Source of the DNA: a virus
Length of the DNA: 64,000 nt
IMG/VR virus record: IMGVR_UViG_3300035190_001334
Coordinates: 81,467 to 145,466 of that record
Strand: one strand, 5' to 3'
Shown: piece after piece, positions 1 to 64,000 of the stretch
Layout: each line of letters starts with the position of its first letter
Numbering within the stretch: position 1 is the first letter of the stretch
Notes under the pieces: generated by a model
Seen by the model: only the letters and a program-made list of their open reading frames with translations
Database searches by the model: none
Told to the model about the DNA's origin: nothing
Position numbers and translations under genes: made by a program

Positions 1-60
1 GCTGTTGACGAGATTTTCCTCTGGGGCGATTATCTTTCTGCTTTCTAAAGAAAGGGTCAT
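1..60 (-). CDS. 5' end of a gene running off the window (MTLSLESRKIIAPEENLVNS...), probably a head gene
   Basis: ATG at 60 on the minus strand, purine-rich sequence upstream, open to the window edge, directly downstream of the protease gene. Confidence 0.5.
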   Translation of the reverse strand, partial: MTLSLESRKIIAPEENLVNS

Positions 61-138
61 TCCCCCAGTTAGTTTCCCTCCCCTCCCTATTGTTAGGGGC
101 GTATTTCTGTTGTCTAGCCGCAAACTCAGCTTTCAAAC

Positions 139-1164
139 TTAACATCTAGCTGTACCTCGTACATACTTCTTGGTTGTGCCAATTGACAAGTTGAACTGAG
201 CCAACTTATTACTACCACGCTTATAAGTAGTTTGTTGCTGTAATTGTGGAATTGTCATGCCACTCTCAGCACCACCTTGCAATTGAGCCTGAGTTTGTGC
301 AGCTTGGTCTTGCTGAGTCATTACGCCAGCTTGTGCTTGCTGATTCATTTGTTGCATTAACTGAGTCAAACCGAGCAGTTCGATAATCTTGACACTGAAC
401 CCATTTAACTGAGAGTAAATCAATTGCAACAACACTTCTGGGCTATCAATGTTAATCGCATCGTTGTCATAAGCATTTTTGAGCAAGAGCCACAATTTCT
501 GGCAAATTTCGTTGTATTCGTCTTGAAGGTCGTCAATTGCTTGGTCATTAGCATCAAGCTCATCCCAAGTTACTGCGTTGCCACTATCTGGTATTCCAGA
601 GAAGTTAGCGGTCATTGCTTTGCCCACTTTTTTATGAAATAGTCCCATGTTAGGAATTGCAGGAATAGGTACAAGGCTGAGTTCCATGATGCGATGTTCG
701 TTAGGGTCAAGGTTAAGTCCCATGCTAACGCTCTTGACACCACTACGCAATGCTTCAATACCTTTAGCTGCTGCAACCTTTACGCCACTTAAGAACATCC
801 CAAGCTTGCCTACTAAATGCTTGGAATTTTGGTTTGGTAAATCTGCTTCCGTAATTACTTTTGTGAACGCTCGTCCTGAAATACTTCCAATAGTATTTGG
901 AATATCTTTTTTGTGGTCAGCACAAACAGGTACAACTGTGCCGCTATCGATAGCTCGGTTGGTATGCTCAACGATTGTATTGAGACGTTCGGGACTAAAT
1001 TCGTGTTCAACATCAGTACTATCGGTAAACTTGCCTTCAGTGGCTACAAGAGCCGTGTACTCGTCTTTAATAGGAGTGCCAGAAACCAACACCTGCCCCA
1101 ACTCAAAGTTGGCTCTTGATGCTGGGGCTTTAAAATAAGCGATATTAGGTGAGGTTTTTTTCAT
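139..1164 (-). CDS. Prohead maturation protease (Mu gpI-like)
   Basis: ADH (catalytic His) and VSMGL...ELSLVPIPAIPNM motifs typical of Mu-like/HK97-clan prohead proteases; head-gene context. Confidence 0.7.
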   Translation of the reverse strand: MKKTSPNIAYFKAPASRANFELGQVLVSGTPIKDEYTALVATEGKFTDSTDVEHEFSPERLNTIVEHTNRAIDSGTVVPVCADHKKDIPNTIGSISGRAFTKVITEADLPNQNSKHLVGKLGMFLSGVKVAAAKGIEALRSGVKSVSMGLNLDPNEHRIMELSLVPIPAIPNMGLFHKKVGKAMTANFSGIPDSGNAVTWDELDANDQAIDDLQDEYNEICQKLWLLLKNAYDNDAINIDSPEVLLQLIYSQLNGFSVKIIELLGLTQLMQQMNQQAQAGVMTQQDQAAQTQAQLQGGAESGMTIPQLQQQTTYKRGSNKLAQFNLSIGTTKKYVRGTARC

Positions 1165-1208
1165 TGTTAGCTAATGCGCTATCATAACTATATAGATACA
1201 ATCTTAAC

Positions 1209-1448
1209 ATGAACGACAAGTCACTCTTTAACCAGCAAGTCGGGGATAAGCTACGCCGCCTTCGTAAAGCCAAGAACAAATCTCAGGCTAGTGTCGCCGC
1301 AGATTTCTCTTTTGGGCAAGATGTTGTTAGTGAGATTGAACGTGGGGTAAAAACAATCAGTGCATTTGAGTTGGCAGCTTTTAGCGCGTATTACGAGAAG
1401 CCTATCGTGTATTTTTACATGAACTCGCCTCTACCCTCTAAGAAATAA
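1209..1448 (+). CDS. XRE/Cro-C1 family HTH regulator
   Basis: VGDKLRRLRKAKNKSQ..VA......VSEIERG pattern. Confidence 0.85.
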   Translation: MNDKSLFNQQVGDKLRRLRKAKNKSQASVAADFSFGQDVVSEIERGVKTISAFELAAFSAYYEKPIVYFYMNSPLPSKK

Positions 1449-3030
1449 TACTGACACTTCGAGCTACCTTATTTACAATATTCTTTTCTGCCCCAACAAA
1501 ATTGAGTGCTTCAAGTCCTGATTCTACTATGCGGGGTAAGTTGGCTGCATCTGGTACGGGCAATCGAGGTGTTGTAAACGTCGAGTAAATAGCTTTGGCT
1601 GTGGCATTGCCTAGTGATTTGTTAGATGCTAGTAGTGCAAGTCCAGCGACGAATGCAGTAGCAGCGATAGCAATCTTAATTGGTGTACCTAAGCCGCCTT
1701 GTGGTGGACGATTTGGAGGTTGTTTTTTAGGGTCAAAATCTTCTTCGTCAATGTCTTCCGAGAGCGAGTAATAACACATACAACTACAATGGAAAGGTAT
1801 AGAAGGTTTGCTGTGATTCCGCCACACGGTAGGGTTTCCGCGTTTGTAGTTAATAACATCCCCTCCGCTTCTTTGATTCTCTATTATCTCGAACAAGTAG
1901 TATTCAAGACCATCTTGAAGTTCACAATCTTCACATGGTACTGGGTCAGTTCTCTTACTTCCACTTGCTAATCTCTTGTACCTACTAATCAGTGCGTATT
2001 CCCTATCAACATTCCATCTAAAGCGTTTGTATCTATCAGCTTTACCTCCAAATGCCGCTACCTTCCCGAAGTTGTATGCAATTGCCAACTCGGTCTTCAC
2101 AATTACATCTGGCGACTGTTGCTTAAACGCGCCTTGCAAGCCTTGCTGGTCTTTGTTGATAATGTTCCTAATCCTTACTTTGAGAAGGTTAAGGTCGTAT
2201 TCGTACTTGTTACGTTGAGATTTGATGTTAGTGATGTACTCTCGATTATCAGCTAAGAATAATGCAACAGCCTTACGAATTTGCTTGTTACTTTCGGCTG
2301 AGTATGATGTTTGCAATACTCGACGACGCTTACCTAAGTAGTTACTTGATATGAAGTTCTGTTTCTCGTCGTTATTACCATATAAGAAGTTCATCATGGC
2401 AGCTTTACCTGCATTAGTGCTGTCACTAATCTTGTTGAGCATATAGACATTACGAGAGACTTCATCAGCTATCTTGACACGCTCTTGTATCTTGGCAACA
2501 TCGTTAATATTCGTTTGTTCAGCACGTTGATTAAGAAGGTTGTTAACTGCATTGCGGGTCAAACTATACCTAATCTTATTTTTGTTCTCTGCCTCGTAAC
2601 TCTTTGGTGCTGCGGCAAACTCTACCGACAGTTCCTTGGTGTCTTCTGTTATTACTTGCGTGTCGAAGTATTTACGAATATCATCATCGCCATACTCGTA
2701 CAAATAGTCGTACATCTGATGTCTCAGCGCCAATTTAATCATTGACTCGAAGTTAGTAGTCAGAACTTTACCGAACTCGACCTGCACCTTAGCAAAATAC
2801 TTGTTAGTGATATCACTCACATTCTTTTCTGCAAACTTGTCGAAGATGGTGCTTGGTACTTCATAGATGCTGGTATTCGATTTGGCAATCCACTTAGCTA
2901 GTTCATCGACAAAGGTGTTCTTAGCAAAGTCACTGTTGATTGCTCTGCGAACTTGCAGAACTGACTCAGCCAACGCTTTGAAATATTCTTGCGTCTTGAA
3001 CTCTTTGAAGCTATTGGACTGTTTTCGCAT
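1438..3030 (-). CDS. Head morphogenesis/minor capsid protein (Mu gpF/SPP1 gp7-like domain)
   Basis: IVKTELAIAYNFG ... CEDC ... PFHCSCMC motifs. Confidence 0.7.
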   Translation of the reverse strand: MRKQSNSFKEFKTQEYFKALAESVLQVRRAINSDFAKNTFVDELAKWIAKSNTSIYEVPSTIFDKFAEKNVSDITNKYFAKVQVEFGKVLTTNFESMIKLALRHQMYDYLYEYGDDDIRKYFDTQVITEDTKELSVEFAAAPKSYEAENKNKIRYSLTRNAVNNLLNQRAEQTNINDVAKIQERVKIADEVSRNVYMLNKISDSTNAGKAAMMNFLYGNNDEKQNFISSNYLGKRRRVLQTSYSAESNKQIRKAVALFLADNREYITNIKSQRNKYEYDLNLLKVRIRNIINKDQQGLQGAFKQQSPDVIVKTELAIAYNFGKVAAFGGKADRYKRFRWNVDREYALISRYKRLASGSKRTDPVPCEDCELQDGLEYYLFEIIENQRSGGDVINYKRGNPTVWRNHSKPSIPFHCSCMCYYSLSEDIDEEDFDPKKQPPNRPPQGGLGTPIKIAIAATAFVAGLALLASNKSLGNATAKAIYSTFTTPRLPVPDAANLPRIVESGLEALNFVGAEKNIVNKVARSVSIIS

Positions 3031-3068
3031 CGTGGTAGACTTGGAATTGATATGTATATTACTTCATT

Positions 3069-3626
3069 ATGACACAACTTACACCCGAACCTTACGTCGA
3101 TACCGTAAGGAAGCAGAAAGAGAAAGACCTTATCAATGTGACTAAAAAGACGCGCAAGCACATACCAGCTTACGTTTTCCAAGCTCATGCCAATTTACTT
3201 GAGCGATTTCCAGACTCAGGACATTTTCTAACTCCAGCATTTGTCTACCAAACACTTCGCGAAATTACCAAGGCAGCTAAGGCTCAACTATGTGCTGATG
3301 AAACTTCGACCATTGACATTTTTGGTTTGGGCAAATTAGTACTACTCCGCAAGAAAGCATACAGGAGCGAAGACAAGACCAAGCAGCAACTATATTTGAA
3401 GTTCAGGCACTCCAATGTCTTCTTGTATGAAATTCGCAGACATCACGGTACAGCTACACCAGCCGAACTCAAGATGCTGGAAAAGTCTGACAACTATATG
3501 AAGGAATTGCAAGCCAAACGGGAGAAATTTTTACGCGAACGAGAAATGAAGAGGAAGGGTGAACTGGATGAACTTGACCCAAGCAATTATTTGAGTCAAT
3601 TTTCAGGTGTTCTTGACCTTAATTAG
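3069..3626 (+). CDS. HU/IHF-like DNA-binding protein (divergent)
   Basis: IDIFGLGKLVLLRKKAYR...LKFRHS resembles the HU beta-arm signature. Confidence 0.5.
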   Translation: MTQLTPEPYVDTVRKQKEKDLINVTKKTRKHIPAYVFQAHANLLERFPDSGHFLTPAFVYQTLREITKAAKAQLCADETSTIDIFGLGKLVLLRKKAYRSEDKTKQQLYLKFRHSNVFLYEIRRHHGTATPAELKMLEKSDNYMKELQAKREKFLREREMKRKGELDELDPSNYLSQFSGVLDLN

Positions 3627-6600
3627 ATTGCATAAGCACTACTAGGTGGTGCAAAGCTTGCACCGTTGTAAAGCGAGATTCTTCGATACACCACAAAAGA
3701 ATCCAAGTTGATGTTCAAGCCGCTTGTAGTTATTGCAGTGGCTTGTCCTATTTGTGCAGGTGTATTCCAGTCACGGTACTCGTAGTCATCAGCAGCTTCG
3801 TATACTCGAACTCCACCAACATACAACCTTAGTATTCCATTTTGTCTTGTCAGAGCAATGTGGTTGAATACAGTCGAGGATAGGGACAAAGCTACAGAAA
3901 AGAGAGCAAGCCCAAGTATTAGAGAGCGCCCTAAGTATAATCGGTCGGCAGAAAAGAACAGTGAGAGTCCTTGTTGTGTGTAGATGTTAACCACCTCACC
4001 ATTGGTAGCTTGGTCAGTAAGCAGCCAACCCGCAATTGTAAAATCGCCCGACAGAAAAGAGAAGTCTGAGTCATTTGGTATTTGCACATAAGCTGGTACA
4101 CTGTTTTTGGAAATAGGAAAGCTAGCGGCTCCGAACTTTTTGGTAACGGTGTCAAGTACCGAGATGTTGCTGGTCAAGGTCTTGGAGCGATAACTTTGGT
4201 CAATAATACTGCTATCGAAGTTCAGTAACGTAACTATTTTAGCTGGCTGGTAGTAGTCGCGAATGCTTCGCTCGATGGCAGAAAAAGAAGTTGGACTAAT
4301 CTTGTAGTCCACAATACAAAACATGGCTACACTGCCTTTTACACTCCTGTCCTCGAACACCCTGTCCTTAGCAATGGAATTGATGGTAACTAGGTCAGTT
4401 GAGTTGAAAATGACTACGCTTAACGATTCTTCAGGTAGCACATAATCACGCTCTCTTTCTGCCCCGTTCGCCCAAACGTCCCCGTAGAAGTCATTTGCCA
4501 GTAATTCTCCATTGTTCCCAGAATTGAAAATGTTGTTGCTATCCTGACCAAATAAGAAAGCTGCACCAGTTTGCCCTGCTTTGCGAATGTAAGCCATGAC
4601 GAAGCAGTAACCACTACTTGTGCTGGGAGTGCCGAAGTCGAGGTGCGAAGAGCCATCTATCTCAAATCGAGCCGCAGGTAGTCCATCGAGTTGAGTTGGT
4701 GTTGTGTAATTCACTGCGTTCGTCGATATTAATTCCTGACCATTTGTGCGATACTCATCAAGTTGAAGTATGTTGCCGCTTGATAGTGTAACGGTTTCAG
4801 GTGTGACGATGAAAAATGAACTGAAGGTATTAAGCAGTCCTTTCAAGTTGATGTAAAGCTGATTAGTAAGTAAAGTGATGCTGACGTTAAAACTGAAAGT
4901 GACAGACTCGGTAGCTGTGTAGGTTCGGATGGTGAAACTGATAAAATCGTCGGTCGGGCAAGTGAATGTAAGGTCGTTGCCAGTTATTGTTGCCGAGTAG
5001 TGGTTGACCAGTATTTCATAGCTGACTGCATTACCAGCAATTTCAGTGACCTTTTTGTCGAGGTTAACAATAACGTCAGAGCTATACCTGAACTCAGTTG
5101 AAGTGTTAAACAACAGTAAAGTAGAATCAAAAAACTTGTTGGCTAGTAAGTGTGTAGCTTCTGCAAGTTCAGCTTCGCTCAATGCAACAGACCAGCCAAT
5201 GAAATACAGTAGTTCCCCTTTCAGTTGAGAAGAGAATCCACTAAAGCCTATTGAAGAAGTTGCATTAGTAGCCGCGATGATTGCGCCGTAGTCTATGGGT
5301 TGGCGATAATTAAAAGTATTGACCCCAACTTTGTTGACTTTTGTGTTCAACTGCGTTATAGCTGTAGTTCCAAACACATCATCACTGGTTCCTGTAGTCC
5401 AAAGAACACCATTGGCAAATATATCTGGAAAGCCGTTAGCCATGAAGCGTTCACCAGTTTGTTTCTGCTTATATACCCAAATGAAGGTTTTGCAATTGAC
5501 TGAAGTGCCTGAGAGTGAACGAGGATTGAGAGAACTATTGGTGATGAAGGAAGAGGTCGTACCGTTGTAAGTTATTTGGTTGACCGAATCGGCTGTGCTG
5601 GTGACGTACAGAGGCTTATCAGGTAATCGGCGTGAGTCTTCCCATTTAGTTATGTTGCCAAAATTATCGGTGTAAATTCCGTAAGGTATGTCATCTACAT
5701 CTTTTAACGTGGAAAGTGATACCGCTATGTTTGATTGTTGTGGTAAGTCAAGAATAAAGGGGTCTGCTATTACAGTTTCTAGTGAAAAACTAAAATAAGA
5801 CACCATACTATTGCTGTTAGTGATGCTGATGCTAAAACTACCATCAAAAACTTCAGGTATATAACCTGATAAAACTGAACCTGTGAAGCTTAGTCCTAAG
5901 CCACTTGGAGATATATAGCTGTACGAAGTGATATCAAAAAATTCGTCAATTGCAATAGTCGCAAAGTCAAAGCTAAAATAAGCCCCAACAAATGCTCTAA
6001 ATGAAGGTTGAGATGAAATAACTACACCATTGTAAGCAATATATATTTGAGCTAACTTAGCTTCTACTGATGCCAATATATCTAACGGGCAAGGTGATGA
6101 TGATGTGATGATTGCAGCTATTTTTCCACGAACACTGAAGTTGCTAGTCCCATTTTTACCCCCAAAACCTGTAATAGTTTCATACTCGTTGCTATTGGAT
6201 ATGTTGGTGACACTTAAAATTCTTGAGGTGTTAAGGGGAACGAACGTTGTTGGTGCTACTGCTCGACTATTTATTCTTGATGTGGCATTGTAAATAGAGT
6301 TGCCAGCTAAAGGCTGCTCTGACCAAAGCGAAGCGCCACCAGAAGGAAAAGCATCATAAAGAAAAGGTGGGTCGCCTAGTGTTTGACGAGGGGCATATAT
6401 TAGAAAACTACCTGACTCCCTTGTAAGGTAAACGAGAATAATTGTACCTACATTGATAGGTCTGTTGAAAAATAGTTGTTGATTACCAGTATCTGAGAAG
6501 TTTATGCTTGGCTGATTATTAAACTGGCTATCATTAGGTATTAATGTAGGTCTATTGCTTGTAGCTTGTAGATAGTTACCATCGAAAAGCAAGTTGTAAA

Positions 6601-6775
6601 TGGTTTGGACTTGATTGTTGTCTCCAGTAGTACCTATCTTCGAGAACTCTAGATATTCTGGGTCACATAAATACAGACCATTCAAATCTGGTATTAACTT
6701 TGCAACGTCATAAACCTGACTAGTATATGAGTAACCACCAGAAAAAGAATGATTAAATGCTGCCGATAATTTCAT
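3623..6775 (-). CDS. Large virion/tail protein with repeated LamG (concanavalin A-like) modules and Ig-like linkers
   Basis: C-terminal GDFTIAGW...FNHIALTRQNGILRLYVGG LamG motif; three internally similar beta-rich modules. Confidence 0.7.
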   Translation of the reverse strand: MKLSAAFNHSFSGGYSYTSQVYDVAKLIPDLNGLYLCDPEYLEFSKIGTTGDNNQVQTIYNLLFDGNYLQATSNRPTLIPNDSQFNNQPSINFSDTGNQQLFFNRPINVGTIILVYLTRESGSFLIYAPRQTLGDPPFLYDAFPSGGASLWSEQPLAGNSIYNATSRINSRAVAPTTFVPLNTSRILSVTNISNSNEYETITGFGGKNGTSNFSVRGKIAAIITSSSPCPLDILASVEAKLAQIYIAYNGVVISSQPSFRAFVGAYFSFDFATIAIDEFFDITSYSYISPSGLGLSFTGSVLSGYIPEVFDGSFSISITNSNSMVSYFSFSLETVIADPFILDLPQQSNIAVSLSTLKDVDDIPYGIYTDNFGNITKWEDSRRLPDKPLYVTSTADSVNQITYNGTTSSFITNSSLNPRSLSGTSVNCKTFIWVYKQKQTGERFMANGFPDIFANGVLWTTGTSDDVFGTTAITQLNTKVNKVGVNTFNYRQPIDYGAIIAATNATSSIGFSGFSSQLKGELLYFIGWSVALSEAELAEATHLLANKFFDSTLLLFNTSTEFRYSSDVIVNLDKKVTEIAGNAVSYEILVNHYSATITGNDLTFTCPTDDFISFTIRTYTATESVTFSFNVSITLLTNQLYINLKGLLNTFSSFFIVTPETVTLSSGNILQLDEYRTNGQELISTNAVNYTTPTQLDGLPAARFEIDGSSHLDFGTPSTSSGYCFVMAYIRKAGQTGAAFLFGQDSNNIFNSGNNGELLANDFYGDVWANGAERERDYVLPEESLSVVIFNSTDLVTINSIAKDRVFEDRSVKGSVAMFCIVDYKISPTSFSAIERSIRDYYQPAKIVTLLNFDSSIIDQSYRSKTLTSNISVLDTVTKKFGAASFPISKNSVPAYVQIPNDSDFSFLSGDFTIAGWLLTDQATNGEVVNIYTQQGLSLFFSADRLYLGRSLILGLALFSVALSLSSTVFNHIALTRQNGILRLYVGGVRVYEAADDYEYRDWNTPAQIGQATAITTSGLNINLDSFVVYRRISLYNGASFAPPSSAYAI

Positions 6776-7280
6776 CGAGCTTCACTTTGGTATAGGCTAT
6801 GAGGAGATTAGCCACAATATTTTTTGAGTTAGGGAATTGCAAGTCCTTCCATGTCTGCAAGAATAGCAACCACCCCCCGTCTTTGGTCACGTAATTCTTT
6901 ATTGTATCAAGCTCTGCTTCACTTAGAGGTACAGTTGTTTTGGTCTTAGTAGCTACTAACTGAGGTAAGGGAGGAAGTACGGCACAGTCAGGACAATCAC
7001 GCACTACTGACCGCCAAGCCTCGACTGCATCTTTTGTTGCTTTTGTAAGATGTTTCGCGCTACTTACCCAGTCCACACTTGCCAATACTTCTTTTCTGCG
7101 CTCTTGGCTTACACCTATTTGTTGTGGTGCAATTTCTTCAGGTGCAGGAGTAAACCCATACAAAGATAAGGTGTCGTCATCAATATAGGACGGCTCTACT
7201 ACCGTACCCAATTCGTTGAGCAGCAATAATATGGCTCTAGCACGATTTATTAATTGACCTTCCTTGTTTCTGTACAGCAT
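6753..7280 (-). CDS. Tail fibre assembly chaperone-like protein
   Basis: LASVDW...AWRSVVRDCP resembles the L..SDW...YRQALRDLP chaperone motif; adjacent to fibre genes. Confidence 0.5.
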   Translation of the reverse strand: MLYRNKEGQLINRARAILLLLNELGTVVEPSYIDDDTLSLYGFTPAPEEIAPQQIGVSQERRKEVLASVDWVSSAKHLTKATKDAVEAWRSVVRDCPDCAVLPPLPQLVATKTKTTVPLSEAELDTIKNYVTKDGGWLLFLQTWKDLQFPNSKNIVANLLIAYTKVKLDEIIGSI

Positions 7281-7286
7281 TGGTGG

Positions 7287-8042
7287 CTACAAACCTAATT
7301 TTTTCTTTATCCAGTGTACCACTTTAGTCGTCCTAGAAGTGCCTCTGTCGTATATAAGGCTGTTTACTCGCATCACTTTTTGATAAGCCGAGTTTGTAAC
7401 AGAGGAACTCCAACCAACTTCCCCTCCTCTAGATACTTCACATTTTTCAGGGCTGTCGTATTGAATGAAAATAGCTCCATAAGGGTCGGTGAGAACGTCA
7501 TCTTGAAGCAACATCACATACTGACCAAACATATAGCAATTAATTAAGAATCTGCGTTGCTGGATAGATATAGTTGGCAAATCTCTATTAATGTGAATAA
7601 AAGTTTTGTGAGCGCCAAGCGTTTTTAAAAATTCATAGTCATTAGAACTGAAAACGGAAATTGTATCTAAGTCTTTTGTTTTATGAAGCACAGACTCTAC
7701 GCCAAATCTAGTAGCTTCTGCAAGAGTTGAAATTCTGCGCCAATGGTAAAGGGTATTCTGTTTACCGTTGTGGAAGCCTGTAATGAGTACTCTATCGGCT
7801 TGAGTCAATTCACGTAACTCTACCGCTATATCGTCAAGATTTTCAAGTAACTGCAAATCCGCCCCACGTAAAAGGTCTATAGCAAATCCCACTGGTTTAG
7901 ACTTAAGGATAAGCACCAAATTCGTGATAAAAATGAGGGTCAGCAATAGCGGTGTAGATTGTGGAGGAAGAGTCACAGGATACCCGAATATATCTAAAGA
8001 GGGATTCTCAGTTTGCTGACCCTCATATTGCTTAAGTCCCAT
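7287..8042 (-). CDS. Single-TM protein with GAF-like domain (holin candidate)
   Basis: N-terminal hydrophobic helix LLLTLIFITNLVLIL, then LRELTQADRVLITGFHNG (GAF-like). Confidence 0.45.
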   Translation of the reverse strand: MGLKQYEGQQTENPSLDIFGYPVTLPPQSTPLLLTLIFITNLVLILKSKPVGFAIDLLRGADLQLLENLDDIAVELRELTQADRVLITGFHNGKQNTLYHWRRISTLAEATRFGVESVLHKTKDLDTISVFSSNDYEFLKTLGAHKTFIHINRDLPTISIQQRRFLINCYMFGQYVMLLQDDVLTDPYGAIFIQYDSPEKCEVSRGGEVGWSSSVTNSAYQKVMRVNSLIYDRGTSRTTKVVHWIKKKLGL

Positions 8043-9027
8043 TAGAAAATGACCCCATATTACGATTTTTGTGTAAAATAACTACTTTTATCTTAACATC
8101 ATCCTTATATATCAGTAAGGTGTAGGTATTCTCTGGTTTGCTTATCTTAGGTAAATATCCGTTCTCAAATCTTATATCTGCATCTGCTTTGAAACTTACA
8201 ATACCAGTAAAATTACTTAGATTGAGAGTGAAAAACTTAAGGTGGTTGTTATTAATAACTAGTTGTATGTTCAGTACCTTCACTCCGTTGGTGCAGACTA
8301 CGTTAGTTTCGGAATGTTGGATAGTGTCAATAATGAGACTTGATAGTGGCTGTGTTGCTGATATGTTTTGGCAGTTATATATTAGATTATTAAGTGATTT
8401 TCCATTGCAGTTAAGCGCACCTCCAAGTACAGGCGACCTATCCCACCTAATACTTAATGGAAGCACTTTTTTAGTGTTACCAAAACCCCCTTGATTAGTT
8501 GGAGCAAAATTAGATACTAGGCAAGCATAAGGTATCGGAGCTAACTCATACTCTATATCATCAAATTTACTTAGTGCTGAAGCTTCAGGGGCATAGTACC
8601 ACTCTTCGTTTGAGGCATTATAAGTTAGTGCATATTTGTTTCGCGCTACCGTATCAACTACATCACTCAGTTGTTTTATCTGATATTCTTTTCTGACCGT
8701 GTTAATCACTTGCCCCAAAGAGTTAACTGCCAAGTAAGTGTCAGCACCACCTATTACTACACCTGAAATATCTCTTAAGTAGATGTTAGGTACGGTTGTC
8801 GTTAGTTGCCCTTTGTAAAAACGAAGGATAGCTCCATCAGAGTATGTATAGTACTTAATAAAGTCTTTAAGGTTGCGTTTGCTATTACCTACAATTGCTA
8901 CACTATTTTTATATGTCTTTGTGGTTATGTTTTTAGACATAAATCCTAAAAGCAAAGTGCCTACAGGAATCAGATTGTAGTCAGCAGTATTTTCATTTAC
9001 TGTATGTGGAAATATGCTAACGCTCAT
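8032..9027 (-). CDS. Tail fibre-like protein (partial paralog of 9024-10865)
   Basis: IKQLSDV...LTYNASNEEW repeat and DRSPVLGGALNCNG motif shared with the neighbouring fibre. Confidence 0.6.
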   Translation of the reverse strand: MSVSIFPHTVNENTADYNLIPVGTLLLGFMSKNITTKTYKNSVAIVGNSKRNLKDFIKYYTYSDGAILRFYKGQLTTTVPNIYLRDISGVVIGGADTYLAVNSLGQVINTVRKEYQIKQLSDVVDTVARNKYALTYNASNEEWYYAPEASALSKFDDIEYELAPIPYACLVSNFAPTNQGGFGNTKKVLPLSIRWDRSPVLGGALNCNGKSLNNLIYNCQNISATQPLSSLIIDTIQHSETNVVCTNGVKVLNIQLVINNNHLKFFTLNLSNFTGIVSFKADADIRFENGYLPKISKPENTYTLLIYKDDVKIKVVILHKNRNMGSFSNGT

Positions 9028-10865
9028 GAGAATATCTGATTACCAATACTGTGGTGAAAGTAATTGAACGACTGCGAGTGAACTACATCTTCAAGACCAC
9101 CCAAGCGCCCAAACCTCATAGCTGGAGGCTGATAAACTGCATCTGTATAGCGACCTTTACCTACCGTCAATCGAACTGAATCAAGTCGCCCAATCATACT
9201 TATAGTTGCCGAAGAGATAGCTAAATTAGTAACTCCAGAATCAATCATAAGCCCTGTTTTTTCTGTCAGCAATTGACCATCACAATGCACCTTGATGCTC
9301 GTCCCAACTCGCGTGACAGAAAAGAATATGTAGCGGCTGTTCTGGTATCTAAAAAGTCGGTTGGCGTTATCAAATGTGTAGGTGTTAGCGCCAATAACCA
9401 GAGTGAACGTGAGGTTTTGTGTACTGGTTGTTAATTGACCTGTATAACTAATCTTAAAGTTGGTTGAGTCAAAATATTTGTGTGTGACTGACGTAGTTGA
9501 TTCGTAAAATGCTGTGTTTTGGTATTGCAGATAAAATTCAAATGTGAAGTCGCCTGTGACATTGATAGTGGCAGCAGGGGTGATGGTAATGGTGTCGATG
9601 CTGTTATCGAACTCTGCAATTTGGTTAGGGATGCCGAAGGTCGTGATGTCAGTATCTTGTTGCGTTACCCCTAATATTGCAACTGGAACTGATAAGCTAC
9701 TCTTGTCCTCATACCAAAGCTTGCTGCGCCATGATTGCGCCTCAAAGTCTAGCAGTAGTTTGACGTACTTGAAATAGTCGTCGTATAGTTTAGGAGCCGC
9801 CAGTAGTTGTGCTTGGTTATCTACGATGTCATATCGCCATGCAGGTATTCCGCCTTGCCCCAGCGCAGCTATATTAAGTGCAGTTGCTGTGACGTAAGTG
9901 GTAATTGTTCCCCCGACGTTCTGAACCAGTACTGTGATGATGTCAGTTTTGCCATTGCCTGATAGCTTAATCGCTCTACCATCTTCGTACTTGACGTTAG
10001 TTAGACCGCCAATGAGAATTTGACCAGTGTTTTGCCGTATCTCAATCAACATCACGGCTGCTTGATTACTCGCTGGCGCGATTTGTGGCAACAAGATACA
10101 CTGTGATTGAGTTTCTACGGCTACACCCGTTACAATCCAATAATCCGCAGTAGCATAAGGCAGATTAATAGTGGGAGCATTACCCACCACTGTACCAATA
10201 TTAGTAAAAGAATTATAAAGATAATTGCCATTGGCGTTGAGGTTTGCACCCAATGTCGGATTAGGGTCACGAACAATTTGCAGGTCTTGATTGCTCCAGA
10301 CAGTCCCGCCAACATCAAGTGAAAGTATTTGGAATCGGTGTGGGTCGTCTACTAATCCTGTAGTTGGAGTTATCTCAACGTCATCAAGTTCATTTACTAA
10401 GTTGATTCTATTGCGAGGCTTCCATCTTGCTGCGGTTGCGTCCCAATACAGTACTTGATTGTTTTCCAGTGTGCTTAAATCTACGTCTGTAAGCTGTGAT
10501 AATGCATAATCTGGACTTGCATTCACATAGGCTTCACGAAGCGCGTCATAGCGCAAATACTGTCCATTTGTGGGACTGTTTATTTCTACATCACTAAGTC
10601 TAGTGAGACTGCCAATCTGCGACGCTGCTGTAAAACCGTTGCCTTGCTTGACTAGGAAATCGCCTTCACGCGCATTAGTTATATTGACATCTTGAAGCTC
10701 CGTAAACTTCTGAACCCCCTTGCCAATCTCCAGTACTTTGCCAGTGAAGTCCTTCGTATAAAGAACTGCTTGCTCATCTTTAATTGCCAAGACAAGTTCA
10801 CCAACAGCAATTTCGTGTGGTGCTGGTAGTGAGTCATTGTTGAGAGTATGCTTAAGTATTGACAC
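9024..10865 (-). CDS. Tail fibre protein with LxxLxDV repeats and C-terminal LamG-like domain
   Basis: Four L(T/S/N)xLxDVxI...(Q/Y)xLxWD-type repeats, DPNPTLGANLNANG, GDFTFEFY. Confidence 0.7.
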   Translation of the reverse strand: MSILKHTLNNDSLPAPHEIAVGELVLAIKDEQAVLYTKDFTGKVLEIGKGVQKFTELQDVNITNAREGDFLVKQGNGFTAASQIGSLTRLSDVEINSPTNGQYLRYDALREAYVNASPDYALSQLTDVDLSTLENNQVLYWDATAARWKPRNRINLVNELDDVEITPTTGLVDDPHRFQILSLDVGGTVWSNQDLQIVRDPNPTLGANLNANGNYLYNSFTNIGTVVGNAPTINLPYATADYWIVTGVAVETQSQCILLPQIAPASNQAAVMLIEIRQNTGQILIGGLTNVKYEDGRAIKLSGNGKTDIITVLVQNVGGTITTYVTATALNIAALGQGGIPAWRYDIVDNQAQLLAAPKLYDDYFKYVKLLLDFEAQSWRSKLWYEDKSSLSVPVAILGVTQQDTDITTFGIPNQIAEFDNSIDTITITPAATINVTGDFTFEFYLQYQNTAFYESTTSVTHKYFDSTNFKISYTGQLTTSTQNLTFTLVIGANTYTFDNANRLFRYQNSRYIFFSVTRVGTSIKVHCDGQLLTEKTGLMIDSGVTNLAISSATISMIGRLDSVRLTVGKGRYTDAVYQPPAMRFGRLGGLEDVVHSQSFNYFHHSIGNQIFS

Positions 10866-11229
10866 AAGCTGGTGTTAATTGGTTATCTAGGCGTTCAAGA
10901 TATTCAAGGCTGGTTAGGTCATGTTCAATAAGGCTAAGTATCCTGATGATTCCATAGAGGTCGCCTATGTCTGCTAATTTATTGAGGTTATACTTCTTCC
11001 AGTCGTTTGCAATTTTATAAAGTAGGTCAAAATCGTTTTGGTACAAGAACTCACCAGCCAGATACAGCACCTGAGACAGAAAATACAACTGGCGTTGTTG
11101 AGTACTTAAATCTAGAGCCACTACAAGGTCGCGCCAATGAAGCATAAACATTTTGACCTTAGCCATTGGGAAGGATAGCGAGGCGCTGTATACTATTTTG
11201 TCTGTGATGTAGTCTTTGGGGTTGGTCAT
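10852..11229 (-). CDS. Hypothetical protein (start reassigned to MTNPKDY)
   Basis: ATG 11 nt after the TerL stop avoids a long overlap. Confidence 0.6.
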   Translation of the reverse strand: MTNPKDYITDKIVYSASLSFPMAKVKMFMLHWRDLVVALDLSTQQRQLYFLSQVLYLAGEFLYQNDFDLLYKIANDWKKYNLNKLADIGDLYGIIRILSLIEHDLTSLEYLERLDNQLTPACVNT

Positions 11230-11239
11230 GCGGTTAGGT

Positions 11240-12907
11240 CTAGAATTGAATACTATTAATATCTTCTGTGCTAGGTACGCTATCAGTGAAAATAAAGAAG
11301 TCATTGGATTCATTATAACTTGAGTCGTGTTTTGCCCAATACTCGTCTTCAGTAAGTTTGTGGTCGCTGTCGCCAAATAGCATGATGGTACTGTTGCTGG
11401 TTTTTTGGCTTAGGTAGCCGATTGCATAACTTACATCGTCTACCCACTCGTTAGTTGAAAATAGCGGGAATCCAACCAACTCATTAATAGCGTGGTCTGG
11501 GTCGTATGTCTCGTCAAGAGTGTAGTCGGTTGAATGAGGTTTGTAGAAATACAGTTGCCCATTTTTAATGAAAGGTACAGCAGCACCAAATCGCTTTTCT
11601 TTGTCTGCCTGTGTCTTGCCGCCCCACACGCTAGGTCTGAAAGGTACAATGTTAGGGAACTCACTAGCAAGTAACCGCATCACTGCTTCGCCATTAGCTT
11701 TTGCCTCAACACCAATTTCAGCTTCGGGATATTTCTTGGCTAGTTTTTTGATAGCTGCCATTTGCCCTACGATGTCCAGTTTAGCGCGAATACCATCGAT
11801 GACATAGTAGCTATCTTCTTTTCTGCCTACCACTGCGCCGAGATTCCAGCTTGTAGACGCTTCTGATGCCGCAAAGGTCAAATCCCACATGATAAGCATC
11901 GAGTCCATCTTAGTTGGCTTCTGTGACACAATGCGAATATCTTTCTCGTCGAGCGTGATACCCTTACCACCACCTGAAGGGTCTTGTTGGAAGAGCGTCT
12001 TGCGTCTGATTGGATTGATTGTCTCAAGGTAACTGAGAGGTAAGCGCTTCTTGTCCATAAGCTCACCTTCAGTCTTGCGTGGGTCATTCCACTTGGCTCC
12101 GAGGGGCGAGAAGTAAGTCTTACGAGCAGCAAACTCAGCAGGTATACAAAGCTCAAAGAAACCGTCTTCACCTTTGTATTTCTCAAAGAGGTGAGCAATT
12201 AAGTCATCATCACCAAGACGCTGACAAATTGCCATCTTGACATCGGTATTAACATCATTGCTACGTCCGAATAGCTGGTCAGTTACCCAGTTATTGCGCT
12301 CACGACGAATACGCTCGTTTTGATACATTGTTTCATCGATAATGTCATCGATGATGAATACGGTTCCCCCATTACCGATAATTCCAGTGTCAGGTGAAGA
12401 TATATTGATGTCACCACTTGCGGTATTACTAATCTTTTTCTTAGTTGATTGGTCTTCCGATAACTTAAAGGCAAAGTTTGGGCTTTCTAGTTTGCAATAT
12501 CTATCTCCATACCGAGGGTTGTTAATGATGTTTCGACTTTTAATTAAGTTTGTAGTGCAAAGGTCTAACTTGTGAGAAGATAGGAAAAAACGTTCTTCTG
12601 GTGTTGTAATCCATCTGAAGGCTGGCGTACAAATGGATGCTACACTGGTTTTCGAGCTACGGGGGCTAACAGTAATCGCAAGCTTTCTTATTTGCCTATT
12701 TAATGCCGCTTCAATATGTTCGGCAATAATATCAATGTGCCAATTACTCACTAGTGGCGTACCTTCATACAAATCCCAAGCCCAAGGTACAAAGTGGCGC
12801 AACTTCTTACTCGCTTTTTCTGCCAACACATCATCGAGCGCGTCACTCATCTTGCGGAGTTCAGCTTCGCTCATGTCATTGGATTGTTTCTGTGTGGTTC
12901 TTGCCAT
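11240..12907 (-). CDS. terL: Terminase large subunit
   Basis: Walker A-like ITVSPRSSKTS, Walker B FIIDD, QRL..DD, nuclease WDLTF / EAKANG / EWVDD. Confidence 0.92.
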   Translation of the reverse strand: MARTTQKQSNDMSEAELRKMSDALDDVLAEKASKKLRHFVPWAWDLYEGTPLVSNWHIDIIAEHIEAALNRQIRKLAITVSPRSSKTSVASICTPAFRWITTPEERFFLSSHKLDLCTTNLIKSRNIINNPRYGDRYCKLESPNFAFKLSEDQSTKKKISNTASGDINISSPDTGIIGNGGTVFIIDDIIDETMYQNERIRRERNNWVTDQLFGRSNDVNTDVKMAICQRLGDDDLIAHLFEKYKGEDGFFELCIPAEFAARKTYFSPLGAKWNDPRKTEGELMDKKRLPLSYLETINPIRRKTLFQQDPSGGGKGITLDEKDIRIVSQKPTKMDSMLIMWDLTFAASEASTSWNLGAVVGRKEDSYYVIDGIRAKLDIVGQMAAIKKLAKKYPEAEIGVEAKANGEAVMRLLASEFPNIVPFRPSVWGGKTQADKEKRFGAAVPFIKNGQLYFYKPHSTDYTLDETYDPDHAINELVGFPLFSTNEWVDDVSYAIGYLSQKTSNSTIMLFGDSDHKLTEDEYWAKHDSSYNESNDFFIFTDSVPSTEDINSIQF

Positions 12908-13099
12908 AGAGTTATATGTTGTGTTATATTGGTCAAGTATATCATTAGGTTGAATTGGCTATGACCCCAGACTATTTCCAGCAAAAAACTGCATACAACA
13001 ATAAGAAAGCTAATAATGTTGTTATATCTAAAGGTTTCCAAGATTTTATAGATAGTTTACCTAAAACCTATGAACCAAAAGCCAGAATAGTAAAACAAG

Positions 13100-13429
13100 A
13101 TGGCTCGATTCAAAGTTCAGATTAAAAACAGTATCCTCAAGCAGCCTGTCAAGCGCTACATTCCGCCTGATACTATTGGTGTGCAGTTCTTGATTGACTT
13201 TGCTAAATGTGATGCTAAAAATTCGCGTACTATCGAGTACTTGAAGGTTATCATGCCGTCAGAAAAGAATGTTGTAGCAGCTAATGCAGTGACGGTTTGG
13301 ATAGTCGCGCACAAAGAACTGGACTTGAAGCTATATAGCCCTAAGCAGGGCGTGGTAGAGTACATTGATAGCAACCTCACTCCGTTCGGGGTGCAGAAAA
13401 AAGAGATTAGGAGAAGTAATGACAAATAA
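13100..13429 (+). CDS. Hypothetical protein
   Basis: 109-aa ORF overlapping the start of the next gene. Confidence 0.6.
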   Translation: MARFKVQIKNSILKQPVKRYIPPDTIGVQFLIDFAKCDAKNSRTIEYLKVIMPSEKNVVAANAVTVWIVAHKELDLKLYSPKQGVVEYIDSNLTPFGVQKKEIRRSNDK

Positions 13430-14147
13430 CATAGAACAAAAGCTGCAATCACTACGCAACTTAAATAGTGAACAGCCCGAAATGCAAAAGATAACAGTAC
13501 ATAAACTCAGCAAAACAAGTTGGGTAAATTGGACTGATATTAAACGCGCATATATTCTTGGCAAGCGTATCGAGGAGTTCGACGAGGAGACTGGACACAC
13601 GCGGATTTGGTCTGAGAGCTACAATCTGCAAGAACTTGCTGAGGAGTTTGGTGTTGGAGTTAGTCAGCTAACCAAGAAGTCGGCTACCGAAGGTTGGGGC
13701 GGATTGCGCGATAGTTACTTGGCGCGAGTACAGGAAGAGGCGCTAGGCACTGAGCTTGGTTATTTCACCAACGAGGAGAGCGAGACTGAGGCAAACAGCT
13801 TGGCTATCATTCGTAAGGGCATGAAACTGATTAACTTAGGGCTTGAGCAAGAGTATGGCGACTTACTTGAGGCTGTGGACGCTGATGGTGATGTGGACTT
13901 GCGCGAGTATAGTAAGGTCAACTTGAAGGCGCTGACTGAAGGAATCAAGGGGCTGAAGATGCTGCATGAGATGCATGGTAAGGTGATGGAGCAAGCACCT
14001 AAGACTAACCAAGAGCTACTGGAGCAACTGAATCGTAGCAAGACGGTTGAGAGGCTGAAGAATCCTAAAGAGCGCGAGAAATTGCAAAAGGAGCTACAAA
14101 AGAAATTGCAACTCCTTAGTCAGATAGAGGAAGATGATGAAGATTAG
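13419..14147 (+). CDS. Terminase small subunit candidate
   Basis: HTH YNLQELAEEFGVGVSQLTKKSATEGW followed by coiled coils; AGGAG before ATG 13419; close to terL. Confidence 0.55.
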   Translation: MTNNIEQKLQSLRNLNSEQPEMQKITVHKLSKTSWVNWTDIKRAYILGKRIEEFDEETGHTRIWSESYNLQELAEEFGVGVSQLTKKSATEGWGGLRDSYLARVQEEALGTELGYFTNEESETEANSLAIIRKGMKLINLGLEQEYGDLLEAVDADGDVDLREYSKVNLKALTEGIKGLKMLHEMHGKVMEQAPKTNQELLEQLNRSKTVERLKNPKEREKLQKELQKKLQLLSQIEEDDED

Positions 14148-15085
14148 TCGTCGATGTTGTTACGGCGATAGTACTTAGCATTTGCATAGGCATCTTTTAA
14201 CCCTTCTTTGGCTACGCCTCCTGTAAAACCAAGTCCACCACCGACAATTCCGCCAACACCCGCATTGCCGACTAATTTACCTAATCTCCCCAAGCCTGTA
14301 GTTCTAGCTTTTTCTTCTTCTGACTCTCCAACACCCGAACCTTTAACTAGTCCAGCAGCAGCCCCAATACCAGCACCAATTTGTACTCCTCTGTTCTGTG
14401 CAAAGGCTTGACCTACTCCCTTGGCTGCACTGCCAGCATCTTGAACGTTGTGCCAATAAGGACGGGCTTTATCTACTATTGCAGGTAAGGGATTTGTGAA
14501 ACCAAAATTAGCGAAATGTTGCATCTGTGTGTGTTGTGTAAAATTTATTCTGCTATTATAGCCTGTGTTAAATGCTTGGGGCATATAGTACGACTGCATC
14601 ATTTTTTTGTCGTAGTCACTTTTTATATTTTTGATTGCATCGTTATCAATAAGCTGCACCTTTTTACGTTTTGGGCTTAGCCGAACTATATTGCCCTCAT
14701 GTAAGTCGGTGTGACCTAGACCTTTACTGAGCAGCTTATTTTGTATTCTACCAACTTGAGAACCTAATTTGTATTGCTCTTTAGCACTAACCCCTTCTAG
14801 TTGTTCAGGTAGAGATTTGCCAGCATAGTCTTGTGTGTAGGTTTGTAGATTTCCACGTTCGCGGTAATTCTGTACTGCGGGGACTACACCGAGCTTAGAT
14901 GCTGTATCGGCATTGGCATATTCTTTTCTGCTGCTTCGGATGTCTGCTTGTCGGTACTCTGGTACGTCAGAGCCTATGTTGTCGATGCGTACTTTGTTAG
15001 TTTTAGGGAAATGTAGTACACGCTTCTCTGGTGTGAGAAGGAGGGCTTTGGCGTTGCGGATACGGGCAAAGTCGGTTATGTTCAT
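14144..15085 (-). CDS. Protein-kinase-like (RIO/APH-type) domain fused to a Gly-rich hydrophobic C-terminus
   Basis: HTDLHEGNIV catalytic loop and LIDND metal-binding motif; GAGIGAAAG / GVGGIVGGGLG glycine zippers. Confidence 0.65.
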   Translation of the reverse strand: MNITDFARIRNAKALLLTPEKRVLHFPKTNKVRIDNIGSDVPEYRQADIRSSRKEYANADTASKLGVVPAVQNYRERGNLQTYTQDYAGKSLPEQLEGVSAKEQYKLGSQVGRIQNKLLSKGLGHTDLHEGNIVRLSPKRKKVQLIDNDAIKNIKSDYDKKMMQSYYMPQAFNTGYNSRINFTQHTQMQHFANFGFTNPLPAIVDKARPYWHNVQDAGSAAKGVGQAFAQNRGVQIGAGIGAAAGLVKGSGVGESEEEKARTTGLGRLGKLVGNAGVGGIVGGGLGFTGGVAKEGLKDAYANAKYYRRNNIDD

Positions 15086-15087
15086 GG

Positions 15088-15453
15088 TTAGAATACTTTA
15101 TAGAGGATATCGGGATTCAAAGACATTATTTTCCTTGACTCTGCACTGAGGGGGTTGCGGTCTGAAGTACAGAAATAAAGCTTAGTACGCTCTTCGTTAT
15201 AATGCATAGCGTAGTGCCTGAGTTGAGAAATTGCAGACTTTAAGCTACTAGAATCGTTCCTTCTCTTACATTCGATAATGTGCCAACAAATACCACCAGA
15301 GGGCAAGTATTCACGCACCAAGCAGTCTATACGTCCTGTGGGTACTTTTACCTCAGTCTGCACAACAAAACCGCTAGACCGCATAAAATTGGCAACTGCG
15401 TCTCTAGTATATTTCTCAAGTGGCAGATTACTTGTTTTACGCTTAGCAGCCAT
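15088..15453 (-). CDS. PD-(D/E)XK nuclease-family protein
   Basis: TEVKVPTGRIDCLV...IIECK...AISQLRHY. Confidence 0.75.
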   Translation of the reverse strand: MAAKRKTSNLPLEKYTRDAVANFMRSSGFVVQTEVKVPTGRIDCLVREYLPSGGICWHIIECKRRNDSSSLKSAISQLRHYAMHYNEERTKLYFCTSDRNPLSAESRKIMSLNPDILYKVF

Positions 15454-15668
15454 TAACTCTTGATACGCGAAATTAACTCAGCACTGACATTCTTTTTCTG
15501 CAACGCCTTTGGCATGAGAGGAGGTTTGGCTACTTGTTTCAGCATCTTCTTATCAGCTTTTTTGCCTGTTAGTCCCTTAAGGTCAGTTAGGGGAGGTGGG
15601 AAGATGTTGGGTAGTTTGGTGTCGGGCTTTTTGGTCGCTACGGGTGTAGTAGTGTCGTCAGGGTTCAT
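15453..15668 (-). CDS. Small basic hypothetical protein
   Basis: Start/stop overlaps with both neighbours. Confidence 0.55.
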   Translation of the reverse strand: MNPDDTTTPVATKKPDTKLPNIFPPPLTDLKGLTGKKADKKMLKQVAKPPLMPKALQKKNVSAELISRIKS

Positions 15669-15919
15669 TGTGGGTCGCCAATCTTAGTGTAGGTGTAGGT
15701 CGCTTCATTTACTTGTCGGTAACTTCCATCTGTATAGTATAGCGTGTAGACGTTGGGAACGCACTGGTTGAGGTTGTTGCATCCGCCAATTGTTTTTTGC
15801 TTGGCTGTGAGAGTGACGGGTGACGAAGAAGGTGACGGACTGGGCTTGTCATTGAGTTCGGGGCAACCAACTAGGAGTGGAACGAGGAGTAGAGCGAAAG
15901 GGAGGATTTTTTTGAGCAT
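15665..15919 (-). CDS. Lipoprotein
   Basis: Signal peptide with lipobox LLVGC, then Pro/Ser linker. Confidence 0.7.
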   Translation of the reverse strand: MLKKILPFALLLVPLLVGCPELNDKPSPSPSSSPVTLTAKQKTIGGCNNLNQCVPNVYTLYYTDGSYRQVNEATYTYTKIGDPQ

Positions 15920-15930
15920 GGTTAAGCAGC

Positions 15931-16419
15931 TTACGCAGTTACGCTGGTTGGTTTGTATAATTCGACAATTTTTGGCAGTAACAGAGCAAGTTTGTCTTTT
16001 GGGACATATTGAGACATTTCAACTAAGGCTTGAAAAAGTGTTACTATACTAGTTCTACACAGTTCCCCGACTTCTTGCAGATTATTCTCAGCACCTCTGG
16101 CATTGTCGATAAGGTCAAAGAAATCTAGTTCTTCGCGCCCTAAGTCTTCTGCAATCATATCAGCTTGGTAGGCAAGTAGTTTTTCGATTAAGCTGTCGTC
16201 AACTGAGAACCACTCGCCACGTACTTTGTTAAATTGAAAGATGTCGTGCAATGAGGCTTCTTCTTTCTTGCCGCCTTTGAATAGAGACAAAAGAGAAAGT
16301 TCTGATGAGTTGCCCATTTGAAGCTGCGAGAGTCGGGCGAAGGGGCTGTCACTGTAACCAATTTTGATGGTGTTAAGTTGTTTGCAGTGAATAATATACA
16401 CGTAAGATTGTCTTTTCAT
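15931..16419 (-). CDS. GIY-YIG (T5orf172/Mug113-like) nuclease-domain protein
   Basis: YVYII...IKIGYS..PFARLSQLQ...E..LH...RGEWF. Confidence 0.85.
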   Translation of the reverse strand: MKRQSYVYIIHCKQLNTIKIGYSDSPFARLSQLQMGNSSELSLLSLFKGGKKEEASLHDIFQFNKVRGEWFSVDDSLIEKLLAYQADMIAEDLGREELDFFDLIDNARGAENNLQEVGELCRTSIVTLFQALVEMSQYVPKDKLALLLPKIVELYKPTSVTA

Positions 16420-17096
16420 GGTTTTGTGTAGTAAATGGCTCTTGAGGTGTCTTTGTGTTCTGTGTAGCCTAAATCATCCATAATAGATTTAAGCAGCTTC
16501 TGGGTGCTGTCTGGGTAGCCTTCACAAGCTTTCTTGATATCTTTAAGGAAGACGCGGCTACGTTTTTTTGTTGTGTAGGTCGAGAAATAGTCCTCAAGAT
16601 ACTCTTCGACGAAATTAACAAGGATATTGTCTTGTCTACGCAAAATTGCAAAGTAACGCTTAATACCAGTTAACAGTACTCCGTAAGGTATATGCCCAGA
16701 GAAGTAGTTTTGTAAATCTATCGATAAGAATGCTATACAGTCGTCTCCATCTTTTATTGGGGAGTTTTTATAGAGTAGTTGTTTATTTTCTGCATCATAG
16801 TTAAACTTGTCTAGTAAATAAGGCGCAGTCACAAAAAACTTAGCTAACTTGGTTTCTGTTACTCTAGTATCTTTAGCACTCTCGATTAACTCACGTAATT
16901 GTGCGTTAGTTTGTTCCTGATTTTTCTTTAAGGTGTCGAAGTTTTTATCGGTTTGTACAAGATAACCTAAAACCACACCTAGAACGTTTTTATAGTTGCT
17001 GTCGTTTGCAGTCTCTATAATCGCGTCTATGTCTATGGGTCTGGTAGCAAGCGATGTCTCAATTGTATCAGCTTCTATGGGGTTTGCATACTTCAT
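16416..17096 (-). CDS. Hypothetical DNA-binding protein, paralog of 36689-37381
   Basis: Shared ETKLA(K/R)FF.TAP, GIKRYFAI and M.DLGY....D.SR segments. Confidence 0.75.
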   Translation of the reverse strand: MKYANPIEADTIETSLATRPIDIDAIIETANDSNYKNVLGVVLGYLVQTDKNFDTLKKNQEQTNAQLRELIESAKDTRVTETKLAKFFVTAPYLLDKFNYDAENKQLLYKNSPIKDGDDCIAFLSIDLQNYFSGHIPYGVLLTGIKRYFAILRRQDNILVNFVEEYLEDYFSTYTTKKRSRVFLKDIKKACEGYPDSTQKLLKSIMDDLGYTEHKDTSRAIYYTKP

Positions 17097-18128
17097 ATCT
17101 GTCTTTATTACTATTCAATAAGTATAGCATAACCAATAGCACTAGAAAAACTATGCTGCCTTTTTCTGTTTGAAAACTATTGGTAGTCGAGAAAAAACTA
17201 GTGGTATATCGAGTGTTTGCTGCCTATACTTTCAAATTTGCATATTTATTGAAGTGCCTCAAACGTCGAGGAATCGTTGAATAACCATTGTTTTTGGTGT
17301 GCCTTATATTACTACTTCTTCTTCTTCTGGGGGCAACATCTTGAATTAGCCATGCGGCGATGAGCTAGTACTAACTTCGATATTCATAGTATTATCTAGC
17401 TGTTTTATAGTACTTTCTTTGGTAAATTCACGTTATGTATGCTTTCTGAGATTTGGCGTAACAGAGGTGTGAGTATGAAAAATGAGAGGGATATGGGTAT
17501 ATTGATGAGTGTGAATATTGATGATAGTCGATATATCGAGGGGGTTGAAGCAAAATGATAATCATTCTCACTCCCAAAAATCTCCCATATATGAGCTACA
17601 CACGATACAATCCCATTCCATCCCTCACACAAATCCCACATTCTATCTCTTAACCCCTATCCTTCCCTAAGACAAATATCACATCTCTCACATAAATATC
17701 ACTCTTTGCATTGTATAATCCGATACAGTACATTATACAACCTATATGCTATAATCGTTTGAGCGATTTTAATTAAGTCACTCATCCTTTTAGATTACTT
17801 TCACTTACAAGATTATTATATATGTTTCACTTATCTGATTATATAACGACAGCTACCATATGCAATTTGTTGCATAGTCCTAAAATCGATTCTGAGACTA
17901 GCAAAATGTCTAATGTGCAAATATACCTGAATGTATGTAAACAAGTCTTACAGGTCAATTTAGCGACAGTACAAAAAACCATAAGGAATAACTAACGTAG
18001 TGACGCGCACGATACTATATGCTATAACGAAAATTACACGACTTTACTTCGTTGTTTACATAACTTTACAATCGATAGTAGCTGAAACCCTTACCTAGAG
18101 CCAATCTCGAACCAATTTAAAAAAAGTG

Positions 18129-18157
18129 TTGACATTCTAAGCTAACTCCTGTAACTT
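18129..18157 (+). promoter_or_regulatory. Sigma70-type early promoter P1
   Basis: TTGACA-17nt-TAACTT with an A-tract UP element. Confidence 0.7.
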
Positions 18158-18227
18158 AGTTTACATGAGATACGAGATAAGCAAACGCAAGCAATCAAAC
18201 GCAAGCAGTAAGCCAATCGTCTCTCCC

Positions 18228-18246
18228 GTACCTTGAAAATTTCATA
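18228..18246 (+). promoter_or_regulatory. boxA-like antitermination motif, copy 1
   Basis: GTACCTTGAAAATTTCATA resembles cyanobacterial rrn boxA GAACCTTGAAAA. Confidence 0.45.
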
Positions 18247-18299
18247 TTTCATCTGACTCGACACAAACGAGTTCGCTAAAAACGAATTTTAAAAAAGTG

Positions 18300-18328
18300 T
18301 TGACAACCAAAAAGAAATATGCAAAGCT
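18300..18328 (+). promoter_or_regulatory. Sigma70-type early promoter P2
   Basis: Same AAAAAAGTGTTGACA -35/UP element as P1, 17-nt spacer, weaker -10 AAAGCT. Confidence 0.55.
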
Positions 18329-18387
18329 TTAAAGGTCAAAGCAACTAAAGCTTGTATCTGGGTTCTCCAGCGCTACAGATTTAGCCT

Positions 18388-18406
18388 GTACCATGAAAAC
18401 CGAATA
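18388..18406 (+). promoter_or_regulatory. boxA-like antitermination motif, copy 2
   Basis: GTACCATGAAAACCGAATA at a similar distance after P2. Confidence 0.4.
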
Positions 18407-18522
18407 ACTACACAAAACCCAGTTTTATTTTTAGGGTTATCTAATCGCAGTTATCCTGATAGCAAGGGATTGAACGTAAGGCGCTAGATAGGGTATAGCA
18501 AGCAACTGCTTAGTTATATCGC

Positions 18523-18770
18523 GTGATTCTGTCGTATGAGACACAACGTTATCTATAGAGCTTAACCTATAGAATCGTAAGAATAGTTAAGCCTTAGAAA
18601 GTTCGCAGTCACCTAAAAACTGCAAAATATCAATAAAGACAACGACATACTTAATTTTGTAAACGTAACAACTGCTTAAAGCTTGTGATTGTAAGATTAT
18701 CACTGACTGTTAAATTAAGACGGTTAAACGAATAAAACAAGTTAAGTTAGTCTAGTCCTAACTGTGCTGT
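18523..18770 (+). repeat. Structured repeat element A, copy 1
   Basis: Near-identical to 19217-19468 except for a central variable hairpin. Confidence 0.9.
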
Positions 18771-18814
18771 AATTCGCTTACGCTCATTTAAAATAACAAA
18801 GGAGATAAGACAAA

Positions 18815-19144
18815 ATGATAACTAAAGAGTTATTAGATAAAGAATACTACTACATAAGAGACTTAGATAAGCTAACTAGCCCTGAGTACTTACAGAATAT
18901 AAAGTACTACGATTTAGAATATTTTCAAAGAGGCTATTTTTATCTCTACTTTTCTGACAAAATGAACAATTTGGTTCTAAGTTGGATTAACGATAATCTC
19001 GACCCTAAAGGTAATACTGGACACTTTTTAGAAGTTATTGCTACAGCTTTTGATGCTGTAGGATTACCTATTGGAGAGTATGAACGTGTTTTTACTGATA
19101 GTAGAGCGCACGACTTTTTTCTAGATTTGTTTGATTTTGAGTAA
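18815..19144 (+). CDS. Early hypothetical protein (cassette cargo 1)
   Basis: AGGAG RBS, 109 aa. Confidence 0.75.
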   Translation: MITKELLDKEYYYIRDLDKLTSPEYLQNIKYYDLEYFQRGYFYLYFSDKMNNLVLSWINDNLDPKGNTGHFLEVIATAFDAVGLPIGEYERVFTDSRAHDFFLDLFDFE

Positions 19145-19216
19145 CTAAGCTGAACAAATGAACGAAGTAAATACAGCACAGCTAAGACTAGCACTATCGC
19201 TAGTTGTTATCGTGAG
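19145..19216 (+). repeat. Repeat element B, copy 1
   Basis: CTAAGCTGA..ACAGCACAGCTAAGACTAGCACTA..TTATCGTGAG, repeated at 19811-19865. Confidence 0.85.
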
Positions 19217-19468
19217 GTGATTCTGTCGTATGAGACACAACGTTATCTATAGAGCTTAACCTATAGAACCGTAAGAACAGTTAAGCCTATCTTTTGATAG
19301 ATATAACCTAACGGCTGGTTAGTAAACCGTTTAAGACAATGACATACTTAACTTTGTAAACGTAACAACTGCTTAGAGTTTGTGAATGTAAGATTATCAT
19401 TGACTGTTAAATTAAGACGGTTGAACGAATAAAACAGGTTAAGTTTAGTCTAGTCCTAACTGTGCTGT
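19217..19468 (+). repeat. Structured repeat element A, copy 2
   Basis: Direct repeat of 18523-18770. Confidence 0.9.
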
Positions 19469-19501
19469 GAAGCTTATCACTACTATATAGGAGATAAGAA
19501 T

Positions 19502-19810
19502 ATGTGTGAAGTTCATAGAAATGGTAAAGCACTGAAACAAGTTAAAAATCTTGGTTGGTTGCTAAGAAATTGGAAAGATGTAAAAAACTTTGATGTGCGT
19601 TTATCAGGTAATAGGTTCCCTAGTGAATATACATTAACCGCTTTCTCTGATGATTGGTTTTTTACCACTGACTACGCATCGTTAAGCGTGTTACATACTT
19701 GGTTAAATAGACCTGTATTTGTTGGGTTGCCTATCAATTGGTTATCTGCTGATAAAGTTAAGATTGGTAGCCTTGAGTATGTAAAATTAAGTCCTGATAT
19801 CGCATCGTAA
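19502..19810 (+). CDS. Early hypothetical protein (cassette cargo 2)
   Basis: AGGAG RBS, 102 aa, unrelated to cargo 1. Confidence 0.75.
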   Translation: MCEVHRNGKALKQVKNLGWLLRNWKDVKNFDVRLSGNRFPSEYTLTAFSDDWFFTTDYASLSVLHTWLNRPVFVGLPINWLSADKVKIGSLEYVKLSPDIAS

Positions 19811-19865
19811 CTAAGCTGACAGCACAGCTAAGACTAGCACTAACGCTATGTCTATTATCGTGAGG
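19811..19865 (+). repeat. Repeat element B, copy 2
   Basis: Repeat of 19145-19216. Confidence 0.85.
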
Positions 19866-20197
19866 TTAATTATGTATCTCGACATCGTGCCAAGTCAATA
19901 TAGAGGTTTTTGGTTCTGTCATAACTTCGATGTTGTTGAGTCACCAAAGTATGTTGATGTTTGTGTTTGGTGTGTAAGGTTGCAAGCGTACTTTAAAAGC
20001 TTGTAACATTAACAAAACACCCTACACCCATTAATGAGTCTATGGTAAATATTTAAAATCCCCCAAAAATTTCTGTCTAGCTTCATGTAGGTTGATTATT
20101 CCTAACAGCATAGTTTTTTACTGTGCTGTCAAGAGTATTCACCTAAAAAGTGTATATCTCTACTAACCGCTAAAACAGTCTATAGGACTGGAATCAA

Positions 20198-20551
20198 ATG
20201 AACAAACGTGGGATTATAGCTGAAGGTCTTAATAGAGGCTACAGCATAGCAAAAAACATCGAACTTGTAGATATTGGTGATTACTGCGATGGTCAATTTT
20301 TAGATGAACGTGAAAACGTCAAAATCACATCAGACAATTGGCTAGAGTTTCATACTAACTACGCCTATGAATGCGAGTCTAATGACCGTCAATTTTCACC
20401 ATTTGAGTTCTTGGCTAACGACATCAACGCTACAGAAGATAATCCAAGGGTTAAATTTGAACCTTGGAGTGTTTTCGATGAAGCAATTTCTCGTGGTATC
20501 GCTAAAGCGCTTAAAGAGCGATGGAAGTCTCTACAAGTTGACAAAAAGTAG
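20198..20551 (+). CDS. Early hypothetical protein
   Basis: 117-aa ORF with RBS. Confidence 0.7.
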   Translation: MNKRGIIAEGLNRGYSIAKNIELVDIGDYCDGQFLDERENVKITSDNWLEFHTNYAYECESNDRQFSPFEFLANDINATEDNPRVKFEPWSVFDEAISRGIAKALKERWKSLQVDKK

Positions 20552-20762
20552 AGACTAAAACTAATGAAGCTTTAGAAGTGTTAAATCAACTTAAATTTAA
20601 CTCTACTTGTCTGCTTAGTTCTATAGAACGTGATACAGGCTATTGACTTTTTTCCTAACTGCCTGTAAGCTTTATGTTTATTGGCAGTCAAGAGCAAAGT
20701 AGTTAACACTTATAGCGCTCTTTTCGCTAACGCTTAAACTAGAACAACTAGGAATTAATACA

Positions 20763-21284
20763 ATGAAACCTACAACAGAAAATATCATCACTCGCAACAC
20801 TGAAACCGATGAAGTGATTGGCATCTATGAAGTGATTATCTCGCACATGAGAAATCCTGATACCTCCAGAGATGAAAAATCTAAAAACTTTCCAGATGAT
20901 AGTGACGCTTGGCTTGTAGTCATTAATGGTCAAAGGTTTGACTACTATACAGGTGTAGGTCATCGCCATATCGATAAAATGACTGTATTTGGTACTAAAT
21001 GGGATTACGACTACATTAAAAAGAATCGTCATAGACTGTATACGGATGTGTTGGTGCAAGTGTCAAAACCCGTAACGCCTAAATTTGACAGCATTTTGGC
21101 TTGTCTAGTAGAAGATGCTGTAGGTAGCGCCCAAACCTTTGATGATTGGTGTTATTGCTACGGTTATGATACTGATAGCCGTAAAGCTTTAGATATATAC
21201 ATGACTTGTCAAGAGACAGCTAAAAAGTTGAGACTCGCTAGAGTGCCAGTAGATGCAGAAGCAAAACGCCTAGAAGATTACTAA
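20763..21284 (+). CDS. Conserved phage early hypothetical protein
   Basis: TFDDWCYCYGYDTDSRKA..IY..C motif familiar from phage early genes. Confidence 0.75.
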   Translation: MKPTTENIITRNTETDEVIGIYEVIISHMRNPDTSRDEKSKNFPDDSDAWLVVINGQRFDYYTGVGHRHIDKMTVFGTKWDYDYIKKNRHRLYTDVLVQVSKPVTPKFDSILACLVEDAVGSAQTFDDWCYCYGYDTDSRKALDIYMTCQETAKKLRLARVPVDAEAKRLEDY

Positions 21285-21384
21285 ATAGAGTTTTCCTAGC
21301 AGTATCCGCTTGGGTATTGCTAAGAGCGCTCTAAGTGTCTCTTTTCAATTAATCACTTACTGTAAAAACAGGAATTAAAATCTC

Positions 21385-22347
21385 ATGGCAAGAATCAAAC
21401 GTGTTTTTCAAAATGCTAAGGAATGCATTCATGCATGGGCGCAACAGTCCCAAGATGAGGGACGCTCTAGTAATGTATCATTCAGAGCATCTAGCACTGC
21501 CCTAGAAGTTGGTGATGTGCTTTACAGCTACGATACTGCTATAGCTGCATTTCGTGAAACCCCTAACGGTGCAAAAGTCGTATTTCTTGACTATTGCTCC
21601 CACTCATCTTGCACATCAAAGCATCAAATGGCTATACGTCACAGCATTACACAACCTATCTACACTTATGACGATATCCCTCACTGGGTTAGAGATGATG
21701 TGAGATACCTTAGCGGTAGACGTGGCTCTAGGCGTGACAATGCGCCCCACACTGTCAAACCTGAATCTATTTGGCAACAATACAAAGATATCTTTGATGC
21801 TCTTGTTGCTACAGTTGGACAAAAGCGCTTTGCACGTACATCTTGCGAACGCTTAAACATGGCTAGAGAGTATGAAGCTGAAGCCAATCGCATCAAGCGT
21901 TGTTTCAATCTTGATAATTTCCCTGACTTAGAGCTAGTCATTACTCCTCAAATGCAGGAGTATGTAGAGCTTGCAGAACAAGCTAAAGCAGCAAAAGAAA
22001 AACGTGAGAAGGAAAGAATTCAGCGTGACATTGAACGTACTGCAATCGACCGTGAAAAATGGCTTACAGGACATTGCAATCGTTACCCTCACAGCTACTC
22101 TTTGCCAATTGTTCTACGCCTATCCCCTAGCGACTCTGAGCGTGTTGAAACCTCTAGAGGTGCATTTGTACCTGTCAAGGTGTGCGAACGTCTCTATCGT
22201 GCATTTAAAGCCCGTCAAATGCCTGATGATGTACGAGTTGGTAACTACACTTTGAATGAAGTATCTGAAAACGGCATAACTATCGGTTGCCATAAAATCA
22301 GCACTGATGAGCTTGAGAGATTTGCTAAAGTAATCGGTCTAGCTTAA
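21385..22347 (+). CDS. Conserved phage early hypothetical protein
   Basis: YSY.TAIA, S..TSKHQ, VETSRGA.VP and IGCH.I motifs. Confidence 0.8.
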   Translation: MARIKRVFQNAKECIHAWAQQSQDEGRSSNVSFRASSTALEVGDVLYSYDTAIAAFRETPNGAKVVFLDYCSHSSCTSKHQMAIRHSITQPIYTYDDIPHWVRDDVRYLSGRRGSRRDNAPHTVKPESIWQQYKDIFDALVATVGQKRFARTSCERLNMAREYEAEANRIKRCFNLDNFPDLELVITPQMQEYVELAEQAKAAKEKREKERIQRDIERTAIDREKWLTGHCNRYPHSYSLPIVLRLSPSDSERVETSRGAFVPVKVCERLYRAFKARQMPDDVRVGNYTLNEVSENGITIGCHKISTDELERFAKVIGLA

Positions 22348-22424
22348 CTGTCGAAACCTCACTCGCGACCGTAGGGAGTGAGGTCTTGTCTAGCTGACTA
22401 CTAGGCAACTGATGAGACAAGTCA
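22347..22424 (+). ncRNA. Hammerhead ribozyme, type II
   Basis: TGTC-GAAA-CCTCACTC/GAGTGAGG-TC^-TTGTCTAG/CTAGGCAA-CTGATGA-GACA; loop I TGACT can pair with 3' AGTCA; predicted cut after 22385. Confidence 0.9.
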
Positions 22425-22451
22425 ATTACAAACTACAAAGGAGTAGGAATA

Positions 22452-22835
22452 ATGTCTATAACTGTAAGACTTTGGACTGATGCAGACTTAGAACGTCTTG
22501 CGACCGATGATAACCTCTTGACTATATTCTTTAACGTCAAGACTTACTCACAGAAAGAAATCAAGCGCTTACATCAATTGACTGAAAAGCGCAAAACCTA
22601 TTTCATCTTTTTCACTCCTTTAAATGAAGTAGATAGACAGCAAGAACTCTCAGAGAAACAAATTAATCTAGATTTGTTTGTGCAGCACGAAGAGAGTGAT
22701 GACTATGAAGACTGCATCAAAGTCTATGCTGTATCTGATGAGAGCTTGCGATGGTTTCTCAAGCAAGAGTACCACTACTCAATGATTGATTCTATTATCG
22801 AAGTTGTTTCCACTACAAGAGAAGTATCACTATGA
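22452..22835 (+). CDS. Hypothetical protein
   Basis: Strong RBS (GGAGTAGGA). Confidence 0.7.
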   Translation: MSITVRLWTDADLERLATDDNLLTIFFNVKTYSQKEIKRLHQLTEKRKTYFIFFTPLNEVDRQQELSEKQINLDLFVQHEESDDYEDCIKVYAVSDESLRWFLKQEYHYSMIDSIIEVVSTTREVSL

Positions 22836-23155
22836 ATAATTCAGGTCTTGAATTACGATTGAGCGAGAAAAATAGTTACCTTATCCTAGATGGCTCTGCT
22901 ATCCCCTCTACCCTTGCAGAACATGAGATTGCATGGTTGAATGGATTCTCACACGATACAGCACTTATAGAACTTCTAGAGCATTGCCTGTGCAATGGTT
23001 GGCAAGTAGTGGCTGTAGCTTGTTTTGGTGGTATGGTTTTAGAGAGTCCTGACGGTGTTCTCTATGCTGATGTGAAGCATCAAACTCACAATGCAGTCTC
23101 TCAACTGCTAGAGGGTAAAAACTACTACTTCCATAGGACAGAAAGAGATGAATAA
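22832..23155 (+). CDS. Hypothetical protein
   Basis: ATGA overlap with upstream gene. Confidence 0.65.
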   Translation: MNNSGLELRLSEKNSYLILDGSAIPSTLAEHEIAWLNGFSHDTALIELLEHCLCNGWQVVAVACFGGMVLESPDGVLYADVKHQTHNAVSQLLEGKNYYFHRTERDE

Positions 23156-23897
23156 AACCAAACTAAAATCTTTTGTTGCAGACAAGCACATCCGCAAAAT
23201 TCTAAGTAAGAGTAAAATGCAAAAACCGCTTACCGATGAGATTGCACAACTATTAACAAATCTTGAGCAGCATTCTACAAATATGCGTAGTTAACATAAC
23301 TACGACAGTCCAGATTTAAGTGAACGCAGTATGTTACATCTTGCAGAATCTTATTTTCTGCAAATCTGCGACAAAGTAGTTATCGAACTATACGCTAAAG
23401 AGGTTTCTAGACCTATTATTGATGTTCTACTAAAAGTCAACATGAAAAGAGACAGCTTCGAGCTATTTAAAGAGCTTTTCAACAAAGACTACATCGTGAG
23501 AGAGGTTATCTACTTTTTTAGAAATCAGACACTAGAATTTGAGACTAAAACTCATGCCTGATATACAATTCCACAAAAACGCTGTAGTCTTTAACGGTAT
23601 TAACTGGCAGCTTGATTTAAGGTTGCTTGATTTTAGTTGGGTTTGGGACTTTCACAGAAAGAGTAAATCTAGCCTTGAGATTTTTACTCCTCTGTTATCT
23701 ATTTACTTTTGGAAGGGTTGTGATGATTGAAGGAGCTATTTTTGGTTTTACATTAGGTTGTGTCATGTCTGGCTTTACTTGTTTCCATCTTGGTTACGAG
23801 CAACGCAAATGGGACACACTCGAAATTACAGCACAAAAGAATGCCAAGATTGAGGCTTACGAGTCTATACTTGGCACGATGAAAATTAAAAAAGAGA

Positions 23898-24242
23898 TTG
23901 GACACAATCATGACTAAAAACTTTATTGTCGCTAGACTTTACGATAACGATTATGGACAAACGCTAGCTGAAGGATTGCAAGAGGCTATTCTTGATTACG
24001 GTTTGGAAAATGCTAGCGAAGCTTTACTAAAAAGGTTTCTAATCAATTTCACCATAGGCAAGCACCTATGCAAGCATACAAGACTGAATAAGTTGGAGTT
24101 GGATATAGATTATATCAAATCAGTTGACAGCTATCTAACTGAACAGCTTAGGGTTAGCTTTGAAAAATCTGCCCCAACACTTGACCATGACGGAGGCTCG
24201 GCAGTCTTTGACCTGAATCTTTTAAAATCGTGGACTTACTAG
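23898..24242 (+). CDS. Hypothetical protein
   Basis: ORF in the packed + strand array. Confidence 0.6.
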   Translation: MDTIMTKNFIVARLYDNDYGQTLAEGLQEAILDYGLENASEALLKRFLINFTIGKHLCKHTRLNKLELDIDYIKSVDSYLTEQLRVSFEKSAPTLDHDGGSAVFDLNLLKSWTY

Positions 24243-24968
24243 ATTTACTCCCAAAGGTATACAAAATAACTTGACTTTTCCTATCTGTTCGTGAGAAGCT
24301 ACCCTTAACGAACAGACAAAAGCAGTCACGCTCTACAACAAACTTTTACAATCGGAATATTACGCCATGAAAACATATCAATCACCATTTCATGCAACTT
24401 TACCAAAAAGTGAAGCAGACAAAGCTTGCATCGAAGCTGACTACACGATACATAATCGAGACTTGCCACTATCTCGCCCAACATCAAGGCGCAATTCTTG
24501 GAGCTTAATTCCAGCCATCAAATATTAGAGCATCGTATGGGAGGGTATACCCTTAACTACCCTCTCTTTAATTCGCTCACTACGTCAGTTACGCTCATTC
24601 TTTCCACTGACGTTAGTTGCCAACTTTCTCAGGAAAATAACTATGGAAACTGAAATTATCTACAGGTTGCAAGTCTACCGTGACACATACAACGACTTCA
24701 AAGACGCTGGTTTTGATGATTGGCTTGATGAAGCTGATGCAAAAGATTTTTTAGACCATCAACAGAAAGATTATGAGCATGAGTTATGGAGACTCATTAA
24801 AATCACAACTACCTATGAACCTATCTAAACTCACTCACTGCTATCAACTCTCAATCGCTGAGAGAAGCGTCACCAAGACACGCAACCAAGTTAACCTTGT
24901 AAAGATAGCCTCACACCTGCAACAAGTCTCAAATCGTCAAATCTTGCACTCTATAGGAGAATATCTCA

Positions 24969-25325
24969 ATGACAATAACTAATCGATGGTTTATAGAAAA
25001 GAAGTTTTTAGAAGGTGATTGGACAGATTACCCTTTCAACCCTGAAAGTGGCTATGAAACTAAAGAACAAGCTGAACAGTACACACCCGCACCTCATCAT
25101 GGTTATGAGTATCGCGTCACTGAACGTCAAATAGAGTTTCCTGTTAAGCGTAATGTATTTCTCAAAAGTCGCGTTACTGAGTTGATAATAGATGGTCACT
25201 TGTACCGCAAAACTGAACTTCCAGATAGTTTTACATGGGAGCAGTTCGATTTCGATAATACATGGACAGAGCCTTACTTTCTCGATGTACCAGAACTTGA
25301 ACGTGTCTTGACTTCACAGACGTAA
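24969..25325 (+). CDS. Hypothetical protein (Trp-rich domain family member)
   Basis: AGGAG RBS; C-terminal half resembles 37901/38355/39026. Confidence 0.65.
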   Translation: MTITNRWFIEKKFLEGDWTDYPFNPESGYETKEQAEQYTPAPHHGYEYRVTERQIEFPVKRNVFLKSRVTELIIDGHLYRKTELPDSFTWEQFDFDNTWTEPYFLDVPELERVLTSQT

Positions 25326-25395
25326 AAGAAAAGAAGCCGTCCTTGCCCCTAGCAAGGCGTGGCGGTACACTAACCCGCCGCTTGAGGTAAGAATA

Positions 25396-25641
25396 ATGAC
25401 TAATTCGTTTACCCTTTGGGAAACTATCCGAAATCGTCTTGAATACAAAATCAAGGCAGAAGTAAAAGCGAAAGCTGAATCCCTAATAAATTCTGGCGCT
25501 ATAAACTTCGATGCTTACCCTGATAACGTTGAACTCGCTGATTTATTACTCACTGCTGCTTTGCAAGACATCGTAGCCAAGCGCTTACACATCGCATCTA
25601 ACAAGACCAGAAAAGAATTGAAAAACTTGAAGCATTTCTAA
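25396..25641 (+). CDS. Hypothetical protein
   Basis: GAGG RBS; stop/start overlap with next gene. Confidence 0.65.
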   Translation: MTNSFTLWETIRNRLEYKIKAEVKAKAESLINSGAINFDAYPDNVELADLLLTAALQDIVAKRLHIASNKTRKELKNLKHF

Positions 25642-25901
25642 TGAACCAAACTTTCCGTATCAACAAAAATTGGTACATCGTCAAAGTCGAACCTATCGAT
25701 ATTCGCAGACCTTTTTTGCGAGTCATTGGTGAGTTCGCACACAAGCCAAACGTAGTGGATTACCCTATCCATTACAACGATGGAAGACAAAATCCAATCG
25801 CCTACGATTATCCCGAACGCATTCCCCAATTTGTCAAAAACAAAGTAGCCGCCTTGTACGAAAAATTTCCAATCTTAAAATGTGAGAAAAATCCCTCATG
25901 A
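25641..25901 (+). CDS. Hypothetical protein
   Basis: TAATG overlap with upstream gene. Confidence 0.65.
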   Translation: MNQTFRINKNWYIVKVEPIDIRRPFLRVIGEFAHKPNVVDYPIHYNDGRQNPIAYDYPERIPQFVKNKVAALYEKFPILKCEKNPS

Positions 25902-26255
25902 AAGCAATTGTAGTTTCCTATTCCAATCTCACTCGCAAGTATCGCGCCAAAGCTGAAGGCGTTCCTGCAATTTTTCGCAGTGTCGAACAAGACGGTGGCT
26001 ACACTGCCCCTAGAATCGCTCAAGAGCTTGCAGATAAATATAACTGATGTAAGTTCAACGGTGAAATCAAATATCGCTTAGAGCATGGCTTCTTACCCAA
26101 TGGCGATGATGTATTCGTGTTTGTCAAAGATGTTCAACCACTCCTAGATGAAGTTGAGTACATTCTTTCAATTGACTACGACTCCCAAAATCGCAACTTG
26201 GAACTTTGCAAAGATACCGTTGACACACTTCGAGAAACTTACGAAAAATACACCA

Positions 26256-26531
26256 ATGGCTAACAAACACTTACCGAAAAAAGGTAGCGCCGACTTTGGG
26301 ACTGTTGAACATTATTACTTTGAGATTGAGAGAAAAATGGAACCAACTATTTTTAATTGTATCGAGTCTGCTATTGTTGCCCGTATCGATGGCGACTGGG
26401 ATAATCCAGACCTACTAGACTACGGTGATTTGAATGTGAGTGAAAAGGCTGATATTGAAAAAATTATATCAACTGCTCCTCTAGAAGAAACAGATAAATA
26501 TAAATTGAGGGTTAAATATCTTGCAAACTAA
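26256..26531 (+). CDS. Hypothetical protein (start uncertain)
   Basis: ORF in the + strand array. Confidence 0.5.
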   Translation: MANKHLPKKGSADFGTVEHYYFEIERKMEPTIFNCIESAIVARIDGDWDNPDLLDYGDLNVSEKADIEKIISTAPLEETDKYKLRVKYLAN

Positions 26532-27111
26532 AAACCTCTCTCGCGAAGCCTTACTCACTTCTTTTCTGCAACGAGCTTGCGACATCTCTTCCAGTGGCTT
26601 GCAAATCTGCACTGACGGCTATCTCTATGCTTCTGGTGAAATGATAGCCGCTTGGCGCGAAGCCGTCTTGTTCATCGATTTTGGCTCTGATAAGGTATGC
26701 AATCGTAGAGCAGCTAACGACCTCAAAGAGTTGGCAGAAAAGGAAGGTGTCGTGTATGCCCCTTACAATACACACTCCTATGTAATCTCACGCGAATTTC
26801 AGTTTGCTGAGCGTATGGTGTCATATACCATCTGGGCTACCCCTAAAGATGTAAATCCAAAAAATATCTTTGCCCAATCGAAAAAAGTGCTTGACAAAGC
26901 TATAGAAAAAAATATAAGCTATGAAAGCATTCACGCATTGATTGATTCAACACAACACATTGCATCGTTATTCAGTTTTGAGTTTGATGCAACACAGTAC
27001 GAAACACAACGAAAACAACAAGAGCAACTAGAACGCACTAAAAAACAAAAAGCTGCTCAGTATCATTTCCAAGAATATCAACGCATCACACAGGAGCTAG
27101 AGGCATCATGA
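26521..27111 (+). CDS. Hypothetical protein
   Basis: 196-aa ORF, GAGG before TTG start. Confidence 0.65.
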   Translation: MQTKNLSREALLTSFLQRACDISSSGLQICTDGYLYASGEMIAAWREAVLFIDFGSDKVCNRRAANDLKELAEKEGVVYAPYNTHSYVISREFQFAERMVSYTIWATPKDVNPKNIFAQSKKVLDKAIEKNISYESIHALIDSTQHIASLFSFEFDATQYETQRKQQEQLERTKKQKAAQYHFQEYQRITQELEAS

Positions 27112-27401
27112 ATAATAAAAAAGCAACATTCTGGAAGTATCAGGGAAATCACCACGAAGGTAGGAATTGTGAACGGAAAGACCCTCACAGTTTTGGACTT
27201 GCTTTAATTTCATTCATGGAATATATGCACAGGTCGGGTAATTACCAATATCCTGTAGATGAGTTTGATATTGAGCGTATCAAAATCACCAAACACAAAC
27301 CCAAAGATGCTTTTGGTCAAGAAATTACAGTCTCAGCACCTCAAGAAATCTGGGATAAGGCGAAACAGTTTCAAGAAAGTATCGGATACCTGACAAATTA
27401 G
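27108..27401 (+). CDS. Hypothetical protein
   Basis: ATGA overlap with upstream gene. Confidence 0.65.
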   Translation: MNNKKATFWKYQGNHHEGRNCERKDPHSFGLALISFMEYMHRSGNYQYPVDEFDIERIKITKHKPKDAFGQEITVSAPQEIWDKAKQFQESIGYLTN

Positions 27402-27486
27402 ATTCTCTCTCGCTGGGTAGTCTTGTACTGCCTAGCCAAAGGTAATCTAGCGTTACCTCAACAAACTACATTAAGGAGCAATTCAA

Positions 27487-27774
27487 ATGACTCTCGCTAC
27501 ACTACCTAAAAACCCTCTCACTCTCAAAGATTTCACTCTCCACGACCTTTTCTTGCGCCAAAGCCTAGATAATACCTTCGGCAAGCTTGCAACGGGCTAC
27601 AAGCCGCCTAAACTACAGGGGCGACCCCATGCAGTCAAAGAGTTCATTCTCTTGCACACAGAAAAAGAGTTGGTTATCCTCTACAGACACTCAGGACGCT
27701 TGATTGAAAAAGTGTTCACTGATGTAGATGCTTGCCTTGAATTTGCAGAAAAGAGATTTGGAGTGACATTGTAA
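27487..27774 (+). CDS. Hypothetical protein
   Basis: AAGGAG RBS. Confidence 0.7.
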   Translation: MTLATLPKNPLTLKDFTLHDLFLRQSLDNTFGKLATGYKPPKLQGRPHAVKEFILLHTEKELVILYRHSGRLIEKVFTDVDACLEFAEKRFGVTL

Positions 27775-27983
27775 TGATTACTACTTACCAAGAATTAAAG
27801 GAAGCTTTTTGCGACTTCAACGATAACAACGATGGGTTTCCCCCTGTAGACGTTCTACAAAACACTTCAAACTATTCTCTCGTTTATACAGGCGCAGAAC
27901 CAATCGAACGTAAAGACTTCGAGATTTTGCTTGCTGAGTTTTGGGACTATATTGACTGGTACTTAGATGAGGAAACACCATGA
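27774..27983 (+). CDS. Small acidic hypothetical protein
   Basis: TAATG overlap with upstream gene. Confidence 0.6.
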   Translation: MITTYQELKEAFCDFNDNNDGFPPVDVLQNTSNYSLVYTGAEPIERKDFEILLAEFWDYIDWYLDEETP

Positions 27984-28099
27984 CAATCGAACTTTCAATC
28001 TCAGGTGAGGCGGGGACGTTACTGCAAGACCTTTCCGCCTTATCACAATCAAGAAATCCTTAGCGACTAAATTCTACTACTACAAGAGGTAATCCTGAA

Positions 28100-28594
28100 A
28101 TGACCGCTACTACGCAGTTACACCATCGCCAGACCGCACCACAACACTTCACCAATTCACGCATCACCTCACAAGTTTGCGCCATACTCAAGAGCGCTCG
28201 TAAATCCATAGCGGTCAGCAACCACGCTAAAGACAAGTATGAGCGTTACTTGTGGCAACCACGAACAAATTCAGTCACCAAAAATGGCAGAGAGTTCCCA
28301 ATCAGCCGACTCGACTACACCTCACTAAGATTCAGCACTTCTTTTTCTGCCCTCCTAGCGTCAGCGCAGGAAACTAACATCTTCGAGATTGTTTTGAATA
28401 CAGATTATGAGGTAACTAAACTCGCTCTACGGGTAGATTTACCAACAAGCCCTGATACGGATATCATTCTCGTATTAGCTGGTGAACTGGAAACCGACAG
28501 ACTTGAATACCAAAGCGTAAGACTGGTCACTTGGTACTTGAACCACAAAAACGACAATCATTCCACACTACAGAAAGAGAGATACGCATCATGA
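28100..28594 (+). CDS. Conserved phage protein, possibly a RelE/BECR-fold RNase-like protein
   Basis: SNHAKD...TKLALRV...DIILVL...VTWYLN..ND.H.TL...Y pattern. Confidence 0.45.
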   Translation: MTATTQLHHRQTAPQHFTNSRITSQVCAILKSARKSIAVSNHAKDKYERYLWQPRTNSVTKNGREFPISRLDYTSLRFSTSFSALLASAQETNIFEIVLNTDYEVTKLALRVDLPTSPDTDIILVLAGELETDRLEYQSVRLVTWYLNHKNDNHSTLQKERYAS

Positions 28595-28867
28595 TTGTAA
28601 TCACAGAAGTTTCTAATCCCCAAGACATTCAAAAATTTGATTCACTTCGAGAATTGTTGGTCTTCATTAATGCTTATCTCGTTGAAGGTAGTATTGATTA
28701 CACTGAAGAAGACTACAAAGATGGCTTATCTTTTCTTGGTTTCGGTTTGGTAGGTTAGCTTGCCTACAACATTTTTGAACCTAGCCCCCAACTCGCTAAG
28801 ATTGGTGCAACTATTGCATTGCTTGGACTTACAGGCGCAGCTTTAACTAACATTAACGACTAAACAC

Positions 28868-29239
28868 ATGAAACCAAAAGAAATTCTCGACCGACTCACA
28901 CCTTCATATCGCACAGTAGAAGCCATTAAGGGCGGCTTAGTCATCGTTGCAGCTATCGGCGCAGTTGGCGGCTTCATCTACCTTCTTGGCACTGAAGCTC
29001 TCAAAGCTCATGACCGAGCCTATAACAACTTGATACAGTTCTCTCTCGCTAATGGGTTGACTGCTGGTACTTGCAACCAGTGGGACACAGATAATGATGG
29101 TAGAATCTCTTGCACAGCTACTGACAAACAAGGACGCTTCATTCAACTAGAGTGTGGTGCTAACTGGCTCTCAGAGAACACTGCTTCTTGCAATCTTCCC
29201 AAACTACGCATTCAATCCACCTCTTCTTCCTCTAACTAG
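28868..29239 (+). CDS. Membrane-anchored Cys-containing protein
   Basis: TM helix, then C..WDTDNDGRISC...C...C. Confidence 0.65.
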   Translation: MKPKEILDRLTPSYRTVEAIKGGLVIVAAIGAVGGFIYLLGTEALKAHDRAYNNLIQFSLANGLTAGTCNQWDTDNDGRISCTATDKQGRFIQLECGANWLSENTASCNLPKLRIQSTSSSSN

Positions 29240-29499
29240 GTACAATCAATGTTTTTCCCTTGGACTGGTTTCTGTTTGACTGTTTGGATTGTATCTGTAA
29301 CTATTGCAATGATTACACCTCCTAAAGATGATGGTAAAAAATAATGAAACTTGCTTGCTCATTCGGACTTCCAATTATTGTGGCTTTTGGATTATTTAGC
29401 CCTCTCACTAACAACTGGCTCAAAGGACTGACCCTAGCTGGAACTATCCTTTTCTGCACCGCTACAGCGATAGAAACATTCACTCAGGACGATAACTAA

Positions 29500-30612
29500 A
29501 TGACAACTGCAACCGCTACAATCGACAACACACCAAAATCTCTTCACGTTAGCACGACTGGAGCGTTCGGTCAGCTTGAAACTTCCAAGGTAGTTCCAAA
29601 GATTACCCCTGATGATATCATCGCTGACGCTAAACTCGAAGAGTGGCAATCTTTCATGTACCCCAACATGAACGAAGACAACACACCTGTAGATGCGCTC
29701 AAGTCGAACTACATTCGCCAAGAATTTCTTAAAGAAGAAGCAGTTGGTATCAACCCTGTATATCTTACGGATGAACATATCGACCATCACGGACGCAACT
29801 TCGCCCTCAAAGTTCCTGCTAAATACCGCATCATTCAGTATCAAGATGGTTTGCGCTGGCTTGAGAATTACACCGATGAACGCTTGATTGAGATTCAAGA
29901 TTGGCTCTTACTCGACTCTGGCGCTATTCTTGCAGTCAACAACTTGATTCCCGATGAAGTACTGACGATTCAAGGTGAAGCAGACAAAATCACTCCTTAT
30001 ATGATTTTCTGCCTTTCTCATGATGGAACCACTCCTCGCGCAGTTTTCTTCAGTTCGTTCCGAGCGATTTGCAAAAACACTTTGATGATGGCACTTGCGT
30101 CAGCCAAAGGCACTGAGAAATTCTTTGGCTTCGACCCCAAGCCCAAAGGCAGCCACAAGTCACCGCAAGAATTGATGACAATGGCTAAGCGAAACATCGA
30201 TTTAGCTAAAACTAAGTTCCACGATGAAACCGCACCTCACCTCGAAGCCCTGCGCGACCTACAACTTGATACGAAAGTGGTTGATACTCTCACTCGCGAC
30301 CTCTTTGCAATTCGCCGCACACAAGAGATTCCTGCGGTTCTCGATGAGGACGAAAGTTACCCATCTTCGGTCAAGAACTACCACAAGTTCATGGACATCT
30401 ACAGAAGTTTGTCTGATGTCGATATTTTCGATGCAAGTCAGCACACTGGATATCGCTTTGCCAATGCTGCGACCTCCTTTGTCAAGACTACGGGCAAGGA
30501 CTCTGGCTACGACCCATTATCGGGTTTCAAGGGCAATATGTTTGGTAAAGTGCGTAAGAATGCGTTCGACTATCTAGATGAGCTATTACCTGCTAAGCAC
30601 ATCGGAGCATAG
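29500..30612 (+). CDS. DUF932/DUF945-family protein
   Basis: Y.IIQ..D, LSHDGT and RAICKNTL motifs. Confidence 0.75.
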   Translation: MTTATATIDNTPKSLHVSTTGAFGQLETSKVVPKITPDDIIADAKLEEWQSFMYPNMNEDNTPVDALKSNYIRQEFLKEEAVGINPVYLTDEHIDHHGRNFALKVPAKYRIIQYQDGLRWLENYTDERLIEIQDWLLLDSGAILAVNNLIPDEVLTIQGEADKITPYMIFCLSHDGTTPRAVFFSSFRAICKNTLMMALASAKGTEKFFGFDPKPKGSHKSPQELMTMAKRNIDLAKTKFHDETAPHLEALRDLQLDTKVVDTLTRDLFAIRRTQEIPAVLDEDESYPSSVKNYHKFMDIYRSLSDVDIFDASQHTGYRFANAATSFVKTTGKDSGYDPLSGFKGNMFGKVRKNAFDYLDELLPAKHIGA

Positions 30613-30685
30613 ATAAGTCTTTAGAGGGAGTGACAACAAAAACTCCCTCGCTCTACAATTTTTATTCACTAACAGGAAACGAATT

Positions 30686-30886
30686 ATGAAAACTCTTCTC
30701 GCTGTAATTATTGCTATCCCTCTTGCAATCAGTTTCTCTGCTTTTTTTGCTTATGTTTTCATGCTCCTATGGAACTGGGCTTTGGTTGGTATTTTCCCTG
30801 CTGTACCTGTGCTTGAGTTCTACAAAGCTTGGGGCTTGACAATCTTACTATCAATCATCGGTTCATTTTTCAAAAGTAGCAAGTAA
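30686..30886 (+). CDS. Small membrane protein
   Basis: Hydrophobic, MLLWNW motif. Confidence 0.7.
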   Translation: MKTLLAVIIAIPLAISFSAFFAYVFMLLWNWALVGIFPAVPVLEFYKAWGLTILLSIIGSFFKSSK

Positions 30887-31210
30887 TCCTTATGACACAA
30901 CAACAAGTAATCCATTTGATGAGCAGCGCGACATCTGAAAGTGACTGGAACGACAAATGTGACCAAGTTAAAACTGCTTGCAATGGCTACCCTGATTTTT
31001 GGTTTTCGTCGATTGTTCCTTCTGGTTTAGTTGATAGAGTTTCTGCTAAGTGGTAAAAGCTCTAGGCAATGTCAATAAGTCCTAATCACAGAACCCGAAA
31101 AAGACCGCTTGTGCTGAGCAAGAGTCGCAGCTACCCGTACCCAACAAAGGACGGTTGACGGTTGCTATAGGTTCTGTTTTATTTTTCTTTAACTATTAGG
31201 AGAAACTTCC

Positions 31211-31735
31211 ATGTCTTACGCTAGAGTTCGAGTCGAAAAGTTTGGTGACAATTTCTATTTGCAAATTAATGGTCAGACTAAGCAGTTCAATCGTGAGTCA
31301 TCTGACCTACTAACATCACCTATCGAAGCTGCTGAAGATTTTCGTAGTGGCATTTTCTCTTCTGGTTTTGTGGTTAAATTCTCTGACGGTGCAAAGACAT
31401 TAGCTATAGACTTTCAGTACTCGTTTAGTCCCAAGGAAACAGACGCTAACCCATTGGCAGAGATTCGGCGCAGAGTTCGACTGGTGCAAGAGACTTTCGC
31501 TAAAGCAGAGGCAGAAAAAGAAGTGTGGGAAGGTATTGTCGGTGAGCTACCGCTAGTTACTGAGTCTGAGGAGTTGTACGATGTATTTTTCCTTGGAACT
31601 ACCCCTGACTGCATTCAAGTCACTCGTATCGCCGCTAAAGCTGTTACTTTAGCCGAAGCTCAAAGCTGGAAATTACATTGGGAAGGTTTCTTTATTGCGC
31701 CTTCTGGTAAATATAAAGTTGGATATAAACTCTAA
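31211..31735 (+). CDS. Hypothetical protein
   Basis: AGGAG RBS. Confidence 0.7.
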   Translation: MSYARVRVEKFGDNFYLQINGQTKQFNRESSDLLTSPIEAAEDFRSGIFSSGFVVKFSDGAKTLAIDFQYSFSPKETDANPLAEIRRRVRLVQETFAKAEAEKEVWEGIVGELPLVTESEELYDVFFLGTTPDCIQVTRIAAKAVTLAEAQSWKLHWEGFFIAPSGKYKVGYKL

Positions 31736-31902
31736 TGAAAAAAGCCCGTACAACTACAGCAGCAATTGGGTTCCGTAATAAAATCTGGGGCATCGCACCC
31801 AAACCTACAGCACCGACATCAACCAAACTCAAGGTGAAACGACCTTCTGCTACGCCTCTTGAAGAAATAGCTCAAGTGTTCTCACTCATTACAGGTTAAA
31901 TC

Positions 31903-32271
31903 ATGTCACTCACAATACTTTCTGGCTTACCCAAATCTGGCAAAACTCGACAAGCCTATCTTCTCGCAGCTAAAGTTGCTGAGACTGGTGAAGTACTGAT
32001 TTTCACAGAGGAAGATAGACGAACTTTACAATGTCTCGCAAGAGAGATGTCTGCTCTTGAGGTTGACTTTGCTGTTCGTTTCGTTACCTTGTTTGACATC
32101 GACACTTTGCAACTACAAATTGAAGACTTAAAACCTTCTCTTGTAATTATCGATAACTCCGTATTGAATGTTAATGTTCAACGGGTTTCAGATATCGCTG
32201 ACCACACAAATACACAAATCCTCTTGGTTCGCAACACTATTATGGGTACGCACGAGCCAGCTACTTACTAA
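31903..32271 (+). CDS. Short P-loop NTPase (RecA/KaiC-like fragment)
   Basis: Walker A GLPKSGKT, Walker B LVIID. Confidence 0.6.
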   Translation: MSLTILSGLPKSGKTRQAYLLAAKVAETGEVLIFTEEDRRTLQCLAREMSALEVDFAVRFVTLFDIDTLQLQIEDLKPSLVIIDNSVLNVNVQRVSDIADHTNTQILLVRNTIMGTHEPATY

Positions 32272-32326
32272 TCACTCTTGCGGTACTTGACCTCTAAGTA
32301 CCGCTTAATTTAACATAGGAGCTATT

Positions 32327-32543
32327 GTCAGCAACCCCGCACTGAAGTGACGGGGCTTCGAGCCTAAAGCTTGGAGCCATGCTGACCAGCCTAAGTCTTA
32401 ACTGACTACGTTATTTAGGTCACGACACCTCGGAATGCTTGCTAGTTCCCCGCTCTGTCGTTTGTAATTAAACAGTTCTAAGGTCACTGGAACAGTGTTG
32501 CAAGCCTAACAAGCCTAGATAACATTGGCGAAGCAAACATTAC
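32327..32543 (+). ncRNA. omegaRNA (HEARO-type) scaffold of IscB
   Basis: GTCAGCAACCCCGCACTGAAGTGACGGGGCTT...GCTGACCAGCCTAAG...ACTACGTT...GCTAGTTCCCCGCTCTG...AACATTGGCGAAGCAAACATTAC directly upstream of iscB. Confidence 0.9.
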
Positions 32544-32562
32544 TTTTGTAGGCGACACAACC

Positions 32563-33834
32563 ATGTCAAACCAAATCTTTGTACTAGACACCAATCTCAA
32601 GCCACTGACACCTTGCAAGCCATCTATGGCGCGTAAGTTACTCAATGCAAATAAAGCTGCGGTATTCCGTCAATTCCCATTCACTATTATCTTAAAAAAG
32701 GAAGTAGTTGCTAACCCAGAACCAATTGAAATAAAGATTGATGCTGGCTCCAAAACAACGGGATTTGCATTAGTTCAAGACGAAAAAGTTATCTTTGGCG
32801 CAGAACTTAGTCACCGTGGTCAAGCCATCAAAAATAGTCTTGAATCGCGCCAATCTCTGAGACGCGGCAGACGAAATCGCAAAACTCGTTACCGTCAAGC
32901 TAGATTTTTGAATCGCACCCGTCCTAAAGGTTGGTTAGCTCCAAGCCTAGAACATCGTGTTTTAACGATTATGACTTGGGTACGCAAGTTTATTAAATTA
33001 GCCCCCATTGGTTCAATTGTTTCTGAACTTGTTCGATTCGACTTGCAACAGATAGAGAATCCTGAAATATCAGGGATTGAATATCAGCAAGGAGAACTAC
33101 AAGGCTATGAAGTACGCGAGTATCTACTTGAAAAATGGGACAGAAAATGTGCTTACTGCGGTACTAAAAATGTACCGTTGCAAGTAGAACATATTCACCC
33201 TAAATCTAAAGGCGGCTCTAACCGTATCTCTAATCTATGTCTTGCCTGTGAGCCATGCAACCTTAAAAAAGGAGTGCAAGGCATTACCGATTTCTTAGTT
33301 AAAAAACCTGATGTTTTGAAAAAAGTGTTGGCTCAAGTCAAGCGCCCACTGAAAGATGCGGCAGCCGTGAACTCTACCCGTTGGGCATTGCTCAATGCTC
33401 TCAAAGCTACTGGCTTGCCTACTAGTACTGGCTCAGGCGGTCAAACTAAATTCAATCGCTCTCGCTTAAATCTGCCTAAAACCCATTGGCTTGACGCGGC
33501 TTGTGTCGGGCAAGTTGATAGCTTGAAAGTGCTAACTAACAAGCCTTTAATTATTAAGGCAACTGGTCACGGCACTAGGCAAATGTGCAGAACAGACAAG
33601 TATGGATTTCCATCGCGCCATGTTCCTAGATGTAAATTTGTTAAAGGTTTCCAGACTGGTGACATTGTGAAAGCGATGGTCACTACTGGCAAAAAGATTG
33701 GTGAATATGTTGGGCGTATTGCTGTCCGCTCTACGGGTAGTTTCAATATCTCAGCATCAACATTGATTCAAGGTATCAGTCACAAGTATTGCAAAACTAT
33801 TCATCGCAAGGATGGCTATAGCTATGGTTTCTAA
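32563..33834 (+). CDS. iscB: IscB RNA-guided endonuclease (RRXRR, split RuvC, HNH)
   Basis: PLTPC (PLMP), IDAGSKTTG (RuvC-I), RRGRRNRKTRYR bridge helix, ELVRFD, CAYC..EHI.PKS.GG.N...NL..AC..CN (HNH), HWLDAAC. Confidence 0.95.
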   Translation: MSNQIFVLDTNLKPLTPCKPSMARKLLNANKAAVFRQFPFTIILKKEVVANPEPIEIKIDAGSKTTGFALVQDEKVIFGAELSHRGQAIKNSLESRQSLRRGRRNRKTRYRQARFLNRTRPKGWLAPSLEHRVLTIMTWVRKFIKLAPIGSIVSELVRFDLQQIENPEISGIEYQQGELQGYEVREYLLEKWDRKCAYCGTKNVPLQVEHIHPKSKGGSNRISNLCLACEPCNLKKGVQGITDFLVKKPDVLKKVLAQVKRPLKDAAAVNSTRWALLNALKATGLPTSTGSGGQTKFNRSRLNLPKTHWLDAACVGQVDSLKVLTNKPLIIKATGHGTRQMCRTDKYGFPSRHVPRCKFVKGFQTGDIVKAMVTTGKKIGEYVGRIAVRSTGSFNISASTLIQGISHKYCKTIHRKDGYSYGF

Positions 33835-34288
33835 TATCTACTGGCGGTTTCAACCGCCGTTCACTGACCTCCGCACCACTAACTTCCTACCACTTTCAAT
33901 CTCATTTCACAAAATTGACCGCAACCCAGAATTTTTTCGACAAATCTACAAGCGCGACAGCTATATAGACGCAGCGTATGCGTTTGCTACTAACCAGAAC
34001 GAACTGCTAACTCGAATCGGTAAACTACTTGAGTCTGCAAGACCTTTTTACAACTCCCCACAGCACACAGAAAAGAAGGTAAGGTCGTTCATTTCTCGCT
34101 TCAACGCTTTGGTTCACAGAGCTTTGTTGATACATCCAACTCATTCTGATACTCTCACTGTAATTCGTGGCTTTGCGGGACTAATAAACAGCATTGAGGA
34201 CAGTGCGATTCTTTTTTCTGTCAAGCCGCTACTTCGTGAATATGTCGAGTACTTCTTTTATCCCTATGTGAAACAGGTGAAACCATGA
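33824..34288 (+). CDS. Hypothetical protein (ATG overlaps iscB 3' end)
   Basis: Open frame MVSNIYWRFQ... Confidence 0.6.
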   Translation: MVSNIYWRFQPPFTDLRTTNFLPLSISFHKIDRNPEFFRQIYKRDSYIDAAYAFATNQNELLTRIGKLLESARPFYNSPQHTEKKVRSFISRFNALVHRALLIHPTHSDTLTVIRGFAGLINSIEDSAILFSVKPLLREYVEYFFYPYVKQVKP

Positions 34289-35076
34289 CCTACAGACTTA
34301 ATGTTTGCAACTTGTCTGGCATTTTTGAAAAAAGTTTCGGGCTGACTAATTTCTCTGAAGATTATTATGCATTGCTAAATAGTTTTAGGGGTTTGGAGTC
34401 GGCTGTAAATGACTCTTCTTATACACTATCGCCAAGAACTCTTGAAGAATATTTAGAGTATAAAGACTGGTATCAAGACTACAGACTCTTTTGCAAGTTG
34501 TCACATTTCGTTGATGACTTCAACTTCTTCATCAACGAAAGTGTAAGAACAAGAACTGAACATGACTCCAAGCATTTGGTTGACAGACGTTTGCACGACT
34601 TCATTCGGCGCGTTGAGAGTATGAAAATTCCGCAACAGACTAAAGATACTATTGCGGGTTTCTTGAAAATGCAGAGAGCGAAAGTTGCACTTGTTGCTAT
34701 TAGGGAAAGTCCTTGGGTAGTCCCAAACTTGTTGGAGAATGAGAATCTACAGATAATTGCCGCCAAAGCTAAAAACGAGGAGGTCAGAAAAAGATTGATT
34801 ATGACCACACAAATACTTCAGACTTGGGGCAAATTTCCCGAACTGAGATTGGGGCAACTGATTTCAAATTCTCTGCCTGAAGGTACTGACCTTTTCTATA
34901 GCAAGTTAATTTTTGTGTACTCTTGGCGTTCGGCGCAACAACGGACTATGATAATTCTTGCGGATTCGAGAGAAGAATCAGATACTATTTTCAAATCTGA
35001 AGAACCTAATATCAGCCCTTACGTCACCCAGCTATTTGTCGATGGCGGTGAGTCTACAATTATCTATAACCACTAA
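34285..35076 (+). CDS. Hypothetical protein
   Basis: 263-aa ORF containing a W.K.PELRLGQL motif. Confidence 0.65.
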   Translation: MTYRLNVCNLSGIFEKSFGLTNFSEDYYALLNSFRGLESAVNDSSYTLSPRTLEEYLEYKDWYQDYRLFCKLSHFVDDFNFFINESVRTRTEHDSKHLVDRRLHDFIRRVESMKIPQQTKDTIAGFLKMQRAKVALVAIRESPWVVPNLLENENLQIIAAKAKNEEVRKRLIMTTQILQTWGKFPELRLGQLISNSLPEGTDLFYSKLIFVYSWRSAQQRTMIILADSREESDTIFKSEEPNISPYVTQLFVDGGESTIIYNH

Positions 35077-35537
35077 TGAACATCTTCGTACTTCACAAAA
35101 ACCCAATCGAAGCTGCCCATCTTGTCCCAGTCAAAGTAGCTAGCAAAATGGCTCTCGAAGCTGCTCAAATGCTTGCAGTCGCTTGCGCTCATCAAGGTCT
35201 AGCGCTGCCGCACAAAAAAGATGGTAACGAGTATTCACCAAAATCGCACGTTAATCATCCTTGTACTAAATGGGCTTGTCAGAGTCGTGAAAATATGTTA
35301 TGGCTTTGTTTGCACGGTGTCACGCTTTGCTGCCTCCATGAAGAAAACTACGGAAAAATGCCAGCACACCTCAAGGCTCTGCAAGAAGTAGCTACCCAAC
35401 TCGGTGCAATACCTTTCTATGACCACACACCATTTGTTTCTGCTATGCCTGACGAGTTCAAGACTGATGATGTAGTTGAGAGTTACCGTGCCTATATCAA
35501 GACCAAACCGTACTATGTTGAAGGAGAAACGAAGTGA
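35076..35537 (+). CDS. Pyrimidine-dimer DNA glycosylase (DenV-like family)
   Basis: MNIFVL..NP..AA...KM.LEAAQML...H.NHPCTKW. Confidence 0.8.
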   Translation: MNIFVLHKNPIEAAHLVPVKVASKMALEAAQMLAVACAHQGLALPHKKDGNEYSPKSHVNHPCTKWACQSRENMLWLCLHGVTLCCLHEENYGKMPAHLKALQEVATQLGAIPFYDHTPFVSAMPDEFKTDDVVESYRAYIKTKPYYVEGETK

Positions 35538-35854
35538 TGAGCGAGAAGATTTGTCACGTTGATGGCTCATGCCCCTTTGCTTGTAGTGAAGCAAGTGAAA
35601 TCGCGCAAAACTACGGTTGTCTTCCGACTGCATACGGCATTAAGATTATGCGCCTCCAGTACGGTAAAACTTGGGCTTGCCACTCAGATACCTCTAAGCC
35701 ATGCCAAGGCGCTATTCAGCATCTAAAACGTAATGGTGAAGATGCTTCGGTGATTGACCCGCAGTTGATTACAGAAGAGAGTGATTGGGGTGAACTTGTA
35801 ACGCCGAGCGAGAAAACGAGAGAATATATCAAGAGTAAATTTTGGAGTTACTGA
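35534..35854 (+). CDS. Cys-rich hypothetical protein
   Basis: CPFA..E.SE..QNYGCLP...WACH...KPC.G. Confidence 0.7.
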   Translation: MMSEKICHVDGSCPFACSEASEIAQNYGCLPTAYGIKIMRLQYGKTWACHSDTSKPCQGAIQHLKRNGEDASVIDPQLITEESDWGELVTPSEKTREYIKSKFWSY

Positions 35855-36688
35855 TATGAGATTTAATGTGGTCAACATTGACCTTGACTCATGCTTGAAT
35901 CACGGCTACACTTACAACGAGAAGTTGGAGATTTGCTTGAACCGCGCTATCCGAGAAGATGATGAAAAACTTATTTCTCTTGAGAGCATCGGTGAGGGTA
36001 AGTATCGTGTTGTTTATGAAAAATTTGGAGGTATAGGGCGATGATTGATTACACTTACCTGACCACGATACAAAACTGCGGCTGGTGGTTCGTTGTAGCC
36101 ATCCGCCCTAGTGGTGTGATTGAACATCTGGCTACATTTGATAATTTTGAAGATGCCGAATGGTATGGGACTACGCAAGCGATGTGATACTGAGGAGGTG
36201 TTGTTATGCAGCATCTCTTTTTCTTTTGTCTCGCTGGCGCTCACCTTTTTTCTGCACACGACCGTAGGGAGATTTTATGGATAACAAAGAAATGTTGAGG
36301 CAGTATGAGGACAAAGAAGTGAAAAACGTGTATGTGGTTTGTAAGGAGCTATTGCGCGAACATGAGAGGAATAAGGAAGCTAAGTCTTTCTCATTGCCGA
36401 AGGGCTAGGCTAACGCCAGTTGTCTCAAGCGCCGACGGCTGGGATTCTTTCTAGAAGTAGCAGGAGAATATAGGGTGATGACATTTGCTACTACTATCTA
36501 CGAGACTACGTTGTTTCAAGCCCCTAATAATCTGCAAATATTTTTAGCAAATCGTTGTAATAATCTAGCAGAAAAACACACTAACGTAATTGCAGCTTTT
36601 AAAACCCTGCAAATAATCTGCATAGATTGTCTAGCAAAAACCATGCAAAAAGAGTGTGCTATTATAATAAAAAGACTATTAAAAGCTT

Positions 36689-37381
36689 ATGAAATCGGCA
36701 AACCCTGAAGACCTACTAAAAATAAAACTAGCTGAGCGACCGCTAGAGGCTCATGACATCGTGGAGCTATTCACACCAGACAACTACAAACTAAGTGCCG
36801 CCATACTCGCAAAACAGCACGTTGAGACTATTGAAGTGCTTGGAGGTATGCAGAAGTCACTAGATGACCTAAAGAACCAGCAGAAAGAAACTCAAAAGCT
36901 GCTAGTTGAGTTGTCAGCAGACAAGAAAATCTCCGAGACTAAACTAGCTCGGTTTTTCACTACTGCCCCACATTTACTAACCAACTTTGACTACGATTTT
37001 GAGCAAAAGGTTATTACGTTCAAAGACTGCCCTCTGGAAACCGACTCTGAAGAAGTTGCTTTTTTATCGTTGAGTCTTGAAGATTATTTTGGCGCTAACC
37101 ACATTCCTTTTTCTGTCCTGCTTAGCGGAATCAAGCGCTACTTTGCAATCAAGAAAAAACAGAACTTTGCTATCAAAGATTTTCTAGAAGAGTATTGTGA
37201 AGAAACTTTATCTAATACCAAGACAAAAAGGCGCACAAGAATCTATTTTAAAAACTTGAAAGCTGCTTGCGAAGATTGTCCAGAAGTAACTCCAAAAGTT
37301 ATTAAGGATGTGATGCAAGATTTGGGCTACGAGCAAAAGACCGATGCTTCTAGAGTTGTATTTTTTGAGAAGGTAAAGTAG
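36689..37381 (+). CDS. Hypothetical DNA-binding protein, paralog of 16416-17096
   Basis: Collinear similarity over the whole length. Confidence 0.75.
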   Translation: MKSANPEDLLKIKLAERPLEAHDIVELFTPDNYKLSAAILAKQHVETIEVLGGMQKSLDDLKNQQKETQKLLVELSADKKISETKLARFFTTAPHLLTNFDYDFEQKVITFKDCPLETDSEEVAFLSLSLEDYFGANHIPFSVLLSGIKRYFAIKKKQNFAIKDFLEEYCEETLSNTKTKRRTRIYFKNLKAACEDCPEVTPKVIKDVMQDLGYEQKTDASRVVFFEKVK

Positions 37382-37382
37382 G

Positions 37383-37892
37383 ATGAGCCAAACATTTATC
37401 TACGCTATCTACTGTCCAAACAAACAAGAAGTTAAAATCGGATATGCAACAAACCCAACATCGAGATTATCTTCGTTACAAGTTGGCACTACCGATAGAC
37501 TTGATATTCTGATGACTTTTATAGGGGGCTTAGAAGAGGAGAGACTATTGCACAGCATCTTGTCACATCTCAGGTTGTCTGGTGAGTGGTTTGAATATAC
37601 AACAGAAGTTAGGGATACTTTATTAAGGTTCTCTTCTAAGAATCTTCCACTACCTAAAGACGATGCCTATATCCTATCAAAAAATCATGCGATAGTTGAA
37701 AAGGCTTACACCATAGTAGATTCGCATCCAAACAAAAGAAAAATCACTATTCCAGAGTTAAAAAGGACAATGCCTTATGGTGAGATTTCCACAAAAGAAG
37801 TTGAAGAAGTATTACTAGAGGCTGGCTGGGAAATTTTTAAATCTGGAACTTGCCCTACTAAGTTTTTCCGACCTCCCCTAGAAAATAATTAG
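37383..37892 (+). CDS. GIY-YIG (T5orf172-like) nuclease-domain protein
   Basis: FIYAI...VKIGYA.NP.SRLSSLQ...EE..LH...GEWF. Confidence 0.85.
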   Translation: MSQTFIYAIYCPNKQEVKIGYATNPTSRLSSLQVGTTDRLDILMTFIGGLEEERLLHSILSHLRLSGEWFEYTTEVRDTLLRFSSKNLPLPKDDAYILSKNHAIVEKAYTIVDSHPNKRKITIPELKRTMPYGEISTKEVEEVLLEAGWEIFKSGTCPTKFFRPPLENN

Positions 37893-37900
37893 CTAAAACC

Positions 37901-38134
37901 ATGACCCAAACCAACCGCATCAATTCCTCTTCTGCACATATCACCGTAGACAGCCTAGATTGGCTCCGCAAGACACACGAAAACAACATCACATGGATTC
38001 CACTGTTCGCAAACTATTACTACGCCTACAGAGCCATAGAGCAGCAATGGTGGTACGTTGACGAGGAAAAAAAGTTCAAAGTAGATGCAGCACCAGACAT
38101 TGAATCAATTTATCAAGAGATGAAAAAACCATGA
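37901..38134 (+). CDS. Small Trp-rich protein
   Basis: Family motif D...W.R......I.W ... PDIE.IYQE. Confidence 0.65.
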   Translation: MTQTNRINSSSAHITVDSLDWLRKTHENNITWIPLFANYYYAYRAIEQQWWYVDEEKKFKVDAAPDIESIYQEMKKP

Positions 38135-38358
38135 CTTACGATTTAGTCGAGATTAATTGGGACACCACGCTCGTAACAAAACTTCATCTTCAAGATGTTA
38201 CCGAATATGTGATAGAACTGCATAAGCATACAACAGTTACCTCTAAAGGATGTTTTCTAAGTGTGAAGCCTCATGGTAAATTTCGAGTTGGCGAAACAGC
38301 TTGTGAGTTCACACCTGAAAATGACCGATGCCCTATAAGACTTGGAGAAAAGTTATGA
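38131..38358 (+). CDS. Hypothetical protein
   Basis: ATGA overlaps on both sides. Confidence 0.55.
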   Translation: MTYDLVEINWDTTLVTKLHLQDVTEYVIELHKHTTVTSKGCFLSVKPHGKFRVGETACEFTPENDRCPIRLGEKL

Positions 38359-38825
38359 CCACAACAACAACTATCGTATGTGAAAAAACTTCCCGTCCTT
38401 ACAAAAGAGAAGAGGATGATGAAGTTATTAGGTGGTTCAAAGACAACAGCATTATAGCTGACTTTGCTTTTCGTAAGTCTGAAGGAATATGGCGTTATCA
38501 TGGCTACCCATTCCAACTGTCTAAAGCATTAGAATCTCCTCCTGACATCGAACTACAATACCAAGAGTCTCGCGCCAAAGGCTTCAAGATACACACTACC
38601 CAAACTAGCATCTCTTATGACGACTTATCATGGACTCGACTAGCAGACAAAGCTGGTGTCACTTGGCTTCACGAAATGGTTCCAGAGCGCGAAAACATCT
38701 CGTATCGTTTCGATGAAAGTATCGGTTGGGCTTGGGCTTACCAGAAAGGAAATATCATGGCTTGGGTAGATTGCGAAAAGCCTGAGATTGAAAAACTTTA
38801 CCAAAAATATATCAAGAGGTTTTAA
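38355..38825 (+). CDS. Trp-rich protein with two tandem family domains
   Basis: PPDIELQYQE and KPEIEKLYQKY ends of two repeats. Confidence 0.65.
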   Translation: MTTTTTIVCEKTSRPYKREEDDEVIRWFKDNSIIADFAFRKSEGIWRYHGYPFQLSKALESPPDIELQYQESRAKGFKIHTTQTSISYDDLSWTRLADKAGVTWLHEMVPERENISYRFDESIGWAWAYQKGNIMAWVDCEKPEIEKLYQKYIKRF

Positions 38826-39025
38826 CCATGAGTCAACCCCAGTATCGCCTCATATCTCGCGGTCAGTCCTTTACTGGTCAAGAGGTAATCGAGCTTCACG
38901 TTTACAATCAGTCTCGCGGCATATATCAAAAAATGCCAGTCAAAGTTACCATTAATCCAGAATGCGTAATCAAAACACTCGAAGAGCTTGAAAATTGGAC
39001 TAAAGAAAGTTGGAGTACCCACTAA

Positions 39026-39271
39026 ATGAGCCGACTTAAAGAATTAGAATGCGTAACTGACGTTGTTTTTGATGATAAGCACTGGAATCGCAGACAACTT
39101 GATAACTATATTCATTGGTGTTGCATTGAGTTGACCCATGAGTACAAGTACGAAGACCCTAGAGACGGTTGGCTTTTTAGAAAATCTTTAGGTAACTGGT
39201 GGACTAGTTGTAACGAGCCTGAAATTGAAACTTTACACAAAAAAGCGGTAACAAAGTATGAGCAACCTTAA
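39026..39271 (+). CDS. Small Trp-rich protein
   Basis: DDKHWNRR....IHW ... PEIETLHKK. Confidence 0.65.
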   Translation: MSRLKELECVTDVVFDDKHWNRRQLDNYIHWCCIELTHEYKYEDPRDGWLFRKSLGNWWTSCNEPEIETLHKKAVTKYEQP

Positions 39272-39587
39272 CATCAGCCAAGACCAAGAATCTCTAATCC
39301 GTAACGCAGTTATTATCCTGCTTACTAACACCAAAACAGAATGGAATGACTGGAACATTCAAAACACTGGAGTCGAAATTAATTGCACTATCAATGGTAT
39401 CGAAGTTGATTTTGTACGTTTGGTTCAAGAAGTCAACTCCTCATTTGAAGGTCGTGTCAATGAGGCAGTACAAGAAATTGTAAAAACTCAACTTCAAGAT
39501 TTAAGCGAATCGCTGAGCGAAATAGCAAGGCGTATCGGCAACACACAAAAAGAATTGCGCCTATCTAATATTTATTTTGATGATTAA
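39258..39587 (+). CDS. Hypothetical protein
   Basis: Packed + strand ORF. Confidence 0.6.
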   Translation: MSNLNISQDQESLIRNAVIILLTNTKTEWNDWNIQNTGVEINCTINGIEVDFVRLVQEVNSSFEGRVNEAVQEIVKTQLQDLSESLSEIARRIGNTQKELRLSNIYFDD

Positions 39588-40042
39588 TTATGCGACCTAA
39601 ACTATTTTTCGGACTTGGTGGTTCTTGTGACATCACCAACAGCTTCCTGCCATTTTTCATCAACACACGGCTCATCTTTTTTATGGTCGTTGATGCACTG
39701 TCTTACGTCATAGAGTGCGAACAAGATATGCAAGATTGTTACAACTCAATGTCACCGCAAGAAAAAGCTTGGATTGATGACAAGTCGATGCTCAATTTAC
39801 ACACTGATGAGTTAGGGAGAAGTTATTATGTCTAATCAAGGACTTGTTCAAAAATTTTACATCGAGCGAACTGATGGTGAAGAGTTACCAGAAGGCGCTA
39901 AATACTTCACGCTCCGCTACGACTCAGAAAGTAAGGATGGTGAAGCTTCTCGCAAAGCACTAACTGTCTACGCTGATGAGATAAAGGATATTAATCCAGT
40001 ATTGTCTGAAGAATTACTTCAGGCTATCAGGAATGAATCGCC

Positions 40043-40369
40043 ATGAAAAGCGCCTACAACCAGCTTGAGTTTTGTCAAGTCGAACAAGTGCCAATCACTA
40101 CGCCCAAGAAAATTCACATCATTCGTTCCGAGCAGCAAGGTGCATTTAAGGTTGTGCTTAGCTCCAGAGATGCAGCTAAAATCGTCTCTGAGCTTCAGAA
40201 AGGCAATCCACATACTTTGACCTGCTACATGAGCTTCGGCGGTACTAACGACACCAAAACGTCAGTGTTGAGTGATTGCAAAGAATTTAGCTTACATGGC
40301 GATTGGATAGCTGATAACGAAGCTGTTCGTGAATACTTAAACTCTCAACTAAATGTTTTAGTAAACTAA
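40043..40369 (+). CDS. Hypothetical protein
   Basis: Overlapping start/stop with neighbours. Confidence 0.6.
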   Translation: MKSAYNQLEFCQVEQVPITTPKKIHIIRSEQQGAFKVVLSSRDAAKIVSELQKGNPHTLTCYMSFGGTNDTKTSVLSDCKEFSLHGDWIADNEAVREYLNSQLNVLVN

Positions 40370-41092
40370 TGATTACCATCGCCTACAAATTTCCACATCA
40401 CCCTGAGTGGGATTGTGTCAATGAAGCTGATAACCTGCTATTCTCTCCTTTCGATGGTAAAGAAGAAGATGCTGTGACAATAGCTTCGCTCATCAACTCC
40501 AAGAAGCTAAAAATACTCGGACACCCGAAAATCGGGAGTATTGGTACAGCAGACTTCAAACAACGAGCAACTATTACTGGCTTAGATAGCCTCACGGTGA
40601 CTTTCTCATGAACACATCACATCAAGAGTTTTGGGAGTTGGCAGAAAAACACTGGCTGACTCCTGCATTACTAGGTCAAATCACCAGCGCACCGATTAAA
40701 GTGTTGCTAGATTGGCTCAACAATGAAACTACGCCTGAATCTGCCTTGAATGATTTAAAAAAGTACCTAAATTATGACTCGGCAAATTAAAGATAATGTT
40801 CCGCTAGAGCTAGTGACAATCGATGACAAAAAGATTATCATTACTTATAATTCCGAAACAAAGCAGCTAGTCGTTAAGGCTGGCGCTAACACATTGAAAT
40901 CGAGATTGGTGAATTAATATGTCGATAAAACTGAATAAAGAAGGACGATACAAAATTTCCTTTGAAGATGGTACAGATGTAATCGTTACGTCAGATAATT
41001 GCTTCTTTGCGACCGTCGGTGAAAATCTTATCGGTTACACAACTATTGATGTGAAGTTCAACTCGAAAATCAGTAAAGTGGAGCGTTTGTAA

Positions 41093-41440
41093 ATGAAAGT
41101 ACATTACCTACACGTAATTGTAATTGACCACGATGCTCTAGGAGCCGATGAAGTTGAGCGCGTCCTCGAAGATGCGAATTACCCGAACGATTGCATTGCC
41201 CCTAATGTAATCAAGTCTCAGACCGCAGAGGTTGGTGATAACCCGTTGAACCACAGCAACACTCAAGCTGCTGAAATTGAGCGATTGTTCAGTGCTTGGC
41301 AACCGATTGAAACTGCACCTAGAAATAAGCGTATTTTAGTTTGTACTGATGAACACGTTTGGGTTAATAAATTAGATAGACAAATCTTTGAGAGTGAGCT
41401 TTTAGGTTGGATGCCCTTGCCAAATCCCCCTCAAGGCTGA
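41093..41440 (+). CDS. Protein with DUF551-like C-terminus
   Basis: WQPIETAP...WMPLPNPP. Confidence 0.7.
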   Translation: MKVHYLHVIVIDHDALGADEVERVLEDANYPNDCIAPNVIKSQTAEVGDNPLNHSNTQAAEIERLFSAWQPIETAPRNKRILVCTDEHVWVNKLDRQIFESELLGWMPLPNPPQG

Positions 41441-41827
41441 TGCTAAGCTAAGTAAAATCACTTACTATTACTTGCAATGAATACCAAAAAATACGTTGTT
41501 GACGACTCAACCGCACAAACTATTTTCAAGACTATTCAGAAACATCAAGTCACTCGTCGAGAGTGCATTCTCGCTTCTCAGTACTGCCACATTATCCATA
41601 GGAATTTCACATGGTTAGCCGCTTAATTCGTTGGCTATTTAAACGCAATTCACTTAGCACATATATTTACCGCACCGAACAACTCCTTGCAGAAAAAAAG
41701 TATTGTGAGGCTGATGCTTGCGCTTTTTTAGGGTTGCAACTTTTTCCCAATCAACCTGAGCTTCTTCAGCTTAAACGTAACGCCGAAAAAATGTTCTCTT
41801 CTTATCTATATTCGCAGGAGTTAGGTC

Positions 41828-42406
41828 ATGAGCAATTTTGAAATCTGGTATGCAATCAAGAATGCCAACAAGTACCTGTCTTTCACTAAAAGCAAAAACG
41901 ATATTTCACATCATGCTTATGATGGTTTTGCAATTACAGAACTAGCTGTCTCGGTACTTGAAAAACGCGATTCTCCTGCCACAAACTATGTCGCATTAAT
42001 CGAGAACGATAAGATTGCAGCGATTATGGATTTCGAGTTGGCATTTCATCTTTATGACGACTTGACGAACATTTACCCTGTTGTTGTCGAACCAATTGTT
42101 CGCTGCCAAAGATGCGAGATTGCTTATATCGGCGGCGTATTCCATTGGAGCTACAAGTTTCAACCTACAACTCCTGAAGCAGTGCTGGCGAAAGTCTGCA
42201 TTCCGACTGCGGGACATGGCGACAAGCAAAACATCCCTTGCCTTGCCAAGCAGTTGCACGAATCTGATTTGGGCTTACTGCAAAAGACACCCGCAGAGTT
42301 GACCGACTTTGTTCGAGCCAACAATAACGCGATTGAGTTTGAGCTGCCTGATGAAGATTATTACTTGAAAATGGCAAAGGAGATTCTGAACGATGAACAG
42401 CACTAA
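41828..42406 (+). CDS. Hypothetical protein with putative Zn-binding Cys motifs
   Basis: CQRC...VC...C; AGGAG RBS. Confidence 0.65.
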   Translation: MSNFEIWYAIKNANKYLSFTKSKNDISHHAYDGFAITELAVSVLEKRDSPATNYVALIENDKIAAIMDFELAFHLYDDLTNIYPVVVEPIVRCQRCEIAYIGGVFHWSYKFQPTTPEAVLAKVCIPTAGHGDKQNIPCLAKQLHESDLGLLQKTPAELTDFVRANNNAIEFELPDEDYYLKMAKEILNDEQH

Positions 42407-42848
42407 TTTTGAAACTACTGCGCTAGACCTTCTAGACAAAATGTACGAGGCAATACCCAAAGAGTGCCAACCCCTTCCCAGAGGTGTACTACAATCGAAA
42501 AATGCCCTTGCGAATTTGATTCGAGGAGTATCCCAAGAGCAAATTCCTTCTGAAATCGAGTCTAAAAAAGTAAGTATCGGTGATACTGTATATTATTTAG
42601 GGTCTAGCTCGGTGCAAATTGGTGTAGTAAGAAGGGTAGTGACTGTTGAAGGTTATCCTGTATCAGGTAATCCAAGAGAAGGTTCTGTAAGATACTCTGA
42701 AACACCTAAAATTCAAAAAGAGTATTTTGTATTGCCCCAGAGTGCTATTCCTTTAATAGGGGGCTATAGCACTGCTGAAGAGTTTTACGTCAAATTAAAC
42801 TCCCGTCAACTTTTCACAACTAAACAGGAGCTACTAGATTCACTATGA
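42393..42848 (+). CDS. Hypothetical SH3/KOW-like protein, paralog of 43586-43963
   Basis: IGDTVYYL...LFTTKQELLDSL. Confidence 0.65.
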   Translation: MNSTNFETTALDLLDKMYEAIPKECQPLPRGVLQSKNALANLIRGVSQEQIPSEIESKKVSIGDTVYYLGSSSVQIGVVRRVVTVEGYPVSGNPREGSVRYSETPKIQKEYFVLPQSAIPLIGGYSTAEEFYVKLNSRQLFTTKQELLDSL

Positions 42849-43025
42849 GCGATACAACTTTCAAATTCGATATCGGGCAACGTGTCCGATTTGGCACACA
42901 AGCAAGCATCTTCGAGGTGTACTCGCACTACGCTCCAGAAGACGGCTCAGAGCATCAATACTACCTGAAGAGTGCAACTACACCTAGCTATTTACAATGG
43001 GCGCTAGAGAGCGATTTAAGCGAGG

Positions 43026-43526
43026 TTATTTAGATTTCTTGGGTTCGTAACGTTTTTCGCCAGTTTTGAATCTCTTATCGTTTTCGAGTACACCATCAGC
43101 GCTTGCCCTGCTCAAGTCTCGCGCCCCATCTTTTTCATAATTTGCTTTACCTTCTTTTCTGTAGCGGTCAGCGATTTCCTTTGTAGGGTCGCTGGCTCCT
43201 GCCGTCGCTCTTGGCTTGCGAGGCTCGACATACTTCAATGTGGTGTCCTTGGCAGTCTTCTCTCTTTCTGCCGCCTTGTTAGCTTCATTCTTATCACGAA
43301 GAGCTTTGTTGGCACGTTGTTTGGCTTCAGATGCGCCTTTACCCAAATCGGTGTAGCTGGCGTTTTTCTTGGGGTCAGTCCAAGCTTTCTTGCTGGCAAT
43401 ATCCTTAACGGCTCCTACAGTTGTTTTGATATCTGCTTTGGCGCGAGTTAACCAACGGTCGAGATTGCCAATGGCGAAGTCAGCTTCGTTGCCTAGAGGC
43501 GAGTTCATGTGTTTGTAATCTGTCAT
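43026..43526 (-). CDS. Charged hypothetical protein in late orientation (possible internal head protein)
   Basis: Lone minus-strand gene filling the gap in the + array; own AT-rich upstream region. Confidence 0.65.
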   Translation of the reverse strand: MTDYKHMNSPLGNEADFAIGNLDRWLTRAKADIKTTVGAVKDIASKKAWTDPKKNASYTDLGKGASEAKQRANKALRDKNEANKAAEREKTAKDTTLKYVEPRKPRATAGASDPTKEIADRYRKEGKANYEKDGARDLSRASADGVLENDKRFKTGEKRYEPKKSK

Positions 43527-43585
43527 TTGATAGATGCAATTTTTGTTATTTTATTTTATTGTATCAGGATTAGCGAGAGGTACTT

Positions 43586-43963
43586 ATGTCTAATTACCAA
43601 ATCAACACCAGAATCGAAAAACTTCGAGCTACAGGCAATTCACAAGAATTTCTAGATGCTCTTCATTGCCTTGAGTTAGCTATTAAAGACTTACTTGAGA
43701 ATAATCCCACTTTCAAGTTTGCGGTGAGTCAAGAAGTCTGGTTTCTCAAGAATGATAAGGTGCAGAAAGGAAATGTGCGACTTCGTCAGATTACTGAGAG
43801 CAGTGAAAAACTACGAGACGAAGTAGATTATTTCAATAGAAGTACAGATGACAAACTTATTATTGTATATTCTTTATCTGAATCTAAGACCGCAGACCCA
43901 AATTGGTTGCTCGATGAACGTACTCTATTTGCAAGTAAAGCTGACTTGTTGGAGTCACTGTAA
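43586..43963 (+). CDS. Hypothetical SH3/KOW-like protein
   Basis: KFAVSQEVWFL...LFASKADLLESL. Confidence 0.65.
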   Translation: MSNYQINTRIEKLRATGNSQEFLDALHCLELAIKDLLENNPTFKFAVSQEVWFLKNDKVQKGNVRLRQITESSEKLRDEVDYFNRSTDDKLIIVYSLSESKTADPNWLLDERTLFASKADLLESL

Positions 43964-44214
43964 TGTACCATACCACTCGTGAAGGAAAGCAAATTCTTAT
44001 TAAGGATATGACAACTCAACATATCCTTAACACTATTAAAGTTCTTGAGGGAAATATTAGTAGAAAATATCTTGCGGAACTTTTAATTCGTACTAAACAG
44101 TATGGTAGTATTACCACACTTCTTGAGGAAATTCGTGACGATGAGTATGGGGACGACAATGAAAACTACAGAGAAGACCATTTTGGAATGATGGAATATT
44201 CGGAGACTTTTTAA
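43963..44214 (+). CDS. Hypothetical protein
   Basis: TREGKQILIKDMTTQHILN motif common in phages. Confidence 0.65.
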   Translation: MYHTTREGKQILIKDMTTQHILNTIKVLEGNISRKYLAELLIRTKQYGSITTLLEEIRDDEYGDDNENYREDHFGMMEYSETF

Positions 44215-44624
44215 TGTTAATTGTAGGACATCTCAAAGAACGTCAACTTGACTCAGATATTCGCTGTGACCGAGCAACTGCGCTTGGCAACCCTTTTGAT
44301 TTAGTCAGTGAAGAATTTCGTGACGAAGTTTGCGATGCTCATGAAGCTTACTTAAAACTAGTAATCAGACGTTACAATGCTGGCATGAAAGACCAATATG
44401 TTGACCCTAGAGAGATTAGTAAAACACTCCCAATCTCGAAAGTCTGGAAAACACCCTCAACGAAAGATATCGTTTTTAAGTTGCATCAGCTTGTACCTTT
44501 GTATAAAGAAAAGAAAGTATATAGAGTGAGGTGTTGGTGTCGTCGAAGTGATGCTGTCGAACTTGTACCTCGATGTCATTTAGATACGGTTGTTCGTTGT
44601 GTAAAATATTGGAGTGAGAAATAA
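44214..44624 (+). CDS. DUF4326-like protein
   Basis: CDR...LGNPF...CWC...CH.D. Confidence 0.75.
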   Translation: MLIVGHLKERQLDSDIRCDRATALGNPFDLVSEEFRDEVCDAHEAYLKLVIRRYNAGMKDQYVDPREISKTLPISKVWKTPSTKDIVFKLHQLVPLYKEKKVYRVRCWCRRSDAVELVPRCHLDTVVRCVKYWSEK

Positions 44625-45062
44625 GTGTCGGCAATCAACTGTCTTGGTGACGAAGAAGTGTATGGTGAAGTTGTAGAAGGTTGGACTCTCGTAAGATTAG
44701 TTAGACCTACCAACCACAAATCCCCTGAAGGTCTAAGGAGTACCCACCAACACTCTACAAAACTGCACAACGATGTGTATATGTTTTGGAATGATTGGGG
44801 TCTAACACGAAGTAATGACCCAGATTTCATTTTCAGATGCGACCCATTACCTAAAACTAGTCGCTCGAAGAAACAACTGCAACGCTTCCAACACTACAGA
44901 GAACGCTTGACAGGTGATGTAGAGATTGGGTATAGTTTAATGGCTGCTTGTCTTAAAGCTGGCTATAATCCCAAGAAACTGCGTCTTGCAGAGTGGTTAA
45001 TGGATAGAATGTATCATCACTTGAAAAATTTGGATTGGAAACCTTTGTATACTAATCACTGA
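44625..45062 (+). CDS. Hypothetical protein
   Basis: 145-aa packed ORF. Confidence 0.6.
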   Translation: MSAINCLGDEEVYGEVVEGWTLVRLVRPTNHKSPEGLRSTHQHSTKLHNDVYMFWNDWGLTRSNDPDFIFRCDPLPKTSRSKKQLQRFQHYRERLTGDVEIGYSLMAACLKAGYNPKKLRLAEWLMDRMYHHLKNLDWKPLYTNH

Positions 45063-45274
45063 AATGAAAACCCTTCGTAAATACATTCAACAACTTGAAG
45101 CTCTTGCAGATAAGTATGGCGACGATACTCCTGTAGTTCGCAAACAAACATGGCAAGAATCAGGCAAACCTGTCAAATATTCGATGGCTGTTGTACCTAG
45201 AGTTATTTCTAAAGATAAAAAGCCGCAAATTCTAATCAATCCTGACCAAGTTACAGTTGATTGGGGAAGATTAT

Positions 45275-45733
45275 ATGACTAGAAATAAAAGTAACGACTA
45301 CCGCCGCTACCGAACATCGATGTACGCCTACAACCAACATCAGCGACCAGAAGGTAAACGTGGCGCTCACAAGTTGAAACGCCTAGCTTGGAGGGAAGAG
45401 ATTGCTACGCTGGTAGAAGAGAATCGGCTCCAAAAAATCAGCAACATCGAAGACTTGGTACTTGTGCTGGTGAAAGCTGGCTACAAGGTCAGTAAAGGTA
45501 AGAAGGATTTCCACTACCGATTCGAGAATGACACTATTTTTGGCTTGTTCGGTGGTGAAGGCGATTACGCGATGTCCCCATATACCGAAAACAAAATTTG
45601 TGCAGCAATCCGTTGCACTTTTGACCGATGGAGTACCGCAGAGATTCTTGATTTAGAGTTCATCGGTAAAGATGCAGAAGAGATTTTGTTAACATTGAAA
45701 GACCTCGAACACGGAGATTGGATTAACTTATGA
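45275..45733 (+). CDS. Hypothetical protein
   Basis: Packed ORF. Confidence 0.6.
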   Translation: MTRNKSNDYRRYRTSMYAYNQHQRPEGKRGAHKLKRLAWREEIATLVEENRLQKISNIEDLVLVLVKAGYKVSKGKKDFHYRFENDTIFGLFGGEGDYAMSPYTENKICAAIRCTFDRWSTAEILDLEFIGKDAEEILLTLKDLEHGDWINL

Positions 45734-46017
45734 TTAATTTACAAGAAGCATTTGAAAAGTATTCTTCCGAGTCACATACATTTCCACAAATCCAAAACCC
45801 TCTGCATCCAAAAAGACCTGATATTGCAGCTTTTTTACTTTTAGACAAGTTAGTACCTAACGATGGCTATAACATCATTGGAGGTGCTGGTCATGATGTA
45901 ATTTGGTTAGACACTAATATAGAATTACTTGCAGAAGTTGCCACAGAAGAAGATATTTTGTATTTGTACCGTTGTGGTGTAAGGCTGGGTGATGACACCT
46001 TGGAGATGTTTACCTAA
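45730..46017 (+). CDS. Hypothetical protein
   Basis: RPDIAAFLLLDKL...HDVIW...RCGV motif. Confidence 0.65.
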   Translation: MINLQEAFEKYSSESHTFPQIQNPLHPKRPDIAAFLLLDKLVPNDGYNIIGGAGHDVIWLDTNIELLAEVATEEDILYLYRCGVRLGDDTLEMFT

Positions 46018-46348
46018 TGGAAGATGAAATTGACCAACCTCGGCTAACAAATCGTGAGCGTTCGCGTAAACCTCATAAAACGTTGGGTTGGTGTAGTACT
46101 TGTGATAGGGATATGGTAAGTGCTGGTAGTAGATGCCCTACTTGTGGTAAACGCGAGTCTGGAAACGAAGCTAGAAAAAGAGATGTGAGGATATATGAGT
46201 AAATGGCAACTTACATTGATTCAAAATGGTAAGAAACTTCGTAAATTTGGTGGTACTAAGGGTGATGTAAAGTGGGAGACTGAGCGCATGACTCATTGGT
46301 TAGAGCATTATGACCGCCATAAACAACTACCTTATGCATTAATTAGAG

Positions 46349-46813
46349 ATGTACCTTGTCAATTTGTTGTCTCGAAATACAACAATTCCCGTACTAAAAA
46401 GAAAATTATCATGGAAGTTCGCAATTTTGACTAAACCTAAATTTTTAGATATAAACGACAAAGACCAGTGGTGGGATGGCACTACTTGGAGAAACGAAGG
46501 TGAAGAAGGCTCGGAAGAGCTTATGCGAACAAACTTACGCAAAGCTTCTATGTCAGAGAACAATTTTCTTTACAATACACATCCTGATGGAGTCATAAAA
46601 TGCCCTCGGTGCTATAAAATGCACTTTGTACCTGATAATTATGATAATTTGTGTGACGGTTGTTGCACTATCCTGCTAACCCACCCCAAAGCGACAGAAA
46701 AAATGATTACGGGTATTAAATATTGGCGCTCAATTGCAGGTAAGCTTGATAACCCTGAAGTAAAAGCTCGTTACGATGAACGGGATAGACTGGTAGCAGC
46801 ACAGAATGAGTAG
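46349..46813 (+). CDS. Zn-finger-containing hypothetical protein (start uncertain)
   Basis: KCPRC...LCDGC. Confidence 0.55.
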   Translation: MYLVNLLSRNTTIPVLKRKLSWKFAILTKPKFLDINDKDQWWDGTTWRNEGEEGSEELMRTNLRKASMSENNFLYNTHPDGVIKCPRCYKMHFVPDNYDNLCDGCCTILLTHPKATEKMITGIKYWRSIAGKLDNPEVKARYDERDRLVAAQNE

Positions 46814-47306
46814 TACTGAACGTTCTAAGTCCTTCGCAAAAGGCAAATTCGGCGAAAAAGTCGTCAAAGAGTTCTTCATCAGTAAAAACTACGAAGTCAT
46901 TCCAGCCACATTAGACCAACAAATCCACGAAAGCTGGGATTTTCGTGTGATTGGCAAAAAAGACTTGCTAATTGAGGTAAAAACCGACTATATGGCAGCT
47001 AAAACAGGGAATATTTTTCTCGAAACTGAAGTTGGAGATGGTCTAGGCTTCATTCGTAAGATAAAACCTGACTCAAAGATTGTTTTCGCTTTCGTTTTCC
47101 CTCAAGCGCAAGAGATTGGCTTCATTGCGGCTACTACACTACTCGATTTTGACTTGCAGAAGCTGCATTTTCGTAAATTTACGCACAAAAGCAACAATTA
47201 TAGTGCTGGCGGCTATTTATGCCCTTGGGCGGATTTCTATTCTGCCTGTTTTACGCGATATTGTTGGAAAGACAAAGATGGCTCAAAAACATTTTGGAAG
47301 GATTAA
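46806..47306 (+). CDS. PD-(D/E)XK endonuclease
   Basis: GKFGE...WDF...IEVKTD....TGNIFLE. Confidence 0.75.
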   Translation: MSSTERSKSFAKGKFGEKVVKEFFISKNYEVIPATLDQQIHESWDFRVIGKKDLLIEVKTDYMAAKTGNIFLETEVGDGLGFIRKIKPDSKIVFAFVFPQAQEIGFIAATTLLDFDLQKLHFRKFTHKSNNYSAGGYLCPWADFYSACFTRYCWKDKDGSKTFWKD

Positions 47307-47308
47307 TC

Positions 47309-47545
47309 ATGACAACTGAAACCAAATTTCCACCTGAAGTCACCTTTGGTCGAGTCAATCAAATGACCTCGTTTGAAGCTTACCTAATCGATGGCGACAC
47401 TATTCGTGACCTGATTGCCTCCTCCAGCCCCAACACAGCTACACAGGCTTTTCGTGTGTCTCGTATCCGTGAAGTACTGGAAGAAGCTAATCGAGAAAAA
47501 GTAGTTGAGAAACCTAACTCTGCATTTATATTTGGTGATGAATAA
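47309..47545 (+). CDS. Hypothetical protein
   Basis: AAGGA RBS before ATG 47309. Confidence 0.6.
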   Translation: MTTETKFPPEVTFGRVNQMTSFEAYLIDGDTIRDLIASSSPNTATQAFRVSRIREVLEEANREKVVEKPNSAFIFGDE

Positions 47546-47619
47546 TATCTATCCGAAGGAGGAGGTGCAGAAAAGGAAATTGGGTTATATTAAAGAAGAT
47601 GCAGTAATGCAGTGTAGCT

Positions 47620-48118
47620 AATTCAATTAAGGTTTGTTGTATTAGTGATAGGTCATCCCTAGACCGAATTACGAGATAGGGGTTGAAAACCTGAATTTTT
47701 AGTAAGTATGGAGGTGTATCTTCAAAATTGCTAAACAACTGGATATTCGAGAAATAGTCAATACTCGATTTGTGGGTTCGTTCATGCTAAAGCTATATGC
47801 GGTTGCTGCTAAATGCGGCGCTATACCTAAATTATAGATAAGGACATGGCTATCCAGCAACGACTCCAAGGTGTAGGTGCATATCTGCACAACGTTAGTA
47901 ACTCACCAACAGTTCCCTAGCTTCTGAATTTGTGAGTAAATAAGAAGTGGTTCGGGCAAGCAAGCTCTGCATCAAGCGTCGAAAAGTGGAGGCAGTCATT
48001 AGCCTTTGGTTAGTAGAGTCAGTCAGGATTGCAATCTTGCCACTTGGTTTACATCTCCCCTCTCGTAGATAACCTCAAAGAGCGAACAGTTTGGCGCTAT
48101 AAAGTGGGAGCGCCATTT
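47620..48118 (+). ncRNA. Candidate large structured non-coding RNA
   Basis: No convincing ORF; many nested stems (GTTGCTG/CAGCAAC, ACTCAC/GTGAGT, AAGTGG/CCACTT, TGGCGCT/AGCGCCA). Confidence 0.4.
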
Positions 48119-48123
48119 CAATT

Positions 48124-48194
48124 TGGGGAGTGGCGAAATGGTTACGCGACTGCTCAACAGCAGGACTATGTAGGTTCGAGTCCTACCTCTTCAA
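48124..48194 (+). tRNA. Atypical tRNA (Gln-like acceptor, shortened anticodon loop, identity undetermined)
   Basis: TGGGGAG/CTCTTCA acceptor, D-arm GCG..CGC, GTAGG-TTCGAGT-CCTAC T-arm; anticodon arm CTGCT-CAAC-AGCAG. Confidence 0.65.
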
Positions 48195-48270
48195 TTGCGC
48201 GAATCTACCTCACTGGAGACGGACGGGTAACACCGCCTGAAAGTGTTTGAACACTAGCGCATTCATTGAC

Positions 48271-48342
48271 TGGCGTATGTCCGACAGTTAAGGAAGTCTC
48301 CTCATAAGAGATGGTATGTTGGTTAGAATCCAACTACGCCAA
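48271..48342 (+). tRNA. tRNA with CAT anticodon (Met or Ile2)
   Basis: TGGCGTA/TACGCCA acceptor, GTCTC-CTCATAA-GAGAT anticodon arm, GTTGG-TTAGAAT-CCAAC T-arm; CCA not encoded. Confidence 0.8.
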
Positions 48343-48343
48343 T

Positions 48344-48409
48344 TGTGCTGTTCGAGTCAGATGTTGATTTACGCTAGGTAGCCAGTCAGGTTCGAGTCCT
48401 GAGTTCGCA
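48344..48409 (+). pseudogene. Degenerate tRNA-like remnant
   Basis: Perfect T-arm TCAGG-TTCGAGT-CCTGA (48386-48402) but no good cloverleaf. Confidence 0.4.
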
Positions 48410-48795
48410 GGTGCGGAGAATCACTTTTATATTTGGTTTAGGAGGTCTTTATGAGTTCTCGCGTCCCTATTAAAAAGGTGACTTGGACTAAATCGTTTGA
48501 GCATATTAAGGAAGTTTTTGGGTTGTGGAGAATTTCTATTCGGTCGAGTACTCACCCTAAATTTATTGCTGCTCAGTGTTTTTGGCTTAGTTTGAATGGG
48601 AGAACATTTTAATCATGGATGACCAGTACGATGCTCAAGTCTATTCATTAGGCTCAGGTTGGATTCGAGACCGTTTAGCTGAGGATTACGTTTACTCGGT
48701 TCAATACGCAGCTAGGTTGCTTCCGTTCATTACTTGCTTGCAGCAGATTGTTCTGGGACTACTAGCTGACCCTAACTACGAAGGAGATTTTTAAC

Positions 48796-48984
48796 ATGGC
48801 GCGATTAACTAGCGAGAACGACATTTATTTACCCAACAAGTCAACAGAAGAGATTGCGCGGGAAGCTGTAGAAGCACATGAAGCGCGATTTACTAAAAAC
48901 GGTTGGCAACTTGCGAAAATTATTATTCCTGTTGCATTTTTAGTATTGTTGGTCAACGATATTATTTTAGTTAAGGTGTTGTAA
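48796..48984 (+). CDS. Small membrane protein
   Basis: AAGGAG RBS, C-terminal TM helix. Confidence 0.65.
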   Translation: MARLTSENDIYLPNKSTEEIAREAVEAHEARFTKNGWQLAKIIIPVAFLVLLVNDIILVKVL

Positions 48985-49232
48985 CGTGTATAACCTTCAA
49001 TTCTTTTCTGCCTCCAAGCGTCAGTGGCTATTCTACGGTTTGGTAGCGTTTACTGGTAGCCTCGATACATTCATCAGTGCTGTGTTTGAGCCTTATGCAA
49101 GGGTCAGCCCTCGAACTAGCTTGCGTATTATCGATTTGAACACTGGCAACGTAGTATATACCTGAAGATAGATGCGCCTCAACATCCTTTTCTGTAATCT
49201 AATTAAACTATCAAAATTAATCTGAAACTATC

Positions 49233-50006
49233 ATGGCTAAATCAACTGCATCTGGTCTTCTTTTACATCAATTGCTTGCTATCTCTGAAGGTGTGAAATC
49301 TCGCGTCAGCAAGGCGAAGACCGAAATCTACAAAACAATCCAAAAGCGTGACCTGTTTGGAGGTTTGAGCAAAACTTATCGACCCAAAGATGAAGGTGAT
49401 GAGAAGGCTTATATCTACCCTCCCGAAAATAAGTTGGTACAGAATACTGTCCAAGAGCAAGTCACGGCATTCACTTCATTGCTAGTAGAACTTTTTGATA
49501 CAATCACAACACTCGATAAGACAAACCAAGCGGCAGTCGGTAATATTGTCATCAACGGAACTGTTATTTCCGAGAATGTTCCTGTGTCAAGTTTATTATT
49601 TCTTGAAAAACAACTGACCGACATTGTGACTTTCTTCGACTCGCTGCCCACATTGGATACCGCAGAAGAGTGGAGTATTGACCCCAACACTGGTAAGTAC
49701 GCCTCTAAAGTTCGTCGTACCAACAAGACCAAGAAAATCACTGATTGGAAGGTCATTGAAGGTACGCTGACCGACAAGCACCCTGCTCAGGTCAAAGAGT
49801 ACAGCCAAGACATCAATGAAGGTGTGTGGGAGCAAATCAGCTACAGTGGTGCGATTTACCAAACTACCAAGCAAGCACTCGTCAGTCGCGCTCAGAAGCT
49901 TCTAGAGGCTGTTGTAGTAGCAAGAGAAGGTGCGAACGCCATTGAGGTGATTCCATTCAAGATTGGAAAAGATATTACGGACTATCTGACTGCACCGTTG
50001 CAATAG
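49233..50006 (+). CDS. Conserved uncharacterised helical protein (recalled as DUF7873-like; unverified)
   Basis: LHQLLAISEGVKSR...LFGGLSKTYRPKDE...PPE.KLVQ...VPVS.LLFLEKQL...HPAQV...SGA...AREGAN. Confidence 0.8.
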   Translation: MAKSTASGLLLHQLLAISEGVKSRVSKAKTEIYKTIQKRDLFGGLSKTYRPKDEGDEKAYIYPPENKLVQNTVQEQVTAFTSLLVELFDTITTLDKTNQAAVGNIVINGTVISENVPVSSLLFLEKQLTDIVTFFDSLPTLDTAEEWSIDPNTGKYASKVRRTNKTKKITDWKVIEGTLTDKHPAQVKEYSQDINEGVWEQISYSGAIYQTTKQALVSRAQKLLEAVVVAREGANAIEVIPFKIGKDITDYLTAPLQ

Positions 50007-50010
50007 CTAG

Positions 50011-50038
50011 AAGAGGCACTCGAAAGGGTGTCTTTTTT
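50011..50038 (+). terminator. Intrinsic terminator
   Basis: AAGAGGCACTC-GAAA-GGGTGTCTT followed by a T-run. Confidence 0.8.
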
Positions 50039-50076
50039 ATATCTATCTTTAGGTAGATGCGGGGTAGTATGTGGGT

Positions 50077-50460
50077 CGAGTATATTGATTAAAGAGCGTA
50101 AGTTAAAGCTTATCAAACACAACATTCCTAGTTCGACTCTAGGATTCCCGATTTAACGGGAGTTGGCGGAACTGGTAGACGCATTCGGATTAAAAACCCG
50201 AAGTTGTGTAGCTCAATCTGAAAGTGAAATTGAAGTTATTGCTCCAAGTTCATTATCAAATACTTTTCTTTGTATCGAAGTTTCAAACCTAACAATTAGC
50301 AATATGAGTTCGAGTCTCATTTCTGCCTTATCGTGGCAGAATGGTATATGGGTAGTGCGGCTAGTATAAAAATAAGGTTTGACCACAGGATATTAAAAAG
50401 GCAAAGAGCGAAAGTAAAAATACTAAAAGAAGGCTAGCGTCGGATATTCGCTAGCCTTCG
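50077..50460 (+). ncRNA. Novel ncRNA with two circularly permuted tRNA-like domains (50118-50208 and 50296-50364)
   Basis: Each domain reads T-arm, acceptor 3' strand, short linker, acceptor 5' strand, D-arm; -10-like TAGTAT upstream and a strong hairpin at 50429-50459 downstream; ends approximate. Confidence 0.75.
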
Positions 50461-50540
50461 CTATATCTGCCCTAAGATAGATTCACTCGTCTCTGTAATC
50501 GCATAGACTTGTAAAACAAACAAATTAAACAACAAATCAC

Positions 50541-51164
50541 ATGGCAGCAGCTAAAACCAAGTCCGACAACACCGACGTAGTAATTTCCTCCGCAGCAGCA
50601 GCACTTGTCAAGGCAACTATAAACATTCAAGAAGCATTTAAGTCTGTGGACAGTCTCACTGAAACCGCAGAGACATTGACTCGCGACATCGCTGGTAAGA
50701 AAGCTGAAATCGCAAGCTTGACTGAAGAATATCAGACAAGATATCGACAAGCTGAAGTTGACTTCAATCTGAAGTTGGCAGAAAAGAAGGATGCGACAGT
50801 TACTGAGTACTTGAAGTCAGTTGGTAAAGAAGCAGTCGAATCTGCAACCTACAAGGCATTGCAGACTGAACTCGTTGCAGTTAAGCAAGAACGTGATGCT
50901 GAAGTCAAAAAGGCAGTCGCAATCGAACAAAATCGTCTGATTCGCGAATACTCGGCAGAAAAGAGTCTACTCATCAGCCAAAACGAAACTGCGACCGCCA
51001 AGCAACTTGCACAAATCGAATCTCTTGTCGAACGTAATGGCGCACTCAGCAATGAAATCGCTAAGCTGTTTAGAGAAATCGAAGCTCAACGTGCTTTGAC
51101 TGCTGAAGTCGCTAAGGCATCTGCAATTGGTAATGTAAATTTCCCTACACCTAACGGTCGCTAA
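50541..51164 (+). CDS. Coiled-coil protein
   Basis: Ala/Glu/Lys-rich heptad pattern; followed by terminator GGCTCC-GAAA-GGAGCC-TTTTT. Confidence 0.75.
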   Translation: MAAAKTKSDNTDVVISSAAAALVKATINIQEAFKSVDSLTETAETLTRDIAGKKAEIASLTEEYQTRYRQAEVDFNLKLAEKKDATVTEYLKSVGKEAVESATYKALQTELVAVKQERDAEVKKAVAIEQNRLIREYSAEKSLLISQNETATAKQLAQIESLVERNGALSNEIAKLFREIEAQRALTAEVAKASAIGNVNFPTPNGR

Positions 51165-51209
51165 GTCTTACAATACACATTGCACGGCTCCGAAAGGAGC
51201 CTTTTTATT

Positions 51210-51500
51210 ATGAATGATACTATCAATAAAATCGCTGCGCTCATGGCAGAAGAAGAATCTGCGTGGAGAGAGTCTCAGATACTAAAAACTGCCGAGACTA
51301 CTGGAATCCTAAGCCCAACCAAGTTGGTGAAACTTGGTTGGGGTTTTGGGTTGCAACGAGATACTACCACTGGTCAAAATGTGTTGATGTGGGGTTGGAG
51401 TAATAGAGAAAATATGTTTATCGAGGAGTCGCGCTTTGAGTCGAAGGTGAAGCAGGAGTTTGAAGCTATTTGTAGAGATTCTATGAGGCGACCGCTATGA
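51210..51500 (+). CDS. Hypothetical protein
   Basis: ATG directly after the terminator hairpin. Confidence 0.55.
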   Translation: MNDTINKIAALMAEEESAWRESQILKTAETTGILSPTKLVKLGWGFGLQRDTTTGQNVLMWGWSNRENMFIEESRFESKVKQEFEAICRDSMRRPL

Positions 51501-52078
51501 ATGCAACTATGGTCGGAATTGTTTGCGAACGGTGTGGAAAAGGAAAAGAGATAAAGTTAAGTAACTATAACAAAAAACTGAAAGAGAAATCTAAATTCTT
51601 TTGTTCAATACGCTGTTCTTCAACTTTCTGGGCAAGAGATAAAGGTCTTTACGAAAACACATTAAAAAACCTTATTCTAGAAGCTAATCCAGAACCTCCA
51701 AAAGAGTCTGGAAATAAATCAAAAGCCAATTTATTCAATTACTATATCAAAATATGTAGGAACAGAAAAAATAAGGATTTTGGTATTACTGTGGAATACT
51801 TAGAAAAGTTGTGGGACTGCCAGCAAGGTAGATGTGCTGTATCTGGAATTGAATTAGAACTTCCTATAGGTACGGCAGGTTTTAAATCTGCCAGACCATT
51901 TTTTGCTGCTAGTTTAGATAGGATTGACTCTAATATAGGTTATGTGGAGGGTAATGTGCAATTTATCTGCCTAGCTGCTAATTACATGAAACATAGTTGG
52001 GATAATCAAGAGTTTTTAAACGGTTTCGATAAACTCACAAGAGAATATATCTATCTAAAGTATGGTGTAACTATTTAG
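51497..52078 (+). CDS. His-Me finger (HNH/EndoVII-like) endonuclease with N-terminal Zn finger
   Basis: CERC...FCSIRC; QQGRCAVSG...SLDRIDS..GY..GNVQ.IC..AN.MK. Confidence 0.8.
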   Translation: MNATMVGIVCERCGKGKEIKLSNYNKKLKEKSKFFCSIRCSSTFWARDKGLYENTLKNLILEANPEPPKESGNKSKANLFNYYIKICRNRKNKDFGITVEYLEKLWDCQQGRCAVSGIELELPIGTAGFKSARPFFAASLDRIDSNIGYVEGNVQFICLAANYMKHSWDNQEFLNGFDKLTREYIYLKYGVTI

Positions 52079-52100
52079 CTGTTTGTGATAGTATATAAAT

Positions 52101-52159
52101 GTTATTGAGATTACTGGAGAACTTGCAGATACGTGGGGTCGCAGCCACCACCTCCACCA
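52101..52159 (+). ncRNA. Orphan tmRNA acceptor-piece-like RNA ending CACCTCCACCA
   Basis: Same GTTATTGAGATT start as the tmRNA acceptor piece; T-arm-like GTGG-GGTCGCAG-CCAC; encoded ACCA end. Confidence 0.5.
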
Positions 52160-52193
52160 ATGCTTTGTAGCTCAGTGGTAACTAAATAAAAGT

Positions 52194-52757
52194 ATGACAA
52201 AAGGTTCGGAAGTAATAAGGAAACGCAGAGAAAAAGTTAAAAATCTTATAGTTGATTCTATGGGAGGTTCCTGTCAAGTATGCGGTTATAAAAGATGTAT
52301 AGCTGCATTAGAACTTCACCATTTAAACCCAGAAGAAAAAGATTTTTCTTTCAGTAAACTTAGGTCTAATAATCTAAATTGGTCTAAGGTCGTAGAAGAA
52401 TTAAAAAAGTGTATATTAATTTGCGCTAATTGTCACAGAGAAGTTCATAACAACTATTTAAAAATACCTGAGAATTATCAAAAATTTGATGAGAGTTTTA
52501 CTTTCGTAGGGTCAAAAAAGTCTAAAGAATACGATAGCTGTCCTGTATGTAATGAGCGCAAAGCTAAAACTCAAAAATATTGTTCAAAGCAATGCCAAAA
52601 TTCAGTGAAAAAGAACTCAGGCAAAATTAATTGGTCTTCGATAGATTTAGAAGAGCTTATCAAAGAATATAAAACTAACGTAGCTTTGGGAGAATTTTTA
52701 GGTGTTTCTGATTCGTATATAGCAAGGAGAAGAAAGGGAAATATAAAGCTCACCTAG
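52194..52757 (+). CDS. HNH homing endonuclease
   Basis: CQVCGY..C..ALELHHL.P..K.F...EL.KC..ICANCHREVH. Confidence 0.85.
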   Translation: MTKGSEVIRKRREKVKNLIVDSMGGSCQVCGYKRCIAALELHHLNPEEKDFSFSKLRSNNLNWSKVVEELKKCILICANCHREVHNNYLKIPENYQKFDESFTFVGSKKSKEYDSCPVCNERKAKTQKYCSKQCQNSVKKNSGKINWSSIDLEELIKEYKTNVALGEFLGVSDSYIARRRKGNIKLT

Positions 52758-52798
52758 AGATAGATTTTTTAGTAATCTTTATATGCTATTATTTATAA

Positions 52799-53015
52799 GT
52801 TATTGAGATTCTAGGAGTTTCCTAGGAAAGACTTGGGTTCAATTCCCAAATAGTCCATTATCAAGGGCTATAACAGGTTCTCGATTTCAGAGGAAAGCCT
52901 AGAACACGCTGAAGTTTTATGAATGGAAGCTAGATGACACAAAAACAAATGCCAAAAACCAAATCGTTAAATTCGCCCGTAAGTCTACACCTGTAGCTGT
53001 TGCAGTTTAACCACC
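52799..53015 (+). ncRNA. ssrA: Circularly permuted (two-piece) tmRNA
   Basis: Acceptor piece ~52799-52857 (TTGGG-TTCAATT-CCCAA, ATAGTCC-A); 7-nt spacer; coding piece from GGGCTAT 52865 giving G3-U70; tag AKNQIVKFARKSTPVAVAV* at 52951-53010. Confidence 0.9.
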
Positions 53016-53016
53016 C

Positions 53017-53055
53017 GAAGACCTCGTATACTTAACGGTTGCGAGGTCTTCTTAT
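53017..53055 (+). terminator. Terminator hairpin after tmRNA
   Basis: GAAGACCTCGTA...TGCGAGGTCTTC. Confidence 0.75.
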
Positions 53056-53169
53056 ATCTGGAGATAATTGAACAACTTGCGGTTTTCGCTTAATCATCCT
53101 CATGGTAGATGACTTGCCCTGCTCAACACGTTATATTACATAAGCAATCGAGCAAAACACCAAAAACAA

Positions 53170-53529
53170 ATGCCTGAACAAGAAATTAAAGAAGTCGAAA
53201 CCACAGAAACAGAAGTAGCAAGATTCCCCGTTGGTGCTACACTTGGCGCTGCGGTTGGGACTGAAGCGACACCTCCAAACGATACCGAAGAAGCTGAAGT
53301 CACGGTTATCGAGAACGAACCAATCTCCGTTGAACAGTATCGCGCACTTCTTGTATTAGGTGCAAGAGATGCACGTACCTATGCCGACCAAGTTGACAGC
53401 TTGATTGCCGAGATTGATGCTGGTAAGAAGGTGAAGGGAACAAAGTTGAACGGGACGGTGCGTAATCTGCGCCTTGAAATTCTTCGCAGTTCATTGACCG
53501 ACATCAAGACCGCTAAAGTCATCGGCTAA
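53170..53529 (+). CDS. Hypothetical protein
   Basis: 119-aa ORF. Confidence 0.7.
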   Translation: MPEQEIKEVETTETEVARFPVGATLGAAVGTEATPPNDTEEAEVTVIENEPISVEQYRALLVLGARDARTYADQVDSLIAEIDAGKKVKGTKLNGTVRNLRLEILRSSLTDIKTAKVIG

Positions 53530-53598
53530 CCACTAGCGCCAGCAACTAAAATGGGTAGGTGAGATTCCTGCCCCTACTATTAAACAGAGAAAATTAAA

Positions 53599-54285
53599 AT
53601 GGCTCCTAGAAAACCAGCTACGACCGAAGAAAATATCGTTATCACCGAAGATAACGTGCCTGACGTACCAGAAACCTCATCCCATCCCGACAATCTCTTT
53701 TCTGCACTTGTCAAGGCACAACTTGAGTTTACGCCAATCATCAAGGACAAGCTGAACCCTCACTTCAAGTCTAAGTATGCTGACCTAGACTCCATTATGA
53801 AGTCTATTCGTGAGCCTCTGTTAAGACATAATTTGGTACTATTCAGCTTCTTTGAGAAAGTAGAAGAGCAAACAAATCTTGTCACAAGAATCACGTTTGC
53901 ACCAACTGGCGAAAGCTTTCAAATTGACTATCCAATCGCACTTCCCGCTAACGAGCAACAAAAAGGCTCTGCACTGACCTATGCTCGACGCTACTCTATC
54001 TGTGCGTTGCTTAACTTGTCTGCTGATGCTGACGATGATGGTAACGCTGCCAGTGCTGCTCAAGCCGAAGTACAGCCTCTAGCATACTCCAAGAAAGACT
54101 GCTTAGAATGGGCTAAGACTCATGCTCCTTACTGTCATGCAAGTGATGACGAACGCGCTCTGAAGTTCGATGCCTTCGCTAAGAAGGGTCACTACGATAC
54201 AGCAGGTAAATGGAAGATACTTTGTTGGGAAAATCGCGACCGCTATAATCCTAATAAAAGCCCTGCTCCCGAAGTGGCTGCTTAA
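53599..54285 (+). CDS. erf: Erf-family ssDNA-annealing protein
   Basis: KD..NPHFKSKYADL...GSALTYARRYS..ALL....DDDG. Confidence 0.9.
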   Translation: MAPRKPATTEENIVITEDNVPDVPETSSHPDNLFSALVKAQLEFTPIIKDKLNPHFKSKYADLDSIMKSIREPLLRHNLVLFSFFEKVEEQTNLVTRITFAPTGESFQIDYPIALPANEQQKGSALTYARRYSICALLNLSADADDDGNAASAAQAEVQPLAYSKKDCLEWAKTHAPYCHASDDERALKFDAFAKKGHYDTAGKWKILCWENRDRYNPNKSPAPEVAA

Positions 54286-54363
54286 TCATCCTTTAGATGG
54301 ATACTTTAGCTACGACTTTTCGATAAACTAACTACATTCAAACAAAGAAACAAAAAAAAACAC

Positions 54364-54771
54364 ATGGCTCCTTTATTTTCTGCAATCGGTTCTGGCAAAG
54401 TTGAAGAATTTGTTGGTTACGTTCGTACTTCTCGTCCCGCAAGAGGTGACGACTTCGCTGGTTACGCTGACCTTGGTGTTTCCGTTAACACTGCCGCCAA
54501 AGGTGCTGAGCAATATGCCCCAAGCGTTTTCCTTTCTGTTCACAGCGATGACGAAAGCATCGGTATTGGCGATAAGGTTCTGGTAAAGGGTTTGTTAAGA
54601 AGTCGCACTGATGAAAGTGGCGAGAAGACTTACTATTCGCTCGACCGTTACACTCTGTTCCCTGTTGTGGTGCTTGAGAAGGCTAAGGCGAAGGATGCTG
54701 CGGCTACTACTACTAAGACTGCAACTAAGTCTGCGGCTCCTGCACAAGACGATAGTGACGAGGATTTTTAG
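54364..54771 (+). CDS. ssb: Single-stranded DNA-binding protein
   Basis: OB-fold-like GDKVLVKGLLRSR; acidic tail DDSDEDF; next to erf. Confidence 0.7.
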   Translation: MAPLFSAIGSGKVEEFVGYVRTSRPARGDDFAGYADLGVSVNTAAKGAEQYAPSVFLSVHSDDESIGIGDKVLVKGLLRSRTDESGEKTYYSLDRYTLFPVVVLEKAKAKDAAATTTKTATKSAAPAQDDSDEDF

Positions 54772-55009
54772 GTTTAATTCGTAATTGTAACACTACGAGG
54801 GGCGATGATTAAGTTCTCGCCCTTTCACATTATTTACTGAACAAAATGACTACAGAAATAAACATCTCCAAACCAGAGTTACTAAACGCTACTCACCTCC
54901 TCTCTTCTGAGTCCTACGATAGAATACAGACCTTAAAAGCGCTACTGAATAAATCAGAAAAAGAAGTTATCGAAATTGCAATAGAACAAGGATACAAGGC
55001 ACTAACTAA

Positions 55010-55654
55010 ATGAAACTACTAATCTCACTCCCTCTTTCTGACGCAGCGCAGCAATTCTATGGTAGCTCTGCTCCTACATACAACAAAGTTGGCGATGCAG
55101 GGATTGACCTACCCTTTGTTTTCGATGCACAACCTTATGACATTCAAGTACCACAGACATTACTAAGACTTGATTTTGGCACGGTTTTTGCGATGTACAC
55201 TATTAATCATCACAACTTAGTTCGATGCCTGATAGATGCTTCTAGTGAGCAAGAAAAACTTGACTATTGCCACTATCAACTAACTAATCGGCATAATTTA
55301 GGTTTGATTGATTCCCACTTCGATGTTCGTTCTCGCAGTAGCATTGACAAAACTCCATATCGTCTTTGCAACTCTGTAGGCACAATCGACAAGACTTATC
55401 GTGGAGTGCAGAAAGAAGAGTATCGCTGGACTGGTGACGCGCTGAAGGCATCGCTTGACTACCATCCTCATTTTGGTGCTGGTTTAGCTTCTACTGCTTA
55501 TCTCTCTGCTGGCGACCGCTTACTTCAAATAACTGCTCCTGCGCTTGACGATATACTTTGGGTGAGATTGGACTTCACAGAGGCGAATTGTTTATTTTGG
55601 TCTGAAGTAATCGGCAATAAGAGTAGAGGGGGTTTTGGTAGCAGTGGAACCTAA
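55010..55654 (+). CDS. dut: dUTPase (trimeric type)
   Basis: GDAGIDL, RSRSS, SVGTIDKTYRG, GDRLLQ and RGGFGSSG motifs. Confidence 0.9.
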   Translation: MKLLISLPLSDAAQQFYGSSAPTYNKVGDAGIDLPFVFDAQPYDIQVPQTLLRLDFGTVFAMYTINHHNLVRCLIDASSEQEKLDYCHYQLTNRHNLGLIDSHFDVRSRSSIDKTPYRLCNSVGTIDKTYRGVQKEEYRWTGDALKASLDYHPHFGAGLASTAYLSAGDRLLQITAPALDDILWVRLDFTEANCLFWSEVIGNKSRGGFGSSGT

Positions 55655-56121
55655 TACATTTACTCATTTTCATCTGGTTTGGGTGGATTGCGTAGGCGCG
55701 ATTACCCTGTATAAAATACCACTTGAACACGCTTCTAAATTTATAGAAGCTCAAAAATCTCCTAACGATATAGATTTGCTCTTGCATTACAATCCTGAAG
55801 TTCAGTGCGAACAAATCAATATTAAGTGTCCTGTCACATTGTTTGGAACTGTTATGTTTGTGAGTGGTTGATTATGCAAGAAAAAGTATATGTAATTTGG
55901 TCTGAGTTTGAAGACCTTCCTAAAATCTATGAATGTCCTAACGAGTTTGTAGAGACGTTTACTAAATGTAATGGGAAGGCTGTTAATGGTAACAATCTAA
56001 CAGAAGAGGAAACTATTGTATATGACCGTTTTTGTACACAGGTATTTCAAGGTGTGCATGAGCCTGTAGATATGTGTCAGGTTTTGTCTGGTAGATTTGT
56101 GTCTGTAGGCTGGTATCCTTA

Positions 56122-57063
56122 ATGGCTAAGAAATTATTCCAATACACACCTTTTATAGAGTATGCTGGCGAAATAACTGAGGAATCGGGGAAACGCCAGT
56201 ATACGAGTAAGTGCGGATTGTCCTGTGCCTCGACAACTACGGTGTTAAGCCAATACGAAGATTTAACGAATGATAAGGGCGAAGATATTTTGGAGGTGTG
56301 GGGCAACAAGATGAGGAGTTTGGGTGAAGACCCTGATGAGATTTCGGCTGAAAGCGCAAGGGTGGGGACGATGGCACATTCCTACATCGAGAATTACTTA
56401 TTATGGGGAGAATATTGTCTTGGCAGCCTTGTTGAGCAGAAATTAGCGTGTACTGCCATTGATAACTTCTATAGCCATGTAGACCCCGAATACGCGCAAG
56501 TAGAGCAGCCATTATTTTTTCACGGTCGCCTACAGAAAAAACCAGAAGATTTTATGCTGGCTGGCAGATACGACAATCTCGTAAAAATCCCAGATAACAC
56601 ATTCAAAATCGTTAAGACAGGTGAAATAATCTCAGAAAAATTTGTTATATGCGATTTAAAAACGAAACGCTCGTACATAAAAAACAAGAACGGTACTTTA
56701 AAACTCAAGAGCCTCCCAAGATTTGATGAGTGCGACATGATGTTTAAAAACTGTTTACAGTGTGCGTTTTATAGTGCTGCGCTTACTTTGGGTACAGATT
56801 TCAAGGAAAAGTATGGTGCTGGAATAACGGGAGCTATATTGGTATACACAAACGAGCAGCGTTGCAAGCTTGCGTACATTTCACATTCGGATTTAAATTA
56901 CTATTGGAAGATTTTCAAGGATATTTTACGAGATTTCTATGGTATTAAGCCACTAGAAAAATCGTGGAAGCAGCTTATACAGGAGAGTAACTGGCGACCA
57001 GATTATGTGAATGGTGGTTATACAAATAATATTCCAAAGGAAATTGAGCTAATAAGACCTTAA
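56122..57063 (+). CDS. PD-(D/E)XK (RecB/Cas4-like) exonuclease
   Basis: STTTVL...GT.AH..IE...AGRYD...DLKT...Q.AFY. Confidence 0.8.
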   Translation: MAKKLFQYTPFIEYAGEITEESGKRQYTSKCGLSCASTTTVLSQYEDLTNDKGEDILEVWGNKMRSLGEDPDEISAESARVGTMAHSYIENYLLWGEYCLGSLVEQKLACTAIDNFYSHVDPEYAQVEQPLFFHGRLQKKPEDFMLAGRYDNLVKIPDNTFKIVKTGEIISEKFVICDLKTKRSYIKNKNGTLKLKSLPRFDECDMMFKNCLQCAFYSAALTLGTDFKEKYGAGITGAILVYTNEQRCKLAYISHSDLNYYWKIFKDILRDFYGIKPLEKSWKQLIQESNWRPDYVNGGYTNNIPKEIELIRP

Positions 57064-57103
57064 GATAGATGACGCGCCTACTTCTATACCCTAAACTACA
57101 GCA

Positions 57104-57619
57104 ATGAGCATTAACACACCCGCATCAATTTTCCAACTCGGTCATACCGTTATGGAAGTTCATCAGTTTATTAAGTTATGGGAGTATGGCAGATTAGATT
57201 GGAATACTTGTCTTTTAGAAATGCATAAAGCTTTAGTGCAAAGGTGTATCGAGCTAAACGACAAGTGGGAAGTTGGCTTAGATATCTCTGAGAAAATGTT
57301 TGCTATATCTGAAAACTGCCAACCTCAATCATATCCAGAAGCAAAATTGTTTGAATACAGCAAACTAGAACAACAACAAAATGTAATTCGCTGTATTCAT
57401 ATTGTTGCAAATGTCTATTTTAAACTTCTAGATATTGCAAAACAAAAAGCAAGGGACAGGCAAATTGAACGTATCATATGCTATAAAGATGGACGCAGAG
57501 AATTTCACTACAGCGATGGTCATGTAGAGGCTTGGGAAAATCATGGGCAACTTCTTAATTTTGAATTATCTGCACAAGCTGGAGAATGTATCGAATCACA
57601 GAAGCTGGATATTAGCTGA
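57104..57619 (+). CDS. Hypothetical protein
   Basis: 171-aa ORF. Confidence 0.6.
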   Translation: MSINTPASIFQLGHTVMEVHQFIKLWEYGRLDWNTCLLEMHKALVQRCIELNDKWEVGLDISEKMFAISENCQPQSYPEAKLFEYSKLEQQQNVIRCIHIVANVYFKLLDIAKQKARDRQIERIICYKDGRREFHYSDGHVEAWENHGQLLNFELSAQAGECIESQKLDIS

Positions 57620-58481
57620 TTGCCCTATTTGCGGGGAAAATAAACTCAAAATTGTTGCTGAAGGAACCAAGAAGGGCGCTTACTCATGCTATTCAAGCAG
57701 TCAGTGTCATCTTCTCCGTAAAGAAGGTACAGGCTATCAACCAAGCTTAATTTCGGCTAAGATACAAGAGGGAGAATCTCGTCCTCGCCGTAGCTCATCC
57801 CCAAGGCAGATACGGATTCCAAAGCTTCAAGATATAGTTACACCTATCCCGTTAGATTTATCACAAATAGATGTCACTCAATTCTTTTCTGACCTTCCGT
57901 TTGAAAAACCTTGGTCTACCACGTTTGAAGACGGAACCACACTTACCATATATCCTTACGATGATTTTCAGCTCCTTCGCTTAAAACCTAAAAATGAAAA
58001 GAAATTCTTCTACTTCCGAGTTAAACAGTCAGACGGAAGCTGGCTCAATGAAGTCCCGACAACCTTCCGAAACGTCCCAATCTACTTATCAAAGTATGCT
58101 CAATCATCTGTTATTTTCGTTGAAGGAGAAAAATGCGCGGCGGCGCTTCAGCAAATAGGAATCGCAGCACTGAGCTTTCCAAGTTTTGTATATCAACAAA
58201 GCTATCTAGCCAAGTTCATGAGGTGCTTGAGTTACAAGGTGCGTAACATCGTCTATTTAACCGATAATGACGAAGTAGGCGAAGCTAAAGCACAAAAGTT
58301 CTTACATGAAGCATGGAAGTCTGGCATAAACGCATCAAGCTACAATATTGCTGAACTGCTCGGCAAAGAGTCAGAAAAAAATTATGATGCGGCTGACGCA
58401 ATTGAGAATTGGGAAATTTGTACTAGAGAAGAATTATTAGGATTATTAAAAGGATGCAATACACAGAAAGTCTCGGCTTAG
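57543..58481 (+). CDS. DNA primase (Zn finger + TOPRIM)
   Basis: CPIC...CY...C; FVEGEK; DND..G; DAAD. Confidence 0.85.
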   Translation: MGNFLILNYLHKLENVSNHRSWILADCPICGENKLKIVAEGTKKGAYSCYSSSQCHLLRKEGTGYQPSLISAKIQEGESRPRRSSSPRQIRIPKLQDIVTPIPLDLSQIDVTQFFSDLPFEKPWSTTFEDGTTLTIYPYDDFQLLRLKPKNEKKFFYFRVKQSDGSWLNEVPTTFRNVPIYLSKYAQSSVIFVEGEKCAAALQQIGIAALSFPSFVYQQSYLAKFMRCLSYKVRNIVYLTDNDEVGEAKAQKFLHEAWKSGINASSYNIAELLGKESEKNYDAADAIENWEICTREELLGLLKGCNTQKVSA

Positions 58482-60118
58482 AGAAAATTGACTTCACACT
58501 TGAAAATAAAGCACAAATTTTCGCAGAGTACCAACAAGATTTGCGAAACTATATCGATACACTGAGCGACAAAGATTTACAGAACAAAAAGCTGGTCAAG
58601 CGCTACCTTATGTCTTGCCTTGAAAAGAAGTGGTATCCAATTTTGGGCTTCGATTCCAAAGTAATCAATCACGACATTGAAGATATTGTTGCACCCAAAC
58701 CTACATTTGAGCGTAGCGTAAATATTCGCGATATTCTTGCAAGTTATGACCCGACCGACAACTGGCTCATTCCTAACTTTCTTCGTACTTCAGGGCTTTA
58801 CATTTTTGGCGCTGCCCCTAAGACTGGTAAAAGTTTGATGGGCTATCATCTCGCCTACTCATTCATCATCTCAGGTAGATTTTTGGGTATGCCCGTTCGC
58901 AAAGGTAAGGTTCTCTACTTTCAGTTGGAAGAAGACCGCAGAACTATTGCCGAGAGAGCGCACATGACTGGTTTTGGCGCTAAAAACAACAACGAAGTCA
59001 GTTTGCAAGTCAACTTTGACCCCGACTGTTTGGTATTTGAGCGCTTATTTGACGCTACTATCGATATCCCATACCTTCAGCAGCAGATTATTAAGCATCA
59101 GCCTACATTAGTTATCATCGACTCGCTTCGCGCCTCCACAAGTAACAGCGAACACTCAGAAAATACGTCGGAATTTGGTAAAATCATTGCTAAAATTCAA
59201 GCTGTGTTCGTTCAGACCGATACTTGCGGCATTCTCATTCACCACTTCAGTAAACAGGGCGCTAAGGACGGTAAGAAGGGTAATCTGGTAGCTGCCTTAT
59301 CTGGTTCGACTAGTATTGCGTCAAACTCATCGGGAATTATTGGTATTTTCAAGAAAAAAGAGGACGAGTATAGCTCAGACAACAACCTACCAATCACTTT
59401 AACGACCCTTCCACGCCAAGGCAAGCCAATCACTATTGAGTATCGCCAAATTACGCAAGAAGATGGTCTGTGGGGTCTTGAGGTGCTATCCGAGTCTCAA
59501 ACACTTGACGACAACTTAACTGGTAAGTTGCTACGATTCTTCTCAACTAATCCTGACAAAGAGTTTACGTTGAAAGACCTCAGTAATTTAGGTTCTAGTT
59601 TTGAGTTGAAACAAAGTCTGCTATGCCTTGTCGATAATCAGAGCATTATTCAGAAGCATAACGGCACTACTAACGTCTATGCGATGCCGTCTGAGTCACT
59701 TTGGATGATTGAGCCAGAGAAAGCTGCCAAGCAGTACTCACCTGCCGTCCTAGACGCACATAATGCAATGTTGTGTAAAGACAAACGCGCTCTCTACGAC
59801 CTGACTCACGATTGGACTGCCGAACGACGCAAAGCTGCTCTCAAACTTCTCTTTTCTGACGAGGAGCGTGAGCGACTGAAGCAATTGACCACTTCGTTCC
59901 TATATCAAGTTGGCGATGTTGTATCTCATAATGGCGAAGAGTTCACTATTACCGCTAGAAGTGAAAAAGCAAGTCTGCGCGATGTTACCTACACAGTAGT
60001 AGATGAAGCTGGCACAGGGTATGTCCTAGAGGAGATGCTAATTGATGGTATTGCTGGTAATGTAGTTGTTGTAGAGAGTTCAGTTGTAAATGAGGAGATT
60101 ATTGAGGATGAGTTTTAA
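58454..60118 (+). CDS. RecA-like (AAA_25/RepA-type) replicative helicase
   Basis: GAAPKTGKS, VLYFQLEE, LVIIDSL, LIHH..K, GSTSI. Confidence 0.85.
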   Translation: MQYTESLGLEKIDFTLENKAQIFAEYQQDLRNYIDTLSDKDLQNKKLVKRYLMSCLEKKWYPILGFDSKVINHDIEDIVAPKPTFERSVNIRDILASYDPTDNWLIPNFLRTSGLYIFGAAPKTGKSLMGYHLAYSFIISGRFLGMPVRKGKVLYFQLEEDRRTIAERAHMTGFGAKNNNEVSLQVNFDPDCLVFERLFDATIDIPYLQQQIIKHQPTLVIIDSLRASTSNSEHSENTSEFGKIIAKIQAVFVQTDTCGILIHHFSKQGAKDGKKGNLVAALSGSTSIASNSSGIIGIFKKKEDEYSSDNNLPITLTTLPRQGKPITIEYRQITQEDGLWGLEVLSESQTLDDNLTGKLLRFFSTNPDKEFTLKDLSNLGSSFELKQSLLCLVDNQSIIQKHNGTTNVYAMPSESLWMIEPEKAAKQYSPAVLDAHNAMLCKDKRALYDLTHDWTAERRKAALKLLFSDEERERLKQLTTSFLYQVGDVVSHNGEEFTITARSEKASLRDVTYTVVDEAGTGYVLEEMLIDGIAGNVVVVESSVVNEEIIEDEF

Positions 60119-60294
60119 TAGACTATTTCTGCGGTACTATTTGCAAACTACAGCAGTCTTATTTGGTGCAAGTCTATCTGCACTAATACTTACTGCCATC
60201 TACCCTAAAGATGCAAAAGGTTACTTGACTCAGTTTGCTGTGTTTTTTGGCTCTAGTATAGGTATCGTTGTTATCGGTGAGAAGGTAAGGAAAA

Positions 60295-60933
60295 ATGTCT
60301 AGGAAAATTATCTGTTGCTGCGGTTCAATAAACTCTGGTAAAGACTTCATAATGAATCGTCTCCAATCACGATTGATTTATCAGCATCACTACACCATGT
60401 CTACAGTGCGTTGCCGCTTCGCAGACGCATTGAATGAAGCCATTGCACCTATTCTTGGCATTAGTGGTAAAGAACTACAAGACCGTAGCTTGAAGGAAGA
60501 GAAGCGTTTTGTATTTGGCTATAATCGCTCTGGCATCGAGTCTAAGTGGTCTTCGAGAGATGTGCAGAAAAGAGTGGGGCAATTGCTTCGCGAGGAGCTT
60601 GGTGAGGATGTTTTTATCAACGCCATCGATAGGAAATACAGTAATCCCTCAAATATTTTGCTGATTTCAGATTTGCGTTACCAAAATGAGCTAGACTGGG
60701 TACGTGAACAAGGCGGTAAAGTTGTATACATTCACAACGAGAATGCTGCTCAGGCTCAGGAATTAAGAGAGACTACTCATGGTACACATCGTCCACCAGA
60801 GAGTGAAGGGTTGCAGTGGGATTTTTACACCAAGACAGAGACACCTGACTATTGGCTTGATAACAACGACTTCGCTGCTACGCAGCCTTTTGATGATTTT
60901 GTAGAGTTTGTTTTGGATTATTTGGAGAACTAA
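60295..60933 (+). CDS. Deoxynucleoside monophosphate kinase
   Basis: G...SGKD, FADAL, R...Q..G...R, ISDLRY.NE. Confidence 0.85.
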   Translation: MSRKIICCCGSINSGKDFIMNRLQSRLIYQHHYTMSTVRCRFADALNEAIAPILGISGKELQDRSLKEEKRFVFGYNRSGIESKWSSRDVQKRVGQLLREELGEDVFINAIDRKYSNPSNILLISDLRYQNELDWVREQGGKVVYIHNENAAQAQELRETTHGTHRPPESEGLQWDFYTKTETPDYWLDNNDFAATQPFDDFVEFVLDYLEN

Positions 60934-63900
60934 GTGGCAGATAGAATTTTGGCGATTGACATTGAAACTGACAATCTCTTATCAGGTATGCTCGATTATT
61001 CTAGCTTTCCCTACAAGTTGCTTCCTAGCGCGAAGTTGCACTGTGTTGTTGTAAGAAATGTGGAAACAGGTGAGACGCACTCAGCCGAGAGGGAGGAGAT
61101 TACTAAACATTGGCTCAGAACTGTTTTGCATGGTTGCACACATTTGGTTGCTCATAATGGGTTAAAGTTTGATTTTCTAGCTCTTCAGCTATTTGGTGTG
61201 TTCGAGTATACAGTAGGTTATCTAAATCAGCCTGACACCATTTTTGGTCAGCCAGTTCAACTCATAGACACTTTACTTTTATCGAGGCTACTTTCTCCTG
61301 ACCGTTACGATAATGGTGGTGGTCATTCATTAAAGACATGGGGTATTCGTCTTGGAAGCTATAAGGATGATTTCAGGCAAGCTTGTGAAATTGCTGGTTA
61401 TGTAGAGCCTCATGCTCAAAAAGGTGACGAATTTAAGGTGTGGAACCCTTTGATGAGGGGATATTGTGAACAAGATACAGTAGTGACTTCCAAATTATTC
61501 CAGCATCTTTGGGGGCAATTTAACGCATACAAAGGTTGGGCGCAAGCTTTTAAGGCTGAGACTAAAATTGCAGATAAGGCAGTTCGCCGTGAAAACCTCG
61601 GATTTTTCTTTGACCGAGAGCTTGCATTGGAAAATATTGCTTGGCTTGAAATTGAGATGAAGAGAATCTCAGATGCAATCAATCCAATCCTCCCTCCTAA
61701 GCCTTGCAACAAAACCGAGCTTGACCGCTTCACACCTCCTAAAACGCAGCTAAAGACTCACAAAGCCATTTACCTACCTAAGAAGCAGGTTAACAAGGAT
61801 GGTACACTCTCAGCTACACTTATCAAGTGGTTCAATCAACATCCTGAAGTTATCCACGAAGAGCAGAGTGAATTTTTCTGGTTTGAAGAAACTCGCTATC
61901 AATTACCTTATGAAGAAGCTCTTGTACCTGAGTGGACAGAGCCTAGTGAGAATATTCTAAAGTTTGCTGAACAAGTTAGTGGTCGAGTTGAAAACATTGA
62001 TGGTGTGTGGACTTTATTTTACAAAGACCGATTTTATGACTTACCTTTCGATGAACCTCTTGAAACTGAAATTTTAGGAGTAATCGACAACATTGACCAT
62101 GTGAAGCAGTATTTAATTGACCTCGGCTGGAATCCTCTAGAACTGAAGCAAAGGGATTTAACGAAGGACTCTAAGAAGCAATCAATACCTTATGAGAAAC
62201 GTCTTGTGGCATTGCAAAGATATGTCAAAGAGACATTAGAAGATGGCAAGTACAAAGACCAGAGATTAGAAATATTGATGGAAGACAGAATCGAAATTAA
62301 TGAATCGAATCTATTCTCAGTACTCTCTGAAAAAATAAAAGGCAACAAACCAGTATATGTACCCACCTCACCCTGTCTTCGGGTCGGGGTAGAAAAAGAA
62401 ATTTGCCCGAATTTAATTGGTTTGGGTGAAAAGGTGGATTTTGTGAAAGACTTCGCCGCATATTTGACTTATAAGCACCGTAAGAACTCGATAGCAGGTG
62501 GTGTGACCGAGGACTTTGACTATGACGAAGAAAGCCCCCCAACTGGATATTTAGCCCAATATAGAGAGTCTGACGGAAGAATACCTACCCCAGCAATTGA
62601 GATTGGTTGCAATACAACGCGCTACAAGCATATTGGGGTCGCTAATATTCCGCGAGTTAAGAGTGTTTTTGGTGAGCAAATGAGGGCTATGTTTGGCTCT
62701 GGGAAGGACTTCTGGGAATTTGGATTTGATTTCAGTTCGCTCGAAAATTGTATATCTGGACACTATGTAATTCCATTTGAGGGTGGGGCAGAATTAGCTA
62801 AGGCAATGATTGCTGCAAAACCAAATGACTTGCACTCTCTTAATGCTAAAAAACTCGGTATCAGTAGAGATGATGCAAAAAGTTTTAGCTACGCCTGTTT
62901 GCCCATGCAGACTAGGATATTAACTACCGAGGGTTGGAGATATTTTGATGAGCTATCTGAAGGTGATTCTGTTCTCTCTTACAATTCAGAAACTGACGCT
63001 GTTGAACCTGATACAATTCTTAAAAAGCACTTTTTTAGCGATAAAGAAGTTATTAAAGTTGGCAATTCCAGAAGCTCTTTCTTATCTACTGGTGAGCATA
63101 GATGGTATGGCTGGCGGAGAACAGGAAGAGGTAGAACTAGGCGCAAAGTAAATGGGTTTTTCAAAACTGAAGACATTACTTCCGAGTATAACCTTCTACT
63201 TTCTGCCCCTTATGTTGGAGGTACTGCTAATGTGTCTGAAGATGAGGCGGCTTTGTTAGGTTGGATTCTTTCTGATGGCACTATATCTTGGTCTAAGCGT
63301 TCTGACAAAACAAGCGCATCTTTTGGTAAACGCAAGAAAGTATCTGTAACTATTACTCAAGCGGAACACAAATTTATTGATGATATAGAAATTTTGTTAG
63401 GGAAGTTGAACGTAGATTACGGAGTGTATGTCCACCAACTAGAAAACCAAGAAAACGTTAGGGTGTACAGTATTTCTAGTCCTTGGGCAAGAGAATTTCT
63501 AGACCGTATAATTTTCTCTAGGCAAGATAAGCACGACATTAATTGGTCGGAGTGGGTTATTAACCTTCCTCGTAAATCTCTGGAAAGTTTCTTGGAGGCT
63601 TTTTTCAAAGGTGATGGTAACTCTATGTCTAGGGATAGTAAGAACGAATATGTCATTACTCAAAACAAAGGGAATATCTTCGATGCGGTCTTGATTGCTA
63701 TGCAACTTATTGGTGATGGCAGAATAACTATTAATAGTAAAGGAGAAAAATATCCAAATTGCCTAACTTTGAGAAAGCAGCATGGTAGGCACATGACTTG
63801 CCAGAATGTGAGTAAAGAAAATATTGGAGTTCAAGATACTTTTTGTCTCACTACAAACAACTCCACTTTTATTATTTGGCAAGATGACTTCATAGGAATC

Positions 63901-64000
63901 ACAGGCAACTGTCTATATGGCGCTCAACCTGCCAAACTTGCAAAGATGTTGTCTATACCCTTAAGCAAGGCGAAACAACTCTACGCCGATTTCTGGGATG
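60934..64000 (+). CDS. polA: Family A DNA polymerase with 3'-5' exonuclease, intein-interrupted, partial (runs off window; absent from ORF track)
   Basis: GTG 60934; DIETD (ExoI), HNGLKFD (ExoII), GFDFSSLE (motif A), RDDAKSFSYA//CLYG (motif B); frame checked at these motifs. Confidence 0.9.
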   Translation, partial: MADRILAIDIETDNLLSGMLDYSSFPYKLLPSAKLHCVVVRNVETGETHSAEREEITKHWLRTVLHGCTHLVAHNGLKFDFLALQLFGVFEYTVGYLNQPDTIFGQPVQLIDTLLLSRLLSPDRYDNGGGHSLKTWGIRLGSYKDDFRQACEIAGYVEPHAQKGDEFKVWNPLMRGYCEQDTVVTSKLFQHLWGQFNAYKGWAQAFKAETKIADKAVRRENLGFFFDRELALENIAWLEIEMKRISDAINPILPPKPCNKTELDRFTPPKTQLKTHKAIYLPKKQVNKDGTLSATLIKWFNQHPEVIHEEQSEFFWFEETRYQLPYEEALVPEWTEPSENILKFAEQVSGRVENIDGVWTLFYKDRFYDLPFDEPLETEILGVIDNIDHVKQYLIDLGWNPLELKQRDLTKDSKKQSIPYEKRLVALQRYVKETLEDGKYKDQRLEILMEDRIEINESNLFSVLSEKIKGNKPVYVPTSPCLRVGVEKEICPNLIGLGEKVDFVKDFAAYLTYKHRKNSIAGGVTEDFDYDEESPPTGYLAQYRESDGRIPTPAIEIGCNTTRYKHIGVANIPRVKSVFGEQMRAMFGSGKDFWEFGFDFSSLENCISGHYVIPFEGGAELAKAMIAAKPNDLHSLNAKKLGISRDDAKSFSYACLPMQTRILTTEGWRYFDELSEGDSVLSYNSETDAVEPDTILKKHFFSDKEVIKVGNSRSSFLSTGEHRWYGWRRTGRGRTRRKVNGFFKTEDITSEYNLLLSAPYVGGTANVSEDEAALLGWILSDGTISWSKRSDKTSASFGKRKKVSVTITQAEHKFIDDIEILLGKLNVDYGVYVHQLENQENVRVYSISSPWAREFLDRIIFSRQDKHDINWSEWVINLPRKSLESFLEAFFKGDGNSMSRDSKNEYVITQNKGNIFDAVLIAMQLIGDGRITINSKGEKYPNCLTLRKQHGRHMTCQNVSKENIGVQDTFCLTTNNSTFIIWQDDFIGITGNCLYGAQPAKLAKMLSIPLSKAKQLYADFWD
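62896..63909 (+). mobile_element. Intein with LAGLIDADG homing endonuclease (338 aa)
   Basis: Starts CLPMQTRILTTEGW, ends IGITGN before Cys+1; LLGWILSDG and FLEAFFKGDG motifs. Confidence 0.92.

Follow-up and report, generated by a model that had tools for sequence, protein, structure and literature searches.

The window analysed here, a stretch of 64,000 nucleotides, is part of the 145-kb genome of a Pseudanabaena cyanophage of the PA-SR01/Pam2 type. The locus under study comprises the leader and the first genes of the phage early operon. Many of the early proteins of this phage have no known function. The leader carries the following signals:

18122 to 18134, + strand: promoter-like site 1, an A-tract followed by TTGACA (18129-18134); direct repeat, with AAAAGTGTTGACA conserved in relatives
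18228 to 18239, + strand: boxA-like motif 1, GTACCTTGAAAA, matching the cyanobacterial rrn boxA GAACCTTGAAAA at 11 of 12 positions
18293 to 18305, + strand: promoter-like site 2; direct repeat
18388 to 18399, + strand: boxA-like motif 2, GTACCATGAAAA, matching the same boxA at 10 of 12 positions

The -10 hexamers of the predicted promoters are weak and a consensus scan calls neither site; we infer promoter activity from the sequence. The boxA consensus of cyanobacterial rrn operons is GAACCTTGAAAA (PMC8461337), and in cyanobacteria this motif is located upstream of 23S rRNA and of tRNA arrays. Relatives of the phage carry the exact GAACCTTGAAAA 83-98 nt after TTGACA, except for L006, where the distance is 168 nt. 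In the window, too, each promoter-like site is followed 83-98 nt later by one of the boxA-like motifs.

The leader is followed by two tandem cassettes, in each of which an upstream element (element A) ends in arm A, an ORF with its own ribosome-binding site follows, and the complementary arm B closes the unit:

18520 to 18597, + strand: pseudoknot module, copy 1, with P1 at 18530-18543 and the P2 hairpin formed by 18552-18558 with 18567-18573
18560 to 18566 with 18586 to 18592, + strand: PK helix of copy 1, with the conserved 12-nt linker AYCGTAAGAAYA at 18574-18585
18598 to 18640, + strand: variable central segment, copy 1, with the hairpin GCAGT...ACTGC; same type as in L011
18649 to 18751, + strand: spacer module, copy 1, with a closing helix of 18649-18660 with 18737-18747
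18685 to 18703, + strand: spacer hairpin, copy 1, with the conserved loop UGUAAnAnU and a covarying stem
18748 to 18751, + strand: TAGT, outer extension of the cassette 1 stem
18752 to 18770, + strand: arm A of cassette 1, defined by repeat, inverted-repeat and relatives' conservation data
18771 to 18814, + strand: 5' strand of the inner stem and 5' UTR of cargo 1, with the ribosome-binding site AGGAGATAAG at 18800-18809
18815 to 19144, + strand: cargo ORF 1, an orphan of 109 aa with no Pfam or PHROG family
19145 to 19172, + strand: 3' strand of the inner stem of cassette 1, nested, with the type-1 flank TAACTAAGCTG followed by a type-2 flank ending in AGTAAAT
19173 to 19191, + strand: arm B of cassette 1, defined as for its arm A
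19192 to 19221, + strand: tail after arm B and duplication junction, TTATCGTGAGGT|GATTC; the left edge of copy 1 (18520-18529) has CGTGA in common with it
19214 to 19291, + strand: pseudoknot module, copy 2, from homologue alignment and module search
19292 to 19449, + strand: variable central segment and spacer module, copy 2
19450 to 19468, + strand: arm A of cassette 2, from repeat and inverted-repeat data
19469 to 19501, + strand: 5' strand of the inner stem (AGCTTA, 19471-19476) and ribosome-binding site (19489-19498) of cassette 2
19502 to 19810, + strand: cargo ORF 2, 102 aa, of a family that is also cargo in L005, L110 (truncated) and L238
19811 to 19837, + strand: 3' strand of the inner stem (TAAGCT, 19812-19817) and arm B (19819-19837) of cassette 2

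A preliminary description of this DNA had reported the two-copy unit, both arm pairs and a stem extension specific to each copy, and all of these are present, the units and arms exactly where it had placed them. Direct repeats link 18523-18594 with 19217-19288 (72 nt, 97%), 18636-18748 with 19333-19445 (113 nt, 93%), 18747-18770 with 19445-19468 (24 nt, 100%) and 19173-19202 with 19819-19848 (30 nt, 97%). The inverted pairs join 18752-18774 to 19169-19191 and 19450-19468 to 19819-19837. Of the 19 positions at which arm A (CTAGTCCTAACTGTGCTGT) faces arm B (ACAGCACAGCTAAGACTAG), 17 are paired; the two mismatches are a C.A at position 7 and an A.C at position 10. Towards the cargo, the stem is extended by TCATTT (18784-18789) with AAATGA (19156-19161) in cassette 1 and by AGCTTA with TAAGCT in cassette 2. 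The complete cassette stem consists of 4 bp (TAGT/ACTA with one bulged C), 6 bp, the mismatch box, 9 bp and an inner extension of 6-7 bp, and reaches a length of about two helical turns or more. A fold of the whole 1371 nt has A1 paired with B1 at minimum energy, and its centroid contains both A:B pairs. The exact arms have no further occurrence in the 145-kb genome, and a looser scan of viral contigs with 15-mers gave 98 matches, nearly all of them chance hits that have no partner arm. Arms are present in about 16 related genomes and contigs, where the 19-nt sequence is mostly 100% identical beside a neighbouring gene with a DNA identity of only 74-82%. The complementarity at this locus, unique in the genome, conserved in about 16 relatives and formed in the fold, therefore exceeds chance. 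The strictness of arm conservation could in part stem from homogenising recombination instead of selection on the RNA.

The long-range stems are real, and they enclose genes that change from one genome to the next. Cargo ORFs 1 and 2 are unrelated to each other, and as to their function Pfam and PHROG give no match and Atlas no informative one. Besides its own record, ORF 1 has a single relative, a partial protein of 60 aa. Distant homologues of ORF 2 also occur outside stems, in unrelated contexts. Across relatives, slot 1 houses seven unrelated ORF families of 54-112 aa; related phages thus carry different genes between arms, a 5' UTR and a 3' flank that remain constant. Cassette 1 has nested 3' flanks of two types. 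Pam2 and PA-SR01, two cultured phages with cassette-type elements, have an empty slot, in which a plain hairpin with a loop of 13 or 19 nt takes the place of the ORF. These empty sites retain both arms, so that the arms do not represent the termini of an insertion.

Covariation in the stems bears out the earlier proposal that they fold as RNA. Changes on both sides were found at 6 of the 17 helix positions of the arm stems, a count drawn from few lineages. In L004 a central pair is flipped from U-A to A-U, and in slot 2, whose arms differ from those of the first slot, the inner helix changes from CTGTGCTGT/ACAGCACAG to CTGCGATGT/ACATCGCAG, giving two compensated pairs. All 12 distinct + strand versions of the stem retain both mismatches, C.A and A.C. 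Single changes mostly produce G.U on the + strand, and two yield a mismatch. Since the compensatory changes, the retained C.A mismatches and the G.U-type single changes all read on the coding strand, the folded molecule is the + strand RNA.

The unit does not stand alone. The same architecture recurs along the operon, which also bears rrn-like signals. Five local hairpins of the same kind lie between genes of the window:

20095 to 20141, + strand: local hairpin with outer stem, CUA/CAA box and 10-bp inner stem
20648 to 20700, + strand: local intergenic hairpin of the same family
21289 to 21332, + strand: local intergenic hairpin of the same family
24274 to 24328, + strand: local intergenic hairpin of the same family
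27402 to 27448, + strand: local intergenic hairpin of the same family

All members share an outer and an inner helix, with a small box between them whose limits are the conserved mismatches C.A and A.C; in the local hairpins the two helices measure 5 and 10 bp. A strict regular-expression scan found one family member, and a covariance model was used instead. Across the five hairpins of the window and two of Pam2, which are paralogous sites from few lineages, 91% of positions are paired, 9 of 15 pairs have changed on both sides, and none of 500 shuffles reaches the score. One U.G is invariant and would be a mismatch if read on the other strand, and all seven sites lie between + strand ORFs. The model built from the local hairpins (R2) also finds the empty cassette hairpin of Pam2, which lay outside its training set (E 0.006), and scores + strand matches about twice as high as those on the - strand. 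The family is confined to the early operon, in this genome and five relatives. Its hairpins have no U-tail and terminator prediction was negative; two local hairpins are followed by the boxA-like CGCTCTACAA. The cassette stem is a split member of this operon-wide intergenic family. Two members, both in the window, have a complete small gene, with a ribosome-binding site of its own, in place of the apical loop; their hairpin halves thus pair over 350-400 nt and enclose the gene. An equivalent intergenic slot of the operon (22347-22422) holds a hammerhead-like sequence with a readable CUGAUGA/GAAA/GUC core and stems I, II and III of 8, 4 and 8 bp. It has no match in Rfam, and in the copy carried by a relative stem III is different and C3 is replaced by U.

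Element A is not a single fixed RNA of 250 nt but is assembled, mosaic-fashion, from modules that can occur separately. Its free energy is not unusual (z -0.6 and -0.8 for element A alone), so that thermodynamics alone lends it no support. A hairpin and the downstream helix that would cross it, which had been read as an H-type pseudoknot, both covary. In six homologues of the pseudoknot module, 97.6% of cells are paired, three pairs have changed on both sides, and none of 500 shuffles reaches the score. P2 and PK are 95-100% paired with compensatory changes (C-G, U.G and U-A occur as variants of a PK pair), in about three lineages only, and the two helices could be alternatives that do not form simultaneously. 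The 12-nt linker is nearly invariant. A model of the module (R1) has matches solely within this phage group, and most relatives with the same stems and cargo slots lack the module, which shows that the stems do not need it. The spacer module is a closed domain of several hairpins, and its ACTTAA-type closing helix is likewise upheld: most relatives have this helix in their folds, and from one spacer type to another its strands covary (ACTTAAC/GTTAAGT, ATAACTCA/TGAGTTAT and ATAGCTC/GAGCTAT). Two further proposals fell. The TGTCGT/ACGACA helix is not kept in L009, L006, L010 and L011, where a local TGTC/GACA hairpin (18530-18543) covaries instead. Nor do the central segments share one shape: the segment at 18598-18640 and that at 19292-19337 are unlike in both shape and sequence and match different relatives, copy 1 that of L011 and copy 2 the type of L009, L006 and L010. 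Because the modules are mosaic, MAFFT with RNAalifold aligned the spacers poorly and recovered just one hairpin. Rfam, both at gathering score and at E up to 10, gave zero matches over 17500-20600, in agreement with the earlier failure to recognise a known family. Papers on Pseudanabaena phages make no mention of cassette stems, hairpins or modules.

The hairpin family invites comparison with the RNase III sites of the T7 early transcript (R0.3, R0.5, R1, R1.1 and R1.3). RNase III sites of T7 consist of two helices with an internal loop between them. Similarly, the hairpins described here form a family, separate the cistrons of an early operon whose transcription by the host polymerase would start at tandem strong promoters, have two helices around a small conserved internal box, and lack a U-tail. 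There is, however, no sequence similarity to the T7 sites; two conserved C.A mismatches make up the box, the phage infects a cyanobacterium, two sites are split by a whole gene in place of the apical loop, and cleavage is a prediction. A second parallel is the bacterial rRNA operon. There, 16S and 23S rRNAs are cut out of long-range RNase III stems in boxA-dependent transcripts. As in those operons, boxA-like motifs follow the promoters, flanks hundreds of nucleotides apart pair around a functional RNA, and structured RNAs occupy the spacers. In contrast to rRNA operons, the enclosed RNA is a protein-coding message of 200-400 nt. Mimicry of the host 23S stem was considered and rejected, the phage stems being unlike the cyanobacterial 23S stem examined, that of Nodosilinea.

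In their exchangeable genes, the cassettes recall the PeSL cassettes of T4-type phages, where regulatory stem-loops flank variable early ORFans and recombination swaps the genes (PMC2839356, PMC4122927). A PeSL is a promoter plus a terminator hairpin, directly repeated between genes, whereas here the gene lies between the two halves of one hairpin, and the arms contain neither a + strand promoter-like site nor a terminator-like site. Integron attC cassettes also combine small promoterless ORFs with imperfect inverted repeats that have conserved unpaired positions. Unlike attC sites, the repeats here flank the ORF at either end, the substitutions indicate pairing of the coding-strand RNA, and no integrase or tyrosine recombinase (PF00589) was found across the whole 145-kb genome.

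By analogy with the T7 early transcript and rRNA precursors, the stems are probably processing and stabilising sites of the RNase III type, whose constant flanks would double as recombination arms; we hold this reading with moderate confidence. A double-strand-specific endonuclease, most likely the RNase III of the host, would cut the stems; a phage-encoded RNase III was looked for and is absent. Cutting would split a long boxA-modified transcript into separate mRNAs, with their 5' and 3' ends paired and protected, and would also free the spacer RNAs. The constant flanks may act as homology arms at which co-infecting relatives swap the enclosed ORFs. The two A copies are 85-97% identical and their junction shows microhomology; the tandem copy may have been born by recombination at CGTGA, its central segment and cargo being acquired from another lineage. 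Among the functions that had been suggested for the cassette, mRNA excision or stabilisation and a recombination scaffold fit best, while nothing indicates a ribozyme or circularisation.

Other explanations have to be weighed against processing. The hairpins and split stems might remain uncut and serve as protein-binding sites, at which a phage early protein or a host factor reads the C.A/A.C box and sets translation, elongation or folding for each cistron. An invariant mismatch box in otherwise variable helices does resemble a specific recognition element, not generic double-stranded RNA; the boxA-like motif after two of the hairpins and the many phage early proteins of no known function would also suit this proposal. 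No candidate RNA-binding protein was found, however, the helices (about 20 bp or more) are long in the manner of nuclease substrates, and the self-cleaving-type core in an equivalent intergenic slot fits cutting better. We consider binding without cutting unlikely. An action of the arms at the DNA level only, as inverted repeats of a MITE-like or integron-attC-like mobile cassette or as cruciform recombination sites, with an RNA fold that has no role, is less probable still. It would agree with the precise replacement of cargo between constant flanks and with the nested two-type 3' flanks of cassette 1, and PeSL stem-loop cassettes mediate such shuffling in T4-type phages (PMC2839356). Yet the coding-strand substitutions favour G.U and one U.G is invariant, both of which would be mismatches in DNA or on the other strand; moreover, both arms persist as a hairpin where the slot is empty, an integrase is absent from the phage, and the hairpin family is strand-specific and intercistronic.

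The cassette might instead process itself, the element of about 250 nt being a new ribozyme, one that would excise the enclosed mRNA or circularise it. Two covarying crossing helices joined by a nearly invariant 12-nt linker could be viewed in this light, as could the hammerhead-like core elsewhere in the operon. This seems very improbable to us given that Rfam holds no matching ribozyme and that the pseudoknot module is missing not only from most relatives with the same stems and cargo slots, but also from the empty hairpins and the local family members. As for a recent neutral tandem duplication with chance complementarity, the similarity of the A copies and the microhomology at their junction are what it would leave behind. 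The comparative data already contradict it: diverged genomes retain the arms and modules and show covariation in them, and the central segments of the copies differ and match different lineages. It is hardly credible.

Should the stems indeed be cut, as the processing reading holds, this would be the first case known to us of entire protein-coding cistrons lying within the loop of a processing stem in the fashion of rRNA, and also the first in which the same element is a slot for gene exchange. The cyanophage would then borrow the machinery of the host's stable-RNA operons (boxA and double-strand processing) for its first genes. These are likely host-takeover or anti-defence genes, and their turnover is the fastest here. 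A more far-reaching version, speculative and in our judgement doubtful, is that the early operon mimics a stable-RNA operon altogether. The boxA-modified polymerase would aid the formation of long-range stems around the messages, and the mRNAs would be excised like 16S rRNA, end-paired, unusually stable and possibly ligated. Through the C.A-boxed stems, the lineage would have in common a pool of first-expressed genes open to exchange, and the pseudoknot and spacer modules would be released as new functional small RNAs. To our knowledge, a C.A box has not been described for any RNase III site of cyanobacteria. The conserved box offers a precise, mutable target for the specificity of cyanobacterial RNase III or of another nuclease.

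Conserved, strand-specific RNA stems in this phage enclose exchangeable open reading frames (ORFs), belong to a family of intercistronic hairpins and are preceded by modular structured spacers. The window spans positions 81467-145466 in the record of a complete virus (145,466 bp); among named viruses, Pam2 (ON014754) and PA-SR01 (MT234670), both Pseudanabaena phages, are nearest to it. The cassettes lie just 3' of a divergent intergenic region, with minus-strand genes to its left, including a T5orf172/GIY-YIG-like nuclease, and, to its right, a long operon on the plus strand whose small genes mostly lack a known function. The divergent region carries three direct repeats of ~18 nt (TCYCTAAGAYAAATATCA; 17621-17702), conserved in Pam2 (L003:1715-1786), which look like operator sites.

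The repeats and both arm pairs claimed in the preliminary description were all recovered in place, by repeat search and in the sequence:

18752-18770, plus strand, arm A of cassette 1
19173-19191, plus strand, arm B of cassette 1
19450-19468, plus strand, arm A of cassette 2
19819-19837, plus strand, arm B of cassette 2

Of the 19 positions of arms A and B, 17 pair; position 7 is C.A and position 10 is A.C. On the outer side TAGT pairs with ACTA, with one C bulged; on the inner side each copy continues with its own helix (TCATTT/AAATGA in copy 1, AGCTTA/TAAGCT in copy 2), and the two cargo ORFs are unrelated, both as first proposed. When the 1371 nt spanning both cassettes are folded, the minimum-energy structure contains A1:B1 and the centroid contains both A:B pairs. 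The 145,466-bp record holds no further copy of the exact arms.

Viral and metagenome contigs (handles beginning with L) were scanned for the exact pattern; together with one protein-led look-up and two GenBank phages they supplied the relatives. The same arms are present in about 16 genomes or contigs, 13-402 nt apart, and the ORFs in this slot, 54-112 aa long, fall into seven unrelated families. In Pam2 and PA-SR01 the arms hold no ORF and form a plain hairpin with a loop of 13 or 19 nt. Constant sequence extends as far as the coding sequence on both sides: arm, inner-helix strand and ribosome-binding site (GGAGATAAGA) at the 5' side, ~10 nt (TAAnTAAGCTG) and arm at the 3' side; cassette 1 has two 3' flanks, nested. 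The inner helix around the cargo-2 family takes three forms (window, L005, L238), and in L238 the gene is placed exactly within the sequence that forms the loop of PA-SR01's empty hairpin. Cargo 2 also has distant homologues, in Myxococcus phage Mx1 and unrelated contigs, where no such stems are present; the cargo genes are therefore independent of the stems. A neighbouring conserved gene is 74-82% identical in DNA among relatives; all 38 arm bases are kept in most genomes. In many relatives there is also a second slot, bounded by the arms GTATTCCTTACTGTGCTGT / ACAGCACAGCAAAGAGTAC, and its ORFs vary likewise, with four or more families represented. In contig L110 (minus strand, oriented 3852-4047) the cargo is an N-terminally truncated cargo-2-family copy, which suggests cassette decay or partial replacement.

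Among 12 distinct plus-strand arm pairs, the C.A and A.C mismatches are invariant and 6 of the 17 helix positions have changed on both sides. The inner helix of slot 2 reads CTGCGATGT/ACATCGCAG in four relatives (L005, L007, L012, L110), with two fully compensated pair changes, and L004 shows a U-A to A-U flip at one central pair. Most single substitutions produce G.U (L004, Pam2, L111, L238, ends of slot 2), and two, in PA-SR01 and L007, leave a mismatch. Because this pattern fits plus-strand RNA, unlike a DNA cruciform or the opposite transcript, the fold is that of coding-strand RNA.

Similar hairpins were found by folding intergenic sites of the same early operon:

20095-20141, plus strand, family hairpin
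20648-20700, plus strand, family hairpin
21289-21332, plus strand, family hairpin
24274-24328, plus strand, family hairpin
27402-27448, plus strand, family hairpin

All five share an outer helix, a 5'-CUA/YAA-3' box (C.A, one pair, then A.C or A-U), an 8-11-bp inner helix and a loop. An alignment that adds two Pam2 sites has 91% of its cells paired, changes on both sides in 9 of 15 pairs and one invariant U.G pair; none of 500 shuffles reached the score, and slid controls were only 32-56% paired. A covariance model of the family sites detects the empty Pam2 cassette hairpin, which lay outside the training set (E 0.006), scores about twice as high on the plus as on the minus strand, and in a whole-genome search returned the five window sites and no others. 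Five related genomes carry three to six sites each, on the gene strand and clustered directly downstream of the cassette slots. U-tails are absent from all family hairpins, and a terminator scan predicted no terminators. The cassette stems are therefore split versions of the hairpins that punctuate the early genes. After two of the family hairpins comes CGCTCTACAACAAAC or an A/C-rich stretch like it (24320-24335, 27448-27465), recalling enterobacterial boxA.

The ~250-nt element A before each arm A is a mosaic of modules. Homologue comparison delimits the first:

18520-18597, plus strand, pseudoknot module, copy 1
19214-19291, plus strand, pseudoknot module, copy 2

This module recurs in L006, L009/L111, L010 and L011; a model search found it neither in the remaining loci nor in IMG/VR. 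The proposed hairpin (TCTATAG/CTATAGA, TCTATC/GGTAGA in relatives) and crossing helix (GCTTAAC/GTTAAGC, one pair varying between C-G, U.G and U-A) both keep their pairing through changes in homologues, and the 12-nt linker AYCGTAAGAAYA hardly varies. The geometry (first loop 1 nt, helices 7 bp, third loop 12 nt) suits an H-type pseudoknot, although with about three lineages the helices may instead be alternatives. The supposed long-range pairing TGTCGT/ACGACA is not kept in homologues; in its place, covariation is seen in a short, local upstream hairpin (TGTC/GACA, GTCAT/ATGAC, GCTC/GGGC). The central segments do differ in sequence, as had been noted, but they also differ in shape. The spacer module, the last ~100 nt 5' of arm A, occurs in all relatives as three sequence types, between which its closing helix covaries; one hairpin keeps the loop UGUAAnAnU as its stems change. 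The stems are independent of the pseudoknot module, because the majority of relatives that carry these slots do without it. A 9-codon mini-ORF (MRHNVIYRA; 18536-18565 and 19230-19259) overlaps the pseudoknot hairpin, with an 8-codon counterpart in L009 and none in L011; copy 2 has GAGG 12 nt upstream.

Copy 2 starts where the pseudoknot module's left edge (GATTC...) takes over from the tail behind arm B (TTATCGTGAGGT, a tail that arm B2 has too); CGTGA is common to both. Recombination with another phage, not in-place copying, probably supplied the second unit, because its central segment (matching L009, L006 and L010) and cargo match a different lineage from those of copy 1 (central segment matching L011).

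A further element was read in an intergenic slot between two early genes:

22347-22422, hammerhead-like core

Its order (GAAA, 8-bp stem III, GUC, 8-bp stem I, CUGAUGA, 4-bp stem II) reads as a canonical-looking hammerhead. One relative (L016:5950-6045) has such a core with a different stem III and U for C3; an Rfam search reported neither copy.

Two copies of AAAAAAGTGTTGACA (18122-18134, 18293-18305) contain -35 hexamers at 18129 and 18300. Their -10 hexamers are weak and a promoter scan called neither site, so that promoter activity is putative. GTACCTTGAAAA or GTACCATGAAAA (18228-18239, 18388-18399) follows 94 and 83 nt after them; in relatives a boxA-like motif stands 83-98 nt after the same promoter-like motif, except in L006 (168 nt). 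In some it is exactly GAACCTTGAAAA, the boxA of cyanobacterial rRNA spacers (PMC8461337). An extended form adjoins 23S rRNA (upstream) in Nodosilinea and lies directly 5' of large tRNA arrays in Cylindrospermum, Coleofasciculus and Kamptonema, and therefore marks stable-RNA operons. Besides rRNA spacers, the boxA-type motif ACCTTGAAAACTGAATA stands immediately 5' of large tRNA arrays in three cyanobacterial genomes (L130, L126, L167).

We infer that an endonuclease cuts the stems, host RNase III being the likeliest candidate; a search for the phage's own RNase III gene found none. T7 early RNA is cleaved at two-helix hairpins resembling these, and boxA-dependent transcripts release their 16S and 23S rRNAs by excision at long-range stems. 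Cutting at the stems would yield monocistronic messages with ends held together by the inner helix, which would shield them from 5'- and 3'-dependent decay, and would also release spacer RNAs. The constant flanks would be obvious homology arms for ORF exchange, analogous to that of PeSL cassettes in T4-type phages, whose architecture is unlike these stems.

The stems might instead bind a protein without being cleaved, a reading that we regard as unlikely. That the arms are mobile cassettes acting at the DNA level would fit the exchange of cargo, but is improbable given substitutions unlike those of a cruciform. For a new ribozyme the chances are slim. No Rfam family covers the elements. A neutral duplication is barely credible for units whose cargo and central segments match different lineages.

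The literature on these Pseudanabaena phages does not cover the elements. Known counterparts exist for every component; what is new is that a whole gene is nested within a processing-type stem, that such a stem serves as a slot for gene exchange, that the C.A box is strictly conserved and that the setting is rrn-like. Elsewhere in the window lie one tRNA gene (48124-48194; Rfam, 41.9 bits) and a HEARO RNA (Rfam RF02033, 165 bits; 32327-32543) followed by a 423-aa ORF (32563-33834), which we take to be the usual IscB-type arrangement (32327-33834).

Follow-up and report, generated by a model that had tools for sequence, protein, structure and literature searches.

A reduced, circularly permuted tmRNA gene in Pam2/PA-SR01-type siphophages of Pseudanabaena probably encodes a two-piece ribosome-rescue RNA

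Two-piece tmRNA encoded by phages is a known kind of RNA that has been described in the literature. In this report, we focused on the last 64 kb (64,000 nucleotides, the window) of a freshwater cyanophage from IMG/VR, whose record of 145,466 bp is rated complete by CheckV, and found a circularly permuted tmRNA (ssrA) gene that probably gives rise to a working two-piece tmRNA dependent on host factors. What is new is that the gene belongs to a previously unreported family in siphophages, that its layout does not match the one-piece tmRNA of the host order, that its architecture is minimal, that alleles whose tags end in Ala-Ala or Ala-Val (AV) coexist, and that there is evidence for swapping of its tRNA-like module. 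The same ribosome-rescue RNA gene is present in cultured and published Pseudanabaena phages (Pam2 and PA-SR01) and in uncultured relatives, and is missing from the corresponding papers and GenBank entries. Even if the RNA did not work as we propose, these findings would stand as a sound annotation correction for the Pam2/PA-SR01 phage group.

Results

The gene lies on the plus strand in a region (52757-53170) where an ORF search found no frame of at least 40 codons on that strand. A sequence-only reading of the window had claimed a phage-encoded, circularly permuted tmRNA here, and this is borne out by an ARAGORN call, a covariance-model match and covariation. ARAGORN places a permuted tmRNA at 52767-53101 with the tag AKNQIVKFARKSTPVAVAV*, which is the tag that had been read by eye, and it is the only tmRNA in the whole 145 kb record, which also has seven tRNA genes and a terminal redundancy of ~1.2 kb. 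The layout is as originally described, with the acceptor piece first, a spacer of 7 nt and then the coding piece (Table 1). The acceptor stem GGGCTAT/ATAGTCC, for which G3-U70 and A73 had been pointed out, is paired at 7/7 positions, the G3-U70 pair being formed by G52867 and T52854. In the minimum free energy (MFE) fold, the acceptor stem, the T-arm and P2 all form, and the predicted pairing between the two pieces appears there as three P2 helices (TTCTAGG/CCTAGAA, TTTCCT/AGGAAA and GAAA/TTTC). CCA is not encoded, and the D-loop analogue contains one additional C (GGUUCUCGA vs GGUUUCGAC). In the relatives described below, the spacer is 6-9 nt long, except in L005 where it measures 78 nt and contains an entire tRNA-Trp.

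Table 1. Features of the permuted tmRNA gene and of the region upstream of it (window coordinates)
Feature	Position	Strand	Basis or remark
Second endonuclease-like gene (endonuclease VII / HNH-like), just upstream of the orphan copy	51497-52078	+	PHROG 3322, E 7e-23; PHROG 1035, E 5e-16
Orphan copy: promoter/leader motif and a different acceptor piece, ...CACCTCC-A-CCA, with decayed T-loop	52086-52159	+	
Truncated tRNA 5' half, ..GTAGCTCAGTGGTAAC, cut by the next ORF	52163-52186	+	Follows the orphan acceptor piece
HNH endonuclease gene, between the orphan copy and the active tmRNA gene	52194-52757	+	PHROG 35854, E 3e-33; HH...N...CxxCH motif
Extended -10 element, promoter-like, TGCTATTAT	52784-52792	+	Transcription start predicted at ~52799-52801
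Circularly permuted tmRNA gene	52800-53055	+	
Acceptor piece (P2 5' strands, T-arm, ATAGTCC, A73)	52800-52857	+	Sequence, fold, covariance-model match, covariation
P2 5' strands	52809-52829	+	MFE fold
T-arm, TTGGG/TTCAATT/CCCAA	52833-52849	+	Sequence, MFE fold
3' acceptor strand, ATAGTCC	52850-52856	+	Sequence
Discriminator A73	52857	+	Sequence
Spacer, TTATCAA, 7 nt	52858-52864	+	Sequence; expected to be removed in maturation
5' part of the coding piece (GGGCTAT, D-loop analogue AACAGGTTCTCGA, P2 3' strands)	52865-52904	+	Sequence, fold, covariation
5' acceptor strand, GGGCTAT	52865-52871	+	Pairs with ATAGTCC
Region from P2 to the resume codon, 46 nt, with candidate small PK1	52905-52950	+	Weak RNAalifold hairpin
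Tag frame, from GCC (resume) to TAA, AKNQIVKFARKSTPVAVAV*	52951-53010	+	ARAGORN; frame kept in 8/8 homologues
3' hairpin (10 bp stem, 15 nt loop), then UUAUAUCU	53017-53051	+	Sequence; starts 6 nt past the tag frame

Putative signals border the gene on both sides; simple scanners passed over them. From its sequence, the extended -10 element would serve as the promoter, and a sigma-70 scanner made no call at this site because there is no -35 element. The motif TGNTANNATNNANNNGTNNNTGAGA upstream of the gene occurs twice in the window, at the active gene and at an orphan copy, where 0.06 occurrences would be expected, and the same motif stands in front of every member of the family. At the other end, the hairpin that follows the tag frame is likely to act both as a terminator and as 3' protection of the coding piece, as judged from its sequence and position, and a terminator scanner missed it on account of its overlong loop and weak T run. 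Three unrelated stem sequences occupy this one position in the family (the window type, L100 and L099). A small ORF found downstream of the tmRNA gene is degenerate in the window relative to L100 and L099.

Standard Rfam searches overlook the gene. At gathering scores, no tmRNA was reported in the window, and the tmRNA region has no Rfam match to a riboswitch. In E-value mode, the permuted tmRNA model RF04321 (tmRNA_permuted) matches with 43.8 bits (cut-off 47, E 2e-7) over model positions 1-213, and RF01851 (cyano_tmRNA) with 37.1 bits (cut-off 70) over model positions 1-288; both matches span their models from end to end. A member of the same family, L100, which is identical to L101, scores above the cut-off with RF04321 (62.6 bits) and just short of it with RF01851 (67 of 70). 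The Rfam gathering threshold is a criterion of detection, not of function.

Seven further homologues were identified, all in Pam2/PA-SR01-type Pseudanabaena siphophages: Pam2 and PA-SR01 themselves, which are the closest GenBank relatives of the window phage, and five IMG/VR members (L004, L005, L007, L099 and L100). In Pam2 and PA-SR01, the gene sits in the same neighbourhood, upstream of an Erf-like recombinase, where no feature is annotated. None of the seven homologues has been annotated or reported as a tmRNA; the PA-SR01 paper gives only tRNAs, found with tRNAscan-SE, and the Pam paper likewise gives only tRNAs and, apart from citing ARAGORN, contains no word on tmRNA. ARAGORN itself returns no tmRNA in five or six of the eight members (Pam2, PA-SR01, L004, L005, L007 and L099 being those named), and the homologues that it missed were recovered through alignment and manual reading. 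Motif scans of IMG/VR yielded few members, and two other candidates that they brought up, L006 and L107, were discarded as chance matches. A scan of metagenomes for the 3' hairpin loop produced no match. The phage-type 3' hairpin was likewise absent from all 185,579 species genomes scanned, so there is no indication that the gene comes from a prophage or from a cell.

The tRNA-like domains of these genes are so diverged that MAFFT could not align them, which is why a covariance model was used, trained on Pam2, L004 and L007 only. This three-phage model matches the window full length at 52805-52909 with 30.9 bits, and L100 with 32.4 bits; since it was built from other phages only, the match in the window is not a chance one. 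The search, run with filters off, left out L005, the carrier of the tRNA insert. In the covariation alignment, which comprises five sequences only and is fitted to the structure model, 97.1% of cells in the tRNA-like domains are paired, a share that drops to 75% after shuffling and to 36-57% when controls are slid, and 18 of the 28 pairs have changed on both sides, a figure reached by 0/500 shuffles. The acceptor stem and T-arm helices are paired in 100% of cells, with changes on both sides at 5/7 and 4/5 pairs, respectively, and the U-G pair corresponding to G3-U70 is invariant in 5/5 aligned sequences. Six different acceptor stems are found in the family (GGGCTAT, GGGGGAT, GGGGGTT, GGGCGGG, GTGAGGC and GGGGCAA), each of them paired at 7/7 positions, with G1-C72 and G3-U70 retained in all eight homologues. 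The tag frame is open in 8/8, and the three length differences between tags (3, 6 and 6 nt) are all in frame. Every member (8/8) resumes at a GCN codon, has a stop codon and encodes a hydrophobic tag end of the form ..V-A-(A/V). The members in PA-SR01 and L099 have no canonical T-arm, from which it follows that some members of the family need not work in the standard way.

The gene is also much reduced, and the family is smaller than the phage two-piece tmRNAs published so far. The predicted mature pieces (~58 nt plus CCA, and ~190 nt) add up to ~250 nt, whereas the host tmRNA measures 385 nt in one piece, and has both an evident PK1 hairpin region and a long post-tag segment. The gene had been described as very compact, which is correct, but the size then given, about 215 nt, is somewhat below our estimate for the mature RNA. 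It had also been suspected that there was little room for pseudoknots, and indeed there are none past the tag (PK2-4 are absent); the terminal hairpin comes directly after the stop codon, and in the RF01851 alignment the 36 nt model inserts beyond the tag shrink to 3 nt. PK1 is important for tmRNA function in E. coli. In the phage family, a candidate PK1 (S1 GCU/AGC, S2 GUUUU/AAAAC) is pairable in 94% of cells, with no covariation above shuffles and only a weak hairpin in RNAalifold. A helix that would sequester the stop codon (GTTAAA/TTTAAC in the window, TCTAG/CTAGA in others) was rejected as true covariation because its 5' partner differs between alleles. This minimal layout is not exclusive to the Pam2/PA-SR01 phage family, since a picocyanobacterial genome (G183) has a similarly stripped copy, with the tag ANNIKRTERTLAIAA, in addition to a normal gene.

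The contrast between a tRNA-like domain that covaries strongly and a PK1 without covariation support is what one might see in a decoy or inhibitor, in which the tRNA-like domain would sequester host SmpB (perhaps also AlaRS and EF-Tu) and damp trans-translation, the tag being rarely or never translated. There is a precedent in mycobacteriophage DS6A, where a tmRNA consisting only of a tRNA-like domain is reported to inhibit tmRNA in E. coli (PMC4131195, PMC11915505), and the phage studied here has no SmpB of its own. We nevertheless find this very improbable, because a pure decoy has no need for a tag region, and yet the tag frame, resume codon, stop codon and hydrophobic end are kept in 8/8 members with every length difference in frame, while just ahead of the resume codon there is a conserved sequence similar to the one found in one-piece cyanobacterial tmRNAs.

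Partners for a working tmRNA would be supplied by the host, which two links place in the Pseudanabaena lineage. Pseudanabaena is the host of Pam2 and PA-SR01, the phages closest to this one, and the IscB gene of the phage, which lies beside a HEARO RNA, shares 89-91% identity with copies from Pseudanabaena MAGs. Of four host-lineage genomes reached via IscB, three have a one-piece tmRNA (RF00023, 113-115 bits) with the tag ANNIVSFSRKAAPVAA, and no tmRNA above cut-off was found in the fourth. SmpB is encoded in 4/4 of these candidate host genomes (187-191 bits) and absent from the phage, not only in the window, as had been noted before, but in the whole 145 kb genome; hence the SmpB partner would come from the host. 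More generally, we infer that the phage RNA must use host SmpB, AlaRS, RNase P and CCA-adding enzyme. None of 71 genomes of the host order contains a cyanobacterial permuted tmRNA; the sole permuted match in the order (120 bits, on contig C11 of genome G022) proved to stem from contamination, the contig carrying a tmRNA of alphaproteobacterial type (RF01849, 210 bits). The phage gene has much in common with the one-piece tmRNA gene of Pseudanabaena. The two have similar tags and a similar sequence ahead of the resume codon (AAAGUAAAUGCG type), and both genes lack an encoded CCA and have TTA after the discriminator. The phage gene differs, apart from its size, in being permuted and in having a strongly diverged tRNA-like domain.

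Integrative elements often carry the 3' ends of tmRNA genes (PMC4383910). On an attachment-site reading, the acceptor piece would be a copy of the 3' end of host ssrA that is kept as attP for integration there. We rejected this reading, to which we attach next to no credence: the phage genome encodes no tyrosine integrase, and there is no identity between the acceptor piece and the host 3' end (GACTTGGGTTCAATTCCCAAATAGTCCA in the phage vs GGACGGCAGTTCGACTCTGCCCGATTCCA in the host). In addition, downstream of the acceptor piece come the 5' strand that fits it and an entire coding piece, with which it covaries, and the PA-SR01 and Pam2 papers assign these phages no lysogeny genes, the Pam paper doing so only for Pam1 and Pam5.

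The orphan copy listed in Table 1 has no 5' partner strand for its acceptor piece anywhere in the 145 kb genome, and it is not matched by the covariance model trained on Pam2, L004 and L007. Together with the truncated tRNA behind it, the orphan aligns with the layout of L005, where the complete tRNA-Trp follows the acceptor piece in the spacer. From 52904 on, the window is 91.6% identical to Pam2 and encodes the same tag, whereas the tRNA-like domains upstream cannot be aligned; L007 displays the opposite pattern, with a Pam2-like tRNA-like domain and a different tag. The locus is a recombination hot spot, and its arrangement suggests that in the window phage the tRNA-like module was replaced along with the HNH gene, the old copy being left as a stub. 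Such a replacement would be helped by permutation, which sets the acceptor strands ~10 nt apart and thereby makes the tRNA-like domain one contiguous module. The locus would also illustrate how, through the permuted layout, a homing endonuclease can bring about the replacement of a whole tRNA-like domain in a single event.

The same neighbourhood might be read less favourably, as that of a gene which hitch-hikes on endonuclease-driven recombination and is slowly degenerating with no selection for ribosome rescue. Immediately before the gene there are two endonuclease genes, the orphan acceptor piece and a truncated tRNA, the small ORF downstream has decayed in comparison with L100 and L099, and the window copy falls under the Rfam cut-offs. 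Against this, the window copy has all 24 intermolecular base pairs, with G3-U70 among its intact features along with T-arm, tag frame and 3' hairpin, whereas the orphan, which is the true remnant, is visibly decayed. The close identity of the coding part to that of Pam2, down to an identical tag, is also at odds with decay. Hitch-hiking is in our opinion unlikely.

Discussion

The most probable explanation for these findings is a phage-encoded two-piece tmRNA that functions with host factors. From its anatomy, we infer how the RNA would be transcribed, processed, charged and used in tagging, and how it might benefit the phage. A single transcript would start at ~52800 from the extended -10 promoter and end at the 53017-53051 hairpin. 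Host RNase P would cleave before G52865 and host 3'-end processing would take place after A52857, where CCA would be added by the CCA-adding enzyme, and the two resulting pieces would be held together by the 7 bp acceptor stem and ~17 bp of P2. Charging would be carried out by host alanyl-tRNA synthetase, through recognition of G3-U70 and A73, after which the RNA would enter stalled ribosomes with host SmpB and EF-Tu. Translation would resume at the GCC at 52951 and append A-AKNQIVKFARKSTPVAVAV to the stalled product. The likely benefit is additional ribosome-rescue capacity during infection. Because the RNA of the phage is in two pieces and that of the host in one, this system would be a direct test of whether SmpB and ribosomes of the one-piece type accept a minimal two-piece tmRNA that lacks post-tag pseudoknots.

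The tags of the family deserve attention in this respect. The window phage and Pam2 share AKNQIVKFARKSTPVAVAV, and the others have ANNNIVKFARKSALVAVAV (L004), AKNNICQFSRKAALVAA (L005), AKNNICQFSRKAAPVAA (PA-SR01, ending ..FSRKAAPVAA), AKNNICRLVRKAAPVAV (L099), AAKNSIVRLVRRATLVAA (L007) and VNNIVSFSRKATPVAA (L100). The sequence-only reading had likened the tag to those of Nostoc. The cyanobacterial type is right, but the family is closer to the Pseudanabaena type, as the tags of L100 and PA-SR01 closely match the host tag ANNIVSFSRKAAPVAA, with a C-terminal half that equals or approaches FSRKAAPVAA. The terminal AV that had attracted attention is present in the window and is not a fixed property, since 4/8 members end in AA, the remainder ending in VAVAV (3/8) or in AV alone (1/8). 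In the E. coli ssrA tag, the C-terminal Ala-Ala is the main determinant for ClpX, and engineered AAV and ASV ends lead to slower turnover. For this reason, it is a reasonable prediction that the AV alleles would be a weaker degradation signal than the Ala-Ala end of the host. Because the AV end is not fixed in the family, altered degradation would plausibly concern only some alleles. The natural occurrence of AA and AV ends in otherwise near-identical genes offers a ready comparison for tag-dependent proteolysis in cyanobacteria.

How does this family relate to what is already known? Of the 133 unique structures of phage tmRNA counted by Buchholz et al. 2022, 53 were permuted (PMC9004378), and a 2025 database contains 79 phage tmRNAs. 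Table S1 of the former includes permuted tmRNAs in S-SSM7, S-CAM1, S-CAM3, S-CRM01, S-CBWM1, S-SSM6a and AG-345-P14; PA-SR01 and Pam2 are absent from it, and its cyanophages are all myophages recorded on Synechococcus or Prochlorococcus. We confirmed several of the listed cyanophage genes with ARAGORN. There are clear parallels with the gene in the window, as the listed cyanomyophage tmRNAs are also phage-encoded and permuted, belong to the cyanobacterial type and have short spacers. Several of them likewise have a tag with an end other than Ala-Ala (..SLVAAL in S-CRM01, ..AVSCA in S-CBWM1 and ..ELVTA in S-SSM7), and those that we examined have no tmRNA annotation in GenBank. The differences are equally clear. 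S-SSM7, S-CAM1, AG-345-P14 and S-CBWM1 retain the Synechococcus-type post-tag pseudoknot that the window family lacks, and the first three of these group with the cellular permuted lineage (99/99), whereas the window family forms a clade of its own (99/97). The hosts of the listed cyanomyophages belong, at the genus level, to groups with cellular two-piece tmRNA, while the window family is found in siphophages of a host order in which no cyanobacterial permuted tmRNA was seen (0/71). A similar mismatch is seen in methylophage Melnitz and pelagimyophages (PMC9004378), whose phage-borne permuted ssrA also has a layout or lineage that does not match the current host. The Melnitz gene is nonetheless of alphaproteobacterial type and comes with a glutamine riboswitch, unlike the cyanobacterial-type gene in the window; its authors proposed that the Melnitz tmRNA acts early in infection (PMC9004378).

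Comparison with the cellular two-piece tmRNA of picocyanobacteria (RF01851) leads to a similar picture. The order of acceptor piece, spacer and coding piece is the same, and so are the P2 helix, an acceptor stem with G3-U70, a tag of the ANNIV..PVAA type and a terminal hairpin. However, true members of RF01851 score 158-313 bits vs 37 bits for the window, and neither their 5' hairpin nor their post-tag pseudoknot region of ~60 nt occurs in any of the eight family members, the window copy included. Their pre-tag motif ACUGAAGCCUGCUCGG..GAGC is likewise missing in 8/8 members, and the region between P2 and the resume codon in the window is unrelated to it. In a sample of 151 cyanobacterial genomes, RF01851-type genes were found in 13, nine of which are small genomes with Synechococcus/Prochlorococcus tags and four of which are genomes of 4.2-5.1 Mb with the tag ATNNVVPFARARATVAA. 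Two-piece tmRNA among cyanobacteria is thus not limited to the marine Synechococcus/Prochlorococcus clade. The ACUGAAGCCUGCUCGG..GAGC motif is common to Synechococcus/Prochlorococcus and this larger-genome group.

Where the permutation in the phage family came from is a matter on which we can offer only a tentative proposal. It is possible, though we would not favour it over other origins, that ssrA was permuted separately inside a phage, from a one-piece ancestor of the Pseudanabaena type, that its tRNA-like domain then became swappable by endonuclease recombination, and that phages carry permuted ssrA between distant cyanobacteria. If this were true, phage transfer would explain why the pre-tag region is near-identical in Synechococcus/Prochlorococcus and in the distant 4-5 Mb genomes. 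The trees drew on permutation-neutral segments, namely the stretch that runs from the 5' acceptor strand up to and including the stop codon, joined to the final 45 nt and the 3' acceptor strand. In these trees, the phage family forms a single clade, positioned between the one-piece sequences and a second clade that unites the known permuted lineage with the marine phage copies. With the full alignment, a branch common to all permuted forms has a support of only 73/73. When the PK1 columns, which are poorly alignable, are removed, the permuted forms separate, and forcing them together costs 0.6 lnL (AU p = 0.48). Identity in the tag region leans slightly towards the one-piece forms, at 72-78% vs 62-74% for the permuted ones, with the exception of L007, which is ~62% identical to both.

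Variation of the tmRNA gene within the phage family

In one IMG/VR relative (L005), the spacer between the two pieces of the permuted tmRNA holds a complete tRNA-Trp(CCA), which scores 47 bits with the Rfam tRNA model. In the Pseudanabaena phage PA-SR01 and in L099, the distance from the upstream 5' strand of P2, the helix joining the two pieces, to the 3' strand of the acceptor is ~130 nt. The canonical T-arm beside the acceptor stem is absent from both, and its position is taken by a branched insert of ~100 nt that includes a CTGCAA...TTGCAG hairpin. Both have intact tags.

The resume site of the window gene resembles the beginning of a neighboring protein-coding sequence. The 14-mer CAAAAACAAATGCC occurs exactly twice in the window (0.06 expected), once over the resume site (52940-52953) and once, at 53161-53174, across the initiation codon of the following ORF (53170-53529), and the resume regions of Pam2 and PA-SR01 are likewise similar to the start region of the downstream gene. 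Downstream of the tmRNA, L100 has a small ORF beginning MRTTCGFRF..., the L099 equivalent of which is ATG-led with the same TTCGFR motif. The counterpart at 53060-53110 of the window no longer has an ATG and runs into an in-frame stop.

Features of the phage records and of cellular genomes
Feature	Location	Strand	Details
L005 tmRNA	IMGVR_UViG_3300008121_000001, 13622-13797		78 nt spacer between the two pieces
PA-SR01 tmRNA	L003:2862-3050		no canonical T-arm; branched insert
L099 tmRNA	L099:1678-1865		no canonical T-arm; branched insert
Odd tRNA	window 48123-48195		ARAGORN call without assigned identity; Rfam tRNA model, 41.9 bits
HEARO RNA and IscB-like ORF	window 32327-33834		HEARO complete, 165 bits
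L108, two-piece tmRNA	G022:C11:8739-8952		RF01849, 210 bits
L121, second permuted tmRNA copy	G183:C1:926930-927148	minus	RF01851, 65.9 bits

Permuted tmRNAs in cellular genomes

Permuted tmRNA genes are also found in four cyanobacterial genomes of 4.2-5.1 Mb (G176, G109, G085 and G201; loci L120 and L122-L124), where they score 158-182 bits and encode the tag ATNNVVPFARARATVAA. Their pre-tag region, ACUGAAGCCUGCUCGGU.AGAGC, is almost identical to its Synechococcus/Prochlorococcus counterpart, which suggests that the permuted gene of the two groups has a common origin or was transferred. A picocyanobacterial genome of 2.3 Mb (G183) carries, in addition to a normal two-piece tmRNA, a stripped-down permuted copy (L121) with a 5 nt spacer, the tag ANNIKRTERTLAIAA and a terminator immediately 3' of the tag. 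The permuted match in a Pseudanabaena-order assembly (L108) is a two-piece tmRNA of the alphaproteobacterial type, and its contig is most likely contamination of the assembly.

Other features of the phage record

Within the phage genome, a HEARO RNA is followed by an IscB-like ORF of 423 aa, whose nearest copies are in Pseudanabaena MAGs (89-91% amino-acid identity), so HEARO/IscB is a mobile element common to the phage and the host lineage. The odd tRNA, in which ARAGORN reports an unusual anticodon loop, adjoins a tRNA-Met. The virus record is terminally redundant, since its first 30 bases (G000:C1:1-30) are repeated at 144238-144267, ~1.23 kb short of its end, which is at odds with its IMG/VR class (linear, without end repeats).
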